Origin: Candidatus Latescibacterota bacterium
Lineage (GTDB): Bacteria; Krumholzibacteriota; Krumholzibacteriia; WVZY01
Length of the DNA: 64,000 bases
NCBI GenBank assembly: GCA_963791045.1
Contig: CAWBQK010000004.1
Coordinates: 1-64,000 of the forward strand
Reading direction: 5' to 3'
Numbering within the stretch: position 1 is the first letter of the stretch; every line of letters starts with the position of its first letter. The translations under genes were made by a program, and so were the position numbers. The notes beneath the pieces are model-generated. The model did not search any database. It saw nothing but the letters and a program-made list of their open reading frames with translations, and had not been told where the DNA came from. This document shows, piece after piece, positions 1 through 64,000 of this stretch.

Positions 1-2
1 TG

Positions 3-1043
3 ATCGAAGACCGTCATCCCGGCATCATCAAACTCTACGTCGTTCACTTTGGAAGCGACGGCGCGACCGCCTGCCAGTTCCGCGCGCCAAAGCCGTGGTG
101 TTTCGATGCGGAGTTCCTCGGCGACACGAACGTCTTCCCCTGCACGATCGGCAACTCGCAGGACTTTGTCGCCATCGGTTACGGCCAGTGCCTTTCAGGC
201 CCGATACACGTGCTTACCATGAATTTCTACGGCCGGGGGCTTTCAGAACCCTCTTGCGAGTATCCGATCCGGCCCTGGAGCGGCTGGTACTTCCCGTGGC
301 AGAAAGCGATAGGCGAGGTGCAGATGGTTGACTGTAACCTGAACCTCCTCGATCTCGACCATCAGTCGGCGATGATCAACCCGCCCGCCGACATGTGCCC
401 GGAGCCGGAACTTGCCCTGGTCGACTTCAAAACGACTTCGTGGTCGGATCCGCTCTGGAAAGTCGCCATCCGTCTCAAGAACACGGGCGACGCGATCTGC
501 CAGGACGCGGAGCTCACGGTTTACGGCGGCCCCTCGTGGCTCGAGATTCCCGACCCGACGTGTTCCTATGGGGATCTCCCCGGGGGCGCCGCCTCCTGGG
601 GCGATGAGGACGGCATCCTCATCGACCTTACCCAATGGGGCGGCAAGGCCTTGAGAGTCAAATACGACGTCACCTACAAGGACGTTTGCGGCCGAGTTCG
701 GACCGTGACGCTCGATCCTGATTTCGACCTGATAAAAACATCGGTCGGAGAGCCGAGCATCATGACCGCGTCGGGCATGGGGCAAAACTACCCGAATCCT
801 TTCAATCCAACGACCACGATTCCCATCACGCTGAGGGAGCCGGCGGGTGTCGAGCTATCCATCTTCGACTCGCAGGGCAAACTGGTTCGTCGGCTCGTCG
901 ACGGCCAGCTCCCCGCCGGCGAACGGCGCGTGATATGGGACGGCCGTGATGCGGTCGGGAATCCTGTGAGTACTGGCGTGTATTTCTGCAAGCTCAAGAT
1001 GAATTCGGAGACGCAGACGCGGAAGTTGATGCTTTTGAAATGA
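3..1043 (+). CDS. Secreted protein (5'-truncated by window): Cys-rich domain + Ig-like domain + C-terminal FlgD-Ig/T9SS-like domain
   Basis: Frame of ORF 210..1043 is open back to nt 3 (IEDRHPGIIKLYVVH...ATACQFRAP...IGNSQDFVAIGYGQCLSGPIHVLTMNF). C-terminus QNYPNPFNPTT...VRRLVDG...WDGRDAVGNPVSTGVYFCKL...RKLMLLK is a FlgD-Ig tail. Confidence 0.8.
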   Translation: MEDRHPGIIKLYVVHFGSDGATACQFRAPKPWCFDAEFLGDTNVFPCTIGNSQDFVAIGYGQCLSGPIHVLTMNFYGRGLSEPSCEYPIRPWSGWYFPWQKAIGEVQMVDCNLNLLDLDHQSAMINPPADMCPEPELALVDFKTTSWSDPLWKVAIRLKNTGDAICQDAELTVYGGPSWLEIPDPTCSYGDLPGGAASWGDEDGILIDLTQWGGKALRVKYDVTYKDVCGRVRTVTLDPDFDLIKTSVGEPSIMTASGMGQNYPNPFNPTTTIPITLREPAGVELSIFDSQGKLVRRLVDGQLPAGERRVIWDGRDAVGNPVSTGVYFCKLKMNSETQTRKLMLLK

Positions 1044-1147
1044 TCGCGTGTCGGATGCGCGAAAAGGCAAATGGTGATCCGGCACAGGAACTTGAAGAAA
1101 ACCGCCGCACGCTCATTGAGGTCACCGATTGAATCGGGACTAAGGCA

Positions 1148-1178
1148 AGGGGTTGCGCCCTCATGCGGCGCAACCCCT
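1148..1178. terminator. Stem-loop between convergent genes (probable terminator)
   Basis: Perfect 12-bp inverted repeat aggggttgcgcc / ggcgcaacccct; no strong U-tract. Confidence 0.5.
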
Positions 1179-1219
1179 CCACGACCTATCGATTTCCATC
1201 CAGTATCGAAACGTGCCCA

Positions 1220-3368
1220 TTATTCGGGATCGCTTGTTTCGTCCTGATTCAGCCATTCCTCCCTCTTATCTTCCCAGTTACGGTCAGAAATGATCTTGTC
1301 ATCGCTAATGATCATATCCAACTCTCTCTTCGTATACAGTGATATCCGGTCAAAATGTTGATCGTATAGATCTTTATCCCTCAACAAGTCATCTCGACGT
1401 TTGTAGGACTCAGCCACAACAACTGTTAAACATTTCGCACCTTTGCGCTCAATTTTATGAGAAAGTTTCTTTAACTTCTTCTCCAATCCTCGCGGATGAA
1501 CAACTCGGCATTCATCGTCAAAGCATTCCGCACCGAGAATTATCAAAACTCTGTCATTCGGTTCCAAGAGTTCAACCAATATTTTGGGTGCCCCGCTTGC
1601 CCGATCACGGAACCGCTTTTTCACCTGGTCACGGCTCAACTCATGTTCCATCAGTATCGTCTCAAAACGATCATGATCACCAGTATTCAACAAAAACAAA
1701 TTGGGCATCTTTGTCCCGTTACCCTTTTTGGCTTCCGTTTTCTTATTAGCTTGTTCGTGATTCCGCTTATCACCGACTTCCGTTAGGCCATTCTTCAGCA
1801 CTTCCCGGACCGTCTTACTATATCCGTGAGTAACGATAAAAGCCTCTCGCTTTGGGGCACTGCTCATGATTTCGCCACAAACTTCCTCAAATTTCTTTGT
1901 AACTCCCCTCCGTCCGTGTCCAACAAGCACGCCAACGTACCAAGACAAATTCCGCAGAGCGAAAAGCCCAATAGATGCCGCATCCTTGATATCATCAACT
2001 TGTTTCTTGTCAGTCCAATTTGCCTTATTGCCAATAACAAGAATCGACAGATCTCGATCTCCTCTATTCTTGTTTTTCGCGGTATGTCCCTCTTTACCTC
2101 TTTCTACGCGTTTGTCTTCGAAATGCTTCCGCATGCGTTTAAGTATATCCATTTGTGTGTCCAATATCTCATTGACCGACACGCCCAAATCGCTTTGTTT
2201 TGAAACCTCAAGTTCCGCGACAGATACTTTTTCATCAGAAACGTTCTCTCCAAGTGTTTTACAGAGCTTTATTAACATAGAATTGAGATCGAATCCCGGG
2301 TGCGCCCGTTGTTTTCTTGTAGAAAAACAACAACTCCTCTTCACAATTCGTGAGAATTGAGCGCGACCTATCTCTTGGCCATCTATTCCACCATCGCTCC
2401 AACGTGTTTGCGTACCTTTCTGCGATCTCTTCCAGGGCACGAGCATAGATTTTCAAGGATGTTGAGGTGGAATCTGTCGACGACAAAGCATGAATATGCT
2501 CTGAGAGCCAGCCTTTCTGTATAAGCGCGTTTTGCGTCTCCACAATATTATCTGCCTCGTCCTTTATCATGGAGTTCTGTCCAATGAGACGAAGGAACCG
2601 AACAACGTTGGTCTCGTTAAGCTTTTTGTACGTGGAGGACATCTCCTCATAATTTCGGAGATATTTCGCCATCAATTTGGAACTAAGGTCTGGACTGTAT
2701 TGCACAAGATGATCGCAGAGACGAAACACTGGTATAGCAAGTTCATCCGCCGCCTTGTATTTCATCGCCTTAATTCTTTTCAATTTGGTGTTCTGCCTAA
2801 CTCGATCACTTCTAAGACATTCGATCACTTTTTGATTCGCAGGCGCATGCTTTTCGAAAAAATTCATGAAATCTTTCGCAAGTTCAGCACGCGCTTCGTT
2901 GGGTTTTAGTTTTTTCGCCCCTTTCTCTTTGCTCTCGGGGTCTATATTCTCTCGGTATTTTTTCTCTTTGTTTTTCAAATCATTTTCATACTTGACCAAT
3001 GAGCCCATCGCACAGATATCCGCCCATTCTCGGCAACTATCTCTAATGTGATATGCCAGCGTGCATATGGCCTCTTTATCCGACCGCCCAGCGATGAGAA
3101 CTTCGGCATAGGTATCGGGTGGCATTGTTTTCAACGACAGCTGGGCTCCCAATATGAAGCTAACAACCCCCATCAATATGAGCACAAAAACGCTCAATAA
3201 CAGGAACACCCAATTCGCCTCACCAATCGTCTCCTTGATGTCAAACGTCACGAAGATCGAAAACAATCCAAAAAACAAGGCCAACGCGGGTCCCGGAGAT
3301 TTCGTAAACGCAGCGTAGTATTTTCTGAACCCTGTTTTGAAGTTGTATATACGAGCGCCGTTAAACAT
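1220..3368 (-). CDS. Membrane-anchored protein with C-terminal eIF-2B alpha/beta/delta-like (IF-2B/MtnA-fold) domain; probably one ~715-aa gene split by a frameshift near 2315
   Basis: ORF 2259..3368 has two N-terminal hydrophobic helices. Overlapping ORF 1220..2446 has IVTHGYSKTV, ILGAECFD...VVHPRG, VVVAESYK and D..ISD, matching the IF-2B motifs (THGYSxTV, GAD, VxAESYK). Removing one A joins the frames as FYKKQRAHPG. Visibly AT- and Lys-rich compared with flanks. Confidence 0.6.
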
Positions 3369-3553
3369 TTAGAGCTCTCCACCTTTCGATGACACGGAAG
3401 CACTCGAGGTGGCTCGCGTCACGTTTGCAAAGAGTATGTATTGCGTTTTGGCCGAGTGGATGGTGCGGGGCATAAGATGCAGCAACTAAATGAATTGTAA
3501 AGGATTTGAATCAAACCCTCCAGCCCAAATATTCAGAATGAGTCCTGGGAAAT

Positions 3554-4305
3554 CTAGAACGTCACCCCCACCACGAGATAAACTTCCTCCACGTGCGGGT
3601 TGATGATAAGCGATCCCGTCACAGGCAGCGAAAACGTCTCGGTAACCCCGATCTCCTTCGCCGCCGTCAAGCCGACATTGGTCACATTCGCGTGCTCGGT
3701 GCTGTAGTAATCAGGGTTCCTGCCGCTCCCGCCCGCCATCCCGAGAAAGACATTGAGATCAACGTCACCCGCCGAGAACGGATAGTCGAGCTGAAAATAC
3801 GTGTTGTTTCCCCGATCGTTGTGGACGTTTACATATCCCGACAACGCCAGCGGGAAGGACTCGGATATGGTCACCGACAGACCGAACTCGATAGTATGGG
3901 CGCCCTTAACGGATTTCCTTCTTCGTCGACCCCATCGTCTCCGCCAAAGTCGAAGAACTTCTCACCGCCATTGGGAAGGTAATAGTCGATCACAACAGCC
4001 CCAATGGCCGTGCCGTTATCAAACACATATTCGTACCCGAGCCAGAAATCAATTTCATCATTCTCGTTGGCCTCGGTGGATACGCTGTATGCGCCCCACG
4101 CGCCCAGTTCGAACCCGTACCACCCGGCCGTGATTGATGGCTGGATTGACGGGTTCTCACCGATATTGACACCACGCCAGACATACCGGCTGTAGAAATC
4201 GACACCAACATTGACGTCGACCGGATCCGCCGCTTCCGCTGTTCCGACAGCCGCCATGATGAGGACGGTCAACAATAGGGTCACGTATGCAGATTTCCTT
4301 AACAT
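3554..4305 (-). CDS. Outer-membrane beta-barrel protein (TorF/TIGR02001-like putative porin), frameshifted near 3900
   Basis: ATG 4305 with GGAGAG RBS and signal peptide. Motif DFYSRYVWRG...PSIQPSI...ELGAWG...EIDFWLGY. Continues in ORF 3554..3874 and ends in terminal Phe (VVGVTF). Confidence 0.7.
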
Positions 4306-4498
4306 AAGAGTTCTCTCCACTTGCGGTTGAAAATCGAACACCGAACATGCCTACCGAACAATCGGATTCTACGAAGACACGAAGCCCAACGACAAACATT
4401 ATTCTTTGTCGACCTTTGAACGCCGTTGGCTGATTTCCAGAAAACGTGATATATTCCTGTCAAATCCCCTCGTATTCAACACCCCTTGAAGGACCATC

Positions 4499-5014
4499 AT
4501 GAACCATCGTACCAATCGATTCGCCCGAATCGGCGTTGGCACCGTACTTCTGGTCATCATGCCCCTCATCGGTCAATCCACCGCGCCCCTGCCACTGCCT
4601 TACCTCCAGTTCACGGTGACCGGCGAAGTTCACCGCGAAGATGGCGGGTCGCCCGAGAATTTCCCGGTGGTGCTGGTGCAACTTACGGACTATGCCCTCG
4701 ACGGGTATCATATCCTTCGGAATTCGACGGGCGCCGGGCGCGACGTCGCACTGACCGACTCCAATGGTGGGTTTCTGCTGAGCCTGAAGACCCACCTGGA
4801 ACGCACTGATACTATTGCAGTTGCTGTAGCACTACCCGAGGGCGAGATTTACTTCGGTGAGCCCATATACGTCGACAGCCTCACGTTTGGCACGCACACC
4901 AACTCGTACAAGATCGAGAGCAGTGGATACTGCAAGTCCGACGACATCGTGGAGTACACCGAAGGGTACCTTTACTCGATTAACGAGCAATCAGTGACGA
5001 TTCCACAGAATTGA
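4499..5014 (+). CDS. Secreted hypothetical protein (171 aa), paralogue of 16409..16924
   Basis: Signal-like N-terminus, GAAGGA RBS. Shares QFT.TG.V.REDGGS and YFGEPIYVDSLTFGT.TNSYKIESSGYCKS with 16409..16924. Confidence 0.75.
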   Translation: MNHRTNRFARIGVGTVLLVIMPLIGQSTAPLPLPYLQFTVTGEVHREDGGSPENFPVVLVQLTDYALDGYHILRNSTGAGRDVALTDSNGGFLLSLKTHLERTDTIAVAVALPEGEIYFGEPIYVDSLTFGTHTNSYKIESSGYCKSDDIVEYTEGYLYSINEQSVTIPQN

Positions 5015-5076
5015 CAATGTTCAATCAATAACGTGTCGATCTGGTCTTGTTGAAGTAAATCCCCGGCAGTGAACGC

Positions 5077-5118
5077 AAAAACACCCCGCCCGATCGTTCG
5101 GGCGGAGTGTTTTCTTTT
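5077..5118. terminator. Bidirectional intrinsic terminator
   Basis: aaaaacaccccgcccg-atcgtt-cgggcggagtgttttctttt: GC stem flanked by A and T tracts. Confidence 0.7.
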
Positions 5119-5154
5119 GAGGCAACAGTCGCGGATCCCTTTTATGGCTATTTC

Positions 5155-5200
5155 TTGGAGCGTTCCTGGAATTCCCTCGCCCAGTTCTGCACGACGGTGA
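5155..5200. repeat. 46-bp direct repeat (copy 1): orphan 3' end of the Ser/Thr kinase gene
   Basis: ttggagcgttcctggaattccctcgcccagttctgcacgacggtga matches 17836..17881 with 2 mismatches. On the minus strand it reads TVVQNWAREFQERSKK* (stop at 5148). Confidence 0.85.
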
Positions 5201-5283
5201 GATCACGGGTGCAGCGGAGCGAGCTGAATCTTCGATGGTGGTTGATGGCAGCTCTGGATTTCACGGCCCCGGGAGAGGGAGTC

Positions 5284-5967
5284 CTATCGACGTCCCGTGG
5301 CGTCCGAATAGTATCGCGATATCCGCTCGACCCAACCGAGACCACGCATCTCGTCGGGGTCGTATTCCGGAGCGTTGCGAATCACGTCGCTTCCGATCGG
5401 CGTGTAGAGTTGATCGTCATTGGCGGTTCGCTCGACCCACTGGATCGGGATCAGCACCCGTTTCCCCGGCAGCCAGCTTCGCGTGCTGACGACGACACCC
5501 TGAACGTGCCAGTTGGACGTGCTGATGATGACGTCGGTGACCTTGCCGAATCTCCCGTCGCGCGTGGCCAATGGCTCGCCCAGAATATTCGACAACGTCC
5601 GATAATCGCCGCCTGGTTCGTCATATTCGCCTTCATCGGCCACGTCGCCCCGCCGGTCCGCGACGGCGATCGATCCACCGTTCGAGCCCTCCGCACCTTT
5701 CGATCCGGATCGGCGTTGCTCCGGTTCGAAGAACGGCACGAGGTCGTTCTCCAGCGCATCGACGACGAGACGGTCGGCGTCCACACGTTCGATGAGCTGC
5801 CGCGGCACGGCGCGGTCAAGCACGTTGAGCCACCTTCCCGTGCTCGCCACCACGACCTGGACCGTCCATACCACGGAGTCGAGAACCATATCCTTGACAC
5901 GGCCGACCTGGCCGTCACGGGCAACCACATTTTTTCCGATTGTCTTTTTTGCGCGTTCGAGAGTCAC
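5284..5967 (-). CDS. Tandem PRC-barrel domain protein
   Basis: Two repeats: IGKNVVARDGQVGRVKDMVLD...W.V..VV.STG.WL and LGEPLATRDGRFGKVTDVII....W.V..VVVSTRSWLPGKRVLIP. Confidence 0.8.
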   Translation of the reverse strand: MTLERAKKTIGKNVVARDGQVGRVKDMVLDSVVWTVQVVVASTGRWLNVLDRAVPRQLIERVDADRLVVDALENDLVPFFEPEQRRSGSKGAEGSNGGSIAVADRRGDVADEGEYDEPGGDYRTLSNILGEPLATRDGRFGKVTDVIISTSNWHVQGVVVSTRSWLPGKRVLIPIQWVERTANDDQLYTPIGSDVIRNAPEYDPDEMRGLGWVERISRYYSDATGRR

Positions 5968-6021
5968 CGTTGCACCTGTCCTCTTTTTGTTGTGTGTGCG
6001 ATGCGCAATAGAAATGATCCG

Positions 6022-6852
6022 CTAAACGTTTTCCCTGACGTAGTCCGTTACAAACTGATTCCACCCCTGGGGTCCGACACCCTCCGCCCGCACGAGCTCG
6101 GGTATCTCGACGTCTTCCCACTTGCCCTCTGACTTCTGGACGAGCACCGGAACATCAACGGCCCTGAAGAGCGCGAGGTCGTTGAAGCTGTCCCCAAGCC
6201 CGACGAGCCGGACATCGCCGTGTTCGCCGCGATATAACGCGCTCAGGAGCTCGACGGCAACGCCCTTGTCGTGCCGCCCGGAGATGGCATAGAACCGGCC
6301 GCCGCGGCTCAGCCGAAGCTCCCGCTTTGCCAGTTCGGTTTCGATCGTGTTCAGCTCGGCTTTGGAGTGCTTCGAAACAATGGTTTCCTGGTACTCGCGT
6401 CGCATTGCGCATTCGGCGGCGTCCGTGTCGAGTCCGGTGATGTCGGCGACCTCCTCGGGGGTCAGATCGCCGTACCCTTTGAGGTCGATCCCCGTCTTCT
6501 CCCGGACCTCGTCGATGCCGAGAAGAATCGCATCGTACGCAGTCCCCAGTTCAAATACGTAGAAATCCTCCACCTCGCGGTGAAAGGTGAAATCATAGCT
6601 GAAATACCCTTTCTCGATGAAAATCGCCCCGCCGTCCTCGACGATAAAGGGATCACGCAGTCCAAGCGACCGGCGGATTTCTATCTGCTCGGCACGTGTT
6701 TTGGAGCTGCAAAGAACAACCGGGACCTTTTTCTGCTGCGTCGCGTGGAGCGCCGCCCGCGCGTTCTGGAATGAGTACGTCTCGCGATCGAGAAGCGTCC
6801 CGTCGAGATCGGTCACGATGACTGATTGATATGTTCCAGTATCGGGTTTCAT
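6022..6852 (-). CDS. mpgP: Mannosyl-3-phosphoglycerate phosphatase (HAD IIB)
   Basis: DLDGTLLD, CSSKTRAE, PFIVEDGG, GGRF, DKG.AV and GLGDSFND motifs; same operon as mpgS. Confidence 0.9.
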   Translation of the reverse strand: MKPDTGTYQSVIVTDLDGTLLDRETYSFQNARAALHATQQKKVPVVLCSSKTRAEQIEIRRSLGLRDPFIVEDGGAIFIEKGYFSYDFTFHREVEDFYVFELGTAYDAILLGIDEVREKTGIDLKGYGDLTPEEVADITGLDTDAAECAMRREYQETIVSKHSKAELNTIETELAKRELRLSRGGRFYAISGRHDKGVAVELLSALYRGEHGDVRLVGLGDSFNDLALFRAVDVPVLVQKSEGKWEDVEIPELVRAEGVGPQGWNQFVTDYVRENV

Positions 6853-6858
6853 TTGAAA

Positions 6859-8490
6859 TCACCCCATTTGTTGCACGAAATACGCAACGAACACGATAAG
6901 AGCGGTATAGGCGACGAGCGACAGTTGCGACGGTCGAAACCGATCGACGGCGCCAAAATCGGGTCTGGCCAACGGCCCGCGGATGCCAAGGCCGACGGCC
7001 ACCATAACGGCGTGGGCGGCCAGCGCTCCGGCAACGGTCACTGCGAAACCCGCTACGTTCCACCAGAGCCACGACACGTCCGTCAAGCGCCACAGAGCAA
7101 GATTAGCGATGATACCGTTGACCACCCCGAACCTTATTTCACCCCCGGTGATCAGGCGCATCCCGATCCCCACGAGGAACGCGGCGAGAATCGGCCCGTA
7201 GAGAAGGCTTCCGACCGCGTTGATAAGCACGATGGTGGTCTGACGCCCCGCTTCCCCGACGTTCGCAAACGAAAGCGCCGCCGCGATCACGAAAACGCCC
7301 CAGAAAACGGTCAATATTTTGGAGACCACCATGTAGTGGCCGTCGTCCGCGCCGGGTCTGACGTACCGCCGGTAAAAATCTTCCATCGTTGCGGCGGAGA
7401 GCGAGTTGATCGCCGAATCGAGGCTCGACATCAACGCCGACAGAATCGCGACAAAAACGAACCCGACGATCCCCGCGGGCAGGAACGCGAGGATGAACAT
7501 CGGGACCATTCGATCGGGGTTCGCCGCGAGGGCCGCCCTCACGCCGTCGACCGGCATCCCCAACCGTGTCGCGATATGGGCGGCATGTTCGGGCGCGGCA
7601 AACACCGCTCCGACAAAAACACCCATAAGACAGTATAAAAGAACGACTGGGAACCGGCCGAATGCGTTCAGGTAGAGCGACTTCTTGACCTCGGGCAGCG
7701 ACCCGACGGAAAGCTCTCGCTGTACTTGACTTTGGTCACACCCGTAGTAAGACGCGTAAAGGAATATCCCACCGATCGTCATTGGCCAGAACCCATATCC
7801 TCCATTACCAGTGAATCCCCACTGGCTAAAATCGATAATTCGGAGTCTCTCGGGCCCCATGACTTCGAACGCACCCGACCACCCAACCAGGTTGAGCGCC
7901 GTCGCCCCGCAGATGATGATTCCGATCATAATAATGAGCATCTGAACCACATCGCTCACGAGAACGACGCGCATGCCACCGAGCGCGTCGTACAGTATCG
8001 TAACCGCCCCGATAATGAGGATCGCCGAATTGGTCGACAGCGGTGTCGCCGTCGACAAAATCAACCCACCGGCGAGAACCGATACGGCGGTGGCGAGCGC
8101 GCGCCCCAATTGGAAAAGCAGACTCACAAGCGACCGGGTATCCGAGTCGAAGCGGTCTTCGAGATACTCGTATATGCTGATGTAATTGCCGCGGTGGAGT
8201 TTCGGGATGATCCACACCACGACGATGAATATCCCGATGGGGACGCCGAACTCGTAACAGAGCCACTTGAGCCCGCCGTCGGGTTTCAAAGCGACAAACG
8301 CGGGCGCCGACACAAAGCTGATCGCCCCGAGCTGCGTCGCCATGGTCGACAACCCCGACTGCCACCACGGCACCCGCCTGCCGGCAAGGTAATAGTCCCG
8401 GAGGCTTCGCTGCCGCGTGCACTGGACGGCCCCGAAGCCGACGATACCCAGGAGATAGGCACCGATAACGATCCAGTCGAGGTGTGTCAT
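6859..8490 (-). CDS. Sodium:solute symporter (SSS/SLC5 family)
   Basis: Many TM helices; YYLAGR..PWW, SIYEYLE.RF, LGGM..V..SD..Q, DQSQVQR and A.MSSLDS.INSL motifs. Confidence 0.9.
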   Translation of the reverse strand: MTHLDWIVIGAYLLGIVGFGAVQCTRQRSLRDYYLAGRRVPWWQSGLSTMATQLGAISFVSAPAFVALKPDGGLKWLCYEFGVPIGIFIVVVWIIPKLHRGNYISIYEYLEDRFDSDTRSLVSLLFQLGRALATAVSVLAGGLILSTATPLSTNSAILIIGAVTILYDALGGMRVVLVSDVVQMLIIMIGIIICGATALNLVGWSGAFEVMGPERLRIIDFSQWGFTGNGGYGFWPMTIGGIFLYASYYGCDQSQVQRELSVGSLPEVKKSLYLNAFGRFPVVLLYCLMGVFVGAVFAAPEHAAHIATRLGMPVDGVRAALAANPDRMVPMFILAFLPAGIVGFVFVAILSALMSSLDSAINSLSAATMEDFYRRYVRPGADDGHYMVVSKILTVFWGVFVIAAALSFANVGEAGRQTTIVLINAVGSLLYGPILAAFLVGIGMRLITGGEIRFGVVNGIIANLALWRLTDVSWLWWNVAGFAVTVAGALAAHAVMVAVGLGIRGPLARPDFGAVDRFRPSQLSLVAYTALIVFVAYFVQQMG

Positions 8491-8512
8491 AAGTCAGCCA
8501 CCGACGCCGTCA

Positions 8513-9745
8513 TCAACCGACCCGCAGTTCTCTCCGGCTCTCGTCCGCCACGTCCTTTTTGAGAATGCGCCCAACACAGGTCGAGCCGATATCCTCGAGA
8601 AACTGATTCTCGTCGATCGTCGAGAGCGGCGGGAAATATCGCGGCTTCTCGAGCGTCTTCGCGTCGCGGGTGATGTATCCCTTCTTGATGCAATCCCGGC
8701 GAATCTCGGTTTTGAGCTCTTCGGGACAAAGAGGTGAATGGTAAATCACCTGCATCGCAAGGTATCGCATGCGGTCAATATGACTTTCGTCCCCCGCCTC
8801 ATGGAGGTGTGGGTTTCTGGATTCGACCTGATAGATCTCGATTCTTTCCTTCATGAGCTCAGGGAGAGGGCTCTCGACAACGCCCCCGAACTTCTCGAGG
8901 ATGTTGACGATATGGAACGGTTCGATCGAGTACCCCGACGAGTAGTCGAGGCTCATCGCGAGCTCCATCGACATTGCGTGCTCCCCGGCGTTTCCCGTTC
9001 GGATGATCTCGGTCTCGAATCCCGTGTAGTGCCCCATGAGCTTGTTGAGAAGCCGGTTGGTGTTGGCCGTCGACCGTCCCCACTTGCGGAAGAAGATCTT
9101 GGACTCGACGATCTTCGGCTTGCTCTGCCAGGCGATCCGGACCATGCTGTAATCCGACTCGGCGATCGAAAACCCGGCCGCGTATTCGCGGACGTATTCC
9201 TCCACCGCACCCGGGAAATAATTGTCCGCATCGACAAACCCGATGTACTTTTTGCCCGCGAGCTTCGCGAGCATCGTCGCCATGAGCATCCCTTCGGCCT
9301 TGCCGTTGTGGATGACGCCCTTCTTGTTGAGGATCGCGTCGTACCCTGCGTTTTTGAACGCCTTGGCGAACGCGGGATCCTTTTGGTGGACGATGAGCGC
9401 GCTCTTGCCGACAAACTGGCAAAAGTCGCTCAGGGCGTCGACCTCCATGCTGAACCGGTCCACGGGACTGACTGGGCTGTTCGAAACCACGATCGTCAAG
9501 CACTGGTGGGGCACCCCGCAGAGGACGCCCTCGATAAGCTTCAAACGCTCGCTCTTGACTGGAATAACGATCGCCATGTCACGGTAGATCTTGTTGAGCT
9601 CCCGGTACGGCACCGCCTGAATCGCGTGGGTTGCCTGCGGCATCACCGTTTCGTTTCCCCCGCAATCGAGCTCGAACACTTTTTGTAGATCACCAAATCG
9701 AATCGCTCCGAACCTTTCGACGTTTTTTGGCAGTTCCAAACGCAT
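8513..9745 (-). CDS. mpgS: Mannosyl-3-phosphoglycerate synthase (GT55)
   Basis: Real start MRLELPKNVERFG at 9745 (TAATG overlap with upstream stop). Motifs GKAEGM, GFVDADNYFPGAV, MVRI.W..KPK, GNAGEHAM, IEP and RNPHLHE. Confidence 0.93.
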   Translation of the reverse strand: MRLELPKNVERFGAIRFGDLQKVFELDCGGNETVMPQATHAIQAVPYRELNKIYRDMAIVIPVKSERLKLIEGVLCGVPHQCLTIVVSNSPVSPVDRFSMEVDALSDFCQFVGKSALIVHQKDPAFAKAFKNAGYDAILNKKGVIHNGKAEGMLMATMLAKLAGKKYIGFVDADNYFPGAVEEYVREYAAGFSIAESDYSMVRIAWQSKPKIVESKIFFRKWGRSTANTNRLLNKLMGHYTGFETEIIRTGNAGEHAMSMELAMSLDYSSGYSIEPFHIVNILEKFGGVVESPLPELMKERIEIYQVESRNPHLHEAGDESHIDRMRYLAMQVIYHSPLCPEELKTEIRRDCIKKGYITRDAKTLEKPRYFPPLSTIDENQFLEDIGSTCVGRILKKDVADESRRELRVG

Positions 9746-11469
9746 TACACTGCACCACCTTTTATATTCTCGCCGAGCGAGGCAAGCCTCTTCCTGGTGA
9801 TATCCAGTTGGTGCTTTGCGTCTCCTCTGAGCAGACCTACGTGCGCGGCTTGTGTGTCGAGATAGTATTGCACCTGCGGCAGCGGTTCCCACAGGAACTC
9901 GTCGCCGTATTTGTATCCGTAACGAGACGAACTCCCGAGCTTTTCCGTCACCGAAACGTCCGGGTCGTACCCAACCGTTTCGAGAAGGCCGGCGGTGAAT
10001 CCATGCCGGTCCGCCAACTCCTCGAATGCGTCATGGACATTGGCGCCGTGCTGCGCCGCTTCTTTCGACCTGAGCGCGACATCCTTGGGCACGCCGAGCA
10101 CGACGCTCACCGCCCGGTGAATCCTCTTTCCGAGTACGTCCTCTCCCTTTTTGATCTTGTGTTGCGGCGCGATAGCAAACGCGCAGCGGATCACCTCCGG
10201 GTCAAGGTACGGAACTCTCAGCTCAATACTGTGGGCCATCGCTATCTTGTCCTCGCGCTCGAGACATTCCTTGTAGAGCAAAAACGCGTCTTCCCACGAG
10301 CGATCGACAAACGAATCGTATCCTTCGCGATCCACGATGGTCGGATACCACGGGTATCCACCGAAAAGCTCATCGGCGCCTTGTCCCGTGAGAACCACGC
10401 GTTCTCCCGCCTCCTGCGCCATTCGGATCGCGGCGAAGACGGGAATCGCCACCTCGACCTGATTGAGGCTGTGATCCTCGATCGTCTCGATGACTTCGGG
10501 GATCATCGCGTCAATGTCTTCGGCGCTGAGCCGTTTGATCTCGAGAGGAAAGTCGCTGTCTTGCGCGGTGCGCACCGCCCAGTCGATGTCCGACGACCCC
10601 TCGTTTCGACCCGCGACGTAACAGGTAAAAGGAACACCGAGCTTTTGAACGACGTGGGCTATGAGAAAACTGTCGATTCCACCCGAATAAATAATCCCCA
10701 CTCGTTCTCTGTCGTGTACTCGTTTTCTGATAGCATCCTCGAGAACCCGGCCGTATTTTTCGATCGCCTCGTTCGCGTCGGTCACGAGCTTGTCTGTCTT
10801 CAACTTCTCGGGCTGCCAGAACACGCGAATTTGCCGCGAGCCAGGCTCGATAATCATCATTCGACCCGGAAGGAGCCGATTGATTTCGGCTTCGGATCCG
10901 TGGAGTGCGAAGAGCGGCTTCTTTTCCGATGCAAAGGCCGTCACACCCTCAGAGAAACTGTAATACAGCTGACGGACGCCGACACGATCGCGCGCGATCA
11001 CCGTCGTCCTGCCATCCGTGGCGGCCAGCGCATACACTCCGTCGAGGTTCGGTAGAAGCCGCTCCACCGCACTCGCGAGATCGCCATTGTACTCGCGCTC
11101 GAGAAGCCGGCAGATGACTTCGCTGTCGCTCCCCGTCTCGAGTGGTTCATCGCCCATCACGCTCGACCACAACTCGCGAAAGTTGTAAATCTCACCGTTG
11201 TGCAAAACGCTCAAGCGCTCGTCGGACGATTGAAATGGTTGCACCCCGTCGGCCCCGCCGGTGATGGCGAGTCTGACGTGTCCGAGTCCAACCGTTCCTT
11301 TGAGACCTTCAAATTCCAGTTCACCCAGCGATCGCGCGCGCTGGCAAACCCGTCCAACCACAACACCGGCCCCGTCGGGCCCGCGGTGATGCTGCGACTC
11401 GAGCATCGTCTTCAACTGAGGTCCAAGATCGCGTACATTGTCTGTCGCGAGTCCGGCGATTCCGCACAT
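9745..11469 (-). CDS. asnB: Asparagine synthetase B-family glutamine-dependent amidotransferase
   Basis: N-terminal MCGIAG (Ntn Cys), HRGPD, HNGEIYNF, SDSEV, SGGIDS (ATP-PPi loop), TGQGADELFGGY and ELRVPYLD. The acceptor substrate may not be aspartate (see findings). Confidence 0.85.
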   Translation of the reverse strand: MCGIAGLATDNVRDLGPQLKTMLESQHHRGPDGAGVVVGRVCQRARSLGELEFEGLKGTVGLGHVRLAITGGADGVQPFQSSDERLSVLHNGEIYNFRELWSSVMGDEPLETGSDSEVICRLLEREYNGDLASAVERLLPNLDGVYALAATDGRTTVIARDRVGVRQLYYSFSEGVTAFASEKKPLFALHGSEAEINRLLPGRMMIIEPGSRQIRVFWQPEKLKTDKLVTDANEAIEKYGRVLEDAIRKRVHDRERVGIIYSGGIDSFLIAHVVQKLGVPFTCYVAGRNEGSSDIDWAVRTAQDSDFPLEIKRLSAEDIDAMIPEVIETIEDHSLNQVEVAIPVFAAIRMAQEAGERVVLTGQGADELFGGYPWYPTIVDREGYDSFVDRSWEDAFLLYKECLEREDKIAMAHSIELRVPYLDPEVIRCAFAIAPQHKIKKGEDVLGKRIHRAVSVVLGVPKDVALRSKEAAQHGANVHDAFEELADRHGFTAGLLETVGYDPDVSVTEKLGSSSRYGYKYGDEFLWEPLPQVQYYLDTQAAHVGLLRGDAKHQLDITRKRLASLGENIKGGAV

Positions 11470-11498
11470 GTTCAATCAGCTCCCTTTTGGGTTGTATG

Positions 11499-12140
11499 TT
11501 ATTTCTTTTTTTTCTTGCCGGTATCGGACGTGGTCACCGGCCGCTGGATCGGCTCAGCGAGCAACGGCGTCGTTTCGAGGAGCGGCGCGGCGTCGAGCGC
11601 CTCAACGTCCATGAGGTCCACGATTCGCTGGAGCGAAAGCGCGATCGTCGCCTGCTCGATGTCCGGAAGATTCTTGAGCGCTGTCGCCAAACCCTCCTGC
11701 AGCGGTGACGGCGCGTTTTGGACCAGCGCGTGCCCCGTGGCCGTCGCCGTAACGTTCACCATTCGGCGATCCCCGGTGTCCCGGACTCGAAGCACGCACG
11801 ATTTGCTCTCCAGACGGTCCAGGATACCGACGACGGTGCTCGGGCTCAGGAAGACTCGCTCCGCAATCCTTTTGAGCGTTAGCGGCCCCTCTTCGACGAT
11901 CGTGATCAAGCAGATGAGCTGGGGGCCCGTAATGTCGTGAGTGCCACGAAGCTTTCTCGAGTGAAGGTCGACCCCCCGAATGATTTTTCGGAGTGCCTGC
12001 AGGATGCGGAGTTCGTATCGTTCGCTCGGGATCTCAGGCGCCTGACGATCTGTCTCGAGATCCACCGGGACGGCCATTGCCGCCTCGGTCGCGCTATCTT
12101 CTTCATTCTCAGCAGGTTGAATGATCGGCTCGTCAGACAT
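11499..12140 (-). CDS. MarR-family regulator, CosR/EctR-like (compatible-solute regulator)
   Basis: LQALRKIIRGVDLHSRKL...ITGPQL...LSPSTVVGILDRLE...DRR...APSPLQ...EQ..I..SLQRIVDLM...DAAPLL resembles the CosR/EctR1 pattern as recalled. Confidence 0.8.
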   Translation of the reverse strand: MSDEPIIQPAENEEDSATEAAMAVPVDLETDRQAPEIPSERYELRILQALRKIIRGVDLHSRKLRGTHDITGPQLICLITIVEEGPLTLKRIAERVFLSPSTVVGILDRLESKSCVLRVRDTGDRRMVNVTATATGHALVQNAPSPLQEGLATALKNLPDIEQATIALSLQRIVDLMDVEALDAAPLLETTPLLAEPIQRPVTTSDTGKKKKK

Positions 12141-12210
12141 CTGTCACCTCTATGATATCAACAGATAAGATTGTGATACAAATGTTTTGTGTTGAAACTA
12201 TATTAACTTC

Positions 12211-12239
12211 ATAGTAACGTTTAGGGATATGTGGGTCAA
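12211..12239 (-). promoter_or_regulatory. Sigma70-type promoter for the regulator-asnB-mpgS operon
   Basis: Minus strand TTGACC-N17-TACTAT. Confidence 0.6.
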
Positions 12240-12344
12240 CCGATATATTGAATTTCTTGCGGATCGTTCTCATCGCATTACACGTCAGCAAGTTACGATC
12301 GACAATTGCGGGTATATCTTCGCACGCGAAAGGAATAGTGTATT

Positions 12345-13697
12345 ATGTGCGATATTTTGGTTGCCCTAGGCGACGCAACAGCGTCCAACCGGGTTATTTT
12401 TGGCAAAAACAGCGACCGCCCTGCGGGTGAGTGTCAGGTTCTCTTCGACTCGGCAACCGAGTCGCCTTCGCGGGACAGCATAATCCAAGCGGCTTTTGTC
12501 GAGGTCCCTGATGTCCCGGACGTGCTTCGGACCATCGGCACCCGTCCCTACTGGTGCTGGGGATACGAGACGGGAATCAACGAGGCCGGCGTCGTCGGGG
12601 GTAACACGGCAGTCTACACCCGGTCGTTCTGGCGGATGGACAATCAGGCAATCCTCGGCTTGACCGGGATGGAGCTTCTTCGCCTCGGTCTCGAACGGGG
12701 ATCAACCGCCCAGGGGGCCATCGACGTCATCACAGTCCTTCTCGAGGCGTACGGCCAATGGGGCCCCGCCGTCATCGGCGCGGATCCCCCACAGTCGTGC
12801 TACGAAAACGCCTTTCTGATCGCTGACGCAAACGAGGCGTGGGTGCTCGAAACCGCCGGTCGGCGTTGGGTGGCCAAGCAAATCGTTTCGGGCGTCCGCG
12901 CGCTTTCCAACGAGCTTTCTATCCGCAGCAAATGGACGGTTGGAAGTCCCGGCATCGTTGAAGACGCCGTTACCAACAAATGGTGGTCACTGGAGGACGG
13001 GCCGCTCGATTTCGCCCGCGCATACAGCGATCACGAGCATTACTCGCGGCAAGCGTCGCACATTCGGTGGTCCCGGGCCACACAGCTCCTCCGCGACGCG
13101 CATGGCGGAATTACACCGGCAATGATGATCGAGTTCCTTCGCGATCACTACGAAGGGACGTTTATCCAGGGCCCACAGTTCGACGTTTACACCCCCGACT
13201 TCCTCACGATTTGCATGCACGACTCGCCGTCGGGGTTCACCTGGGGAAACACGGCGACGTCTTTCGTGGTTGAGATCGATCCGAACAATCCGCTGGCCAC
13301 GCCCTTCTGGTGCTGTTACCAGCCGCCCTGCTCGAGCGTATACCTCCCCTTCACTATGGAGACGACGCTTCCGCCGGCAGTCGCCTCGCCCGGTACGGCG
13401 GGTTTTTTGTCCGAATCCCCGGCCACCGCACCCAAAGACTCGTTTAGCGACGAATCGCTCTGGTGGCGGCTCTATCGGGTGCTCGACGCCGTGAAGGCCA
13501 ACCCCATCAAACGCCGTGAGGAGCTCCGGTCGTACTTCGATCTCGTCGAGCTGTCGGGACACCACTGGGTCGAGACCCTCCCCGCCCTGGGGGCGACGGA
13601 GCGCGCGTCGAAGACCGCCGCCCAGATCGAGTCACAGATGCTCGAAGTCGACGAAATTCTCGCTCGCCTCGAGACTAACTGGAACATTTCTCGCTAG
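12345..13697 (+). CDS. Peptidase C69/secernin-like Ntn-hydrolase
   Basis: MCDILVAL...VIFGKNSDRP..ECQ, PYWCWGYE.GINE.GV, GLTGMELLRLGLERG and FLIAD..EAWVLETAGR.W; N-terminal Cys nucleophile. Confidence 0.85.
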   Translation: MCDILVALGDATASNRVIFGKNSDRPAGECQVLFDSATESPSRDSIIQAAFVEVPDVPDVLRTIGTRPYWCWGYETGINEAGVVGGNTAVYTRSFWRMDNQAILGLTGMELLRLGLERGSTAQGAIDVITVLLEAYGQWGPAVIGADPPQSCYENAFLIADANEAWVLETAGRRWVAKQIVSGVRALSNELSIRSKWTVGSPGIVEDAVTNKWWSLEDGPLDFARAYSDHEHYSRQASHIRWSRATQLLRDAHGGITPAMMIEFLRDHYEGTFIQGPQFDVYTPDFLTICMHDSPSGFTWGNTATSFVVEIDPNNPLATPFWCCYQPPCSSVYLPFTMETTLPPAVASPGTAGFLSESPATAPKDSFSDESLWWRLYRVLDAVKANPIKRREELRSYFDLVELSGHHWVETLPALGATERASKTAAQIESQMLEVDEILARLETNWNISR

Positions 13698-13719
13698 ATC
13701 CGGTAGAATCGGAAACATC

Positions 13720-16267
13720 ATGAAAAAGAAGAAAAACACAATCTTCCTGGTCCCCCATACCCATTACGACGTCGTCTGGGCGATGACGAAACAGGACTAT
13801 CTAAATATCCACAAGAAGATCCTCCGTCAGGCCCTCGACTTGATCGAGAAAACCGATTTCAAATTCCTTATCGAACAAGCGTATCTCCTCGAGCAAATCG
13901 AGTCTCAAGATCCGGACCTGTTCGAGTCGATCTCTCAGGCGATCGCGAGCGGGCGAATAGAGATCGTCGACGGCGAGTACCTCATGCCCGACCCGATGAT
14001 TCCCGCCGAAGAGGTTCTCGTCCGCGAAATTCTCGTCGGAAAAAACTACTGCAAGGACAAGTTCGGGGTGGATGTTCCCGTCGCGTGGATGTCGGACGGG
14101 TTCGGACTCAACGGGCAGCTTCCACAGATCTACAAGAAGTCCGGTTACAAGTGGCTCGCGTTTCGCCGCGGGCTTCCCCGCTCCGTCGGCTCGCGCACCA
14201 GTGAGTTTATTTGGGAAGGAATCGACGGGACACAGATCCCCGCCCACTGGATGCCCTTCGGTTACCGGGCCGGTCTCGATATTACCAAGTGGCACGAGAC
14301 CCACAAGAACCTCGCCGCCCTTGCCACCACGGGAAACGTCCTGATGCCCTGCGGAAGCGGCGGGATGCTCATTCAGGAAGAGATACCCGAGGCCGTCGCG
14401 GAGTGGAACAACACGAACCGGCGGCCACGCATGGTGATCGCAACGCCCCGCGAATTCTTCGAGGCGCTCGATAGAGACGGCGGCCCGTCGACCGTGTTCC
14501 GCGGCGAGCTCTACAGCGCGGACATGGAGGATATATTCCCCGATGTCGTCTCGAGCCGGATCGGGCTCAAGCTTGCCATCCGAGAGTGCGAGGATCTGAT
14601 CAAGTCGATCGAGAAGGCGTCCGCGCTTGCCTATCTCCACGGACAGCGCTACCCCAAGGGACGGCTGAGCGACGCATGGCGAAAGATGCTCTTCCTCGGT
14701 TTTCACGATGTCGTCCCCGCGTGCGGAATCGACGAGATCTACGACGAGGCGTGGCAGTACGTCGACGACATCAAAAAGCTCGCCAACGAATTTTACGGAT
14801 CGTCGCTCGACTCGCTTCTGCCCGACTCCAAGAACGGCGTCGGGGTCATGGTGTTCAATCCCCACAGTTGGGAAATCAAGGACTGGGTCGAGGTCGAGCT
14901 CAATCTCGGGACCGGATGGAGCGCCGAGCCGGGCATCTTCGAGAACGGCAATGAGATTTCGAGCGAGGCCCGGGATATCGAACGATGGGACGACGAAAGC
15001 ATCCAGCGACTTCGAGTCGGCTTCGTCGCCACCGTGCCCCCGCTTGGGTATCGTGTCTATCAGGTTCGCCCGAAGGCCCGTAAGTTCAGAAGCAAGAAAA
15101 TCAAGATCAAGGAAAACGAAGTATCGACGAAGTTTTTCGATCTCCGCATCCTTCCCGAAAGCGGAATCCTCGAAGTCTTCGACAAAGACGGCAACGAGAT
15201 CCTCAAAGGCAACGAGGTCGTCATCGATGCCGAGGTGGGCGACCTCTACTTTCACAAGAGCTATCTCAAACAGCCAATCGGCTCTGAGAGCGGAGAAGGA
15301 ATCAAGTTCGGGGTGTTCAAGCCCGAAGAGCTAAAGATCGAGAAAGGACCTATCCGGACGACGATCACGTACAAGGATTCTTTTTATTGTCTCAGATGGC
15401 CCTACTACCTCACCGACAAATACGAGCCTCTCATCTACAGGCAGAAGACGATCGATGTCGTCAAGAAGGTCGTCGTCTACAATGACATTCCGCGGATCGA
15501 CTTTTTCACGGAGCTCGACTCCCAGCAGTCGCACATCCGCGTGAGGCTTCGTTTCGACACCTGTATGGCCGCCCCGACCTACACCCGCGAGACCCAGTTT
15601 GGCGCCGTCGAACTTCCACGATCCCGAACACTCGAGGAAGGCGTCAAGATGCCATCCCTCACGTGGCTCGCCGCCGACGAGGGCGGACGCGGGCTGGCGT
15701 TTCTGTCGAAGGGCGTCCCGATCAACCAGGTTCGCGGCGGCGAAATCTTCTGCACGCTTCTTCGTAGCGTGTCCGTGTTGTCGGCGGACGGCGTCAGCGG
15801 TCCCCTCATTCCCACACCGGGCGCGATGGAACTCGGTGAGCACTCATACCAGTACTCCGTCTTCCCCTACTCCGGCGAGTGGAAGACCGCCGACGTCCCC
15901 CGCGAAGCCTATCGGTTCGGCGAGGGACTTGTGCGGATTCCAGGTCGATCGAATTCCTACCCCCCTCTCGTACGAGACCTTTCGTCTGTCGCCCCACAAT
16001 CTCGTGATCTCGGCTCTCAAAAAGGCCGAGCGCGACGAGGCCCTCATTTTGCGGTTCTTCGAAACCAGTGGCGATGCGTGCCACGCGAGGTTAAAGCTCC
16101 CGACCAATGTCCGAGGGGTCATCCCGGTCAACTTGATCGAACAGCAGGTGCCCGACACCAACAATATCGAGATGCGTGACCACTGTATCGAACTCGATGT
16201 TCGCCCGTTCGAAATCATCACGCTCAAACTTCTCTTTGATCGCGTGCCGTCGGTAAACAACAAGTAA
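13720..16267 (+). CDS. GH38 alpha-mannosidase (cytoplasmic, MngB-like), frameshift near 15925
   Basis: HTHYDVVW, W..DGFG (nucleophile region) and FHDVV motifs. C-terminal GH38 domain (VISALKKAE...LILRFFE..G...PFEIITLKL) continues in ORF 15599..16267. No signal peptide. Confidence 0.88.
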
Positions 16268-16408
16268 CTATACCCACATGATCATCCACATATTGGGAAT
16301 TGGCGCGGGTCATGATGTATCTTTGAACCGACCGGCACATTTCCCTTTCGCAGAAGGCCGTCTATGGTATAATGGCCGTCTCAACTCTCCCCTGGGAACA
16401 GGAGTCCC

Positions 16409-16924
16409 ATGAGATCCATCCCACACCCAATACGTCGTATAGCAATCATCGCATCGGTCATCTTGCTTATTCCGCTTATCGGCGTGAGCACCGCACCTAT
16501 GCCACCGCCGTACAACCAGTTCACGATCACCGGATTTGTTTTGCGCGAAGACGGTGGCTCCGTGGAAAACATCCCAGTCGTTCTCGCGCACCTCACGGCC
16601 TACGAACCCGACGGCTATCGGATCATTCGCGATTATAGGGGCACAGGGCAAGATGTGGCCCTCACATACCCCGGGGGCACTTTCCATCTGAGTGTGAGAG
16701 CACCCGAACAACGTCCCGATACCATTGCAATTGCCGTAGTGTTCCCGGATAGCGTTATCTACTTCGGTGAGCCCATTTACGTGGACAGCCTCACATTCGG
16801 CACCTCCACCAACTCGTACAAGATCGAGAGCAGTGGTTACTGCAAGTCCAGCGACACGGTGGAATACACGGAGGGGTACCTGTACTCGATTTACGAGCAA
16901 TCAGTGACGATTCCACAGGATTGA
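16409..16924 (+). CDS. Secreted hypothetical protein (171 aa), paralogue of 4499..5014
   Basis: AGGAG RBS, signal peptide, same length and near-identical C-terminal half as 4499..5014; extended -10 TGGTATAAT at 16365-16373. Confidence 0.75.
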   Translation: MRSIPHPIRRIAIIASVILLIPLIGVSTAPMPPPYNQFTITGFVLREDGGSVENIPVVLAHLTAYEPDGYRIIRDYRGTGQDVALTYPGGTFHLSVRAPEQRPDTIAIAVVFPDSVIYFGEPIYVDSLTFGTSTNSYKIESSGYCKSSDTVEYTEGYLYSIYEQSVTIPQD

Positions 16925-16986
16925 CAAAAGTCAATCAACGATATGTCGATCTTGTCTTGTTGAAGTGGTTTCCCGGCAGTGGACGC

Positions 16987-17026
16987 AAAAACACCCCACC
17001 CGAATGAACGGGCGGGGTGTTTTCTT
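16987..17026. terminator. Bidirectional intrinsic terminator (homologue of 5077..5118)
   Basis: aaaaacaccccacccg-aatgaa-cgggcggggtgttttctt. Confidence 0.7.
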
Positions 17027-17052
17027 GGCGTGTTGCTTCAAGCCGGATCGTT

Positions 17053-17797
17053 CTACTCGGACGCCATCCCGAACATCGCGGCAAACGACATTTTCTTGTA
17101 TCCGTCGGGCACGGCGAACTTGGCGTCAGGGATGTCCTGCTCGGTGATGTCTTCGACGTTCATCTGCTCATCGGAGCCTTCTTCATCGTGACTCACCGTC
17201 TTGACCAAAACACCCTTTCCGAAAAGCGCCAGGTACTCATCCGACCCTTCAGGCGACGGCTCGCCCGCCATCGCGCTCATCGACTCCATACAAGATGCAA
17301 ACTGGCCGAGAATCTTCATGACGGCTTCGCAGTCTTTCAGAGCTTCTTGTCGTTGATGAGCCAGACCTCTTCGTAGATTTCACCGTCGGCCATGACTTCG
17401 TACCGGGTCGTCGCAAATCCGGCGACCTTCTTCCCGCGCCCTTTTCAACGATTTCAACCTCGGGCGCGTTCTCCTCGCCCACCATTTTCATCATCATTTC
17501 ACGCTGCTCCTCGGGAATTCCCTCCATCATTTTCTCCATCATCTGTTCCATGTCCCGCACAAATCTCGTCAGCCGTGCCGCTCGAATACATTTGCGCGCA
17601 TCGTCGAAGAAATGAATCATGCCCGATGTTCCGTCAATGATGAACGCCCCGCCCTCCGATTCCGCCCGTATCTTTCCCTTCGAGACATAAAGATCATCCC
17701 CGTTCATTTCGGACATAACCCAGCCGGCGTCAGCAACGGTCGCGGCGCCAAAAAGTACAACAATCGCGATCAGAAGAACTCGTGAGAAATTATTCAT
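17053..17797 (-). CDS. Secreted DUF4412-like protein, multiple frameshifts
   Basis: ATG 17797 with AGGGG RBS and signal peptide. Fragments KVAGFATTRYEV...EVWL and C-terminal VEDITEQDIPDAKFAVPDGYKKM are typical of DUF4412-type proteins. Confidence 0.55.
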
Positions 17798-17828
17798 TGA
17801 AATTCCCCTTGGAAAATACTGTGGTGAA

Positions 17829-20472
17829 TTAGTCATTGGATCGTCCCTGGAATTCCCTCGCCCAGTTCTGCACGACGGTGATCCCGACGTCAAAGGTGTT
17901 GCGGTGCTGCACCACCGGCTGCTGCATAATAAACGCTTCGCCGTCGCCGGACACCGCGTAGGTACGGAAGTTTCCGCCGACGAGATCGAGCGAGTTGCAG
18001 TCGACGACCTTCACGGGAGTTCCCAGAACGAGATTGCTCTCGGTCTGCACGGGCACTTCATAGATGTCACACCCGCCGCCTCGATAGTAGAGTGTATTTC
18101 CGCTGCGGCCCCACACCGGGAACTCGCCCCCGTCGATCGACACCTGCCACTTGCCTTCGCCGCTTGGGAAGCGCTTGACGTACACTTCGTAATCCCCCGA
18201 CTCGTTGGATTCGTAAACCAGATACCGTCCGTCGGGTGAGATCTTTGGATTCAGCTCGCGTGCCGGCGTCACGAGAAACGCCACGGGTTGAACCCCGCCT
18301 TCCAGCGGCGTGTACCAGATATCCTCCTGGGTTTTCCCGCCTTGAAAATGATAGGCGAGCATCGTTCCATCACGCGACACCGAAGGTGACCGGCCTTTGA
18401 CCAGCGCATGTTCAGAACCGGTCCCGTCCGCGGCGCGTACGTAGATCGAGTCTGTCGGAATGTTGTGAAAAAAGATTTCCGTGCCATCCGGGCTCCACGC
18501 CGGCGCAACCTGCGACCCTTCGGCGAAGGTAAACCGGGTCCTCGTACCGCGCGACATGTCGTGGATCCATATGTCAATTTCATCCCCGTCGTTACTGACA
18601 ACGGCCAGGCGGCTTTCATCGGGAGACAGCGAGGGCTGCCCGAAGGCCGACGACCGGGTCGTAACCGAATCGCCAACCGCTCCATTCCGATCGGTCCAGC
18701 GAAGCACGAATTCGGAGTCGCTCGCCCCGCGGAGATACACCATCGTTCCATCTTTGGCAATCGATGGATAACTGCTGTCCGCGGCCACGAGGAATGGCTC
18801 ACCGGTGACTTCCAGCTTATCGATTGAGAACGGCACCGCCCAAACGCCACCGTTCTGACCTGCCCTGCGATAAATTACGTGACCGCTCGAGCAGTACTGG
18901 GGATTAAACAAACGCTGGCCTTCGACGCGAACGATCTTCACGCGCTTGTCGCCGGCAATGAGCTCAACGGTGTCCGGACTGGTGTTAATCCCGTGGGAGA
19001 CAAAAAGCACGCCGCGGCCGCCGGGAAGCCAACTGGGTTCGTGGTAATCCGCGTCCTGTTCCGGAACAAGATCGTAGAACAGTTTCGGATCCCCACCCTG
19101 TTCGCTGATCACCTGCAGACCTTCCGTCCCGTATGAAAAGACGATGCGGCCGTCCTCACCCCACGTCGCGCCCCGCCCCCCAGAGAAACTAGGCTGGGGG
19201 TCGCTCATCTTGACACTCGTCCCGCCGGCCGCCGGCACCTTGAAAACTTTCCCATTGGAGAGATAACCGATGTGATTGCCGTCGGGCGACCAGAACGGCT
19301 TGTCAACGTCGCCGTCGGTGGTGATTTCGCGCGGCTCCATCTGATCGAGGTCCTGAACCCAGAGCTTCTTATTCAGCGTATACGCGACACTCGTTCCGTT
19401 GGGTGAAATCACAGGCTGCCGCGGACCGCTGTTTTCGCCGCGTTCGACGACGAGGCTGAATTTGCGAACCGGACATCTCCGATGCGCCCGGTTTGAACTT
19501 CCACGCGGCCGCGCCCACAAGAAGAGCTGCGATGACACTCACGACGGCAAATGCGGCCACCTGCCGTACACCAAACCGCTGCGACGAACCACTCGCCGTC
19601 GGCATCGTGTCGTCCGCTTCACCGCGGCGAACCCGGTCGAGAATGATCCGTGCTTCACCAATGTCGCGAAGACGTTCGCGCGGATCCCTGTCTAGACACC
19701 GTCGAATAAGTTTTACGATGGCGGGGGGAGTGTCTTTGGGAAGCGCGTCCCACTCTGGCTCGCTCCGCAATACGGACGCGAGTGTATCGGACACGGTTTC
19801 TCCAACAAAAAGTTGTTTGCCCATGAGCATTTCATAAAGAACACATCCGAACGCCCACACGTCGGCACGTCTATCGACGCGTTTGCCGCGCGCCTGCTCA
19901 GGGCTCATGTACCCGGCGGTCCCGAGAATCACGCCGTGAAGCGTCGGGCTGCTTCCCATTATTGTCGGCGAGTTGGATATGTCTCCCGACATCGGATCGT
20001 TGTCGAGCGCTTTCGCTAACCCGAAGTCGAGCACTTTGACGGCGCCATCGGGTGTGACGACGATGTTGGCCGGTTTCAAATCGCGGTGGATGACGCCCTG
20101 GTCGTGCGCCGCTTCGAGCGCGTCGGCCACCTGGAGCGCGATCGCTATCGACTCATCGACCGGAACCGGACCCTGGGAGATCCGTTTCGACAGGTCATCG
20201 CCGGGGATGAGTTCTAGTACGAGAAAACGTTTGCCTTCGGCTTCTTCGATTCCATAGATCGCGGCGATATTTGGGTGGTTGAGACCGGCGAGGAGTTTGG
20301 CCTCGCGGTCAAACCGCTGGAGACGGTCTGCGTCGAGCGCGAACGTCTCGGGGAGGAACTTGAGCGCAACCTCGCGGCCGAGCCGGGTGTCGCGCGCCTT
20401 ATAAACCTCGCCCATCCCTCCGGCACCGATTTTCTCGGTGATCTCGTAATGGGCAACTTGTTGTCCAATCAT
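17829..20472 (-). CDS. Hanks-type Ser/Thr protein kinase + TM + TolB-like (PD40) beta-propeller, frameshift near 19480
   Basis: IGAGGMGEVY, VALK, HRDLKPAN, DFGLAK and GT.GYMSPEQ motifs, then a TM helix, repeated P.WSPDG blades and terminal VVQNW. Confidence 0.9.
17836..17881. repeat. 46-bp direct repeat (copy 2) within the kinase 3' end
   Basis: ttggatcgtccctggaattccctcgcccagttctgcacgacggtga, 44/46 identical to 5155..5200. Confidence 0.85.
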
Positions 20473-20619
20473 ATGTTACACCTCTACGCCTGGTTGGGGG
20501 GTATGTTCCCTATATATATGAAGAGATGCCCTTGCAGGAAAGCACAAAATCGCCGGTTTTGGGAGGTGCCGGGGCGCCCCAGGGGGCGCCCCGGTCGAGT
20601 CCACTGCTCTCGGGACTCC

Positions 20620-20676
20620 GCGAAAACGGGGAAACGGAAATGGGAGGAGTCAATCCGTCCGTCTCCCCGTTTTCGC
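20620..20676. terminator. Stem-loop downstream of trpB2
   Basis: 13-bp inverted repeat gcgaaaacgggga / tccccgttttcgc. Confidence 0.45.
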
Positions 20677-20707
20677 TAATGCGCAACGATGGGTGACCGC
20701 GAACCTG

Positions 20708-22075
20708 TCATTTCGACATGCGTTCGAGGCCTTGTAACGATTTCTCGAGCGCCCCTTCGGGGAACTCGTGGTCTTCGAGCTTGCCGCCATTAAACACCCC
20801 GTAGGCGCCCAGGTCGAAATGTCCGTGACCGCTGAGACAAAACAGAATCACGCGTTCCTCTCCTTGGTTCGTTGCGTCGTTGGCTTCATCAATCGCCGCC
20901 TTGATCGCGTGGGCCGACTCGGGCGCGGGCAGAATGCCCTCAGTGCTGCGTAAAGAGCAGCGCCGCATCGAAAACGTCTGTCTGGCCGTAGGCGCGCGCC
21001 TCGACCAACCGTTTTCTCACCAGATCCAAAGCAGCGGGCTGCCGCCGTGGTACCGCAGCCCTCCCGCATGAATGGCGGGCGGCACAAAGCTGTGTCCCAG
21101 CGTGAACATGGGAAGAAGCGGCGTGAGCCCCGCGGTGTCGCCGAAAGTCATACGCGAACGTCTCCCTTGGTGAGCGTCGGGCACGCGGTCGGCTCAACAG
21201 CCACCGCACGAAGGTTCCTTGCCCGCGAGCTTGTCGCGAAGAAACGGGAAGGCGATACCGCCAAAGTTCGAACCGCCGCCGACGCAGCCGATGACGACAT
21301 CGGGATAGTCGCCGGCTTTCTCCATCTGATTCTTCGCCTCGAGCCCAATCACGGTCTGGTGCAGCAGCACGTGGTTGAGAACACTCCCAAGCGAGTATTT
21401 GGTATCGTCACGCGAGACGGCGTCCTCAACAGCCTCGCTGATGGCGATCCCCAGACTGCCCGAGGTTTTTGGATCGGGTATTGAGGATGTTGCCGCCCCG
21501 CCTTGGTGTGCATGCTGGGGCTCGAGCACCACATCGGCGTCCCAGGTCTGCATCATGATCTTGCGGTACGGCTTTTGTTCGTAGCTCACCTTGACCATGT
21601 ACACCTTGCAATCCAGATCGAAGACGGTACACGCAAAGCTGAGCGCGCTGCCCCACTGGCCGGCGCCCGTCTCGGTGGTGAGCCGTTTGACACCCTCCTT
21701 GGCGTTGTAGTACGCCTGCGCCACGGCGGTATTGGGTTTGTGGCTACCCGTGGGGCTCACCCCCTCGTGTTTGAAATAGATCTTCGCGGGTGTGCCGAGC
21801 GCGCGTTCGAGTCGTTTCGCCCTGAATAAGCGGCGTCGGCCGCCACAGCCGGTACGCCTCCAGCACTTCTTCTGGGATGTCGATGTAGCGGTCCTGCGAG
21901 ACCTCCTGCTCGATAAGCGCCATCGGAAAGATCGGCGCGAGGTCTTCGGGGCCGATCGGCTGCCGCGTGCCGGGATGAAGAACCGGGAGCGGCGGATGTC
22001 TCGAGATCGGCGCATGATGTTGTACCAGCGCCTCGGCATCTCACTTTCATCAAGAATGAATTTCGTTGGTTCCAT
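20708..22075 (-). CDS. trpB2: TrpB2-type tryptophan synthase beta-like PLP enzyme, several frameshifts
   Basis: [72 protein letters not shown] and LSGHGHFDL motifs distributed over shifting frames. Confidence 0.85.
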
Positions 22076-22172
22076 CCGTCGATCCTCCTTTCGCTGGGCT
22101 TTGCCCTCGGGTACAGAATGTTGCAGTTCAAATCACCGGTTTGCCGACGCCCGGACCGGTCGCCGGGCATAC

Positions 22173-22203
22173 AAAAAGGGGCCGCGATCATCCCGCGGCC
22201 CCT
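22173..22203 (-). terminator. Attenuator terminator upstream of trpB2
   Basis: Minus strand aggggccgcg-ggatgat-cgcggcccc-ttttt, between the leader peptide and trpB2 start. Confidence 0.8.
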
Positions 22204-22275
22204 AAATAGAGAAAAGGCGGGAAACTTTAGTGTTCCCGCCTCTTCAATAGCCTGATAATACACGTACGGGCACAC

Positions 22276-22323
22276 CTATGAGAAGGCGCGCCACCACTTA
22301 TTCGTATTCAAAATAGTGTTCAT
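22276..22323 (-). CDS. trpL: Trp attenuator leader peptide MNTILNTNKWWRAFS
   Basis: 15-codon ORF with tandem TGG TGG followed by Arg, upstream of hairpins and trpB2. Too short for the ORF track. Confidence 0.85.
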   Translation of the reverse strand: MNTILNTNKWWRAFS

Positions 22324-22333
22324 ACGTGCACGT

Positions 22334-22362
22334 ATTATAACACATTCCATCCATGAAATCAA
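22334..22362 (-). promoter_or_regulatory. Sigma70-type promoter of trpL-trpB2
   Basis: Minus strand TTGATT-N17-TATAAT. Confidence 0.75.
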
Positions 22363-22455
22363 CTCCCATGCGCACGCATGTGATTAGGCCGGACTAAGAT
22401 GTCGATCGGCGGTGGAATCCTAAGGATGTCGGCGGGCGCTGGAGGGCAAAACGCG

Positions 22456-22547
22456 GCCCTGGGAATCACGTACCTTTCTCGAGTCTGTTCGGCTTCCGTT
22501 CGGGAGGGAACACCGATGAAAAGGTAGAGCACCATGATCCCCAGGGC
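22456..22547. ncRNA. Candidate structured RNA (long irregular hairpin), family unassigned
   Basis: Nested complementary segments gccctggg/cccagggc, atca/tgat, taccttt/aaaggta and tgttc/gaaca in an intergenic gap. Confidence 0.25.
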
Positions 22548-22740
22548 TCTGTTGTGATTTCACACCTCATAGGCCTGCTTAGTCGCATCCGCTGAGGGGC
22601 AAACGTTGAGGAAAACGTTTGAAATCATCTCAGAGGAGAGCGTTCCTTTCTCTCCCCTCTTGTTGATACGCACAAAACCGCCTCGGGTTGCAAAGTTGTT
22701 CAAATTTTTGACGGGATTTTGAGAGCTTTGCAATGCGAAC

Positions 22741-22774
22741 AAAAACGGCGTCCCGCTCGAAACGGGACGCCGTT
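22741..22774 (-). terminator. Intrinsic terminator of 22801..24672
   Basis: Minus strand aacggcgtcccg-tttcgag-cgggacgccg-ttttt. Confidence 0.8.
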
Positions 22775-22800
22775 AAATCAGAATACTGGTTCGGTGCCGG

Positions 22801-24672
22801 TTAACGTCTGTGCATCGATGGCGGGTCCGGCGCGTAAAGTGATTTCACCTTACCCCAGGTCGATTCCCTGACCTGAATACCACCACAGAAACATCCCGCA
22901 TTCGGGTTCACGATACTCGTCATGCCGTCGGCATAAATCAGATACTGATCGCAGTCGACGACTTCGATTCTGCCCGACGCAATGTTGGGATCCGGGAGAA
23001 CGGGATATTGACAACACGCCGCCGTCGCGCCCGACGCGAAATAGTTGATCGTCAGCACGTGGATCGGTGACGATTCGCACGCGCCATATCCTATTGCCAC
23101 GCCCGTCTGCGAGTTACCGATCGCCACCGGGAATTGCGGGGTGTCGGACAAATACGAGGCCCCTGACATACACGCCGGCATCGGCGCGGAAAACTGACAC
23201 GCCGTCGCCGCGACGATTCCGGTGTGGACCACGTATACCTCGAGAAGACCTGGTGCGCCTTCGGTAATGTTGCAGTCGGTCGCGTCCGTGGTTGAGTACA
23301 CCCCGATCATTCCTCCGTACGAGGGGCCAGGCGGCGTATAAACGATCTCTACCATTTCGGTCCCACCGTTGGATGCAACGGTGACATGCCCGATCTGCTG
23401 ACCGGGCGTGGGTACCTGTGCGGGATCAACGTTGATCGTCACGTACGCGCCGCCAACACCCGAAAGCGGCGGGGTGATTTCAATCCATGACGCATTGGCG
23501 CTCATCGACCATTCGAGCGTCCCATAACCCATATTCGAAATTTGAAACACACCTGACATAGTGGTCGATGAGAAATCGAGCCGGGGCGGGGTCACCGCCA
23601 AAAGTGGTTCGTTGTTGATCGACATCGCCACCGGTACGGTGCCGTCACCGCCGTTCGAGGTGATGAACACGTTTCCATTGTAATAACCGTCGGGGAGCCC
23701 GGTCCTGTCGACCGTTATCATCACGTTCGTGTTATTGACACCCGACATCGGAGCGGCCGAGAGCCACGTCTGGTCGGTCGTAACATCCCAGACAAGATCG
23801 CCGCTTCCCGCATTGAATATACTCAAGTTCTTCCCGGACTCCGTTGGAGCGAATGTCATCGATGGGGGCGAGACGCCGAGAGCAGGTTCCGTTACGTCTA
23901 CGCTGAGAAGAACCTCCACGGTTTCGTTTCCGCCGTTGGATATTACTTCGATCAGGCCCGAGTAGTACCCGGGAACGAGCCCCGAACGATCGACGCCGAC
24001 GGAGATCGTCCCGCCATTCGTCCCGGACGTCGGCGTAGCGTCGAGCCATGGGATTGATTCGGAAACACTCCAGTTGAGTGTCCCCCCGCCTATATTTGAA
24101 ATCGAAAATACAAGGTTCGTCCAATCGCTTTCGAAATCGAGCGTCTTGGGATTGACGTAGAGGAACGGATCCGTTGTTGTTCCGCCACACATACACGGGA
24201 TCATCGAATTGACATATGAAATTCCCCCCGTGGCGACGAGAAGATTCTGATCGCAGTCAACGACTTCGATGAGGCCCGTGTCGGGGTGGCCAAGAACCTG
24301 GAACGGACAATCCGTCGCGGACAACCCCTGTCCAAAAATATTCATCGTCAAAATGTGGATCGGGCTCGAGAAACACCCCCCGTAGCTCACCGAGAGTCCA
24401 TTTTGAGAATCTCCAATAATGAGTGGATACATCCCCATGTCACCAAGCCACACCGCGTTCATACAGTCGGGTAACGGCGCGGCAAAACTCGCCGCCGTCA
24501 CATTCACCGCGTTTTTGTGGATGACATACACCTGTAGGAGCCCCGGAACGATATCGGAAATACTGCAGTCGCTTCCTGCGGGGTCGGAGAAAAGACAAAT
24601 TGAGCCGGTCTGAGCAAAGCTGAGTTGCGCGATGAGGATGGTAAGACCAGCAATCAACAGGACCCGTTTCAT
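22801..24672 (-). CDS. Secreted protein: Cys-rich domain + 3 BACON-like Ig repeats + Cys-rich domain + STWGKVKSLY tail
   Basis: Signal peptide; three repeats of L.V.P..L.F...I.N.G.G.L.W....WL...P.SG....V.VDR.GL..G.Y.G...V.SNGG; GGAGG RBS. Confidence 0.8.
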   Translation of the reverse strand: MKRVLLIAGLTILIAQLSFAQTGSICLFSDPAGSDCSISDIVPGLLQVYVIHKNAVNVTAASFAAPLPDCMNAVWLGDMGMYPLIIGDSQNGLSVSYGGCFSSPIHILTMNIFGQGLSATDCPFQVLGHPDTGLIEVVDCDQNLLVATGGISYVNSMIPCMCGGTTTDPFLYVNPKTLDFESDWTNLVFSISNIGGGTLNWSVSESIPWLDATPTSGTNGGTISVGVDRSGLVPGYYSGLIEVISNGGNETVEVLLSVDVTEPALGVSPPSMTFAPTESGKNLSIFNAGSGDLVWDVTTDQTWLSAAPMSGVNNTNVMITVDRTGLPDGYYNGNVFITSNGGDGTVPVAMSINNEPLLAVTPPRLDFSSTTMSGVFQISNMGYGTLEWSMSANASWIEITPPLSGVGGAYVTINVDPAQVPTPGQQIGHVTVASNGGTEMVEIVYTPPGPSYGGMIGVYSTTDATDCNITEGAPGLLEVYVVHTGIVAATACQFSAPMPACMSGASYLSDTPQFPVAIGNSQTGVAIGYGACESSPIHVLTINYFASGATAACCQYPVLPDPNIASGRIEVVDCDQYLIYADGMTSIVNPNAGCFCGGIQVRESTWGKVKSLYAPDPPSMHRR

Positions 24673-24877
24673 GGTCGCCTCCCGTGTTGCTGTGAAACGC
24701 GAAGGAATCTTTTCGGCCGCCTATATTATACCACAGATTCGTACTCGAACCCACCCTCGCAACTCACTCTTACTGTTCCAGCTAAGGACTCAAATATGAG
24801 TTGTTTACCATTTGCTAATCAAGATGCTATACTTATAAGGGAATAAAAACGTTCACTCTTTCCCAGGAGGGTCGATC

Positions 24878-25462
24878 ATGCGTCGAGTAATCCTCGCCGC
24901 CAGCATCCTGATCCTTGTGACCACGGCACTCGCCGCGGCCAACCCCATCGCCTGGCCGCCATGGGGCGACATCATCCTCTGCGAGGATTCGCAGGGCTTC
25001 GACGGTTTCTTCGACACGACACCCGGTCTCATTACTATCAACGTCATCGTCACGGGTGTCTCGGGTGGCTCGGGCGCCGGGCTTACCGCATGTCAGTTCG
25101 CCGCTCCCATCGGCCAGTGTTTCAACGGCGTCTGGCTCTCTGACGGCCAGGTGTTTCCCGTCACACTCGGAGACTCGCAGACGGGCGTGGCGATCGGTTT
25201 TGGCCAGTGTCTCCAGGCACCCGTTCATGTATTGACGATCAACCTTTTTTGCTATGGCCCCGGAACCGACTGTTGCTTTGTGTGGGCGGTGCCCCACCCG
25301 GACGCCACTTCCGGTGAAATCGAACTCGTCGACTGTGCCTACACACAATATTTCGGAACGGGCGGCGCGGCGATCATTCAGCCTGACGCGAACGACTGCA
25401 TACAGTACGTCCCGGTTCAGGAAACTTCGTGGGGAAAGGTCAAGTCGCTGTATGCAGAGTAG
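24878..25462 (+). CDS. Secreted single Cys-rich-domain protein with TSWGKVKSLY tail
   Basis: AGGAGG RBS, signal peptide, TACQFAAP...C...WLSD..VFPV.LGDSQTGVAIGFGQC...PVHVLTIN...CC...SGEIELVDC. Confidence 0.8.
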   Translation: MRRVILAASILILVTTALAAANPIAWPPWGDIILCEDSQGFDGFFDTTPGLITINVIVTGVSGGSGAGLTACQFAAPIGQCFNGVWLSDGQVFPVTLGDSQTGVAIGFGQCLQAPVHVLTINLFCYGPGTDCCFVWAVPHPDATSGEIELVDCAYTQYFGTGGAAIIQPDANDCIQYVPVQETSWGKVKSLYAE

Positions 25463-26039
25463 GCTCGGCCTCGCCGTCGTCCTGTCGGCCATCGTCGTTC
25501 TTTTGTGTCCCCACATGGGCTTCGCCCAGGGATTGAGGTTCGACTCCGAGACCATCGTCGTTAAGGTCAAGCCGGATCACATCCGTATCACTGGGACGTA
25601 CACCATTGTCAATGACACACCCACCGACCGTCCCCAGCGACTGTACTACCCATTTCCAGTCGACTCCCTCCATCCTCCGGCTTACAACATCGAAGTGATG
25701 CTCGGAGATTCACTCGTTGAATTCAAAGCATCCGACATCGGGATACTGTTCTCTATCCCTCTTCCCGCCGAAGGGTCGGCGACATTCAACGTCTCCTACG
25801 CCCAGGACTGCCTCGACCATACCGGGTGCTATATCCTCATGACTACATCCACGTGGAATGTGCCGCTTCGCAAAGCCCTTTTTGAAATCCACATTCCGCC
25901 GGGAATCGAACTCGTCGCGTCATCGTATGAATTTGATTCCGTAGTTGAAAAGGACGACGCGCAAATCCACCGTATGGAGCGGAACGATTTCATGCCCGAC
26001 GCGGACCTTTGTGTCGAGTGGCGTATCCCCGGAGATTAG
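25452..26039 (+). CDS. Secreted hypothetical protein (DUF4424-like)
   Basis: ATG overlapping upstream gene end, signal peptide, SETI.V...Y...N.T...YPFP, Y.Q, YILMTTSTW..PL..A.F and DF.PD.DL.VEW. Confidence 0.55.
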   Translation: MQSRLGLAVVLSAIVVLLCPHMGFAQGLRFDSETIVVKVKPDHIRITGTYTIVNDTPTDRPQRLYYPFPVDSLHPPAYNIEVMLGDSLVEFKASDIGILFSIPLPAEGSATFNVSYAQDCLDHTGCYILMTTSTWNVPLRKALFEIHIPPGIELVASSYEFDSVVEKDDAQIHRMERNDFMPDADLCVEWRIPGD

Positions 26040-26084
26040 ACGTAGCAGGGAGTTTGGGCCCCCTCACTCTTCGGTTTTGATGCG

Positions 26085-26113
26085 TTGAACCCACCCACGT
26101 CATATGGCATAAT
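26085..26113 (+). promoter_or_regulatory. Sigma70-type promoter for the dsrC-M-K-like operon
   Basis: TTGAAC-N17-CATAAT with TG extension. Confidence 0.5.
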
Positions 26114-26175
26114 CCACCGATCGGCCGGGAGGCTTCCCAGGTCAGGCCGACTGCAATACAACAGGAGGATCGTCA

Positions 26176-26493
26176 ATGCCAACAGTTGAAATCGGCGGAA
26201 AAACCTATGAGGTCGACGGGGATGGCTTTCTCCAGGACCCCCAGCTCTGGAACGAGGATGTCGCCCGCATTTTTGCAACCACCGACGGGACCGGAGAACT
26301 CACCGATGAGCACTGGGCCGTGGTCAATTATATCCGTGAATACTGGAAAGAGAACGATCTTGCCCCGATGGTGCGAAAGATCTGTCAAAACACCAATCTA
26401 AGACTCAAACAGATATACGAGCTTTTTCCCATGGGCCCCGCCAAGGGCGCATGCCGGATCGCCGGACTGCCAAAACCCGACGGCTGCGTCTAG
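26176..26493 (+). CDS. dsrC: DsrC/TusE-family sulfur-relay protein with both C-terminal cysteines (DsrC-type)
   Basis: D.DGFL....W.E.VA, LTDEHWAVV.YIREYW, AP.VR and LFP.GPAKGACRIAGLPKPDGCV; AGGAGG RBS. Confidence 0.85.
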   Translation: MPTVEIGGKTYEVDGDGFLQDPQLWNEDVARIFATTDGTGELTDEHWAVVNYIREYWKENDLAPMVRKICQNTNLRLKQIYELFPMGPAKGACRIAGLPKPDGCV

Positions 26494-26505
26494 GAGATTA
26501 ACCCG

Positions 26506-27150
26506 GTGACACTCTATCACTGGATACTCGCGGTTTGCTTCGGTATCTTCGCACTCGGCGCTTTGCGGCTCGCCCTCCAGGTGATCGCCGGCGGCGCCGG
26601 GAACGACCCGTCCCACGCCAGAGGCAGCGCGGTGCGCGGGGTGATCTATTCTTTTAGCGGGGCGATGTCCCCGTTTCACAAAGAAAGCGCCAAACGCCAC
26701 ATTCCAACCTATGTCGCCGGGCTTGTGTTTCACGGCGGCGTGTTTTTTGGAATGCTCTGCGTTGCGCTTCTGTTCTTCAATGTCAGGCTTTTACCTCAGA
26801 TCACCCAGGCCGCCGCAGGCATAATGGCCGTCACGGCGGCGTGCGGCATCGGGCTTCTCGTCAAGCGGGCCGTCACACCAAAGATGCGCCACTTCACGGT
26901 ACCCGACGATTATTTCAGCAACATATTGGTCGTGGGATTTCAGATTCTCACGGCGGCGACATTGTACAACGACAGGCTCGTCCCCGGACTCTTTGTCTAC
27001 GCGGGACTCCTCTTTTTATACATCCCGCTCGGCAAGCTCAGGCACGCGATCTACTTCCCCTTCACCCGGACTTTTCTTGGAATGTACTTTGGAAAACGAG
27101 GCGTATGGGGCGGCAAGAGGAAGAAGGAATGGGAAACACCACGACACTAA
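26506..27150 (+). CDS. NarI/DsrM-like membrane (putative cytochrome b) subunit
   Basis: About five TM helices, FHGG, L..KR...P.MR..T.PDDYF and YIPLGKLRH motifs; lies between dsrC and the DsrK-like gene. Confidence 0.7.
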   Translation: MTLYHWILAVCFGIFALGALRLALQVIAGGAGNDPSHARGSAVRGVIYSFSGAMSPFHKESAKRHIPTYVAGLVFHGGVFFGMLCVALLFFNVRLLPQITQAAAGIMAVTAACGIGLLVKRAVTPKMRHFTVPDDYFSNILVVGFQILTAATLYNDRLVPGLFVYAGLLFLYIPLGKLRHAIYFPFTRTFLGMYFGKRGVWGGKRKKEWETPRH

Positions 27151-28433
27151 CGGACGATCAAAAGAAGGCGCTCTCGCTTCTGGCCGATCGAATGAACGGC
27201 AAGCTGCGAACGCATCTCAATAGCTGTGTCCACTGCGGGCTCTGTGACGAGTCATGCCACTATTACCTTCGCTACCGCGATCCTAAATACGTCCCCGGAA
27301 ACAAGGTCGACCAGATCGCCAGCGTCTACCGCCGTTATCACACCGTCCTCGGGAAATTGATCCCAAAGTGGGTGGGCGCGCGCGATCTCAACGATGAAAC
27401 AATCGAAGAGATGATCGATGTGCTATTCGGTGGGTGCAGTATGTGCGGCCGCTGTGCCGTTCACTGCTCGGTCGGCGTCGACATCCCCTACCTCGTTCGA
27501 ACGGCCCGCTCGATGCTCGTCGAGTTGGGTCTGGTCCCCGAGGGCCTGCAGTCGACTATCGATGCGGCGATCAACACCGGGAACAACATGGGGATTCCCC
27601 GCGAAGAACTCGTCGATACGCTCGAATGGCTCGACGAAGACATCAAGATGGAGGTCGAGGACGACAAAGCGGGCATCCCCCTCGACGCCCACGGCAAAAA
27701 CGTCCTCTATACCTTGAATCCTCGGGAGCCGAAGTTTTTCCCCATGTCGATCAGCGCGATGGCAAAGATCTATTACGCGGCGGGCGAGAGCTGGACGATC
27801 TCGACCCACTGTTACGATGTGACCAACTACGCGTACTATTCCGGAGATGTCCCGGCCGCGCGCGAGCTCACCCAGCGGCTTTTCGACGAGGTTGAGAAAT
27901 TGGACGCCCAGACGCTTGTCCTCGCGGAATGCGGCCACGGATCGCGCTCGATCCGCTGGGAGGGCCCGGGGTGGATCGAGAAGGCATATCCCTACAAGGT
28001 CATCACGGTCATCGAACTCATCGCCGAATACATCCACACCGGGCGAATCAAGCTCGATCCGACGAAGAATACCAAGCGAGTCACCCTCCACGACCCGTGC
28101 AATCTGGTTCGTTCCGGCGGTGTGATAGAGGAACAGCGTTACGCCCTCAAAAACGCCTGCATGGACTTTGTGGAAATGACACCCAACCGCGCGGACAACT
28201 TCTGCTGCGGCGGAGGCGGCGGGCAGCTTTCGATGGGTGAGTACAGGGAGAGACGGGTCGACGCGGGACAGATCAAGGCGGACCAGATACGCGCAACCGG
28301 CGCCAACATCGTCGCCACGCCATGCCACAACTGCATCGATCAGCTAATGGAGCTCAACCAGGTCTACGAACTCGGCGTGGAAATCAAAACCGTCGGCGAG
28401 ATCGTCGCCGAAGCCGTCGTCCTCGACAAGTAG
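27129..28433 (+). CDS. DsrK/HdrD-like Fe-S oxidoreductase with CCG domains
   Basis: CVHCGLCDESC and CSMCGRCAVHC 4Fe-4S motifs; degenerate first CCG (AECGHG) and intact second CCG (HDPC...CCGGGGG...CHNC). Start MGNTTT at 27129. Confidence 0.85.
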   Translation: MGNTTTLTDDQKKALSLLADRMNGKLRTHLNSCVHCGLCDESCHYYLRYRDPKYVPGNKVDQIASVYRRYHTVLGKLIPKWVGARDLNDETIEEMIDVLFGGCSMCGRCAVHCSVGVDIPYLVRTARSMLVELGLVPEGLQSTIDAAINTGNNMGIPREELVDTLEWLDEDIKMEVEDDKAGIPLDAHGKNVLYTLNPREPKFFPMSISAMAKIYYAAGESWTISTHCYDVTNYAYYSGDVPAARELTQRLFDEVEKLDAQTLVLAECGHGSRSIRWEGPGWIEKAYPYKVITVIELIAEYIHTGRIKLDPTKNTKRVTLHDPCNLVRSGGVIEEQRYALKNACMDFVEMTPNRADNFCCGGGGGQLSMGEYRERRVDAGQIKADQIRATGANIVATPCHNCIDQLMELNQVYELGVEIKTVGEIVAEAVVLDK

Positions 28434-28434
28434 C

Positions 28435-29607
28435 CTATTTCCCTACCTTATCCCTCAAAGTCGCAATCTCGCGAACCGCTTCGACAGCAAGATCAACGTG
28501 GGCCTCGGTATTGAAAGGACCGATACTGAGCCGCACCGTTCCTTTGAGCTTGTCCGTGCCGATATGCTCGTGGACCAGCGGCGCGCACTGGAGTCCCGTG
28601 CGGCAGGCGATATTGTAGTCGACGTCGAGCATCGTACCGACATGGCTGCACTCCATTCCGTCGATATTGAAACTCAAGACGGCGATATGATCCTCGGGGC
28701 CGTCCGCACAGTACGTCGTGATGCCTTCCGTCTCTTCGAGCCCTTTTCGGAGCTTGTTCCACAAACCGATTTCGTTGTTGTGGATGTTTTCCATACCTTC
28801 TTCTTCGATCCACTGCTGTCCCGCATTGAGCCCGGCAACGCCAATGATATTCAGCGTTCCGTTCTCCATCCGGTATGGGAATTCTTCAAGATGATAAGGG
28901 TAAGCCGAGCGCACACCGGTCCCGCCAAAACGCGTCCCGCGGATCGGAACTTCCTCGCCGATGTATGACCCGCCGATTCCCGTCGGCCCCATGAGCCCCT
29001 TGTGCCCCGTGAATGCGAGAAGATCGATATTCATCGTGTACACGTCAATAGGACGCACACCGGCCGTCTGACTCGAATCGACGGCGAAGTAGACACCGGC
29101 GTCCCGGCAGATCTTGCCGATCTCTGTTATCGGCTGGACGGTGCCGATCACATTCGAACCGTGATTGACCACGACTAGTTTCGTGTTCTTCTGGATCGCC
29201 TTCTTTATGTCCCCGGGATCGACGAATCCGCGTTCGTCGAACGGGACTTCGGTGAGTTCAATCCCGTTGTCGCGCACCAGGTGGTGGAGCGGCCGGAGCA
29301 CCGAGTTGTGCTCGACCATGGTCGTGATCGCATGGTCGCCTTTGTCGAGCATACCCATAATAATCATATTCAGAGAATCGGAAGCGTTGTAGCTGTAGGT
29401 GAGGCGGTTTGGATCGGTGCCGTTGAAGAATGCCGTCAACATCTTGCGCGTGTTGTGGACGATCTCTTCGGTGGCCATGCACGCGTCATATCCCGAACGC
29501 CCGGGATTGACCCCGTGCTTCTGATAAAATTCATGCATGAAATCATAAACGAGCTTGGGTTTTGGAAACGTTGTCGCCGCGTTGTCTAGATATACCAACC
29601 CTTCCAT
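28435..29607 (-). CDS. Cysteine desulfurase-family protein (aminotransferase class V)
   Basis: YLDNAATTFPKP, EHNSV.RP, SNVIG, D.SQTAG, FTGHKGLMGP.G.G (PLP Lys) and RTGLQCAP (catalytic Cys). Start MEGLVY at 29607. Confidence 0.9.
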   Translation of the reverse strand: MEGLVYLDNAATTFPKPKLVYDFMHEFYQKHGVNPGRSGYDACMATEEIVHNTRKMLTAFFNGTDPNRLTYSYNASDSLNMIIMGMLDKGDHAITTMVEHNSVLRPLHHLVRDNGIELTEVPFDERGFVDPGDIKKAIQKNTKLVVVNHGSNVIGTVQPITEIGKICRDAGVYFAVDSSQTAGVRPIDVYTMNIDLLAFTGHKGLMGPTGIGGSYIGEEVPIRGTRFGGTGVRSAYPYHLEEFPYRMENGTLNIIGVAGLNAGQQWIEEEGMENIHNNEIGLWNKLRKGLEETEGITTYCADGPEDHIAVLSFNIDGMECSHVGTMLDVDYNIACRTGLQCAPLVHEHIGTDKLKGTVRLSIGPFNTEAHVDLAVEAVREIATLRDKVGK

Positions 29608-29784
29608 TGATTCTCCTCGCTTGTGTGAACGCTTAGTGTGCCAAGCTTTTTCTGGTGGGTTTCCAAGATTAACAGTGTATCGAGGGCATGTCAACGCCTC
29701 GAGTAACGCGCGTTATCGCGCCCTTCAGCGCCTCCCCGCCGGTTTCCCTTTGCCGCCCGCGCCGCCGGGGCGTACAATCGCCGC

Positions 29785-30882
29785 ATGTCCGGCACACCCC
29801 AATATGACCCGCAATTCGTCGTTCCGCTCGAGCATGCGAAGAAGGATTTTCTCGAAGTCCTTCTCCACGAATTCGAGCTGCGCACCCACGGCGACGGCAT
29901 CCGTCTCGTCGTTTCGTTCGACGCCAACACCCCGGCGATTGGTTCTAGCGAGGGACGCCGACACGTCCGCACGCGTACCTTCGGCTTTGCCGCACAAGCC
30001 GCCGTCCACCGCGCGGCGCTCGACCGTTTCCGCGCGGAGCGGCCGAAGGTGTTTTCTTTCAACGACCCGCGGTTCCCTTTTCGATATGTTAGCGGCGGCG
30101 TCCTGCCCGTTGTTGAAGTCCAGGGCGTGGACCACTACTGCTTAATATATCGAGAGTGCTTCCCCGTCGGATGGAATCTCGCAAACGGCGCCTCGGATAA
30201 TCTTCGCGAACTCCTCGATCCGTTCATCACCGTTGGCCGTGAGCTTCGCGAGGAACTCATCATCGTCGACCCGACGCACAAACGCCGCTTCGTTTTTGCA
30301 GGGGACGGGGATGCGTCGATCGACACTCACGAGGCCGACACGGCCCTCGCCCTCTGGCGCGAGCGCTTCGCCGCTTCGACGGAATCGTCGCTGGACTCGT
30401 TCATTGACGTTCCTCTCGCCGTCGAATGGATCGATGGTCCCGACACCGTTGAAGCCACCGCCGCCGGAGAAGGACCGAACGTGACATCCGGTTGTTTTCT
30501 GAATATCAACCCTGAAGACGGCGGGATTGAAGTGGATAGAATCGCTCGGTTCTCGCTCGACGAATCCACCGTTCTTTGTGACGGCGAGTTGACCGGCGCC
30601 CGACTGATCGATAGCGTCATTGGTCTGTTCGAGGTAAAACGGTTCAACCGTGCGCTTGAGGAGGGATCGACGGAATTTGTCCCCGATCGGTTTTTCTACG
30701 GCGGGGCGGCGCACTCGTCGACCACGCTTCCCCCTCTGGATGGGATTCTCCGTGAAGATTTCGTGCCGCGGATGCAGTCTTACATTCCAACGTGGGACCG
30801 CCGGGAGTGGGATGACGCGGCGTACAAGCTCGACCTTTGCCCCGCAACCCGCACGCTGGCAAAAAGGGCCGCCGCGCGCTGA
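29785..30882 (+). CDS. Hypothetical protein with a divergent Nudix-like motif
   Basis: SGGVLPVV...CLIYR...GWNLANGASD...RELREELII resembles a Nudix fold with a non-canonically spaced box. Confidence 0.5.
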   Translation: MSGTPQYDPQFVVPLEHAKKDFLEVLLHEFELRTHGDGIRLVVSFDANTPAIGSSEGRRHVRTRTFGFAAQAAVHRAALDRFRAERPKVFSFNDPRFPFRYVSGGVLPVVEVQGVDHYCLIYRECFPVGWNLANGASDNLRELLDPFITVGRELREELIIVDPTHKRRFVFAGDGDASIDTHEADTALALWRERFAASTESSLDSFIDVPLAVEWIDGPDTVEATAAGEGPNVTSGCFLNINPEDGGIEVDRIARFSLDESTVLCDGELTGARLIDSVIGLFEVKRFNRALEEGSTEFVPDRFFYGGAAHSSTTLPPLDGILREDFVPRMQSYIPTWDRREWDDAAYKLDLCPATRTLAKRAAAR

Positions 30883-30940
30883 ACGATCAGTTCAACCCAC
30901 GGCGGCCCTTCTTTTCGCGTTAGCCGTACCTGGCCAACCG

Positions 30941-32452
30941 CTATTTGATCATCACGAGTTTTCGGGTCATCGTGACATCGCCGGCGACAAGCCTCACAAA
31001 GTAGACTCCCGTAGCCACCTGCACCCCCGCAGCGTCACGGCCGTCCCAAACAATCTTGTGGATACCAGCGGAAACCGCTTCGTCGCGAAGCGTCCGGACA
31101 AGAGCGCCTCGCGCATCGTACACCCGAAGTATCACCCGGCCGCTGTTGGAAATCTCGAACGGTATTGTCGTCGACGGATTGAACGGGTTTGGGTAATTTG
31201 AGAGCAGCCGTGGAAAACCGGTGAGATCATCGGCATCACCACCCACCGGATCCGCATCGACTCCGTTTTCCTCTTGCGAAGACAGCACGAGCGGAACCGG
31301 CGCCCCCATCTCAAAAATGTCCGGTACGAGAAACGGCTCGCCCGCAGGGCTCGTGTATTGGAAGCCGATCGGTCCGAAGAGTGTCTCGTTTGCGGTCGCG
31401 GCATCGCCAGGCGTCATTTCCTGGACAATAACTCCGACGGCGCGGGATGAGAAGAACACTGCGAGGTCATCGTGACCATCGCCGTCGTGATCGACAATGG
31501 CAAAGCGTTCGGGTTTGATCGTTGAACGCGCGTTGCCAACATAGATCCGATCAGGGTCGAGCGCCACCGCGTCGAAGCCCTCTTTGACGAGAACCTCACC
31601 CTTCTTCTTGTCCATCCGGATCTTTGGCGGAATGGTGGGAATAACGAAGGCAAATTCGCCCGACGCCGGATCGAGCTCGAGACCGTTGGGCGAAAAACCC
31701 ACCGACGCGAATGCCCGTCCTTCCGATTGATCGTGCGGCACGCGGACGTATGCTGTATCCGACGCCGAATTACCCGCGCAGTCCGTCGCCGTGTACACCA
31801 TCGAATAGACCCGGCCCTCTCCCCCTCCGCGGCGTTCCGAGCGAAGCTTGAACACCGTATCACGCGTGCCCTGGATTGCGCCCTGTATATCGTCCACGGT
31901 ATCGCCGTCGCCGATATCATTATCCGGTTCGTTGCTCCAAATCGAATCGAGAACGACGGTTGGAGACCCGGGACAGCAATCACGCGTGACGGCCACAACG
32001 GCGAAAATATCGACCATCGCGTGATTCGGCGGCCAGAGTATATCACGGTTGAGATTGACTGATAGCTGAGGCGGCGTGGTGTCCTCCACAGTCACATAAA
32101 CGGTGTCCGAGGCATCGAGCGTTCCGTCCGAGACCATGAGAACCACCATCGTACTTCCAAGATCGAAGCCGCCCGCGGTAACAGCCGTTGCCGGATTGTC
32201 GAATATTACCCCGTCGGCCGACCACGAGTATGTCAACGCATCACCGTCAGGGTCGAAAGAGCCCGTTCCATCGAGTTGAACCGATGTTTTCCATTGTGAG
32301 AAAAACGAACCCGCGCACTCGACGGTGGTATCCCGCCCGCCGTCAGCAACCGGCGGAGCGTTGAACGTTTGATCCTCCTCGGAAGATGCGTTGAACGCCA
32401 AAATGATCGAACTCAACAGAAGACACACGACGGCAAATCCTCGGCGGCGCAT
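30941..32452 (-). CDS. Secreted PKD/Ig-like protein with C-terminal FlgD-Ig domain
   Basis: Start MRRRGF at 32452 (GGAGGAG RBS), signal peptide, NAPPVADGG...LDGTGSFDPDGDALTYSW (PKD), LWPPNH domain and NYPNPFNPST...GVYFVRL...RKLVMIK. Confidence 0.8.
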   Translation of the reverse strand: MRRRGFAVVCLLLSSIILAFNASSEEDQTFNAPPVADGGRDTTVECAGSFFSQWKTSVQLDGTGSFDPDGDALTYSWSADGVIFDNPATAVTAGGFDLGSTMVVLMVSDGTLDASDTVYVTVEDTTPPQLSVNLNRDILWPPNHAMVDIFAVVAVTRDCCPGSPTVVLDSIWSNEPDNDIGDGDTVDDIQGAIQGTRDTVFKLRSERRGGGEGRVYSMVYTATDCAGNSASDTAYVRVPHDQSEGRAFASVGFSPNGLELDPASGEFAFVIPTIPPKIRMDKKKGEVLVKEGFDAVALDPDRIYVGNARSTIKPERFAIVDHDGDGHDDLAVFFSSRAVGVIVQEMTPGDAATANETLFGPIGFQYTSPAGEPFLVPDIFEMGAPVPLVLSSQEENGVDADPVGGDADDLTGFPRLLSNYPNPFNPSTTIPFEISNSGRVILRVYDARGALVRTLRDEAVSAGIHKIVWDGRDAAGVQVATGVYFVRLVAGDVTMTRKLVMIK

Positions 32453-32782
32453 GTCACTCCTCCTCTCGCACTTTTCGATGTATGGTCGCAATCACGGGGT
32501 ATGAACGAGACGCACCTGTGCCCGAACGCCGAAGTGCGGGCGCAGAAAATCGGCAAAAAATCTTCCTTGCTGAATCTGACCGTAGACCGGCCGCGGCGGG
32601 ACCGCCGCTTCGAGCAGCGATTGGGTGCATTTCGATACCGTGATGTTCTATGGTTAACCGCGAATGATGCTGAATGCCCCACCGTCGCCATGGCGGCGAC
32701 GGCGATGCATAATACCACAGATCGTCATATGCGTCAATATATTACCGGACTTACCTGCGAATCCACTCAAACACAATGCCGC

Positions 32783-33151
32783 CTAGCGGCCTTTCTTGAT
32801 CACTCTTTTCACCTCAGAGAGCTGGGCCTTGTTCTCACGGTACTCGTGTTCGAGCCGTTCGAGCTTTTCGAGCTCATCGAGGATCGCCGTGTACCGCGCG
32901 AAAAGGCTCTCGCCCTTGCTGCGTTTGTGGAGAATGACAACGCGTTTGCCAATCTTCTCATAGGTCTCGGTCATCTCGTGCTGGAGCGCCCGGTCGTTCC
33001 TCTGAAGCGAAATGAACTCCGGTGTATCCGACACTGCCTGCGACATCCGTCCGCCGACCTTTCGCGCCTCTTTCGTCGCGCGCTCGATTCCTTTGCGGAT
33101 TTGCTTGGACATCCTCGACTGCGCCGCTCCGGTCTTCTTGGGTTCCGCCAT
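32783..33151 (-). CDS. Small basic coiled-coil hypothetical protein
   Basis: AGGAGG RBS, 122-aa helical Lys/Glu-rich ORF directly downstream of the oxidoreductase pair. Confidence 0.6.
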   Translation of the reverse strand: MAEPKKTGAAQSRMSKQIRKGIERATKEARKVGGRMSQAVSDTPEFISLQRNDRALQHEMTETYEKIGKRVVILHKRSKGESLFARYTAILDELEKLERLEHEYRENKAQLSEVKRVIKKGR

Positions 33152-33214
33152 GACAATACCTCCTATGTCACAAAATTAGGGTGTCGCGACAAGATATGCA
33201 AAACGTGTTTCGGT

Positions 33215-34375
33215 CTATTTCAATGCTTCCGTCGCGGAGAAATCACGATCGAGCCTGAAGCTCGCAAAAACATCCCCATCGGTCACCGGTTTGCCCGTCT
33301 GCATAATGCTCACGAGATCCTCGGCTAGACCGGGTCCGAGCATAAGACCCTGCCCGCATAGACCGACGGCGTAGTGGCAACCGGCGATTCCCTCGACGCT
33401 CCCGACTATCGGAGAAGCGTCGGGTGTCTGCGGGTAGCACCCGCGCCAGATCCGGCGCACACGGATGTTGGCAAGTTTGGGCAGAAGATCGACCATCTTT
33501 TGCGACACGATAGGAAGGAATGTTGCGGTCGAACTCCGGTCGGTGCCCGGGAAGATTGGATCAGGCGTCAAACAAAACACAATCTGATTCTCGTCGCCCT
33601 GGTAGAAATAACAGTTCTTCGAACCGGGAGTGGTTCGAATGTCCACGATCAGTGGATCGAACAAGCGCCCCACAGGTTCGGTGATTCCCGCTTCATGCGA
33701 GTCGGGATTAACCGGCAGATCGATCCCAACCAGATTGCCGATTTCACGCGCGTTCGCGCCCGCCGCGTTCAACACATGGGCGCACGCGTAATCGCCCTTG
33801 TCCGTCGACACCGACGTCACGCAGCCGCCGCTGGTATTGATCGCGGTCACCGTCTCGTTGAAACGATACTCGACGCCTTCGTTCTTCGACTTAAAATAGA
33901 ATGCCGTTGCACACTTCAAGGGCGACAAATTGCCGTCATCCGGCGAATAGGTGCCGCCGCGCAGATCTTTGCGACGAATCCCCGGAACGTGATCCACGAT
34001 TTCATCGGGACCGAGCCAGTCGATATTGAGGCCGTGCGATTTTTGGATGTCGAGAAGCCCTTTGAGTGTGGCCTCATCCTTCTCGTTATAAACGGGAAAC
34101 ATGTACCCGCCTTTGCGCCAGGCAAGGTCATCGCCTTCTATTTCCCGCCACTGCGAGAACACGTCGATCGACCGCAAGCACACACGGATCTTTGCCGGGT
34201 CGGAGTGCGTCGCCCGGATCCCGCCGATGGCCGCCTTGGCCTCCCCCTGCGCCGCCGACGGTCGTTTGTCGAGCACAAGCACCGACATTCCCGCGCGCCT
34301 CGCATAGAGCGCCACGGGAAGTCCGATCGAGCCCGCTCCGATAATCACCAGGTCGTATGTTTTTGACGCCGTCAT
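33215..34375 (-). CDS. FAD-dependent oxidoreductase, sarcosine oxidase beta / dye-linked proline dehydrogenase beta-like
   Basis: IIGAGSIG FAD motif, GGIR, NAAGA.A, W.G.YPQTPD.SPIVG and G.CGQG.MLGP. Confidence 0.85.
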   Translation of the reverse strand: MTASKTYDLVIIGAGSIGLPVALYARRAGMSVLVLDKRPSAAQGEAKAAIGGIRATHSDPAKIRVCLRSIDVFSQWREIEGDDLAWRKGGYMFPVYNEKDEATLKGLLDIQKSHGLNIDWLGPDEIVDHVPGIRRKDLRGGTYSPDDGNLSPLKCATAFYFKSKNEGVEYRFNETVTAINTSGGCVTSVSTDKGDYACAHVLNAAGANAREIGNLVGIDLPVNPDSHEAGITEPVGRLFDPLIVDIRTTPGSKNCYFYQGDENQIVFCLTPDPIFPGTDRSSTATFLPIVSQKMVDLLPKLANIRVRRIWRGCYPQTPDASPIVGSVEGIAGCHYAVGLCGQGLMLGPGLAEDLVSIMQTGKPVTDGDVFASFRLDRDFSATEALK

Positions 34376-36531
34376 TCGCCACCCACCTCCCCATCTCCCT
34401 CATCCACACCGGCAAAGAGCCCAAGCGGCACCTCGGTCATAAGCGGCCGCTCGTTAAAACCGGTCACCTCTTCGCGCGGGATTCCCTCCTGCCTGAAAAT
34501 AGATTGAATCAACGCGCCGCATGTCTTTCCTCCGCACGCGCCCATCCCAACCGTAAGCATCGCCTTCATCTGATTCATATCCCGCACACCCTGCCGGATT
34601 GCGTCGCGTATTGCGCCAAGTGTAATTCTCTCGCACCTGCACACGATCGTGTCATCATCAAGCCCAGGCGGCAGCACCGTCTCGATCGGCTGACACACCG
34701 CCTCGTCCTGTATCCGAAAGCCCGCGATCTTTGTCGCGAGATCGGCGTCGACCTCTATCTTAACAAGAGTCTTCTTCTGAACCAGCTCGGCAAAACCTTC
34801 AATACTGAATTCCGACGGACGAACGGCATTGTCCCCCAACGCGGGCATCCGCCGCGGGCTGAGCTTGACGATCGGCGCGTCGCAGATAAAGTCGCCTTTT
34901 CGGCCTACCGCTTTCACGATATCGCCCTTTTTGAAATCAACAATCAGCTCCAGCGGCACGGTCACATGCGCCTTGCCCTCGGGAACCCTCTTCTTCGAAC
35001 GGTCGACGAGGGTTATCGCCAGCGCCGGACACGCGATCACGCACTTCGCGCAGCCGTTGCACGCGCCGGTGTGCTCGGGCGGTTCGAGAATGCCGCCACC
35101 GAGAATCTTTATCGCACCCTCGCTGCAGACTTCCGCGCATGGGTTGCACGGAATCGATTCCGTGCACCACATCACCGGGTGGGTGTCGCCGTCCGTCTCG
35201 GGGATCACGACGTCGATGTTCTCGCGGCCGGGTTTTGATTTCAAAAGCTCGGTCATCGTCTCCCACTCTTTGGGAACGTCGACATCACGACCGTACTGTT
35301 TGGCAATCCGTCGCGCGACAAGGCGGCCCGAGAACATTGCCGCCGACGCCTCCGCAATCTCTTCGGCGTCTCCCGCCACGTGGGAATCGAGACCAAACTT
35401 GAGCGCAGCCCTGTGGAACTCGCTTATCGACTCGAGTCCGACGGCGATGAGAATCGTGTCGCACGCATAGGTCCGGTATGTGCCGGGTATGACGTTCCAC
35501 TTGTCGTCGACCTCGGCAACCGTTACCGATTCGACGGCGTCCTTGCCGTTTGCCGAAACAACCGTGGTCGATGTGTAAATCGGCACACCAAGACGCCGGA
35601 GCTTGTCGCCGTGAACCCAGTATCCGCCGATATCCGGCATCGCTTCGATGAGCCCTACAACGGCGATGCCCGCCTGGATGGCGTGATAGCCGGCAATCGT
35701 TCCGACGTTGCCGCCGCCGACAATAAAAAGTTTTTCCGATGGTCTTACGAGATCGCGATTGAGAAGCGTCTGAAACGCGCCCGCGCCATAGACGCCGGGC
35801 AGATCGCACCCGGGGAAGACGAGTGCTTTTTCGCGCGCGCCGGCGGCCACAAGAAGGCTCTTCGGTTTGATCAGTTTGTATTCGTCTCTGCTAACGACAC
35901 CGACCTTGCTCTCGGCGAACACACCGACAGCCATCGTGGATGACATGATGGTGATGTTGTCGCGCTGCATCACTTCATGAGCAAGAATCTTCGCGATGTC
36001 TATACCGCGTGTACCCGCGTAACAGTCTTTGACCGACCCAAAGAACGGGTGGGTCTGGAGAACGAGCTTGCCGCCGAGCGTGTCCTTGTCGTCGACGACA
36101 ATAACGGACATCCCCGCGTCGGCCGCCTCGATCGCGCCGCCAAGACCCGACGGTCCGCCACCTACGATGAGAAGATCGCACGAGAGTTCTTCAATGTCGT
36201 GGAGATCAACCGCTTCCCTGTCGAGATCGGGCAGCCCCGGGACACTGACGAGCGGCTGGACCTGCATTCCCTCTCTTACCGGCTCCATACACGCCTTGAC
36301 CGGTCGGCCATCGGCGATCACCAGGCACTGGGCGCACTGTCCGTTCGCGCAGAATATCCCCTGTGGGGCGCCGTCGTGCGGATGGAGCCCAAAGGTGCGG
36401 ATCCCATTGGCGAAGAGCGCGCTCGATACCATTTCTCCCTTACGGGCGGTGAGCGGCTTTCCCTGGAAGTGAAACGTAACTCTTTCGATTTCGGGAACTT
36501 GTATGACGGGGTGTTCTTCGACTCGCCTCAT
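34372..36531 (-). CDS. Fused (2Fe-2S) / FAD oxidoreductase / 4Fe-4S / BFD-like subunit (sarcosine oxidase alpha / proline dehydrogenase alpha-like)
   Basis: GIFCANGQCAQC...KAC (Fer2_4), VGGGPSG, AAGARE..LVFPG.DLPGV, CNPCAEVC / CNGCAKCVIAC and VCRCER...GMGACGGKTC. Overlaps the beta subunit (ATGA). Confidence 0.85.
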   Translation of the reverse strand: MRRVEEHPVIQVPEIERVTFHFQGKPLTARKGEMVSSALFANGIRTFGLHPHDGAPQGIFCANGQCAQCLVIADGRPVKACMEPVREGMQVQPLVSVPGLPDLDREAVDLHDIEELSCDLLIVGGGPSGLGGAIEAADAGMSVIVVDDKDTLGGKLVLQTHPFFGSVKDCYAGTRGIDIAKILAHEVMQRDNITIMSSTMAVGVFAESKVGVVSRDEYKLIKPKSLLVAAGAREKALVFPGCDLPGVYGAGAFQTLLNRDLVRPSEKLFIVGGGNVGTIAGYHAIQAGIAVVGLIEAMPDIGGYWVHGDKLRRLGVPIYTSTTVVSANGKDAVESVTVAEVDDKWNVIPGTYRTYACDTILIAVGLESISEFHRAALKFGLDSHVAGDAEEIAEASAAMFSGRLVARRIAKQYGRDVDVPKEWETMTELLKSKPGRENIDVVIPETDGDTHPVMWCTESIPCNPCAEVCSEGAIKILGGGILEPPEHTGACNGCAKCVIACPALAITLVDRSKKRVPEGKAHVTVPLELIVDFKKGDIVKAVGRKGDFICDAPIVKLSPRRMPALGDNAVRPSEFSIEGFAELVQKKTLVKIEVDADLATKIAGFRIQDEAVCQPIETVLPPGLDDDTIVCRCERITLGAIRDAIRQGVRDMNQMKAMLTVGMGACGGKTCGALIQSIFRQEGIPREEVTGFNERPLMTEVPLGLFAGVDEGDGEVGGE

Positions 36532-36850
36532 TCAATCAACCTCTTCTGTCTCCCACCGACGCGTTGGCTGTCGTTGTATATTCCGCTAGTATGATTGCAG
36601 TTAGCGGTATTTTCAAGCAAAGATTTTGGTGGTTGGGCGCGCGGCGGCGCCGCCTGATACTGGACCCAACATAACACAAAATGACCTTGAATCCCATACC
36701 CTGCCATCAGCCGTGAGTGGTATAATCCGGCCTCAAAACAACAAGACACGATTTCCATGTGGAGGCGGACGACTTGTCGCAGTACGAAATTAGACTTTTT
36801 TCAACAGTCTGCTTGGGCATCGACACGCCAGCGGAAAGGGCGGGTAAAAA

Positions 36851-37792
36851 ATGTCTGTGTTTGTGACCCGATTTGCCCAATGGATTCAAGGATATTTGGA
36901 CCTGTCAATTCCCACTCTGGAACGGTTCGCCTGGACCTTTCTTGTTCTATTGATCTATCTTGTCCTGCGCTTGAGCGTATCCGCCATCCTTCACAGAAGA
37001 ATCAACGATACGTCCAAGAGATATCTTCTCATAAAATCCACGAACTACTTCCTGGGTTTTACGTTCGTGATTGTCGTGATGATCATATGGTTTGGCAACA
37101 TCACCGGTTGGGCGGCATACTTGGGAATTCTGTCCGCCGGGCTCGCAATCGCACTCCAGGATCCTGTGACGAACCTTGCTGGATGGGTTTTCATCGCCGC
37201 GCGCAAACCATTTGCGGTTGGAGACCGGATTCAAATTGGAGAGCACCGTGGCGATGTGATCGATATGCGGCTATTCCAGTTCACGATCGTCGAGATCGGT
37301 AACTGGGTTTCGGCGGATCAAAGTACGGGCCGGATCATTCACATTCCAAATGGGTGGGTTTTCAAAAGCAGCACCGCGAACTACACAGCCGGATTCAATT
37401 TCATATGGAACGAGCTGCCCATTACGGTCACATTCGAGAGCAACTGGGTGAAGGCCAAAGAAATCCTTAGTGAAATTGCTACCAAACACTCCGTTCTAAG
37501 AGGCAATGAGGCCCAGGACCAGGTTCGCAAGGCTGCCCGCAAGTATTTGATTCACTTCCAACACCTCACTCCCATCGTTTGGACTTCCGTGGTGGACATC
37601 GGTGTTACGCTGACGATTCGATATATATGTGACCCCCGCAAGCGCCGCTCGACAGAGGCCGCAATCTGGGAGGAAGTTCTCGAAGGGTTTGCTCGAGCCG
37701 AAGATATCGACTTCGCGTATCCTACAACGCGATTCTACAACAACGTTTCGGAGGGTAAACCGGAAGCACGAGCCACAACCAACGAGGGGTGA
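36851..37792 (+). CDS. mscS: MscS-family mechanosensitive channel
   Basis: TM helices, GILSAGLAIALQD...N.AGW, PF.VGDRIQIG...GDV.D and IPN motifs. Confidence 0.9.
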   Translation: MSVFVTRFAQWIQGYLDLSIPTLERFAWTFLVLLIYLVLRLSVSAILHRRINDTSKRYLLIKSTNYFLGFTFVIVVMIIWFGNITGWAAYLGILSAGLAIALQDPVTNLAGWVFIAARKPFAVGDRIQIGEHRGDVIDMRLFQFTIVEIGNWVSADQSTGRIIHIPNGWVFKSSTANYTAGFNFIWNELPITVTFESNWVKAKEILSEIATKHSVLRGNEAQDQVRKAARKYLIHFQHLTPIVWTSVVDIGVTLTIRYICDPRKRRSTEAAIWEEVLEGFARAEDIDFAYPTTRFYNNVSEGKPEARATTNEG

Positions 37793-37839
37793 GCGACTCC
37801 TCTGAGGTAATCGCCACCCCATCGTGGTCTCTGACCTGA

Positions 37840-39360
37840 CTATAAGTATTCTCCCCTGCGCTTGAGGCTCAGTGTGATTCCACCGCCACCAAGACCCAAC
37901 ATGATCACGGACTGGACCATCGTCTTCCACTGAATCGTCTCCGACATGAAGATTGAATCAGCGAAGAACAAGACACCGGCAACCCCAAGTATCGCATAAA
38001 CCACGATCATGATCTTCCAGGCGTTGCGGTTTGTCTCCGGAGTGTCGTCGGCGAAGAATTTGTTGTAGAGAAGCATACCGAGAAAACAAACCACGCCGAG
38101 TACGGCAAAGATCCCCCAGAACAACCGAATATGCGAGAGAACATTTGCCTCGAGCGCCACGCCCGCCTGCACGAGGTCGGCAGGTGGAACCACCGGGATA
38201 AGAATCTTATCGTACATAATCGCGCCGAAGTTGGCGCCGAAGAGGCTGCCGATCACGCCGTAAAGGAACGCGTATCCCATATACACGGCCACGTTGTCCT
38301 TTGGCGCGACGAGCCCCACGTAACTGTAATATTTCGGATGCGCCGTCATCTCACCAACAGAGAACACGGCGATGCCGATGAGAAACCACCATGGACCGCT
38401 TGTTAACGCAAGAAGCAGGAATCCAAGTGCTCCAATCACAATTCCGGCGGACATCACCGGGAGCGGCTTAATATCCCTGCATATTCGACTGACGAGAATC
38501 ACACCGAGGATGATCGTCGCCGCGTTGACAATCGTGACGAACTCTGCATCGAAGGTGAAGAATTTGAGAACGGGAATGTGCGACATATATTCGGTAACGA
38601 CTGCTCGGTTGACGAAGTCCCGCAGGTACCAGAGTGCCGATCCGAACATCTGGAAGTAAAGAATCCAGAAGGTCGAATAAACCAGGATCATAAGCATGAA
38701 GCGCGAGTCGCCAAGAACCATGAGCGCCTCGTGCGCGGTGTCCCGCGCGCTCTTTGTGTTCTCTGGCTTTCCCGCGGGATCTTTGTAGAAGAACACCGTG
38801 GGGATGAGCATCAGGAAACACCAGATGGCCGAGTTCAAGAATACGTACTGCCAGCTGATTCCCTTAAGAACATTGACGATAAACGGTGCGATGAAAGCGC
38901 CCAGGTTGATGCACCAGTAGTAAACGCCGAAGCCGAATCCGCTGTTCTCTTTGGTTGTGGTCCGCGCCACAGTGCCGGTAATGATCGGCTTGAAGAGACC
39001 GCTACCCGCCGCCATAATGAGCAGGAAGAGGAAGACGAGACCGTACGAAGTGAAGTTCCCCGCCGCAAAATAACCGATGGACAGAAGCGAAAACGCGACG
39101 AGCAGCATCTTGCGGTAACCCAACCGTTCGGCAAGCGCGCCGCCGGCGATGGGCATGACATATGTCAGGGCGTAGACGAATCCCTGGAGGAATCCGACCG
39201 ACTCGACGCTGAACTTGAGATGATCATGGAGATAGACGGCGAGGATGGCGTTGAGACCGTAGTACGCCCCCCGCTCGAAAAACTCGAACATGTTGGCGAG
39301 CCAAAAAGTCCCCGGGAGGCCGCTCTTTCCCCCAGCCTTGGTCGTCACATCATCGCTCAT
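37840..39360 (-). CDS. MFS transporter, POT/PTR peptide-transporter-like
   Basis: EFFERGAYYG (ExxER motif), GGALAERLG, GSGLFKP and YYWCINLGAF; multiple TM helices. Confidence 0.85.
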   Translation of the reverse strand: MSDDVTTKAGGKSGLPGTFWLANMFEFFERGAYYGLNAILAVYLHDHLKFSVESVGFLQGFVYALTYVMPIAGGALAERLGYRKMLLVAFSLLSIGYFAAGNFTSYGLVFLFLLIMAAGSGLFKPIITGTVARTTTKENSGFGFGVYYWCINLGAFIAPFIVNVLKGISWQYVFLNSAIWCFLMLIPTVFFYKDPAGKPENTKSARDTAHEALMVLGDSRFMLMILVYSTFWILYFQMFGSALWYLRDFVNRAVVTEYMSHIPVLKFFTFDAEFVTIVNAATIILGVILVSRICRDIKPLPVMSAGIVIGALGFLLLALTSGPWWFLIGIAVFSVGEMTAHPKYYSYVGLVAPKDNVAVYMGYAFLYGVIGSLFGANFGAIMYDKILIPVVPPADLVQAGVALEANVLSHIRLFWGIFAVLGVVCFLGMLLYNKFFADDTPETNRNAWKIMIVVYAILGVAGVLFFADSIFMSETIQWKTMVQSVIMLGLGGGGITLSLKRRGEYL

Positions 39361-39551
39361 GCAGGACTCCTTCCACGGATTTTCGTCGTAAGAACTCGAA
39401 AGCGCCGGGCGTCTTCACCGACACCCGGCACATTCGATGATTTGCGCCATTTTAGTACGAACGGGCAATCCTCACAACCCGTTATTTTCAATCGGGATAA
39501 GGAAAGAGCCTTCCTTGAAATCAGTGGAACGCCCATCGACGGGCTGCAAAG

Positions 39552-41023
39552 CTACTCAACGCGTCCAAGAAGCTCCCCGGCGCGCGATGCCACAGCGTCG
39601 GCGATTTCGTCGTAGTTCGACATCACGGCGACAATGTACCCGCGTCGAGGTACATATCGAGCTTTGCGCTAATCCCCGAGAACCCGCCGCTGTGCCCCAC
39701 GACCTTCCCCAGGGAACCGTTATTGATTCCAAAACCAAACCCGTACCCCACTTCCGACTGCGGTGTCCACATGGTGTCGAGCGTCGCTTTGGAGACAAGT
39801 TTGCCGCTTTCGATGGCAAGCGCGAAACGGTGGAGATCGCCGACCGTGGAGAATCCGCCTCCGGCTGGCCCGCCCTTTATAACGTGCATGTACAGATTGT
39901 TTCGATAACCAAACTTCGTGTCGGAATCCGGCGTGTAACCGATCGCGAGATTCTCCACAGGGAGGTCCATCTCGTAGCTGTCCGAACGCGTCATCCCCGC
40001 GGGCGCGTAAATATTCTCGCGTATGTAGTCGAAGTAACTTCCTCCAGTAACCGATTCGATAACGACACCGAGGATCAACATTCCGGTGTTACTGTACTGG
40101 AACTCCGAACCGGGTTCGAAGGCAAGCGTCTCACCCTGTACGAGCGCCTTGAAATCATCCACATCGCGGAAGAGTGCGCGCGACCCTTTGACGTAAGCGT
40201 CATTGAAATAGCTGCCGAGCCCCGACGTGTGGCTGAGAAGATGACGGATTTTGATTTTCTTCGTCATCTCCAGCGGAAGCCAGGTTTCGTCAACGTATGC
40301 GCTTATTGCGTCGTCGTACGAGAGCTTGCCCTGTTCGACGAGTTGCGCGATGGCCGTCGAGGTAAACATCTTGTTCATCGACCCGAGATTGAATCGGGTC
40401 TCGATTGTGTTCGGTACGTGGAATCTTTTGCTCGCCTCTCCACACACATAAGTAAAGATAACGTCGTCGCCCCGGGCGACCAGCACCGTCCCACTAAAGA
40501 TATCTTTGCCGTTGAGCATCTCTACGAACTCCCTCAGTTCGTCTTTGAACCCAGCTTCAGAGAGCGGCGCTTCGACCGGGAGATTCGATGGCCGCCGTGC
40601 ATCCCCAAACCGGATTCCGGCAATCAGGTTTTTCCCGCCCTCATCGAATGACAACACGATACTGCGCCAGAATCCGATCTTCCGGTCTTTCAGGATGACG
40701 ACCGTCTGTCCCGCCCGCTCGGGCGTGTATGTCCGCACGCTGTGAAAATCGATACCACTGGTGTTGCCGAACACTTCGAGAAAGACATCGACGTGCTCCT
40801 CCATCGGGACCATCGACTTGAATTCATCGGTGCACTCGTTCTCGATAAAAGCGCGAATTCTTTCGGGATCTCCCGAGTTAACCACGTCAATCACCGAACG
40901 AATGCGTTCGCCGACCGCCCCTTCGGGTATTTTGCTGACATCCGCGTACTCCTCGGCCTGCGCCGTCACGGACACCACACACACGAGACACACCAAAAGA
41001 TAAAGCACGGCGAAGCGTTTCAT
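39552..41023 (-). CDS. Secreted serine hydrolase (beta-lactamase/AmpC-like family), frameshift near 39640
   Basis: Signal peptide from 41023; SMNK (SxxK), LLSHTSG, YSN and GHSGG motifs. Adding one G restores YLDAGYIVAVMSN...GRVE* ending at 39552. Confidence 0.85.
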
Positions 41024-41150
41024 TCGACGACCTCCATTCAAACCAAAGTATTTATGCTTTGAACGCAATATCTGATTGTACGGTTTGACCGTCTCGCGGG
41101 TTCCACCTATAATGAAGCCCACTTTTCATTCGAACACTACCAACGCGAGG

Positions 41151-44100
41151 ATGGCCATGCGACCCCTTTGTTTAATTTCGCTAATTATTCTCCTCTTTTT
41201 GCCGACGCCTGACGTCGTTGCCACATCAAAAAACGCCCCGGTCCCCGGTGTTGGGCCGGCGCCGTTCGACCTGGTCGACCCGTTTATTGGGACGGGTGGA
41301 TTTGGGCACACGTACCCCGGCGCCACGCTTCCCTTTGGGATGGTCCAGTTGAGCCCCGACACACGGACCTCGGGTTGGGAAAACTGTTCCGGGTATCACG
41401 CGTCAAACCCAACGATCCTCGGTTTCAGCCATACGCACTTGAGCGGCACAGGCGCCACCGACCTCGGAGATATTTTATTTATGCCCACAGTCGGCCCGCT
41501 TCAAACCGATCCCGGAGACGAGTCGGATCCTGGGACGGGTTACAGGTCGTCATTCAGCCATGATAGCGAGCACGCCGAGCCGGGCTACTACAAGGTCGTA
41601 CTCGACGATTACTTGACAGACGTCGAACTCACAACGACCGCACGGGTGGGATTTCACAAGTATACGTTCCCCACATCGGTCGAATCCCATGTCATCGTCG
41701 ATCTCACCCATGGGATCAGCGACCGCGTTATCGACTCCGGTATCGAGATCTTGAACGAGACGGAGATTACGGGATTCCGACGCTCACGCGGTTGGGCCCG
41801 CGATCACACGATCTATTTTGCCGCGGTGTTTTCGAAACCGTTTGCGTCGTGCGGCACCGTCGAAGACACCACTCTCACATTGAGCGGTCTCACGGCGCGG
41901 GGCACACGGGTGAAAGCGTTCTTTGACTTTGTCACTTCGGAGCATGAGCCAATCCTGGTCAAAGTGGGGATTTCACCGGTGAGTATTGACGGGGCGCGCA
42001 ACAATCTCGATACCGAGATTCCGCATTGGGAATTCGACGACGTGAGATCGAACGCCAGGACGGTGTGGAGCAAGGCGCTCTCAACGATCAAGGTCGAAGG
42101 CGGCAGTAAACACGAGAAGATCAATTTCTACACGGCGCTCTATCACACGCTGATCTGTCCGAACCTCTACACCGATGTCGACGGGCGTTACCGCGGTGTC
42201 GACGGGCAGATACACACCGCAAAGAATGGCCCCGTGTATACAGTCTTTTCGCTCTGGGATACATTCCGCGCGACACATCCTCTTTACACAATCATAGCGC
42301 CCGAGATGGACGCCGCGTTTGTTCGCTCGATGCTTCTAAAGTATGACGAGGGCGGACACCTTCCCGTGTGGGAGCTCCACGCAAACGAAACAAACTGCAT
42401 GATTGGATATCACTCGATACCCGTGATCGCCGACGCCTATGCCAAGGGTATCCGCGACTTCGATGCCGGGGGCGCTTTCTTCGCTATGAAGAAGAGCGCC
42501 GACCGCGATCACCGCGGCCTCGAGCCCTATCGCAAGTTCGGATACATTCCGAACAATCTCGAGAACGAGTCGGTGTCGAAAACCCTCGAGTACGCCTACG
42601 ACGATTGGTGTATCGCGGAGATGGCGCGCCTGATGGGCCGGTCGCGCGACCACGAACGCTACCGCCGCCGCGCAAAATACTACGCCAATGTCTTCGACGC
42701 ATCCACCGGGTTCATGCGCGCCAAACAAAACGGGAGCTGGGTCGCCCCCTTCGATCCCAACCAGGTGAGTTACATCTACACCGAGGCCACCGCGTGGCAG
42801 TACCGGTTTTTTGCCCCTCACGACATTGAAGGACTCATCGATCTTATGGGTGGCGACGAAGCGTTTGTTGCCGCGCTCGATAGTCTCTTCACCACCTCCC
42901 CGACGCTCACCGGCAACGATCAACCGGACATCAGCGGCCTCATCGGTCAGTACGCCCACGGGAACGAACCCAGCCATCACGTCGCCTATCTTTACAACTA
43001 CGCGGGTTCGCCGTGGAAGACACAGCGGCGCGTTCGCGAAATCATGGATGAGCTCTATAAGCCAACCACCACAGGGCTGTGCGGGAACGAGGACTGCGGC
43101 CAGATGTCCGCGTGGTACGTCTTCAGCGCGATGGGATTTTATCCGGTCTGTCCGGGGTCGGACCAGTACGCCATCGGAAGCCCTATTTTCGATCGTGTCG
43201 AAATCGATCTCGGCGGCGGACGGACATTCGCCGTCGCCGCTTCAAACGAAATGGACGACGGCGACGCTATAGGTGACGGGACACACCCCTATATTCACCG
43301 GGCTCGACTCAACAACAGACCTTACTCAAAGTCGTTTATCACACACGGCGATATAGTCCGGGGCGGAGTGCTAGAACTCGACATGGGCGCCGAACCCAAC
43401 ACCGAATGGGCTGCCGCCAAAGCCGGCCGGCCAACCTCCTCGGTCGGGCTCGATGTCGTGATGAACCCGTTCTTCACCGCTACCGCGCGGTCTTTCCGTG
43501 ACACGATGACCGTCGCCATCGGGTGTTATACGCCGGACGCGGAGATTTTTTATACAACAGACGGTCGCGACCCGTCGCGCCATTCGAACGCTTACGCGGG
43601 GCCGATCGTTCTCGAACAAACAACAACCCTCAAGGCCATCGCTTTCGGCACGAACATGGAACCGAGCATTATCGAGACGGCCGATTACATCCGCATACCC
43701 CACACCTACACCATTGAATACGATTCCCCCTACCACCGCGTGTACAACGCGGGCGGCGACAACGGGCTCCTGGACGGAATACGCGCGGAGGAGAGTTCTT
43801 TCGCCGACTGGCAGGGTTTTCTTGGTGTCGACCTGAGCGCGACAATCGACCTCGGAGAGGTTCGTTCGCTGCGCCGGATATCCGCGGGCTTTCTCCAGAA
43901 GTACTGGTCGTGGATTTTCCTGCCCTCCTCGGTCGAGTTTTCGATATCCGCCGACGGGAAAACATTCAAATCGCTGGGTGTGATTTCAAACGATGTACCG
44001 GTGGACTACACCGACACAATCGTCAAAGAGTTCACAAAAAAGGTTCGCCGCAAGCGCGCCCGTTATGTCAGAATCACGGCAACGAATATCGGCGTCAACC

Positions 44101-44165
44101 CGCCCCAGCACCCCGGCGCAGGACATGACGCGTTTATTTTCGCGGACGAAATCACCATCGAGTGA
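41151..44165 (+). CDS. Secreted GH92 alpha-1,2-mannosidase with Fn3-associated and F5/8-like C-terminal domains
   Basis: VDPFIGTGG.GHTYPGA..PFGMVQLSPDT, FSHTHLSGTG, SLWDTFR, VSKTLEYAYDD, HGNEPSHH, GNEDCGQMSAWY, IFYTTDG.DP and FIFADEI motifs. Confidence 0.93.
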   Translation: MAMRPLCLISLIILLFLPTPDVVATSKNAPVPGVGPAPFDLVDPFIGTGGFGHTYPGATLPFGMVQLSPDTRTSGWENCSGYHASNPTILGFSHTHLSGTGATDLGDILFMPTVGPLQTDPGDESDPGTGYRSSFSHDSEHAEPGYYKVVLDDYLTDVELTTTARVGFHKYTFPTSVESHVIVDLTHGISDRVIDSGIEILNETEITGFRRSRGWARDHTIYFAAVFSKPFASCGTVEDTTLTLSGLTARGTRVKAFFDFVTSEHEPILVKVGISPVSIDGARNNLDTEIPHWEFDDVRSNARTVWSKALSTIKVEGGSKHEKINFYTALYHTLICPNLYTDVDGRYRGVDGQIHTAKNGPVYTVFSLWDTFRATHPLYTIIAPEMDAAFVRSMLLKYDEGGHLPVWELHANETNCMIGYHSIPVIADAYAKGIRDFDAGGAFFAMKKSADRDHRGLEPYRKFGYIPNNLENESVSKTLEYAYDDWCIAEMARLMGRSRDHERYRRRAKYYANVFDASTGFMRAKQNGSWVAPFDPNQVSYIYTEATAWQYRFFAPHDIEGLIDLMGGDEAFVAALDSLFTTSPTLTGNDQPDISGLIGQYAHGNEPSHHVAYLYNYAGSPWKTQRRVREIMDELYKPTTTGLCGNEDCGQMSAWYVFSAMGFYPVCPGSDQYAIGSPIFDRVEIDLGGGRTFAVAASNEMDDGDAIGDGTHPYIHRARLNNRPYSKSFITHGDIVRGGVLELDMGAEPNTEWAAAKAGRPTSSVGLDVVMNPFFTATARSFRDTMTVAIGCYTPDAEIFYTTDGRDPSRHSNAYAGPIVLEQTTTLKAIAFGTNMEPSIIETADYIRIPHTYTIEYDSPYHRVYNAGGDNGLLDGIRAEESSFADWQGFLGVDLSATIDLGEVRSLRRISAGFLQKYWSWIFLPSSVEFSISADGKTFKSLGVISNDVPVDYTDTIVKEFTKKVRRKRARYVRITATNIGVNPPQHPGAGHDAFIFADEITIE

Positions 44166-44174
44166 GAGGCCACG

Positions 44175-46055
44175 ATGATCGAATTCACAATCCTCGACTG
44201 GGTGTGGATGATCCTGTACCTGCTGCTTATGATCGGGTGCGGGGCGCTGTTTTATCGCCTCGGTAAACGCTCCGAGGCCGATTTCTTTCTTGCCGGACGC
44301 GGTCTCCCCTGGTGGCTCCCGGCCACGTCGGTCTATGCGACGCACACCGCCACGGACACACCGATGTGGATTACCGGCGTTATCTACCAACATGGGATGC
44401 GCGGCCTCTGGTACACGTTCTTTTCGGCGTGGTGCGCGATCAGTGCGTTCGTCAGTTCGCGTATTTTCCGACGATCGCTCGCGTACAGCCAGGCCGAGTG
44501 GCAGAGCCTCAGGTTCGGCGGACTCGGCAGCGAGCTACTCCGCGGGTGGATGGCCGGGTGGATGGTCTTTTTGAACATGTTTATTCTGGGCTGGGTGGGG
44601 ATGGCAATGGGCAAGGTTTGTCACTTCGCCTTCGGGTGGCCCGAGTGGATCGGGCTTATCGTCTTCTCGAGCGTCTGTGCCATTTATGTCCTTGCCGCGG
44701 GTTACTGGGGCGTGGTGATGGCCGATTTCCAGCAAGGGATCATCGCCTTTGTCGCGATCCTCATTGTGAGCCTTTGGAGTATCCACGCGGCCGGCGGACC
44801 CGACACCATTGTCACCAAGCTTCATGAAATGGGTGAATCGTGGCGCCTAAACCCCTTTGGCTTCACAGGTTTCTTCTCTGGAGACTTTCCAGCCGCCTGG
44901 TTCCTCACTATGCTGGTCATTGCCGTGATTGGCGGGTTTGGTATGGGTACGGCGATCGACTGGTACTCGGAAGCCCAGCGCATCCAGTCGGCCAGGACGG
45001 TCCGTGACGCATCCTACTCGATCTGGGTGGGGACGGCGGTCGTGCTCAGCAGAAATGCTTTTTGGGCGGCGGCGATTCTCGCTTTTTATGTCATCTCGCC
45101 GGGACTCACCGATCGCTCCGAATACGAGCTGGGATGGTTCAAGATGGGTTTCGACTACCTCCCCGCCGGGATGCTCGGGCTATTCCTCGCGTCGATTGTG
45201 GCGATCCATCTGTCGACCATATCGACGCACCTGAACCTCGGCGCGGTATACGCGACGCGCGACCTCTACCACCACTATGCAAAACCAAAGGCAAGCGAAC
45301 GCGAACTCGTCTGGGTCGGCCGTATTTCGACCGTCGTCTTGCTCGTCGGTTCTTTTTTCTACGGCCTTATGATGGAAGAAATCACGAAGTGGCTTATCTT
45401 CGCGCTTTGGATCATGGCGGCGGGGGTGTGGCTCCCCAACATACTCCAGGTTGTGTGGTGGCGATTCAACTCGTGGGGTTATCTCGTCGCGTGGATGGCA
45501 AACCTGGGGCTCAGCTGGCTCGTCGTCTGGGTGCTTCCCGCTTTTGGAATCCTCCCCGGGCTCCCGGATTATCTGCAGTTCTGGATTCTGATGGGACTCG
45601 GCGCGCTTATTTACATCCCGGTGACGTACCTCACACCCAAAGAAAACATGGACCATCTGGTGAAGTACTACGTGATGTCGCGCCCGATCGGCTGGTGGGG
45701 GCCTGTGCGAAAAGAAGCGGAAGCCCGCGGCCTCGTCGCTGAGTCGAAGGTCGATCGATCGACGCCGATCAAACGCACGTGGAACGCCGCGGAAGCGGAT
45801 GAATGGACACGCGAGGATTGGCTCGCCATCATTCTATCCCCGCTTTCCTACATGGCGATTATGGTAGGGCTGGCGCTGGCGCTGCTAAAGATATGGATCG
45901 GTGTCCTCGCGCTTGTCTTCGGGCTTGCGTGCGCGGCGGCGATGTACTGGATCATCGATCCGAAATTGAAAGCGATATCCGCGGAGTACGAAACGAAACA
46001 GAAACATTATCTGGAAGAACTCGACAAGATCATGAAATGGGAGACGACGGAATGA
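44175..46055 (+). CDS. Sodium:solute symporter with an extra C-terminal two-TM extension
   Basis: DFFLAGRGLPWW, ATDTP, G.WGV...DF.Q, AQRI.SA and STI.THLN.G motifs. Confidence 0.88.
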   Translation: MIEFTILDWVWMILYLLLMIGCGALFYRLGKRSEADFFLAGRGLPWWLPATSVYATHTATDTPMWITGVIYQHGMRGLWYTFFSAWCAISAFVSSRIFRRSLAYSQAEWQSLRFGGLGSELLRGWMAGWMVFLNMFILGWVGMAMGKVCHFAFGWPEWIGLIVFSSVCAIYVLAAGYWGVVMADFQQGIIAFVAILIVSLWSIHAAGGPDTIVTKLHEMGESWRLNPFGFTGFFSGDFPAAWFLTMLVIAVIGGFGMGTAIDWYSEAQRIQSARTVRDASYSIWVGTAVVLSRNAFWAAAILAFYVISPGLTDRSEYELGWFKMGFDYLPAGMLGLFLASIVAIHLSTISTHLNLGAVYATRDLYHHYAKPKASERELVWVGRISTVVLLVGSFFYGLMMEEITKWLIFALWIMAAGVWLPNILQVVWWRFNSWGYLVAWMANLGLSWLVVWVLPAFGILPGLPDYLQFWILMGLGALIYIPVTYLTPKENMDHLVKYYVMSRPIGWWGPVRKEAEARGLVAESKVDRSTPIKRTWNAAEADEWTREDWLAIILSPLSYMAIMVGLALALLKIWIGVLALVFGLACAAAMYWIIDPKLKAISAEYETKQKHYLEELDKIMKWETTE

Positions 46056-46192
46056 ACGAAGGGTTGTCGGTACTTATAGGGATGTCGATCGCCTACGTGG
46101 CGTCTTTTCTGGGGATGGTGCTCGCTTACGTCTCTTATAAACGTCGCCAGAAGGAACGCGCATCAACGACGAAGCGAGATACCGATGTATAA
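46052..46192 (+). CDS. Small single-TM protein (46 aa)
   Basis: ATGA overlap with the SSS stop; MNEGLSVLIGMSIAYVASFLGMVLAYVSYKRRQKE... (hydrophobic helix plus basic tail). Confidence 0.6.
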   Translation: MNEGLSVLIGMSIAYVASFLGMVLAYVSYKRRQKERASTTKRDTDV

Positions 46193-46334
46193 ACTTTTTC
46201 TCATGGCCACGATCTTCGCCTCAAACCGCCCGGTGACACTCCTCTGGGGCATCATCGTTCCCGGCGTCCTCTTCGCGTTCGCCTTCTTCGTCACATGGGC
46301 CCTCTACCGCCGTTTCGCCCGCAAACCTGACTGA
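46185..46334 (+). CDS. Small membrane protein (49 aa)
   Basis: Overlaps the previous stop; MYKLFLMATIFASNRPVTLLWGIIVPGVLFAFAFFVTWALYRRFARKPD*. Not in the ORF track. Confidence 0.6.
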   Translation: MYKLFLMATIFASNRPVTLLWGIIVPGVLFAFAFFVTWALYRRFARKPD

Positions 46335-46501
46335 ACACAGGCTCCTCCGAATGAATCTTTCGCCGATTGGCCCGCGCTTGCTCGCTTTTGCGAGCGTGGA
46401 TTCACGGGGAATGGCGACCTCTGCTTGCGCTCGCGAACGCTCGACGTGCGCGGGGGCCCCATCGGCGCCACCCGCGCCAACTTCTGTAGTCCCAATTGAG
46501 G

Positions 46502-46613
46502 CGGGGCGGTCTTTCCACTCGGCCCTTTCGCGGGAGCGAGCGAGGATCCACAGTCGGCGTAGCCGGCGGTTAGCCGAGCGAAGCGGAGCGAGGGCCGTAG
46601 AAAGACCGCCCCG
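46502..46613. repeat. Palindromic REP/MITE-like element
   Basis: 14-bp perfect terminal IR cggggcggtctttc / gaaagaccgccccg, inner cggccct/agggccg, and gagcga-rich internal repeats. Confidence 0.45.
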
Positions 46614-46616
46614 AAG

Positions 46617-46652
46617 AAAAAAACCGCCCGTCGGATTGACGAGCGGCTTTTG
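46617..46652. terminator. Bidirectional terminator
   Basis: aaaaaaa-ccgcccgtc-ggatt-gacgagcgg-ctttt. Confidence 0.6.
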
Positions 46653-46677
46653 TTAAACATAGTGGCTACGAACGATG

Positions 46678-47817
46678 CTACGACAGAATGTCGTGCGAAA
46701 TGACCAATCTTTGGATTTCGTTCGTACCTTCGTAGATCTGGAGAAGCTTCGCGTCGCGCATCAGCTTCTCAACCGGATAATCGCGCATATAACCGTAACC
46801 GCCGAGGATCTGAACGGCCTCGACTGTCGTTTTCATCGCGACATCGGACGAATAACATTTCGCCATCGCGGACTCGCGGCTTGCTTTCCTATCATTGTCA
46901 AGAAGCCAGGCCGAGTGCCGCACAAGGTGACGGGCGGCATCGATTTCCATGATCATATCGGCCATTTTGAAGCCAATATTCTGGAACGAACTGATCGGTT
47001 TACCGAACTGCCTACGCGACTTCGTGTACTCGATGCAGTACTCGTACGCTGCGCGTGCCACGCCGACACCGGCGGCGCCCACACTCGCGCGGGCCTTGTC
47101 GAGCGTCTTCATCGCGACGACAAATCCGAGACCCTCTTTTGCCAGGAGGTTCGACTGCGGGATTCGGACATCATCGAAAAACACTTCCGCCGTGTTCGAT
47201 GCGCGCTGACCCATCTTGTCCTCGATCTTGCCGATCTGGATGCCCGGCGTGTCGTTCGGAACAATAAACGCACTCATTCCACGGGTTCCCTTGCCCTTAT
47301 CCGTACTGGCGAACAGAACGTGAAGATCCGCGACACCACCGTTGGTGATAAAACATTTCGATCCGTTAATGATGTAGTCAGAACCGTCCTTGACGGCGGT
47401 CGTTTGGACTCCACCGGCGTCGGATCCCGCTTCCCTCTCAGTGAGACCGAAAGCGGCAAGCATCCGTTTCTGCGAGAACGGTGTCAAAAATTCTTTCTTC
47501 TGATCGTCGGTGCCAAAAAGAAGAATCGGAGTAAGGGCCAGTGAATTGGCCATAATACTTGTAAAGAGCCCCGCGCAGCCCGCAGCGAGTTCCTCGCTGA
47601 TGATCGAAGTATCCACCGCCCCAAGTCCTCCTCCGCCATACTCCGTGGGGATACTGCTGCCAAGGAATCCCGCCTGAAACGCCTTGTCCATCACGTCCCA
47701 TGCAAAATCTTTTGACTGATCGTACTTCGCCGCGACGGGCTTCATTTCGTTGTCAGCAAATTTCCTCGCCATGTCCTGAAGAGCTATCTGTTCTTCAGTG
47801 AGCTCAAAACCTATCAC
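46678..47817 (-). CDS. Acyl-CoA dehydrogenase (short-chain/butyryl-CoA type)
   Basis: AFGLTE.EAGSD, INGSKCFITNG, KMGQRAS.T, R.QFGKPI, A.QILGGYGY and IYEGTNEIQR motifs. Confidence 0.95.
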   Translation of the reverse strand: MIGFELTEEQIALQDMARKFADNEMKPVAAKYDQSKDFAWDVMDKAFQAGFLGSSIPTEYGGGGLGAVDTSIISEELAAGCAGLFTSIMANSLALTPILLFGTDDQKKEFLTPFSQKRMLAAFGLTEREAGSDAGGVQTTAVKDGSDYIINGSKCFITNGGVADLHVLFASTDKGKGTRGMSAFIVPNDTPGIQIGKIEDKMGQRASNTAEVFFDDVRIPQSNLLAKEGLGFVVAMKTLDKARASVGAAGVGVARAAYEYCIEYTKSRRQFGKPISSFQNIGFKMADMIMEIDAARHLVRHSAWLLDNDRKASRESAMAKCYSSDVAMKTTVEAVQILGGYGYMRDYPVEKLMRDAKLLQIYEGTNEIQRLVISHDILS

Positions 47818-47852
47818 ATCGAACCTCCTTTTTGCCGTTTAGCCGAAATCCA

Positions 47853-47881
47853 CTTATACAGGGCCGCGCCATATTTGTCAA
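47853..47881 (-). promoter_or_regulatory. Sigma70-type promoter of the acyl-CoA dehydrogenase
   Basis: Minus strand TTGACA-N17-TATAAG. Confidence 0.65.
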
Positions 47882-47998
47882 TTGAAGAGCCCCCTGCGGC
47901 GAGGAGGCTCCCGAGATTCTCAAATTTGCCCGAGAAATCGACCAATCAGGGCCGGCAGGGCGATAAGGCTCGCCTAACATTATCGCGGCATCGCCCGC

Positions 47999-48943
47999 TT
48001 AATCGTCCAGAGTGCTCGAGTCGAAGAGATCGATCATGACGTCCGTAAGGCCCCGTGAACCCCGCACACCCGGTTGGACCAAATGGCGCTCGTAACAGAA
48101 CACGGGACCCACTGTCGGCGCGTAGATCACGCGTCCCGCGTCTATATTTCTGAAATAACCCTGTACGGTTCCAATTGGACCCGAAAGCGCCGTCACGCCA
48201 AAATCGATAATATAAAGACAGTCGATCGCCTTCTTGAATGTCCCAGCCTCTGTCTCCGCGGTCACGACCTTGTCCACCCGACAATAGAGGTAAACACCTT
48301 CAATGAAGCCCACACCCAATTGGAATTTGAACTCGTCGCCCGGGGACAAATCATCCGTAAGAAACTGCCATGCCGGGGACTGATTCAGATCACCGTATGT
48401 GACAATCTGGTTTTTAGTTTTCTGCCACTTGCCGCCGTGGACGAGAACTGGATAACTTATAAACGTTTCGGCAATCGGCGCATGAATCCTTTTCGAAATA
48501 TCCAGGCGTCCCGGACCGATTCCGTCCGGGGTTGCGATCCCACCCTCGATAACGTGCCGCTTAACCAGATTCTGTGTGATGATATCGCCAAACTTAGTCT
48601 CCCCATCGAACGCGAGGTGATAAGACCCGTCAATCGTCTTCACGGTATCTCCCGCACCGACCGGATCGCCGGCGAGAAGCGCTTTGATTTCCGCCCAGCT
48701 CGGCGTCGGCGTCGGAGGGACGTCCTCCCTGTTTTCGTACATGACCAGTTTGTCCCAATCCCCCCACTGCCTCATTTCGAAATTGTAATCCCATGATGTC
48801 GAATCGGCATTTGGCCATATATTATCGAGCGTCGCCCTGGGTGAAATTCCAATGACGGGACACGTGACACAAGTCGAATCATCGTCGCCGCAGCCTGCCA
48901 TCAACAACAGTCCGATCAGAAGGATGCAAAGAGCTGCTTTCAC
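47999..48943 (-). CDS. Lipoprotein of unknown function
   Basis: Lipobox LLLMAGC; C-terminal V.TEAGTF....C...YAPTVGPV beta-rich motif; GGAGG RBS. Confidence 0.75.
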   Translation of the reverse strand: MKAALCILLIGLLLMAGCGDDDSTCVTCPVIGISPRATLDNIWPNADSTSWDYNFEMRQWGDWDKLVMYENREDVPPTPTPSWAEIKALLAGDPVGAGDTVKTIDGSYHLAFDGETKFGDIITQNLVKRHVIEGGIATPDGIGPGRLDISKRIHAPIAETFISYPVLVHGGKWQKTKNQIVTYGDLNQSPAWQFLTDDLSPGDEFKFQLGVGFIEGVYLYCRVDKVVTAETEAGTFKKAIDCLYIIDFGVTALSGPIGTVQGYFRNIDAGRVIYAPTVGPVFCYERHLVQPGVRGSRGLTDVMIDLFDSSTLDD

Positions 48944-48955
48944 TTTCGACCTCCG

Positions 48956-51900
48956 TTACCAGGGGATCTTGGGTGTACCGATGACAACAAACGGCGACCA
49001 GTAAAACGGGTGTGCGAACGTCTCGCTCTGAATCAACTCGATTCGGGCGGCCCGGAGCGCCTCGCCGGCCGGCTTTTTGGACCCGGCCATTGTATCATAA
49101 AAGATGCTCATCAGTTCGGCCGTCGATTCGTCCGACACCGACCAGAGGCTCGCGACTACCCCGCGGGCCCCGGACCCTATAAATGCCCGGCTCAACCCCA
49201 CAACCCCTTCGCCGCGCCCCAGACGTCCCCTGCCCGACTCACACGCCGACAGCACCACAACACCACTCTCCACCGGCAGAGACAGGATTTCGAGCGTGTA
49301 GAGATAGCCATCCTCACCATTGGCCGCATCGGGTGCGAGAACCACGTTGGAAGACACAGGTTCAACCGGATCCACCAGGCCGTGGGTCGCCAGGTGCGTT
49401 ATTCGCGCGGCGCCCTCCCGGATCGACTCTTTGAATTGAGTCTCACTGGCGTCCGCTCCAAGAAATACACGCTTCTTTTTGGCATCGATGGGCGCCGAGA
49501 TTCTTTCAACTTCGTCTCGCGAACTGGGCAGCGGGTCGAGTGACGCGCCCGGTTCATCATCAAAAAGCGAATAGTCAGGAGCACCAAAAGCAAGAAGCTC
49601 GATGTCGTACTTCCTGCGCTTCTTCGCATCATCGAGTTTGACAAAAATAGAAGCCGAAGGGGCGTACACCGTTTCGAATGACCTGGTTATATACGGCAGG
49701 TCCCTCCAGTCGGTGCCGGGATCCGCGTCGGCTGTAAGAAGAGTTTCGAAGGGGATTTCAAAAAGAAAGCCATCCGGGACAATAAGGAGCCTGTCGGCTT
49801 TGCCGATGTGGAGCTCAGCGGGAAGGACCAGGGCCTGGTAAAGACCGCGCGCCGTTTCTCTCAGCACGGCGTCCCCGGCGCCGGGTCGGCGGATTGCATC
49901 CCTGAATCGTTCCACATCGGTTTCGAGCGCGGCGCGGTTGGGAATCTCAAAAACACGGGCATTCTTTTTGTCGATCACCCAGAGAAGCGAGGCTGTATCG
50001 CCGAGCGCGTACTCGAGCATCACCGTATTCTTTGGCAGCCGTTTTTGCACATCAACGAGAGTGGTCACCGACCCGTGCGGATCGATTGCCCCCATCGATC
50101 CGCGCACACGGGCGTCGCGGAGCTCTGAGTAACGCGACTCAAGACGCCGGGACCGCTCTTCCGCCTCAGGCGTATCGTCCGTGATCGCGTAGAGCGAGTC
50201 CAGGACCGCTTCTTCCGCGGGGCTAGACCGCGCCAGAATGTTGCCGCTCCATTAAGTCAAGAAGTCCTCGGGATTTTGCCCGCTCTATTGTATGGAATGA
50301 GCGTGACACCCATGGATCGCCCTTTTCCCCGGACGACAACGACGCATAGAACCTGGCGACCTCTTCGTAAAACAAGCGTCGTTCACCGGAAAGAAAACCG
50401 GTTCTTGTTTCAGCTCCGCCGATGCGCGCGCGTGACTCTTCAATCTTCGACAGTGCTTTCTCATAGTGGTAGGACGCGCTATCCGTATTCGATCTCTCGA
50501 ATGTGTGGGCTATTCCGAAATGAGCCGCAATTCGCAGATCATCGCGCTCGGCGGCCACCACCAGCGGCAGGAGCTCATAAAAACTCTCACGTGCTTCTTC
50601 GGTTTGCCCCAGGGCCGCACGATAGGACGCGATTCCCACTCTATCCTCGAGAATATTTCCCGTCGCGCCATCAGCAGTATTTTGTTCCAGCGCGAGCCGT
50701 CGAAAAGATATTGCCGCCACATAGTTTCTCCGCCACATTTCCGCATCAGCCGCCACCACACAAGCCGTCATGTATTCCCTCGGGTATCCGGCCTCTTCGG
50801 CCATCGCCTGGGACTCGCGCGCCATTTCAAGGGCCCGGTCATAAGCGCCGAACTCGATATAGAGCCATCCCAGTACATTCCGAGTTTCGATTTGATAATA
50901 TGGATCCTCGAGCTCACGTGATTTTTCCAACGCGGCGAGAAGGTCATCTCGCGCACTGTCGAGTTCGCCCGTCTGACGGAAAGTCTCGGCCCGTGTGGTG
51001 TGATAAAGAACGGTCTTCTCGGGTTCGGGTTGTCTGCGAAGTAACGCGGGGACTTCATCCAGAAAAGTCATGGCCTCATTGCAGCGACCTTGTTCGTTGA
51101 GGTTGCCTGCCAGATTGATGCGACACGACGCTTCATCCTGGGGACTGTCCACCGTCGAAGCAATTTCGATCGCCCTGAGATAGGTCTCATTCGCGCGGTC
51201 CATCTGACCCATCTCCGAATCGATACTCGCCATACTGTTGAGAACCTCGATCATTTGTCCCGGGCTCCCGTGTTTCTCGAGAACCTCAAACGCTTCGTTG
51301 AGGTTCACTCGCGCGTCGTAGAACCGACTCTGTTGATAGAAAACATTCGCCCGGTACGTGAGGGAGATTCCAAGTCCTCCGAAGTCTCCGGTTTCGCGCC
51401 GCAGCGCGGCCGCTTCGCCGAAGTAGTGAGCGGCTTGTTCGTAATCCCCCTTTCTGAAGTTTATCGAACCCAGGCCGTTAAGGGTCTTCCCCTCGAGTAT
51501 CCTGTCCTCTATCGCGCGTCTCTCGGCGAGCGCTTTCGTGTAATTCTCAACCACAGCGTCATTGTCGCCCCGGTACCAGTCAACGACCCCCAGACTCCCC
51601 CATGTCACCGCAATGGTTCGCCGGTCCCCGATAGACTCGGCGAGTTCGATAACGTTTGAAACATTTCGGCGGCTTTGTCGTAGTCACGGGCATTGCGAAC
51701 GTCGAATGCTTCCGCTTCGACCGTCTTCGCCTGCGCCCTCACCCCACGTTCCTCATCCGTCCATCCCTTGTAGATGCGTACCTGTTCCAGCGGTGTTCCC
51801 GTCCCGCCGTTTTGCGCGTACAGGGCCGCCACACGTTCGGCGAACTCCACATTCTCGGCCTCGGCGCTTCTGTCGCCACCCTGCCCCGTCTCGAACGCCA

Positions 51901-52123
51901 CGTCGAGAAGTTGCCCCACAACGGCGCCGACAATAATTCCGCGCTCAATCACATACGGGGTGAGAGCCGCGTCACCAGCCGCCCGGGCGAGCGAGTCCGC
52001 TTTGACAATAAAATCTGTAACGGGATCGGCGGCGGCGAAGCCGTCCGCGACAAAAACGAAAGAGAAACAAAACAGGATAGCGAGAGGAATAAAAAAGAGA
52101 CGGAGCTTCTCACACCGAGCCAT
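48956..52123 (-). CDS. Signal-peptide TPR + CHAT (caspase-like) protease, ~1055 aa, frameshifts near 51620 and 50230
   Basis: ORFs 51605..52129, 50223..51608 and 48956..50107 join. TPRs, ERAKSR.LLD, IVPDG.L..IPFE.L, HLATHG (His), VLSACES (Cys), ASLWSVSD.ST and HPFYWSPF. Confidence 0.85.
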
Positions 52124-52202
52124 GGGCACACTCCCCCGGGACGAGTTGACGGACGATCGAGGTGTCCGGGAGCCGTCCGGAGACGGCCCCCGCCCGAATC
52201 GT

Positions 52203-55200
52203 CTATTTCAAAAGCACCATCTTCTTTGTAAGCGTTTTGTTGCCTGCTTGCAACCTGTAAAAGTAGACACCCGAACTGACGGGGCTTCCCGCCGCGCTCT
52301 GTCCGTTCCAGCTGACCTGTTTGAATCCAACGTCCATGACACGGTCGACGAGCGTGGCTACACGCTGACCCTGGACATTGTAAACGATGAGTGTCACCTG
52401 CTGTTTTTGCGGCACGGTGAACGCTATCGTCGTGGTCGGGTTGAACGGGTTCGGATAGTTCTGTTTAAGGGCAAGCCTGATCGATCTTGTCTTAACCTCC
52501 ACAGCCGCCGACAGCACTTCGTTGCCGTCGCTGAGTACAATTCCCATTGAGTACAAATAGTCTTCACCCGGACGCGCGCCCTGGTCGAGAAATTCGCGTT
52601 TCTCGACGGCGATGAGTCCCTCGGTGTTCGCGATTGAGACGGCGGATGTCTTAACATCCCGCCGGTAGATCTTGTAGCCGGCGACCTCTTCATCGGAGAT
52701 CACATCCCATGCGAGGTGAACGCCCACGTCGATCGCCTCGGCGACAAAGCTCTGGATAAATACGGGTACCGGCGCGTCAATCACTACGCGCACCGTATCG
52801 AGCTTGACCAGGTTCGGCACTTCGACCGGGGATACTCGATAAATGATCAACTGTTCGAGATGATCTCGAATCGCTGGGATGACCAGATACGCCGGAGGCG
52901 GCGCGAACGAGTCCCCCGGCGCCAATACCGGAGTGATACCGCCAAGCGATGTCGCGTCAGCCGCGATCATTGCCGCGGGAGACGCGGCGAGAATCCCGCC
53001 ATCCGATCTCAATGCGGGTGGAACGGTTTCCGACAACGTGGCGGGTCCGACCGTCGACACCTCATAGGTGAACGAATAGTCCCTGCCCGATACGTTTTTC
53101 ATCTCGAAGCCGCCGAGATCGAGAAACGGCACCTGCGAAAACGCCGGGATGGTCAAAAGATCGGCAATAAACTCGATCTCGACAAACGACGTATTGAGGA
53201 GCGTGACCGTCTTCGGCCCGGAGTTCGTCACGACGGCGGTACCGGTTCCCCTCGGGTCAAATACGAGTACCTCGGGATCCTCGCCCGCGTACACCGAGTC
53301 GACAACCTCCCAGGTGACCTGGAACGGAGGCAACGTCGACTCGTCGAGCGGAGATACCCCAATCGCGCCCTGGATATCGATTTCGATCACTTCAATGACG
53401 TCGTTTTCTTCCTGGATGAGATAAAGAAGCGTTCCGTCGGGATTGATCGTGACTGACTTGGTCTTGCTGCCGCCGCGGACGGTCGCAACGACCGTGTTCT
53501 CGTTCGCGCTGTTCGGAACGATGTCGACGATCAGCACGTCGCCGTCGGTTGTCAAAATGATCAGGAGCGATCCGTCGGGATTGATAGTCATGCTCTTTGA
53601 CGACTTGCCCGTCTTGACCGACGCGACCACGCTGTAACTAAGATCGCCCGCATTCAATACAACGTAACCCTCGTCGGTGCCCGTGTAGAGCAAGCTCCCG
53701 TCGGGGTTAATGGTCACGCTCTTCGTTCCCTTGCCCGATCCCACACTCGCCACCACTGCATGGTGGTTTGAGCTTTGCGAGTCGGCATCGATAATGTCCA
53801 CATTCTTTGTGAAATCAGACCCCGCGTTCACGCAGTACACCCACGAACCATCCGGGCTGACAACCACGTCCGTTGGGAAAGCGCCCACGACGAGCGTCTC
53901 CACGACCTGGTTGTAGAAAACCGACAGTGGATCCACATCGATTATCGACAGCGTTCCCGATTCAAAGTTCGGCACATATACGAATGTCCCTTCGGGATGC
54001 ACGTCAATCGAGATGGGATGGTCCCCCACGGTTATGCCCGGAAGCGACGTAGCGGTGGTCATGTCCACGGGAATCACCATGTCCCCTTCGGGGCTTACCG
54101 TGTACGCCCGCGTTCCGTCGGGTGTCACCACGGCGCTATTGGTCGCCGTGCCCGTCCCAATCGTAGCTACAACCTCGTCGGATGTCACCGGATTCGGGAC
54201 CAGAACGCTGAACGCGACCGCATTGGACGTGTCGGCGCCGTTATACACGCGGAGCGAGTTCTCTCCCCCGTCAACACTCACTGGAATGGTGACATTGAGA
54301 TAGTCGTATCCCCCTTCGCTGGGGATCGCCTCGACCGAATTGAAGAACACCTTGTTTTGCGCCGCCGTGGGGTTAAAACCAACCCCGCCCAGGACAATTG
54401 TAACCGCCGACGTGGCGCTCGGCGGACTGACCGAGCTCAAATTGAACGGAGGCGCCGCTTCCGTGGTAAATACCTTGGTCGACGGATTATTGAGCGCCCC
54501 GGTGTTGATGTCCTCCACGCCGCTTGTCACTTCGAGTGTATACGACGTGCTGAACTCGAGTTGAGTGTGTGGTGTGATCGACACCAGGCGTGAATCGTCG
54601 GTGAACCCGAACTCGCCCTTGACCGCCGCCGTATCACCCGTTTTATGCAGATAAACAGTGTGTGTGTCAATCGTGGCGGTCGCCACACCGCGACTAAAAG
54701 TCAATGCCACGGTGGTTGTCACGGCTACTCCCGATGCACCATCGGCCGGCTGCACATCGACCAATTGCAGCGGAAGCGTCTGGGGATCGACAACCCCATC
54801 GGCTGTAAATGTCAGCGGTGATCCCACCAGGCCCTGCGCGGTCGCCGTTACCGACTGCGCGCCTACCGTCGAACCTAATGTCCAGCTGACTTCGGCGTAC
54901 CCCGATGAATTTGTTACCGCCACCTGCGTCGTGGTGTTGGTTGTCGTGAACTTACCCCGCCGGTCACGACGTCGAATGTCACCGCGACTCCGGAGGCCGG
55001 TCCGTTGGTTCCAACGACCTGGACTCTCAGCTTTGCCGGAAGAGACTGGTCGATGGTGCCTGTTTGTGCGTCACCGGAGACTTTCACAATCGTGTCCGCT
55101 ACCGCATAGTCGAATACCTGAAGAAGGTTGTCATCCCCACTCACGGCATAGAGCCGTCTGCCGTCGATGCTGTACTCCTGATCGACATTCCCGCCCGTAA

Positions 55201-58200
55201 AGAACGGCGTATCGAACAGCTGATAGGATTCGAAAATAGCATCATCGAAGTGGAACGAGCAGAGTCCCGATCCCGATTGATGGAACACAATTCGTTTCTC
55301 GTTTGGCGACACGTCGATATTTTGACCGTTGAGAGTCGGCGGCGCCCCGGAGATCCCAAAACCATAGGTGTGTTCCTTGTTGTATATCAGGGTATCCGGC
55401 CTGTCGATCTCGATGAGATACACATAGTGATAGTCGTTGACCTCATCGTCGGTCAGGACAAAACAATTGCTTCCGTCGGGCACGACCGAAATGGACAACG
55501 GCTGATTCCGGAAATCAGGAAGGGGCGGTACTTCCGGCGAGGGAAGCAACAGGGTATGCACGCGTTGCCCGAAGCTGACGCTTGTGGAATCCACGTCCAA
55601 GACTGTTACAGAATGCGCGCCGCCAAGAGTCGCGTAGGCATGGGACCCATCGGGGTTGAACACGATATCGGTCACGGCATTGACATGGAATGTATCAACA
55701 ACCGCATTTTCCGCCGGGCCGCCGGCGTAAGTGTTCACATGCAGAATCACGCTGCTGCTCGCATCATTGACGAGAAGCATCTCGCCGTCGGGGCTCATCG
55801 CCATCTCCTGCGGAGAATTGAACATCCAGAAAACCGTCGACACGTCTCCAATAACCGTCCCGTACCCCGGACTTGACCGATCGATATCTATCACTTTCAC
55901 CGAGTTGTCCAGCGGAACGCTCGCGTACGCCCTCTTGCCGTCGGGGCGAATAACGATGTCATACGCGGGGTCGGCGCCCCAGGACGCTTCCGCCACCAGC
56001 TGGTTGAACGACGAGCTGGCAGGATCGGTATCGACAATCGCCACCGTGCCCACGTCCGTGCCGACGACGAGTTGGTCACTCGTCGGTGACATGGCCATCG
56101 CAGCCCCCAGGTTCTTGTCCGTGTACAACTGCGTTGAAGAAGCGGATCGCAGCAGTTGCGTTTCCAGCAAGGTGGGCAGGACCTCGATGCTCACGATATT
56201 CGTCGCTTCGTCGCCGAGAGCGCTGACCTTCCTTATAAACATCGAGCCATTTCCAACGTTTGCCGAATACGGGATGCGGAAACTGACCGCCCTGCCGGTG
56301 GTCCGGATGGGTGCGTAGTTGTACCCGTTTCCTATCGCGTCGACAAACCGGCAAACAAGAGAGTCGGTGTAAACACCGAACCCTTCTCCCGCGGCGACAA
56401 TAATGGCGCCCGCGACGCCGGCATCGTGCGAGAGCGTCTTGATGACGGGTCCAGAGCCAATTCCCAGAACGACGAGGCGCTGAGTGTCCTCCTCGAGGGC
56501 ATAGGCGTACTGGCCGTCGGACGATACTTTCACATCAACAGGGTTCACGCCCGTCGGTATTGTTGATGCGACCGTCCGATATGTCGGGCTTCCGTCTATG
56601 AGATCGATTACATCGATGAAGTTGAGCTGCCTGTTGGCCGCGAACATATAAGACCCGGCGGGATTGATATCCCCGCCGCGGAGCGATCCGCTTGTGTTGA
56701 TATCATAGACTTTTGTGAATGTGCCGATCGCAACGATGGTCACCTGGCCGCTCGCGTCGGTCACATACACCCGTTGTCCCGCCGCGTCGACGACCACGTC
56801 TCTGGGATCGGCGCCGACACCGACATCGACAAGGAACGAATCGGGACCGGCATGAAATACGATTACCTTACCCGCACCCGAGGGTACCATCAGGTATTGG
56901 CCGGCCGGGTCGAACGCCCCTCCCCTTCGAAGGTTCGCATCGGGCGAAGCTATTCCGCCGATCTGTTTTCCGTAGGTGCTGCTTCCCAATTTCACATCCC
57001 ACACTTGCACCTCGCCCCCGGCGGTTGGAACGTACGCCCTGTTTCCCGAGGGTCGAACAATCACACCGCGCGGTACGCCGTGAACGTCGAACTGGTTGAC
57101 GACGGTATTTGTCGCGATATCGATGACATAAACGGTGCTGTCGAGTTCGCTCGCCCCATAGACTCTCAATCCGTCCGGGCTGATCGCCACCTCGTTGAGA
57201 CCACCGGATATGGGGATCGGCGTTGTATTCAAGAATCCGGCGAGCGCCGGATCGACTTCGACCGCCATCGCGCCCGCGCTTGTCGCCACGTAGGCAACAT
57301 CCCCGTCGGGGGTAACGGCTACATCCCTCGGCACCGCGCCCGTAACCGCCGAACCCAACGAGTACCCGCGTGGAACACCCGTATCCTCTAAGACGACAAA
57401 GCTCACAGTATTGCTCGAGCCTGATTCGGTCGTCACATACACGTCGCCCGTCCCGGCCCCGGCCGGGACATTTGCGACCAACTGCGTGGCCGTCGCGCTC
57501 GTCGCGACCACACTAACTGTCCCGGTTCCCGCAGCGTCGGTAAAGATCACCACATTGTTCACGAGTGTCGACGAGAAACCATACCCGTTCACAACAACCA
57601 CGGAACCCGGCACACCCTTGTTGGCGACAAGACTCGTCAGCGCGAGCGACGGCGCCGCTTCCGTTTCAAAGAAGAACTCATAGCCGGAGCTCATCGGATT
57701 ACCGTATTTGTCGGTGATACCCGTCCTCAGCGTACACAGATAGGTCGTCGCATAGTTGAACAACCCCGTCGGCGTAAAAGACAGTACCTTCCCGTCCGGG
57801 CTTACCACACCGCTTCCACCCACACCCTGGAACAACGTGTTGTCGTATACCCGGAAATTCCCGGAGACGGAATTGTGGTCGATCGGCTCATCGAACTGAA
57901 TCACAACAGCCGCGTCGGCGGAAACGTCTGACTCCGACATATTTGGGCTGTGGCTCACGACGCTCGGTCCGGTCGTATCCACATTTGTAACGACGACAAA
58001 TCCGGACACGGGCCCGGCGATATTGATTGGAGCGCGGATCAGCGGATCCTCACTGGAATTGTCTCCCGTGTTCCAGTACTCGCCCGGGAAATTCGTCACC
58101 GCCGTTGTTTCAACAAGCGCATTGACATAATCGGGGAGCATATATCCGATGGAGGATGATCCGTCCAACGGTTGAATTGACAACCAGTAAACGCCCGGTG

Positions 58201-61200
58201 GGACGCCGACAAACTGAAACCCGCCGTCGGGCAGCGAAAAGTCCGACGCAACCATTTCGACGCTTGTAGTGTCCGTCAGAAATACCGCGACACCCGGCAC
58301 GCCGGCACCGAGGTAGTTTTCCACGCGGCCTTCGAGCCGGTTGGCGAGTCCGGCCCATCCGCCGGCATAATACGCTTTCTGGAAGATCGTTTTGTCTTCG
58401 GTTTTTAGCGTTCGTGCCTCAATCCCCGATGGAAGCACATAGAACATTGTCGAGTTTATATTCGGCGAATGCGAGATGCCGTACATGTGCCCCGCTTCGT
58501 GTGTCGCGACGCTTTCGAGATCCACATCCCCACCAGTCCCAGTGGTCGAAAATGTCTTCGCGGGGTTGAATATCATATCGGCGTCTATAATCTGTCCCGG
58601 CCGATATAACCGGTTGTTGACCATCGTCGGTTCTATCGCTGAAGTGGCGATGCCTACGGCCAGAGTATGCGCACCAAAGTCGTAGTCGAAATCACTGAAC
58701 GTCACGAAGTTCTTGCCGTCCCCGGCGACAGCCACATCCCAGTCAACCGTGCCACTGTACAGCGGGCTCATCTCCGTCCCGATCCCCGGAATCACACTCC
58801 ACGTCGCCATGGCGTTCAAAATCGCCGAAAAGTCGGTGCCGTCACCAATATTGGGCGCCCCGTCCAGATGAATGTAATACCGAAGCGTATCGTTGGGTCC
58901 CCAGTATTCGATATGCCGCGCGCCGAGATAGTCATCGAGACAGCCGTCGCCGTCGCGATCAAAGAACGAAGCGTCTACCAGGGGACAGCTGTCGAACGCG
59001 TAGTAAACGCCGTCACCGTCCGCGTCCGGTTCATCGAGGGAAACCACCCATGCGGCGCCGTTGTCGTCGCTCGCATTGTCGTCACCTCGATGCCCGATCA
59101 GCAGATCGTCTATTCCATCCAGATCGGTATCCCAGAGCTGCGTGAGAGATGAACCGAAATCATTTTCGTCTCCAAGCGTGCCCCCGAATCCGCCGCTTGT
59201 CGCGCTAATCTTCCCGCGCGACTTGACAACACCTGTTGAATCGAGCAAAAGAATATACACCGCGCCAACGTCAGTCCCTCCGTCATCGTCATTTATCGCG
59301 GTAACCGCGAGTTCGTTTACCCCGTCGCCATCCATATCTTCGAGGGCGGCAGCCGCGTATCCAAACGCCGCGGACGCTTCCAGCGTGACCCCGAACAGAC
59401 CGTCAAAGGAACTGATCTTTTGTTGATCGTCCACCCATCGGTCGTCCCGCAGCATCAGAATCCACACGGCGCCGGCATCCGTATTGCCATCGTCGTCGCC
59501 GATGCAACCCACGGCCAGGTCATTGATGCCGTCACCGTTGATATCCCCGAGATTCGCGAGCGACGTCCCGAAGTAGTCATTGTCATCGAGGACACCGGCG
59601 AACCCGCCGCTGGTCTCGTTGGTTTTTGACGCCGAATCCACCTCGATGTCATCCAACGACAGAATCCACACGGCGCCGTGGCTGTTTCCGTTGTCGTTGT
59701 CGTTTATCGCGCCCACGGCCAGTTCCTCGGTGCCGTCCCCATCGAGATCCCCCAGGTGTGCGAGAGAATATCCAAAGAAGTCACCGTCATCGAGTGTGCT
59801 TTCAAACCCGCCAGTAGAGGTCGCAATCTTGTAATGGGATTTGACCGTGCCGTCCCTGTTGAGAAAGAGTATCCACACGGCGCCCCTGTTGGCGTTTGGC
59901 GGCGTGCCGCCGTCATCGTCGAGGGGCGCTCCGACGGCAATATCCGAGACGCCATCGCTATCAAGATCCCCCATATCCGTCACGGATATTCCAAACTGGT
60001 CAAACGGGTCGAGGGCTCCCGTGAACCCACCGGCATTGACGCCGATCTTCTGGTGCCAGGCCACCGTTCCGTCCGGATTCATAAAACAAATCCAGACAGC
60101 CCCGACCGAGGCTCCTCCCACCTCGTCACCCGACGCGCCAATTGCGAGATCGGGAATATCGTCGCCATTGAGGTCGCCGAGATTTGCCATCGACGAACCC
60201 AGAGCCACCGTGTCGAGAATCAAGTCATTGAATCCGCCTTCGGTATCGCTGATTTTCTGGTGCGACCCAACCAGCTGCGACGCGTCCATAAAGAGAACCC
60301 ACGTCGCGCCGCGATCTGTGCCGCCATCGTCGTCCTGTTCGGCGCACACGATAAAATCATTGTACGTGTCGCCGTTTAGATCGCCGACCATCGCCACGCC
60401 ACTGCCAAACCAATCGATGACGTCCAGCGACCCCGCAAACCCGCCTATGCCTTCGCCGATTTCCTGTTGTCCGGCCACCGTCCCGTCGTCCGCAAGATAG
60501 ACAATCCATACCGAACCGTTTTGCGCCCCCGACGCACTGTGTGCCCCCACGAGGATGTCCTCGACACCATCGGTGTTGTAGTCACCAATCGCTGTCACGG
60601 CGTTTCCAAAATAATCGACGATCGAAAGGGTGCCCCCAAAGCCACCATCCAAAGCACTTATCTTCTGCTCGGACAACACGGTGCCGTTATCGTTCATAAA
60701 CAGAATCCATACCGCTCCGGCCCAATCAGCACCATCGTCGTCATATTTGGCCCCGACGGCGAGTTCCGTTACGAGATCGCCATCAAGATCGCCAATCGCC
60801 GTCAACCGATGCATCCAAAAAGTCTTCCGAGTCGAGCACGCCACCAAACCCCCATCCGTCGAACTGATCTTCTGTTGCGCCGACACCTGTCCGGTTGAAT
60901 CCAAAAACAGCACCCATATCGCCCCAGCATCTATGCCCCCATCATCGTCTTGTGCCGCCCCGACGACGATATCTTCGAAGGTGTCCCCGTTGAGATCTCC
61001 AATTCCGCAGACCGAGTACCCAAAAAAGTCCCGGTCCAAAAGCGTTCCCGCGAAACCGCCATCCGTCGCGCTGATCTTCTGATGCGACTTAACCGTACCG
61101 TCCGTACGCAAAAAGAGAAGATAAACCGCACCCTTTGCGTCTCCGCCATCGTCATCGAACGGAGCGCCGACTACGAGATCCTGGACCCCGTCGTTGTCGA

Positions 61201-61639
61201 TATCTCCGGGACTCCCGACCGAATACCCAAACCCATCATAGTCGCCAAGAACAACGGTAAACCCGCCTCGCTCGCTCGCAATCATCTGGCGGTATTTCAC
61301 GGTTCCGTCCGAGTTGAGAAAAAGAATCCAAACGGCCCCGCGCCCATCCCCACCAAACGTATCCCGTCTCGAACCGACCGCCACATCGTCAATTCCGTCA
61401 CCATCGAGATCGCCCAGCGACGTGATCGCATTGCCCATGCGATCGCCGTCATCGAGGGTTTCCTGAAATGAGGCCAGAGTGCCGTCGAGTTTGAACTCGG
61501 CTTTTACCTGGGCATCGGCGACACCGGAAAACAGAACCGAAGCGCTCAGCAACACCATGACACACCGTGCGCCAAACTCGGATGATGGGCGCTCGGCAAG
61601 CATCACTTTTTTAATTAGCTTACTCAGCATCGTTCCCAC
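52203..61639 (-). CDS. Giant secreted multidomain metalloprotease/adhesin (~3150 aa): FG-GAP repeats, TSP3-like, matrixin (M10-like), Ig/TIG, YVTN propellers, FlgD-Ig; frameshift near 54956
   Basis: About 13 repeats of FG.S...GDL.GDG..D..VGA..DDDGG...GAVWILF; HEAGHMYGISH...STMF (metzincin); SbsA/Big_5, IPT/TIG, YVTN and Big_1 modules. Adding one G joins ORF 54914..61639 to 52203..54923, which ends QNYPNPFNP...GVYFYRL...KKMVLLK. Confidence 0.85.
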
Positions 61640-61642
61640 TCC

Positions 61643-62197
61643 CTATTTGCGCCCCAGCGCGTCGTTGATGAATTTATCGAGTGGCGTTCTGTTCGCCTGC
61701 AGAGCCGGTCCGCCGTCCATTTGCGACGGCGCTCCTAACACCTCCGCACCCTCGATCATCGGCCGTTTGACAAACGCTTCGCCCGAATCGGGATCGCGTT
61801 CTATTTCGAATTTGCCTTGCGAAAATCCGGCGACACGAAAATCACCGGTATCCATCCGATCAAGAAAGAGCAGAACCTCCTCACCATCCCGCCACGAGAG
61901 CGACCCATGAACGTGCATCCTTATCGTCCCCACGTCACCGCCAAGCTGGAGAACCCGGATTGTGCCACCACCCTGCCCCTTGTAGGTTTCATCGAGCACA
62001 ACTGTCGTCTCGGTAAAAATCTTGGTGCGCCCTTCGTTCCAGAACGACCTCACTTCCGATACCTTGCCGCGCGCGACCAGCGCCGACTCGTCACCCATCT
62101 GTCGAGAACTCACGAACTCTAACTGAGTGGCCATGACAATTGGCGCTGCCATGGCGACCAGGACTATGGCTGCTACAAACACGATTGTTGATTTCAT
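61643..62197 (-). CDS. Secreted small beta-rich protein (possible TIMP/NTR-like OB fold)
   Basis: AGGAGAGG RBS, signal peptide, SALVARGKV..V.SFW...IFT...V.LDETYKG...I.V..LGG.VG...V.G......GEEVLLFL; stop lies 3 nt before the giant gene. Confidence 0.7.
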   Translation of the reverse strand: MKSTIVFVAAIVLVAMAAPIVMATQLEFVSSRQMGDESALVARGKVSEVRSFWNEGRTKIFTETTVVLDETYKGQGGGTIRVLQLGGDVGTIRMHVHGSLSWRDGEEVLLFLDRMDTGDFRVAGFSQGKFEIERDPDSGEAFVKRPMIEGAEVLGAPSQMDGGPALQANRTPLDKFINDALGRK

Positions 62198-62437
62198 GAT
62201 CAATGTCCTCTCCTGACGAGCCTATACGGCATTCGCGGCGAACCGGATTCGGCCCGGGTCGCCGACAAACAACAAATTCTTTGACGCGATGATGTTTCTA
62301 TTTGAGCGGAAGTTGGACGAGGAAAACCCATTAGCGCAAGACCGCGCTTATCGCTCGACGAAAGCAGATATGACGAGGATGCCGACAGCTCGCCGGACAT
62401 TACTCGGACCCCCCTGGATACGTAATGTTAATGTCCT

Positions 62438-62466
62438 ATTATACCGCACAAACTAAAACGTGTAAA
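62438..62466 (-). promoter_or_regulatory. Sigma70-type promoter for the giant-protein cluster
   Basis: Minus strand TTTACA-N17-TATAAT. Confidence 0.65.
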
Positions 62467-62599
62467 GCACAATGTAATTTGAACTTAACCGACAGCCCGC
62501 CAACAATTTGGCCCCGCGGATTCATCACCCGCGGGGCCATCACCAACCAAAGTGTCAAAAAAACCTTACACCGGACCCACGCCCGGGCAACGCTCTCGA

Positions 62600-64000
62600 C
62601 TACTTCCCTTTAACGTATTTGACCACACCTTTGAAGAGGCTTTCCCCGTCAAGACCCGCTTCGGCGATCACCTTATCGGCCTGACCGCTGCCGAGGAAGT
62701 GTCCCTTCTCGAACGGATACCTGGTGTGCTTGCGGCCGTGTTCCGAACGAATCCACCGATACATCGTCGGCAGCGTGAAGCCGGTGATCCCCATAGCTTC
62801 TTCCTGAAGCGCGACGGGGAAAATCGCTTCCTGCTCGTCCGCGGATAGCGAGTCGAACAGTTCCGCACTGGCCACATAGTACACGTTGATATCGATCCCC
62901 TCTTTTGCGAGCATGGGGAGTGTCTCCTCAATAAAGGCGAACGTTATCCCGCTTCCCTGGAGGACCACCGTTCCGTCGCCCTTGCCGCTTGCTGCGCGCA
63001 GTTTGTAGACACCCGTCGCGGCGGCCGACACAGGGGCGAGTCCGAGCGCCTCGCGGTCAAGAACCGGCTCGTTTGGACGCGTGACGAACGGCGCGATCAC
63101 GCACGGGCGCTTCGCCAGCGTTTCCGAAACAACGGTGAACATCTCCTGTGGATCCCACGGGGTAAGCGTCATCACGGTACCCTTCGGAAAGTTTTCCTGG
63201 AGGAGCTGGAGCGCCTGCGGATCGGCGTGCGTCGGGCCGTCTTCTCCCGTCTTGACACCCGCGTGGGCGCAGATCAAGAAGTACGGGTTGTACGGTTCGC
63301 CCGGTACGATCGCGTCACGCGCCTGACCGCCGATCGCGTGAAGACGCGAGGCAATGTGGCCGAGCGCCGCGATAAACGCGCCGTAGGACGATCCCGCGCC
63401 GATGTGGCGGCCGTAGGACGACAACCCGGCGAGAATACCGGTCATGGCGTCCTCACAGATTCCGCCTATCGAGTAGATCCGCGACCCAGGGTTGGTCACC
63501 GCGTTGTAGTACCCTTCCGGGAACCCTTTGCCAGCGGTAAGAACGCTTGTCGAACCGAGAAGATCGGCGGCCGCGGCAAAAATGGCCCCACCGCTCGCCT
63601 TGTTGTAATAGTTGAGTACTTTCCCAAGTTCTCCGCGCAGGGTCGTCTTGCCCCCTGCTTCGAGTTTGAGTTCCTTGGGAATCCCGCCTCTTTCTGCCTC
63701 AGCCGTCTTGTAGATCGCTGTGACATCCGGCGCTTTGTCGCGCGGCTTGCGTTCGAGGCAATTCAGGCGCTCGCGTGAATCCTTCAAGCGCTGAGCGAAC
63801 ATATCGACGTTTACGAATTTCTCGTCGAAGGTCTTCCTCACAACGAGAAGCGCATCCCAGAAGCACTGCTCCATCACATCGGCGTCCGCCCCCCCACCGC
63901 ACCGCTGGCAGTTCTCCTCGCAAGAATCGAACTTCGCGCCCGTCAACTCGAGAAGCGGCGCTACCGCATCGTAGAAACCGTCCGTGCAGAGTTTATGTCC
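62600..64000 (-). CDS. Transketolase-family protein (5'-truncated by window)
   Basis: AADLLGST, GGICEDAM, HAGVKTGEDGPTHADPQ (transketolase GEDGPTH motif) and C-terminal domain. Confidence 0.8.
   Translation of the reverse strand, partial: GHKLCTDGFYDAVAPLLELTGAKFDSCEENCQRCGGGADADVMEQCFWDALLVVRKTFDEKFVNVDMFAQRLKDSRERLNCLERKPRDKAPDVTAIYKTAEAERGGIPKELKLEAGGKTTLRGELGKVLNYYNKASGGAIFAAAADLLGSTSVLTAGKGFPEGYYNAVTNPGSRIYSIGGICEDAMTGILAGLSSYGRHIGAGSSYGAFIAALGHIASRLHAIGGQARDAIVPGEPYNPYFLICAHAGVKTGEDGPTHADPQALQLLQENFPKGTVMTLTPWDPQEMFTVVSETLAKRPCVIAPFVTRPNEPVLDREALGLAPVSAAATGVYKLRAASGKGDGTVVLQGSGITFAFIEETLPMLAKEGIDINVYYVASAELFDSLSADEQEAIFPVALQEEAMGITGFTLPTMYRWIRSEHGRKHTRYPFEKGHFLGSGQADKVIAEAGLDGESLFKGVVKYVKGK

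Follow-up and report, generated by a model that had tools for sequence, protein, structure and literature searches.

Features of the locus

Five co-directional genes of the minus strand form one tight operon in the list of open reading frames, with intergenic gaps of 29, -4 (an overlap), 22 and 6 nt along its length. The gene identities were assigned from Pfam and NCBIfam profiles, and the features are as follows.

11499..12140, minus strand: MarR-family regulator, 213 aa, first gene of the operon (PF01047 MarR, 49.6 bits)
9745..11469 (listed as 9745-11475), minus strand: AsnBL, AsnB-family glutamine-dependent ATP/PP-loop amidotransferase, 574 aa (GATase_6/7 and Asn_synthase; TIGR01536)
9743..9747, minus strand: TAATG stop/start overlap of AsnBL and mpgS (direct sequence reading)
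8513..9745, minus strand: MpgS, mannosyl-3-phosphoglycerate synthase, 410 aa (TIGR02460, PF09488)
6859..8490, minus strand: sodium:solute symporter, 543 aa (TIGR00813, PF00474)
6022..6852, minus strand: MpgP, mannosyl-3-phosphoglycerate phosphatase (HAD-IIB), 276 aa (TIGR02461, TIGR01486)
12141..12344, no strand: divergent intergenic region between the MarR and Ntn hydrolase genes, probable promoter/operator (predicted)
12345..13697, plus strand: secernin/C69-like Cys-Ntn amidohydrolase, 450 aa, N-terminus MCD... (PF03577)
about 13720-16179, plus strand: GH38 alpha-mannosidase, about 819 aa (GH38 N-terminal, middle and C-terminal domains)

The co-oriented run of MarR, AsnB-like, mpgS, symporter and mpgP genes had been described in an earlier note on this DNA, and both the open reading frames and the profiles bear it out. 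The same note had placed the stop of the amidotransferase gene over the start of mpgS. On direct reading the TAA of AsnBL occupies 9747-9745 and the ATG of mpgS 9745-9743 (minus strand '...GCA GTG TAA TGC GTT...'), so the TAATG overlap is real, and it is predicted to couple the translation of AsnBL with that of mpgS. The divergent Cys-Ntn hydrolase and GH38 genes, on the opposite strand to the operon, had been overlooked. The region between the MarR and Ntn hydrolase genes holds one promoter-like site per strand and three imperfect inverted repeats, which is not above chance expectation.

MpgS scored 483.7 bits against TIGR02460 (cut-off 351.2) and 497 bits against PF09488, and it aligns over its full length with the MpgS structures 2WVK (E 1e-107, residues 1-379) and 2ZU7. 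MpgP passes TIGR02461 marginally (244.4 bits, cut-off 244.35) and reaches 243.6 bits against TIGR01486 (cut-off 164.75). Both enzymes thus stand above the curated cut-offs, as in the two-step MpgS/MpgP pathway of Thermus thermophilus, Pyrococcus horikoshii and Rhodothermus marinus; unlike the known operons of that pathway, the present one carries an amidotransferase gene. The symporter scored 214 bits against TIGR00813 (cut-off 184), matches PF00474 and possibly takes the solute back up.

The amidotransferase and its acceptor pocket

The start of AsnBL was corrected from the listed TTG at 11475 to the ATG at 11469 (MCGIAG...), which has GGGAG about 10 nt upstream. With ATG TGC at 11469-11464 the Cys nucleophile directly follows the initiator Met as residue 2, as is required of an Ntn amidotransferase, and the database entry has the identical 574-aa form. 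The protein scored 147.6 bits against PF00733, 89 bits against PF13537 and 287 bits against the asparagine synthase equivalog TIGR01536 (cut-off 267). Every source annotates it as asparagine synthetase, and its best PDB sequence match is asparagine synthetase B (E 1e-27), other PDB relatives being beta-lactam synthetase, CarA and a hydroxyamidotransferase.

Like E. coli AsnB (1CT9) and human ASNS (6GQ3), AsnBL combines an N-terminal Cys-Ntn glutaminase with a PP-loop adenylating synthetase, and all the glutamine-binding and ATP/PPi residues of these enzymes are conserved in it. In E. coli AsnB numbering, Cys1, the glutamine-site residues R49, N74, G75, E76 and D98, the ATP/PPi and adenylation residues SGGxDS (SGGIDS in AsnBL), D351, E352, K429 and K449, and also Y357, are kept in all 27 aligned orthologues. 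The claim that the Ntn Cys and the ATP-PPi loop are intact therefore holds for the whole set, and on every feature tested AsnBL reads as an AsnB-type amidotransferase (Ntn glutaminase plus PP-loop Asn_synthase).

The resemblance ends at the acceptor pocket. AsnBL is about 27-28% identical to AsnB and ASNS, and unlike them every orthologue (27/27) has Q for E348, Q for T322, E for R324 and D for K376. The TTxR motif, T321-T322-I323-R324 when counted from Cys1 of E. coli K-12 AsnB, aligns to N/G-Q-V-E and so becomes xQVE. Human ASNS Glu-364, the equivalent of E. coli E348, is described in PMC6748925 as contributing to the binding of the alpha-amino end of beta-aspartyl-AMP, with the variants E364Q and E364A given there as inactive, and the TTxR residues are implicated in aspartate and ATP binding in PMC5775275. 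With fewer positive and more acidic or amide side chains, the pocket would suit an uncharged acceptor that bears a sugar more than it would an amino acid or phosphate ester. The clade-specific changes that were mapped lie at the positions equivalent to 322-324, 348 and 376. They do not fall in the C-terminal segment (KLGSSSRYGY...), which is partly invariant in the clade, and the proposal that this segment reshapes the acceptor site found no support.

In a tree of AsnBL, made with FastTree only, a single clade (support 98) takes in all 27 mpgS-locus proteins together with 26 library representatives, and almost every member carries the QxE / Q348 / D376 signature. Q348 occurs also in a large sister clade without mannosylglycerate linkage, so that only the combined QxE/D376 signature marks the AsnBL clade. 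At position 1 some members have Ser, Gly or Ala in place of Cys1. A 147-row clade (support 100) contains AsnBL and excludes E. coli AsnB as well as the rows with E348 and R324; in this phylogeny, a check proposed in the earlier note, AsnBL thus does not cluster with E. coli AsnB. The four other AsnB paralogues of the source genome have D, Q, D and H at position 348, where their alignment is unreliable. So far as the sequence can tell, AsnBL does not look like a bona fide asparagine synthetase, as it lacks the conserved Glu, the TTxR motif and the grouping with characterised AsnB.

Membership of the AsnO family was rejected (TIGR03104, 156.4 bits, cut-off 570.1). The comparison with AsnO made earlier stands as an apt analogy, and no family relationship goes with it. 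According to PMC8070244, the AsnO-Ngg system of P. aeruginosa and S. meliloti makes the osmolyte N-acetylglutaminylglutamine amide (NAGGN) from a gene set of the MarR-type repressor PA3458, the AsnB-like AsnO, Ngg and the peptidase PA3461. As proposed for the present locus, an AsnB-family enzyme there caps an osmolyte carboxylate as a primary amide, and a MarR regulator, a solute-forming enzyme and a hydrolase belong to both gene sets. The differences are that AsnBL belongs to another AsnB subfamily, that the acceptor is a dipeptide there and would be a glycoside here, and that the MarR gene is divergent there and co-directional with AsnBL here. By analogy with PA3458, the MarR protein likely represses the operon, the divergent hydrolase pair or both.

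Distribution and gene linkage

Among 151 genomes of the source organism's phylum, AsnBL was found in four and MpgS in seven, and all four AsnBL genes adjoin MpgS. Among 201 genomes of the Nitrososphaera-type archaeal order, AsnBL was found in 43 and MpgS in 66, with an overlap of 43/43 that overstates independence because the genomes of one order are kin; in four archaeal genomes with AsnBL away from MpgS, MpgS is present elsewhere. No genome with AsnBL and without MpgS was found among the 4 phylum and 43 archaeal carriers, and the distribution of AsnBL in both sets is nested inside that of MpgS. In contrast to AsnB and ASNS, AsnBL is encoded within a solute operon, and all the sampled genomes that carry it have MpgS as well. 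As it is absent from 147 of the 151 phylum genomes and 158 of the 201 archaeal ones, it is not their housekeeping enzyme.

The neighbourhood survey suggested in the earlier note was run, and linkage to mpgS/mpgP recurs in Nitrososphaera-type archaea as well as in some ten lineages of bacteria. MpgS is present in 22 of 30 orthologous AsnBL loci from named genomes and directly adjoins AsnBL in 19 of 20 bacterial loci, in which the other neighbours are shuffled. Across the clade, MpgS or MpgP was found in 41 of 101 loci, and in 27 of the 46 whose flanks reach 2 kb or more on both sides; neither a mannosylglycerate gene nor an amidase was found in 4 of these 46. None of the mannosylglycerate-locus or amidase genes was found in the nine loci of the sister clade, and the AsnBL-MpgS linkage (22/30 against 0/9) is far above chance. 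In the 30 orthologous loci a MarR homologue lies directly upstream of AsnBL in 10, the symporter is placed between mpgS and mpgP in 12, and GH38 is present in 9. No other solute-synthesis gene was found to recur beside AsnBL in the orthologous loci and clade neighbourhoods. One AsnBL subclade of about 17 metagenome loci has no MpgS within 6 kb and an adjacent CN-hydrolase in 12, and its acceptor may be a different one. No Rhodothermus locus was among the 44 from the named-genome scan, a scan that relies on exact peptide words and leaves much uncovered.

No alignment column of MpgS discriminates 26 carrier genomes from 18 MpgS-only genomes. As MpgS shows no adaptation in the carriers, its substrates are most likely the usual ones, with amidation most likely coming after its step, in keeping with the order first envisaged in the earlier note.

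Divergent hydrolases and amidase partners

The Ntn hydrolase scored 24.7 bits against PF03577, barely above the cut-off of 23, and its relatives are named 'secernin' or 'C69 family dipeptidase' in the sources. Among 46 relatives, conservation of M1, C2 and D3 reaches 90% or more. No PDB match was found by sequence. The AF2 model (pLDDT 88.5, pTM 0.91) has the C69 Cys dipeptidase 5IAU as its best PDB fold match (TM 0.73, E 9e-18), with bile-salt hydrolases and penicillin V acylases next in rank. The sequence thus has a Cys next to the initiator Met, and the model has the Ntn alpha-beta-beta-alpha fold, as in the C69/secernin group. Unlike 5IAU, to which it is only about 15% identical, the protein stands in a context that suggests a small primary amide as substrate and not a dipeptide, and it is a candidate mannosylglyceramide deamidase.

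The best NCBIfam match of the GH38 protein is mannosylglycerate hydrolase NF007331, the family of E. coli MngB, an enzyme that acts on a 6-phosphorylated solute. At 212.4 bits against a cut-off of 1138, equivalence to MngB was ruled out; the GH38 domains are clear. The PDB relatives are cytosolic alpha-mannosidases, and the protein is a candidate hydrolase of the mannosyl solute.

Amidase genes accompany AsnBL well beyond the source locus. Near the 101 clade loci there are 7 Ntn, 15 CN-hydrolase and 18 isochorismatase-like partners at 39 distinct loci, and none of the three was found near the nine sister-clade AsnB loci. The three superfamilies are mutually unrelated and accompany the clade in different lineages, which suggests a make-and-break amide cycle, a point that is new here.

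Proposed pathway and alternatives

In the reading that we prefer, and to which we give a probability of roughly 55%, AsnBL accepts not aspartate but the carboxylate on the glycerate moiety of the mannosyl solute that the operon produces. MpgS would couple GDP-mannose with 3-phosphoglycerate and MpgP would strip the phosphate to give mannosylglycerate. The PP-loop domain of AsnBL would then adenylate the carboxylate of mannosylglycerate, which would be attacked by ammonia freed from glutamine at the N-terminal Cys, the products being neutral mannosylglyceramide, Glu, AMP and PPi. Alternatively, the phosphorylated intermediate could be amidated first and MpgP act afterwards. The divergent Cys-Ntn hydrolase would deamidate mannosylglyceramide back to mannosylglycerate, the GH38 enzyme would cleave mannose from the solute, and synthesis and hydrolysis together would form a make-and-break cycle controlled by MarR. 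Mannosylglyceramide has been known since 1999 as a salt-stress solute of R. marinus (cited in PMC1224877), and the amide form is reported from R. marinus alone (PMC1224877). Among the papers searched, none names a mannosylglyceramide-forming enzyme and none contains both 'glyceramide' and 'amidotransferase'. AsnBL, judged by its sequence and context, is the best available candidate for mannosylglyceramide synthase, and the earlier interpretation is supported in part.

Another stress-related carboxylate, amidated by an AsnBL that is merely co-regulated with mannosylglycerate synthesis, is an unlikely alternative, yet the one that survives best. The acceptor might then be, for example, glycerate, a different glycosyl-glycerate, a solute derived from an amino acid or a component of the cell envelope. 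It draws on the fact that we infer the acceptor, on the many acceptors known for the AsnB family, seen in the PDB relatives above, and on the clade subgroup without MpgS in 6 kb, whose neighbours are a CN-hydrolase together with a sugar ABC transporter, or else a TreT-like glycosyltransferase. The predicted translational coupling to mpgS at the source locus speaks against it, as do the persistence of MpgS beside AsnBL while other neighbours are shuffled, the absence of carriers without MpgS (0/4 and 0/43) and the lack of any other recurring solute-synthesis gene in the loci surveyed.

The neighbouring amidases could instead supply AsnBL with ammonia, or the Ntn/GH38 pair could be an unrelated mannoside or glycopeptide catabolic unit; we hold this to be improbable. 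CN-hydrolase domains do donate ammonia to PP-loop synthetases, as the nitrilase-like domain of glutamine-dependent NAD synthetase (NadE) does, the clade members without Cys1 would need external ammonia, and the pairing of GH38 with an Ntn hydrolase is reminiscent of N-glycan breakdown. However, the glutaminase site is complete in AsnBL and all 27 aligned orthologues, and the CN-hydrolase-linked members likewise begin MC. Within the source phylum, moreover, the close Ntn orthologues (59-63% identity) are confined to AsnBL-MpgS loci (3/151 genomes), and among the best 120 relatives of each protein, 20 of the Ntn hydrolase apparently share a contig with those of AsnBL.

Least probable of all is a genuine asparagine synthetase riding with mpgS and giving Asn as a nitrogen-rich solute or for translation under stress: the TIGR01536 score, the uniform annotation, the standing of AsnBL as sole full-length AsnB-type gene in 5/5 Nitrososphaera-type genomes, the source genome's need for a source of free Asn (AsnRS present, AsnA absent) and its D, Q, D, H paralogues, unreliably aligned as they are, would favour it, but against it stand the Gln that in ASNS (E364Q, PMC6748925) inactivates the enzyme, the xQVE motif, the separation from E. 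coli AsnB in the tree, the absence of AsnBL from most genomes of both groups and its nesting within the distribution of MpgS.

Significance

Going beyond the source locus, we suggest tentatively, at somewhat less than even odds, that mannosylglyceramide or a close glycosyl-glycerate amide is no Rhodothermus curiosity and serves widely as a neutral solute, both in soil ammonia-oxidising archaea and in some ten lineages of uncultured bacteria. A dedicated AsnB-derived synthetase would make it, and the cognate deamidase would go back to three or more separate recruitments from unrelated superfamilies (secernin-like Ntn, CN-hydrolase, isochorismatase-like). Cells could then toggle the solute between an anionic and a neutral form with changing stress. 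If the preferred reading of AsnBL is right, an orphan reaction would gain a gene, and the xQ[VI]E / Q348 / D376 signature could be used to put right the indiscriminate labelling as 'asparagine synthetase B'. The presence of a neutral solute would be predicted across many uncultured phyla and soil nitrifiers, and mpgS, mpgP and asnBL would offer a simple three-gene route to a compound of biotechnological interest. That reading also suggests that the charge of a compatible solute could be switched reversibly.

Gene organization of the locus

The run of a MarR regulator, an AsnB-like gene, mpgS, a symporter and mpgP that the earlier note had read from the sequence was confirmed via Pfam and NCBIfam as five minus-strand genes at 6022-12140 of the window. 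The TAA stop of the amidotransferase gene (AsnBL; 9747-9745) overlaps the ATG of mpgS (9745-9743), and the remaining intergenic gaps are 29, 22 and 6 nt.

Table. Genes of the operon and of the divergent pair beside it
11499-12140, minus strand: MarR-type regulator (Pfam/NCBIfam)
9745-11469, minus strand: AsnBL, AsnB family (Pfam/NCBIfam), 574 aa, MCGIAG..., ATG at 11469
8513-9745, minus strand: MpgS (TIGR02460, 483.7 bits against a cut-off of 351.2)
6859-8490, minus strand: sodium:solute symporter (Pfam/NCBIfam)
6022-6852, minus strand: MpgP (TIGR01486, 243.6 bits against a cut-off of 164.75)
12345-13697, divergent from MarR: Ntn protein, 450 aa, MCD..., weak Peptidase_C69 match
about 13720-16179, divergent from MarR: GH38 alpha-mannosidase (best NCBIfam match mannosylglycerate hydrolase, 212 against a cut-off of 1138)

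AsnBL was taken to start at the ATG of position 11469, which GGGAG precedes by about 10 nt, so that a Cys follows immediately after Met as an Ntn amidotransferase needs. The divergent Ntn and GH38 pair was absent from the earlier note; mannosylglycerate hydrolase is the top family of the GH38 protein, but its score lies far under the cut-off. Scans for promoters, terminators and inverted repeats in the operon and its divergent flank gave nothing beyond chance. Directly 3′ of mpgP a minus-strand gene (5284-5967) encodes a protein with two PRC-barrel domains, which does not recur in related loci. At its N-terminus the MarR protein carries an acidic extension of about 60 residues, and at its C-terminus a lysine run (GKKKKK); its homologues in related loci align solely from about residue 30-45 onward.

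Conserved residues and clade boundaries

Both domains of AsnBL find their counterparts in E. coli AsnB (1CT9) and human ASNS (6GQ3). The protein was aligned with E. coli K-12 AsnB, whose numbering is used here, with 14 further members of the AsnB family and with 26 full-length orthologues of named genomes. The glutaminase residues Cys1, R49, N74, G75, E76 and D98 were kept in 27/27 orthologues, as were the PP-loop SGGxDS, D351, E352, Y357, K429 and K449; on this conservation glutamine hydrolysis and carboxylate adenylation by AsnBL are predicted to be functional and should work. The same 27 proteins carry four substitutions, E348 to Q, T322 to Q, R324 to E and K376 to D. Human Glu-364, which corresponds to E348, lies in an acidic cluster holding the amino end of beta-aspartyl-AMP, and the human E364Q and E364A enzymes showed no activity when given Asp, ATP and ammonium (PMC6748925), while the T-T-x-R residues are cited for aspartate and ATP binding (PMC5775275). 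No role for Arg-340 was found in the residue-role literature searched. The E. coli numbers 322/323/325 for the T-T-x-R residues differ by one from the positions counted along K-12 AsnB. Within the clade, the C-terminal stretch flagged in the earlier note is partly invariant, and the single-sequence AF2 model of AsnBL (pLDDT 34.7) was unusable.

A search of 1.84 billion representatives with E up to 1e-30 provided 661 proteins, and a phylogeny of 169 sequences, built by FastTree only, joined the 27 mpgS-locus proteins and 26 representatives in one clade (support 98), nearly all members of which carry Q322-[VI]-E324, Q348 and D376. The sister clade (93 rows) also has Q348, with K/x at 322 and G, S or A at 324; Q348 as sole marker was therefore rejected, and the combined signature is diagnostic of the clade. 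E. coli AsnB and the rows keeping E348 and R324 fall outside both groups, and the tree that the earlier note had proposed thus sets AsnBL apart from them. The window's genome has four further genes of the AsnB family (622-644 aa) on contigs C6, C7 and C3, with a tandem pair on C6; none groups with AsnBL.

Cys1 is missing in some clade members, several library representatives among them, and is replaced by Ser, Gly or Ala. Three metagenome contigs (L152, L155 and L157) have Ser for the N-terminal Cys, yet the QIE/Q/D signature is intact; they adjoin a divergent MpgS, with MpgP and GH38 close by. Such members without the Cys may depend on free ammonia or on the glutaminase of another protein. 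No clade member was found in the plasmid collection, every match being below 30% identity, the ESM Atlas returned generic AsnB clusters only, and the matches listed among sequencing runs were DNA runs of small share, with no RNA run.

Linkage to mpgS and mpgP

A scan of named species genomes tracked 30 orthologous loci (41-75% identity) in Krumholzibacteriia, Latescibacteria, Fidelibacterota, Anaerolineales, Bacteroidota, Ignavibacteria, Thermodesulfobacteriota, Dehalococcoidales and Nitrososphaeraceae. The linkage that the earlier note had suggested surveying was found to recur, with MpgS beside AsnBL in 22 of the 30, followed by MpgP (13), the symporter (12), MarR (10), GH38 (9) and the Ntn protein (6), against 0/9 sister-clade loci with any of the tested genes. 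MpgS is present in 19/20 bacterial loci and the remaining one has MpgP. Among the ten archaeal loci MpgS lies upstream in three, three are too short and four are flanked without MpgS; all four genomes of the last kind encode MpgS elsewhere.

Another 80 loci came from a metagenome scan seeded with clade members whose gene context was unknown; by signature, 71 of these loci belong to the clade and nine to the sister clade. MpgS or MpgP was found in 41/101 clade loci overall and in 27/46 of those whose two flanks each reach 2 kb or more. These counts under-represent MpgS linkage, as the metagenome set was picked to cover the subclades most unlike the window. In one subclade (L080-L096) no locus has MpgS within 6 kb. 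Its members L080-L093 are about 40% identical to the window's AsnBL and have a CN-hydrolase directly 3′; a MalK-type sugar ABC transporter is also present in L080 and L081, a TreT-like glycosyltransferase and a CLC channel lie upstream in L081, and L092 also has GH38 and a HAD hydrolase. The acceptor of this CN-hydrolase-linked subclade may be other than mannosylglycerate (MG). In a relative of the window's genome (G034) a second AsnBL-like ORF of 533 aa, 33% identical, lies at C48:27793-29103, about 6 kb from the AsnBL-MpgS-Ntn cluster on the same contig.

Amidase neighbours

Relatives of the Ntn protein are annotated as secernin or C69 family dipeptidase in the sources. Its AlphaFold model from a 46-sequence alignment (pLDDT 88.5, pTM 0.91) has the C69 cysteine dipeptidase 5IAU as top Foldseek PDB match (TM 0.73), followed by bile-salt hydrolases and penicillin V acylases, all of them amide-cutting Cys-Ntn enzymes. 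Close orthologues occur in 3/151 genomes of the own phylum, each adjoining AsnBL-MpgS; 20 of the protein's best 120 relatives match one of AsnBL's best 120 in longest-contig size, or 17/47 when restricted to contigs of at least 10 kb.

Two other hydrolases, identified by Pfam and counted by tblastn, also lie beside AsnBL, namely a CN-hydrolase at 15 loci (12 within 700 nt) and an isochorismatase-like hydrolase at 18 loci (all within 900 nt). When the Ntn protein (7 of 101 clade loci) is counted too, an amidase neighbour of any kind occurs in 39/101 clade loci vs 0/9 sister loci. Such amidases could be taken for ammonia donors to AsnBL; that its own glutaminase site is intact weakens this reading. 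Primary-carboxamide hydrolases are known in all three superfamilies (nicotinamidase, aliphatic and omega-amidases, Ntn amidases), and amidases of three unrelated kinds next to a single amidotransferase clade are the picture expected of a partner that deamidates the product.

Genome-level co-occurrence and asparagine supply

Among 151 sampled genomes of the own phylum AsnBL was found in four and MpgS in seven, and all four AsnBL genes adjoin MpgS. The order around the Nitrososphaera-type carrier (201 genomes) has AsnBL in 43 and MpgS in 66; cross-tabulation of the two tables gives both genes in 43/43, MpgS only in 23 and AsnBL only in 0, although these are kin genomes and the counts overstate independence. 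AsnBL is nested within the distribution of MpgS, as would be expected of an enzyme that modifies what MpgS makes. In the class of the Bacteroidota carrier genome G001 AsnBL occurs in 1/151 genomes, G001 itself.

A contribution of AsnBL to asparagine supply could be argued from its being the sole full-length AsnB-type gene in 5/5 Nitrososphaera-type genomes, and from the window's genome (81% complete), where AsnRS and GatB are present and AsnA was not found. It is unlikely on residue grounds, the aspartate-site residues being replaced in all 27 orthologues at positions that include the counterpart of the inactivating human E364Q. AsnBL is moreover missing from 147/151 genomes of the phylum and 158/201 of the archaeal order, and so serves neither group as housekeeping asparagine synthetase.

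Proposed step of amidation

MpgS of 26 carrier genomes was compared with that of 18 MpgS-only archaeal genomes; 52 columns are invariant in 44/44 sequences and zero columns are conserved differently between the two sets. MpgS thus probably acts on its usual substrates with amidation downstream of it, and amidation ahead of MpgS, for example of 3-phosphoglycerate, is disfavoured.

About 100 nt 5′ of AsnBL, eight Nitrososphaera-type loci (L099, L105, L108, L028, L104, L109, L137 and L142) encode a small HAD phosphatase of about 215 aa (PF12710/PF00702), which is not MpgP-like and may be a non-orthologous mannosyl-3-phosphoglycerate phosphatase. The order mpgS-HAD-asnBL of archaeal loci L099, L105 and L108 fits a sequence of synthase, phosphatase and amidotransferase. 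The change of Arg/Lys to Glu/Asp in the pocket suits a neutral glycoside over a phosphate ester, and MG is accordingly favoured by us over mannosyl-3-phosphoglycerate (MPG) as the predicted acceptor.

Relation to known systems

Mannosylglyceramide is the salt-favoured neutral partner of MG in Rhodothermus marinus (PMC1224877). In the literature covered, main texts largely from outside the subscription journals, we found no enzyme named for formation of the amide and no full text joining 'glyceramide' with 'amidotransferase'. Full-text search joining mannosylglycerate with asparagine synthase or synthetase gave nothing relevant, and the literature on ammonia-oxidising archaea mentions MpgS and not AsnBL. 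The main text of the R. marinus metabolic-model paper has two asparagine synthase genes and no mpgS locus tag; the scan of named species genomes, which relies on exact peptide words and is not exhaustive, returned no Rhodothermus locus, and the DSM 4252 plasmid has no MpgS.

The closest working analogue is the synthesis of NAGGN, in which Ngg builds the solute and the AsnB-like AsnO amidates its carboxylate, the operon standing under the MarR-type repressor PA3458 with a peptidase gene riding along (PMC8070244), although AsnBL is no AsnO by profile. The proposal of the earlier note that AsnBL amidates MG or MPG finds support in linkage, residues and co-occurrence, all of it comparative-genomic evidence. 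On these grounds AsnBL is a well supported candidate mannosylglyceramide synthase, to which we give a probability somewhat above even (about 0.55).
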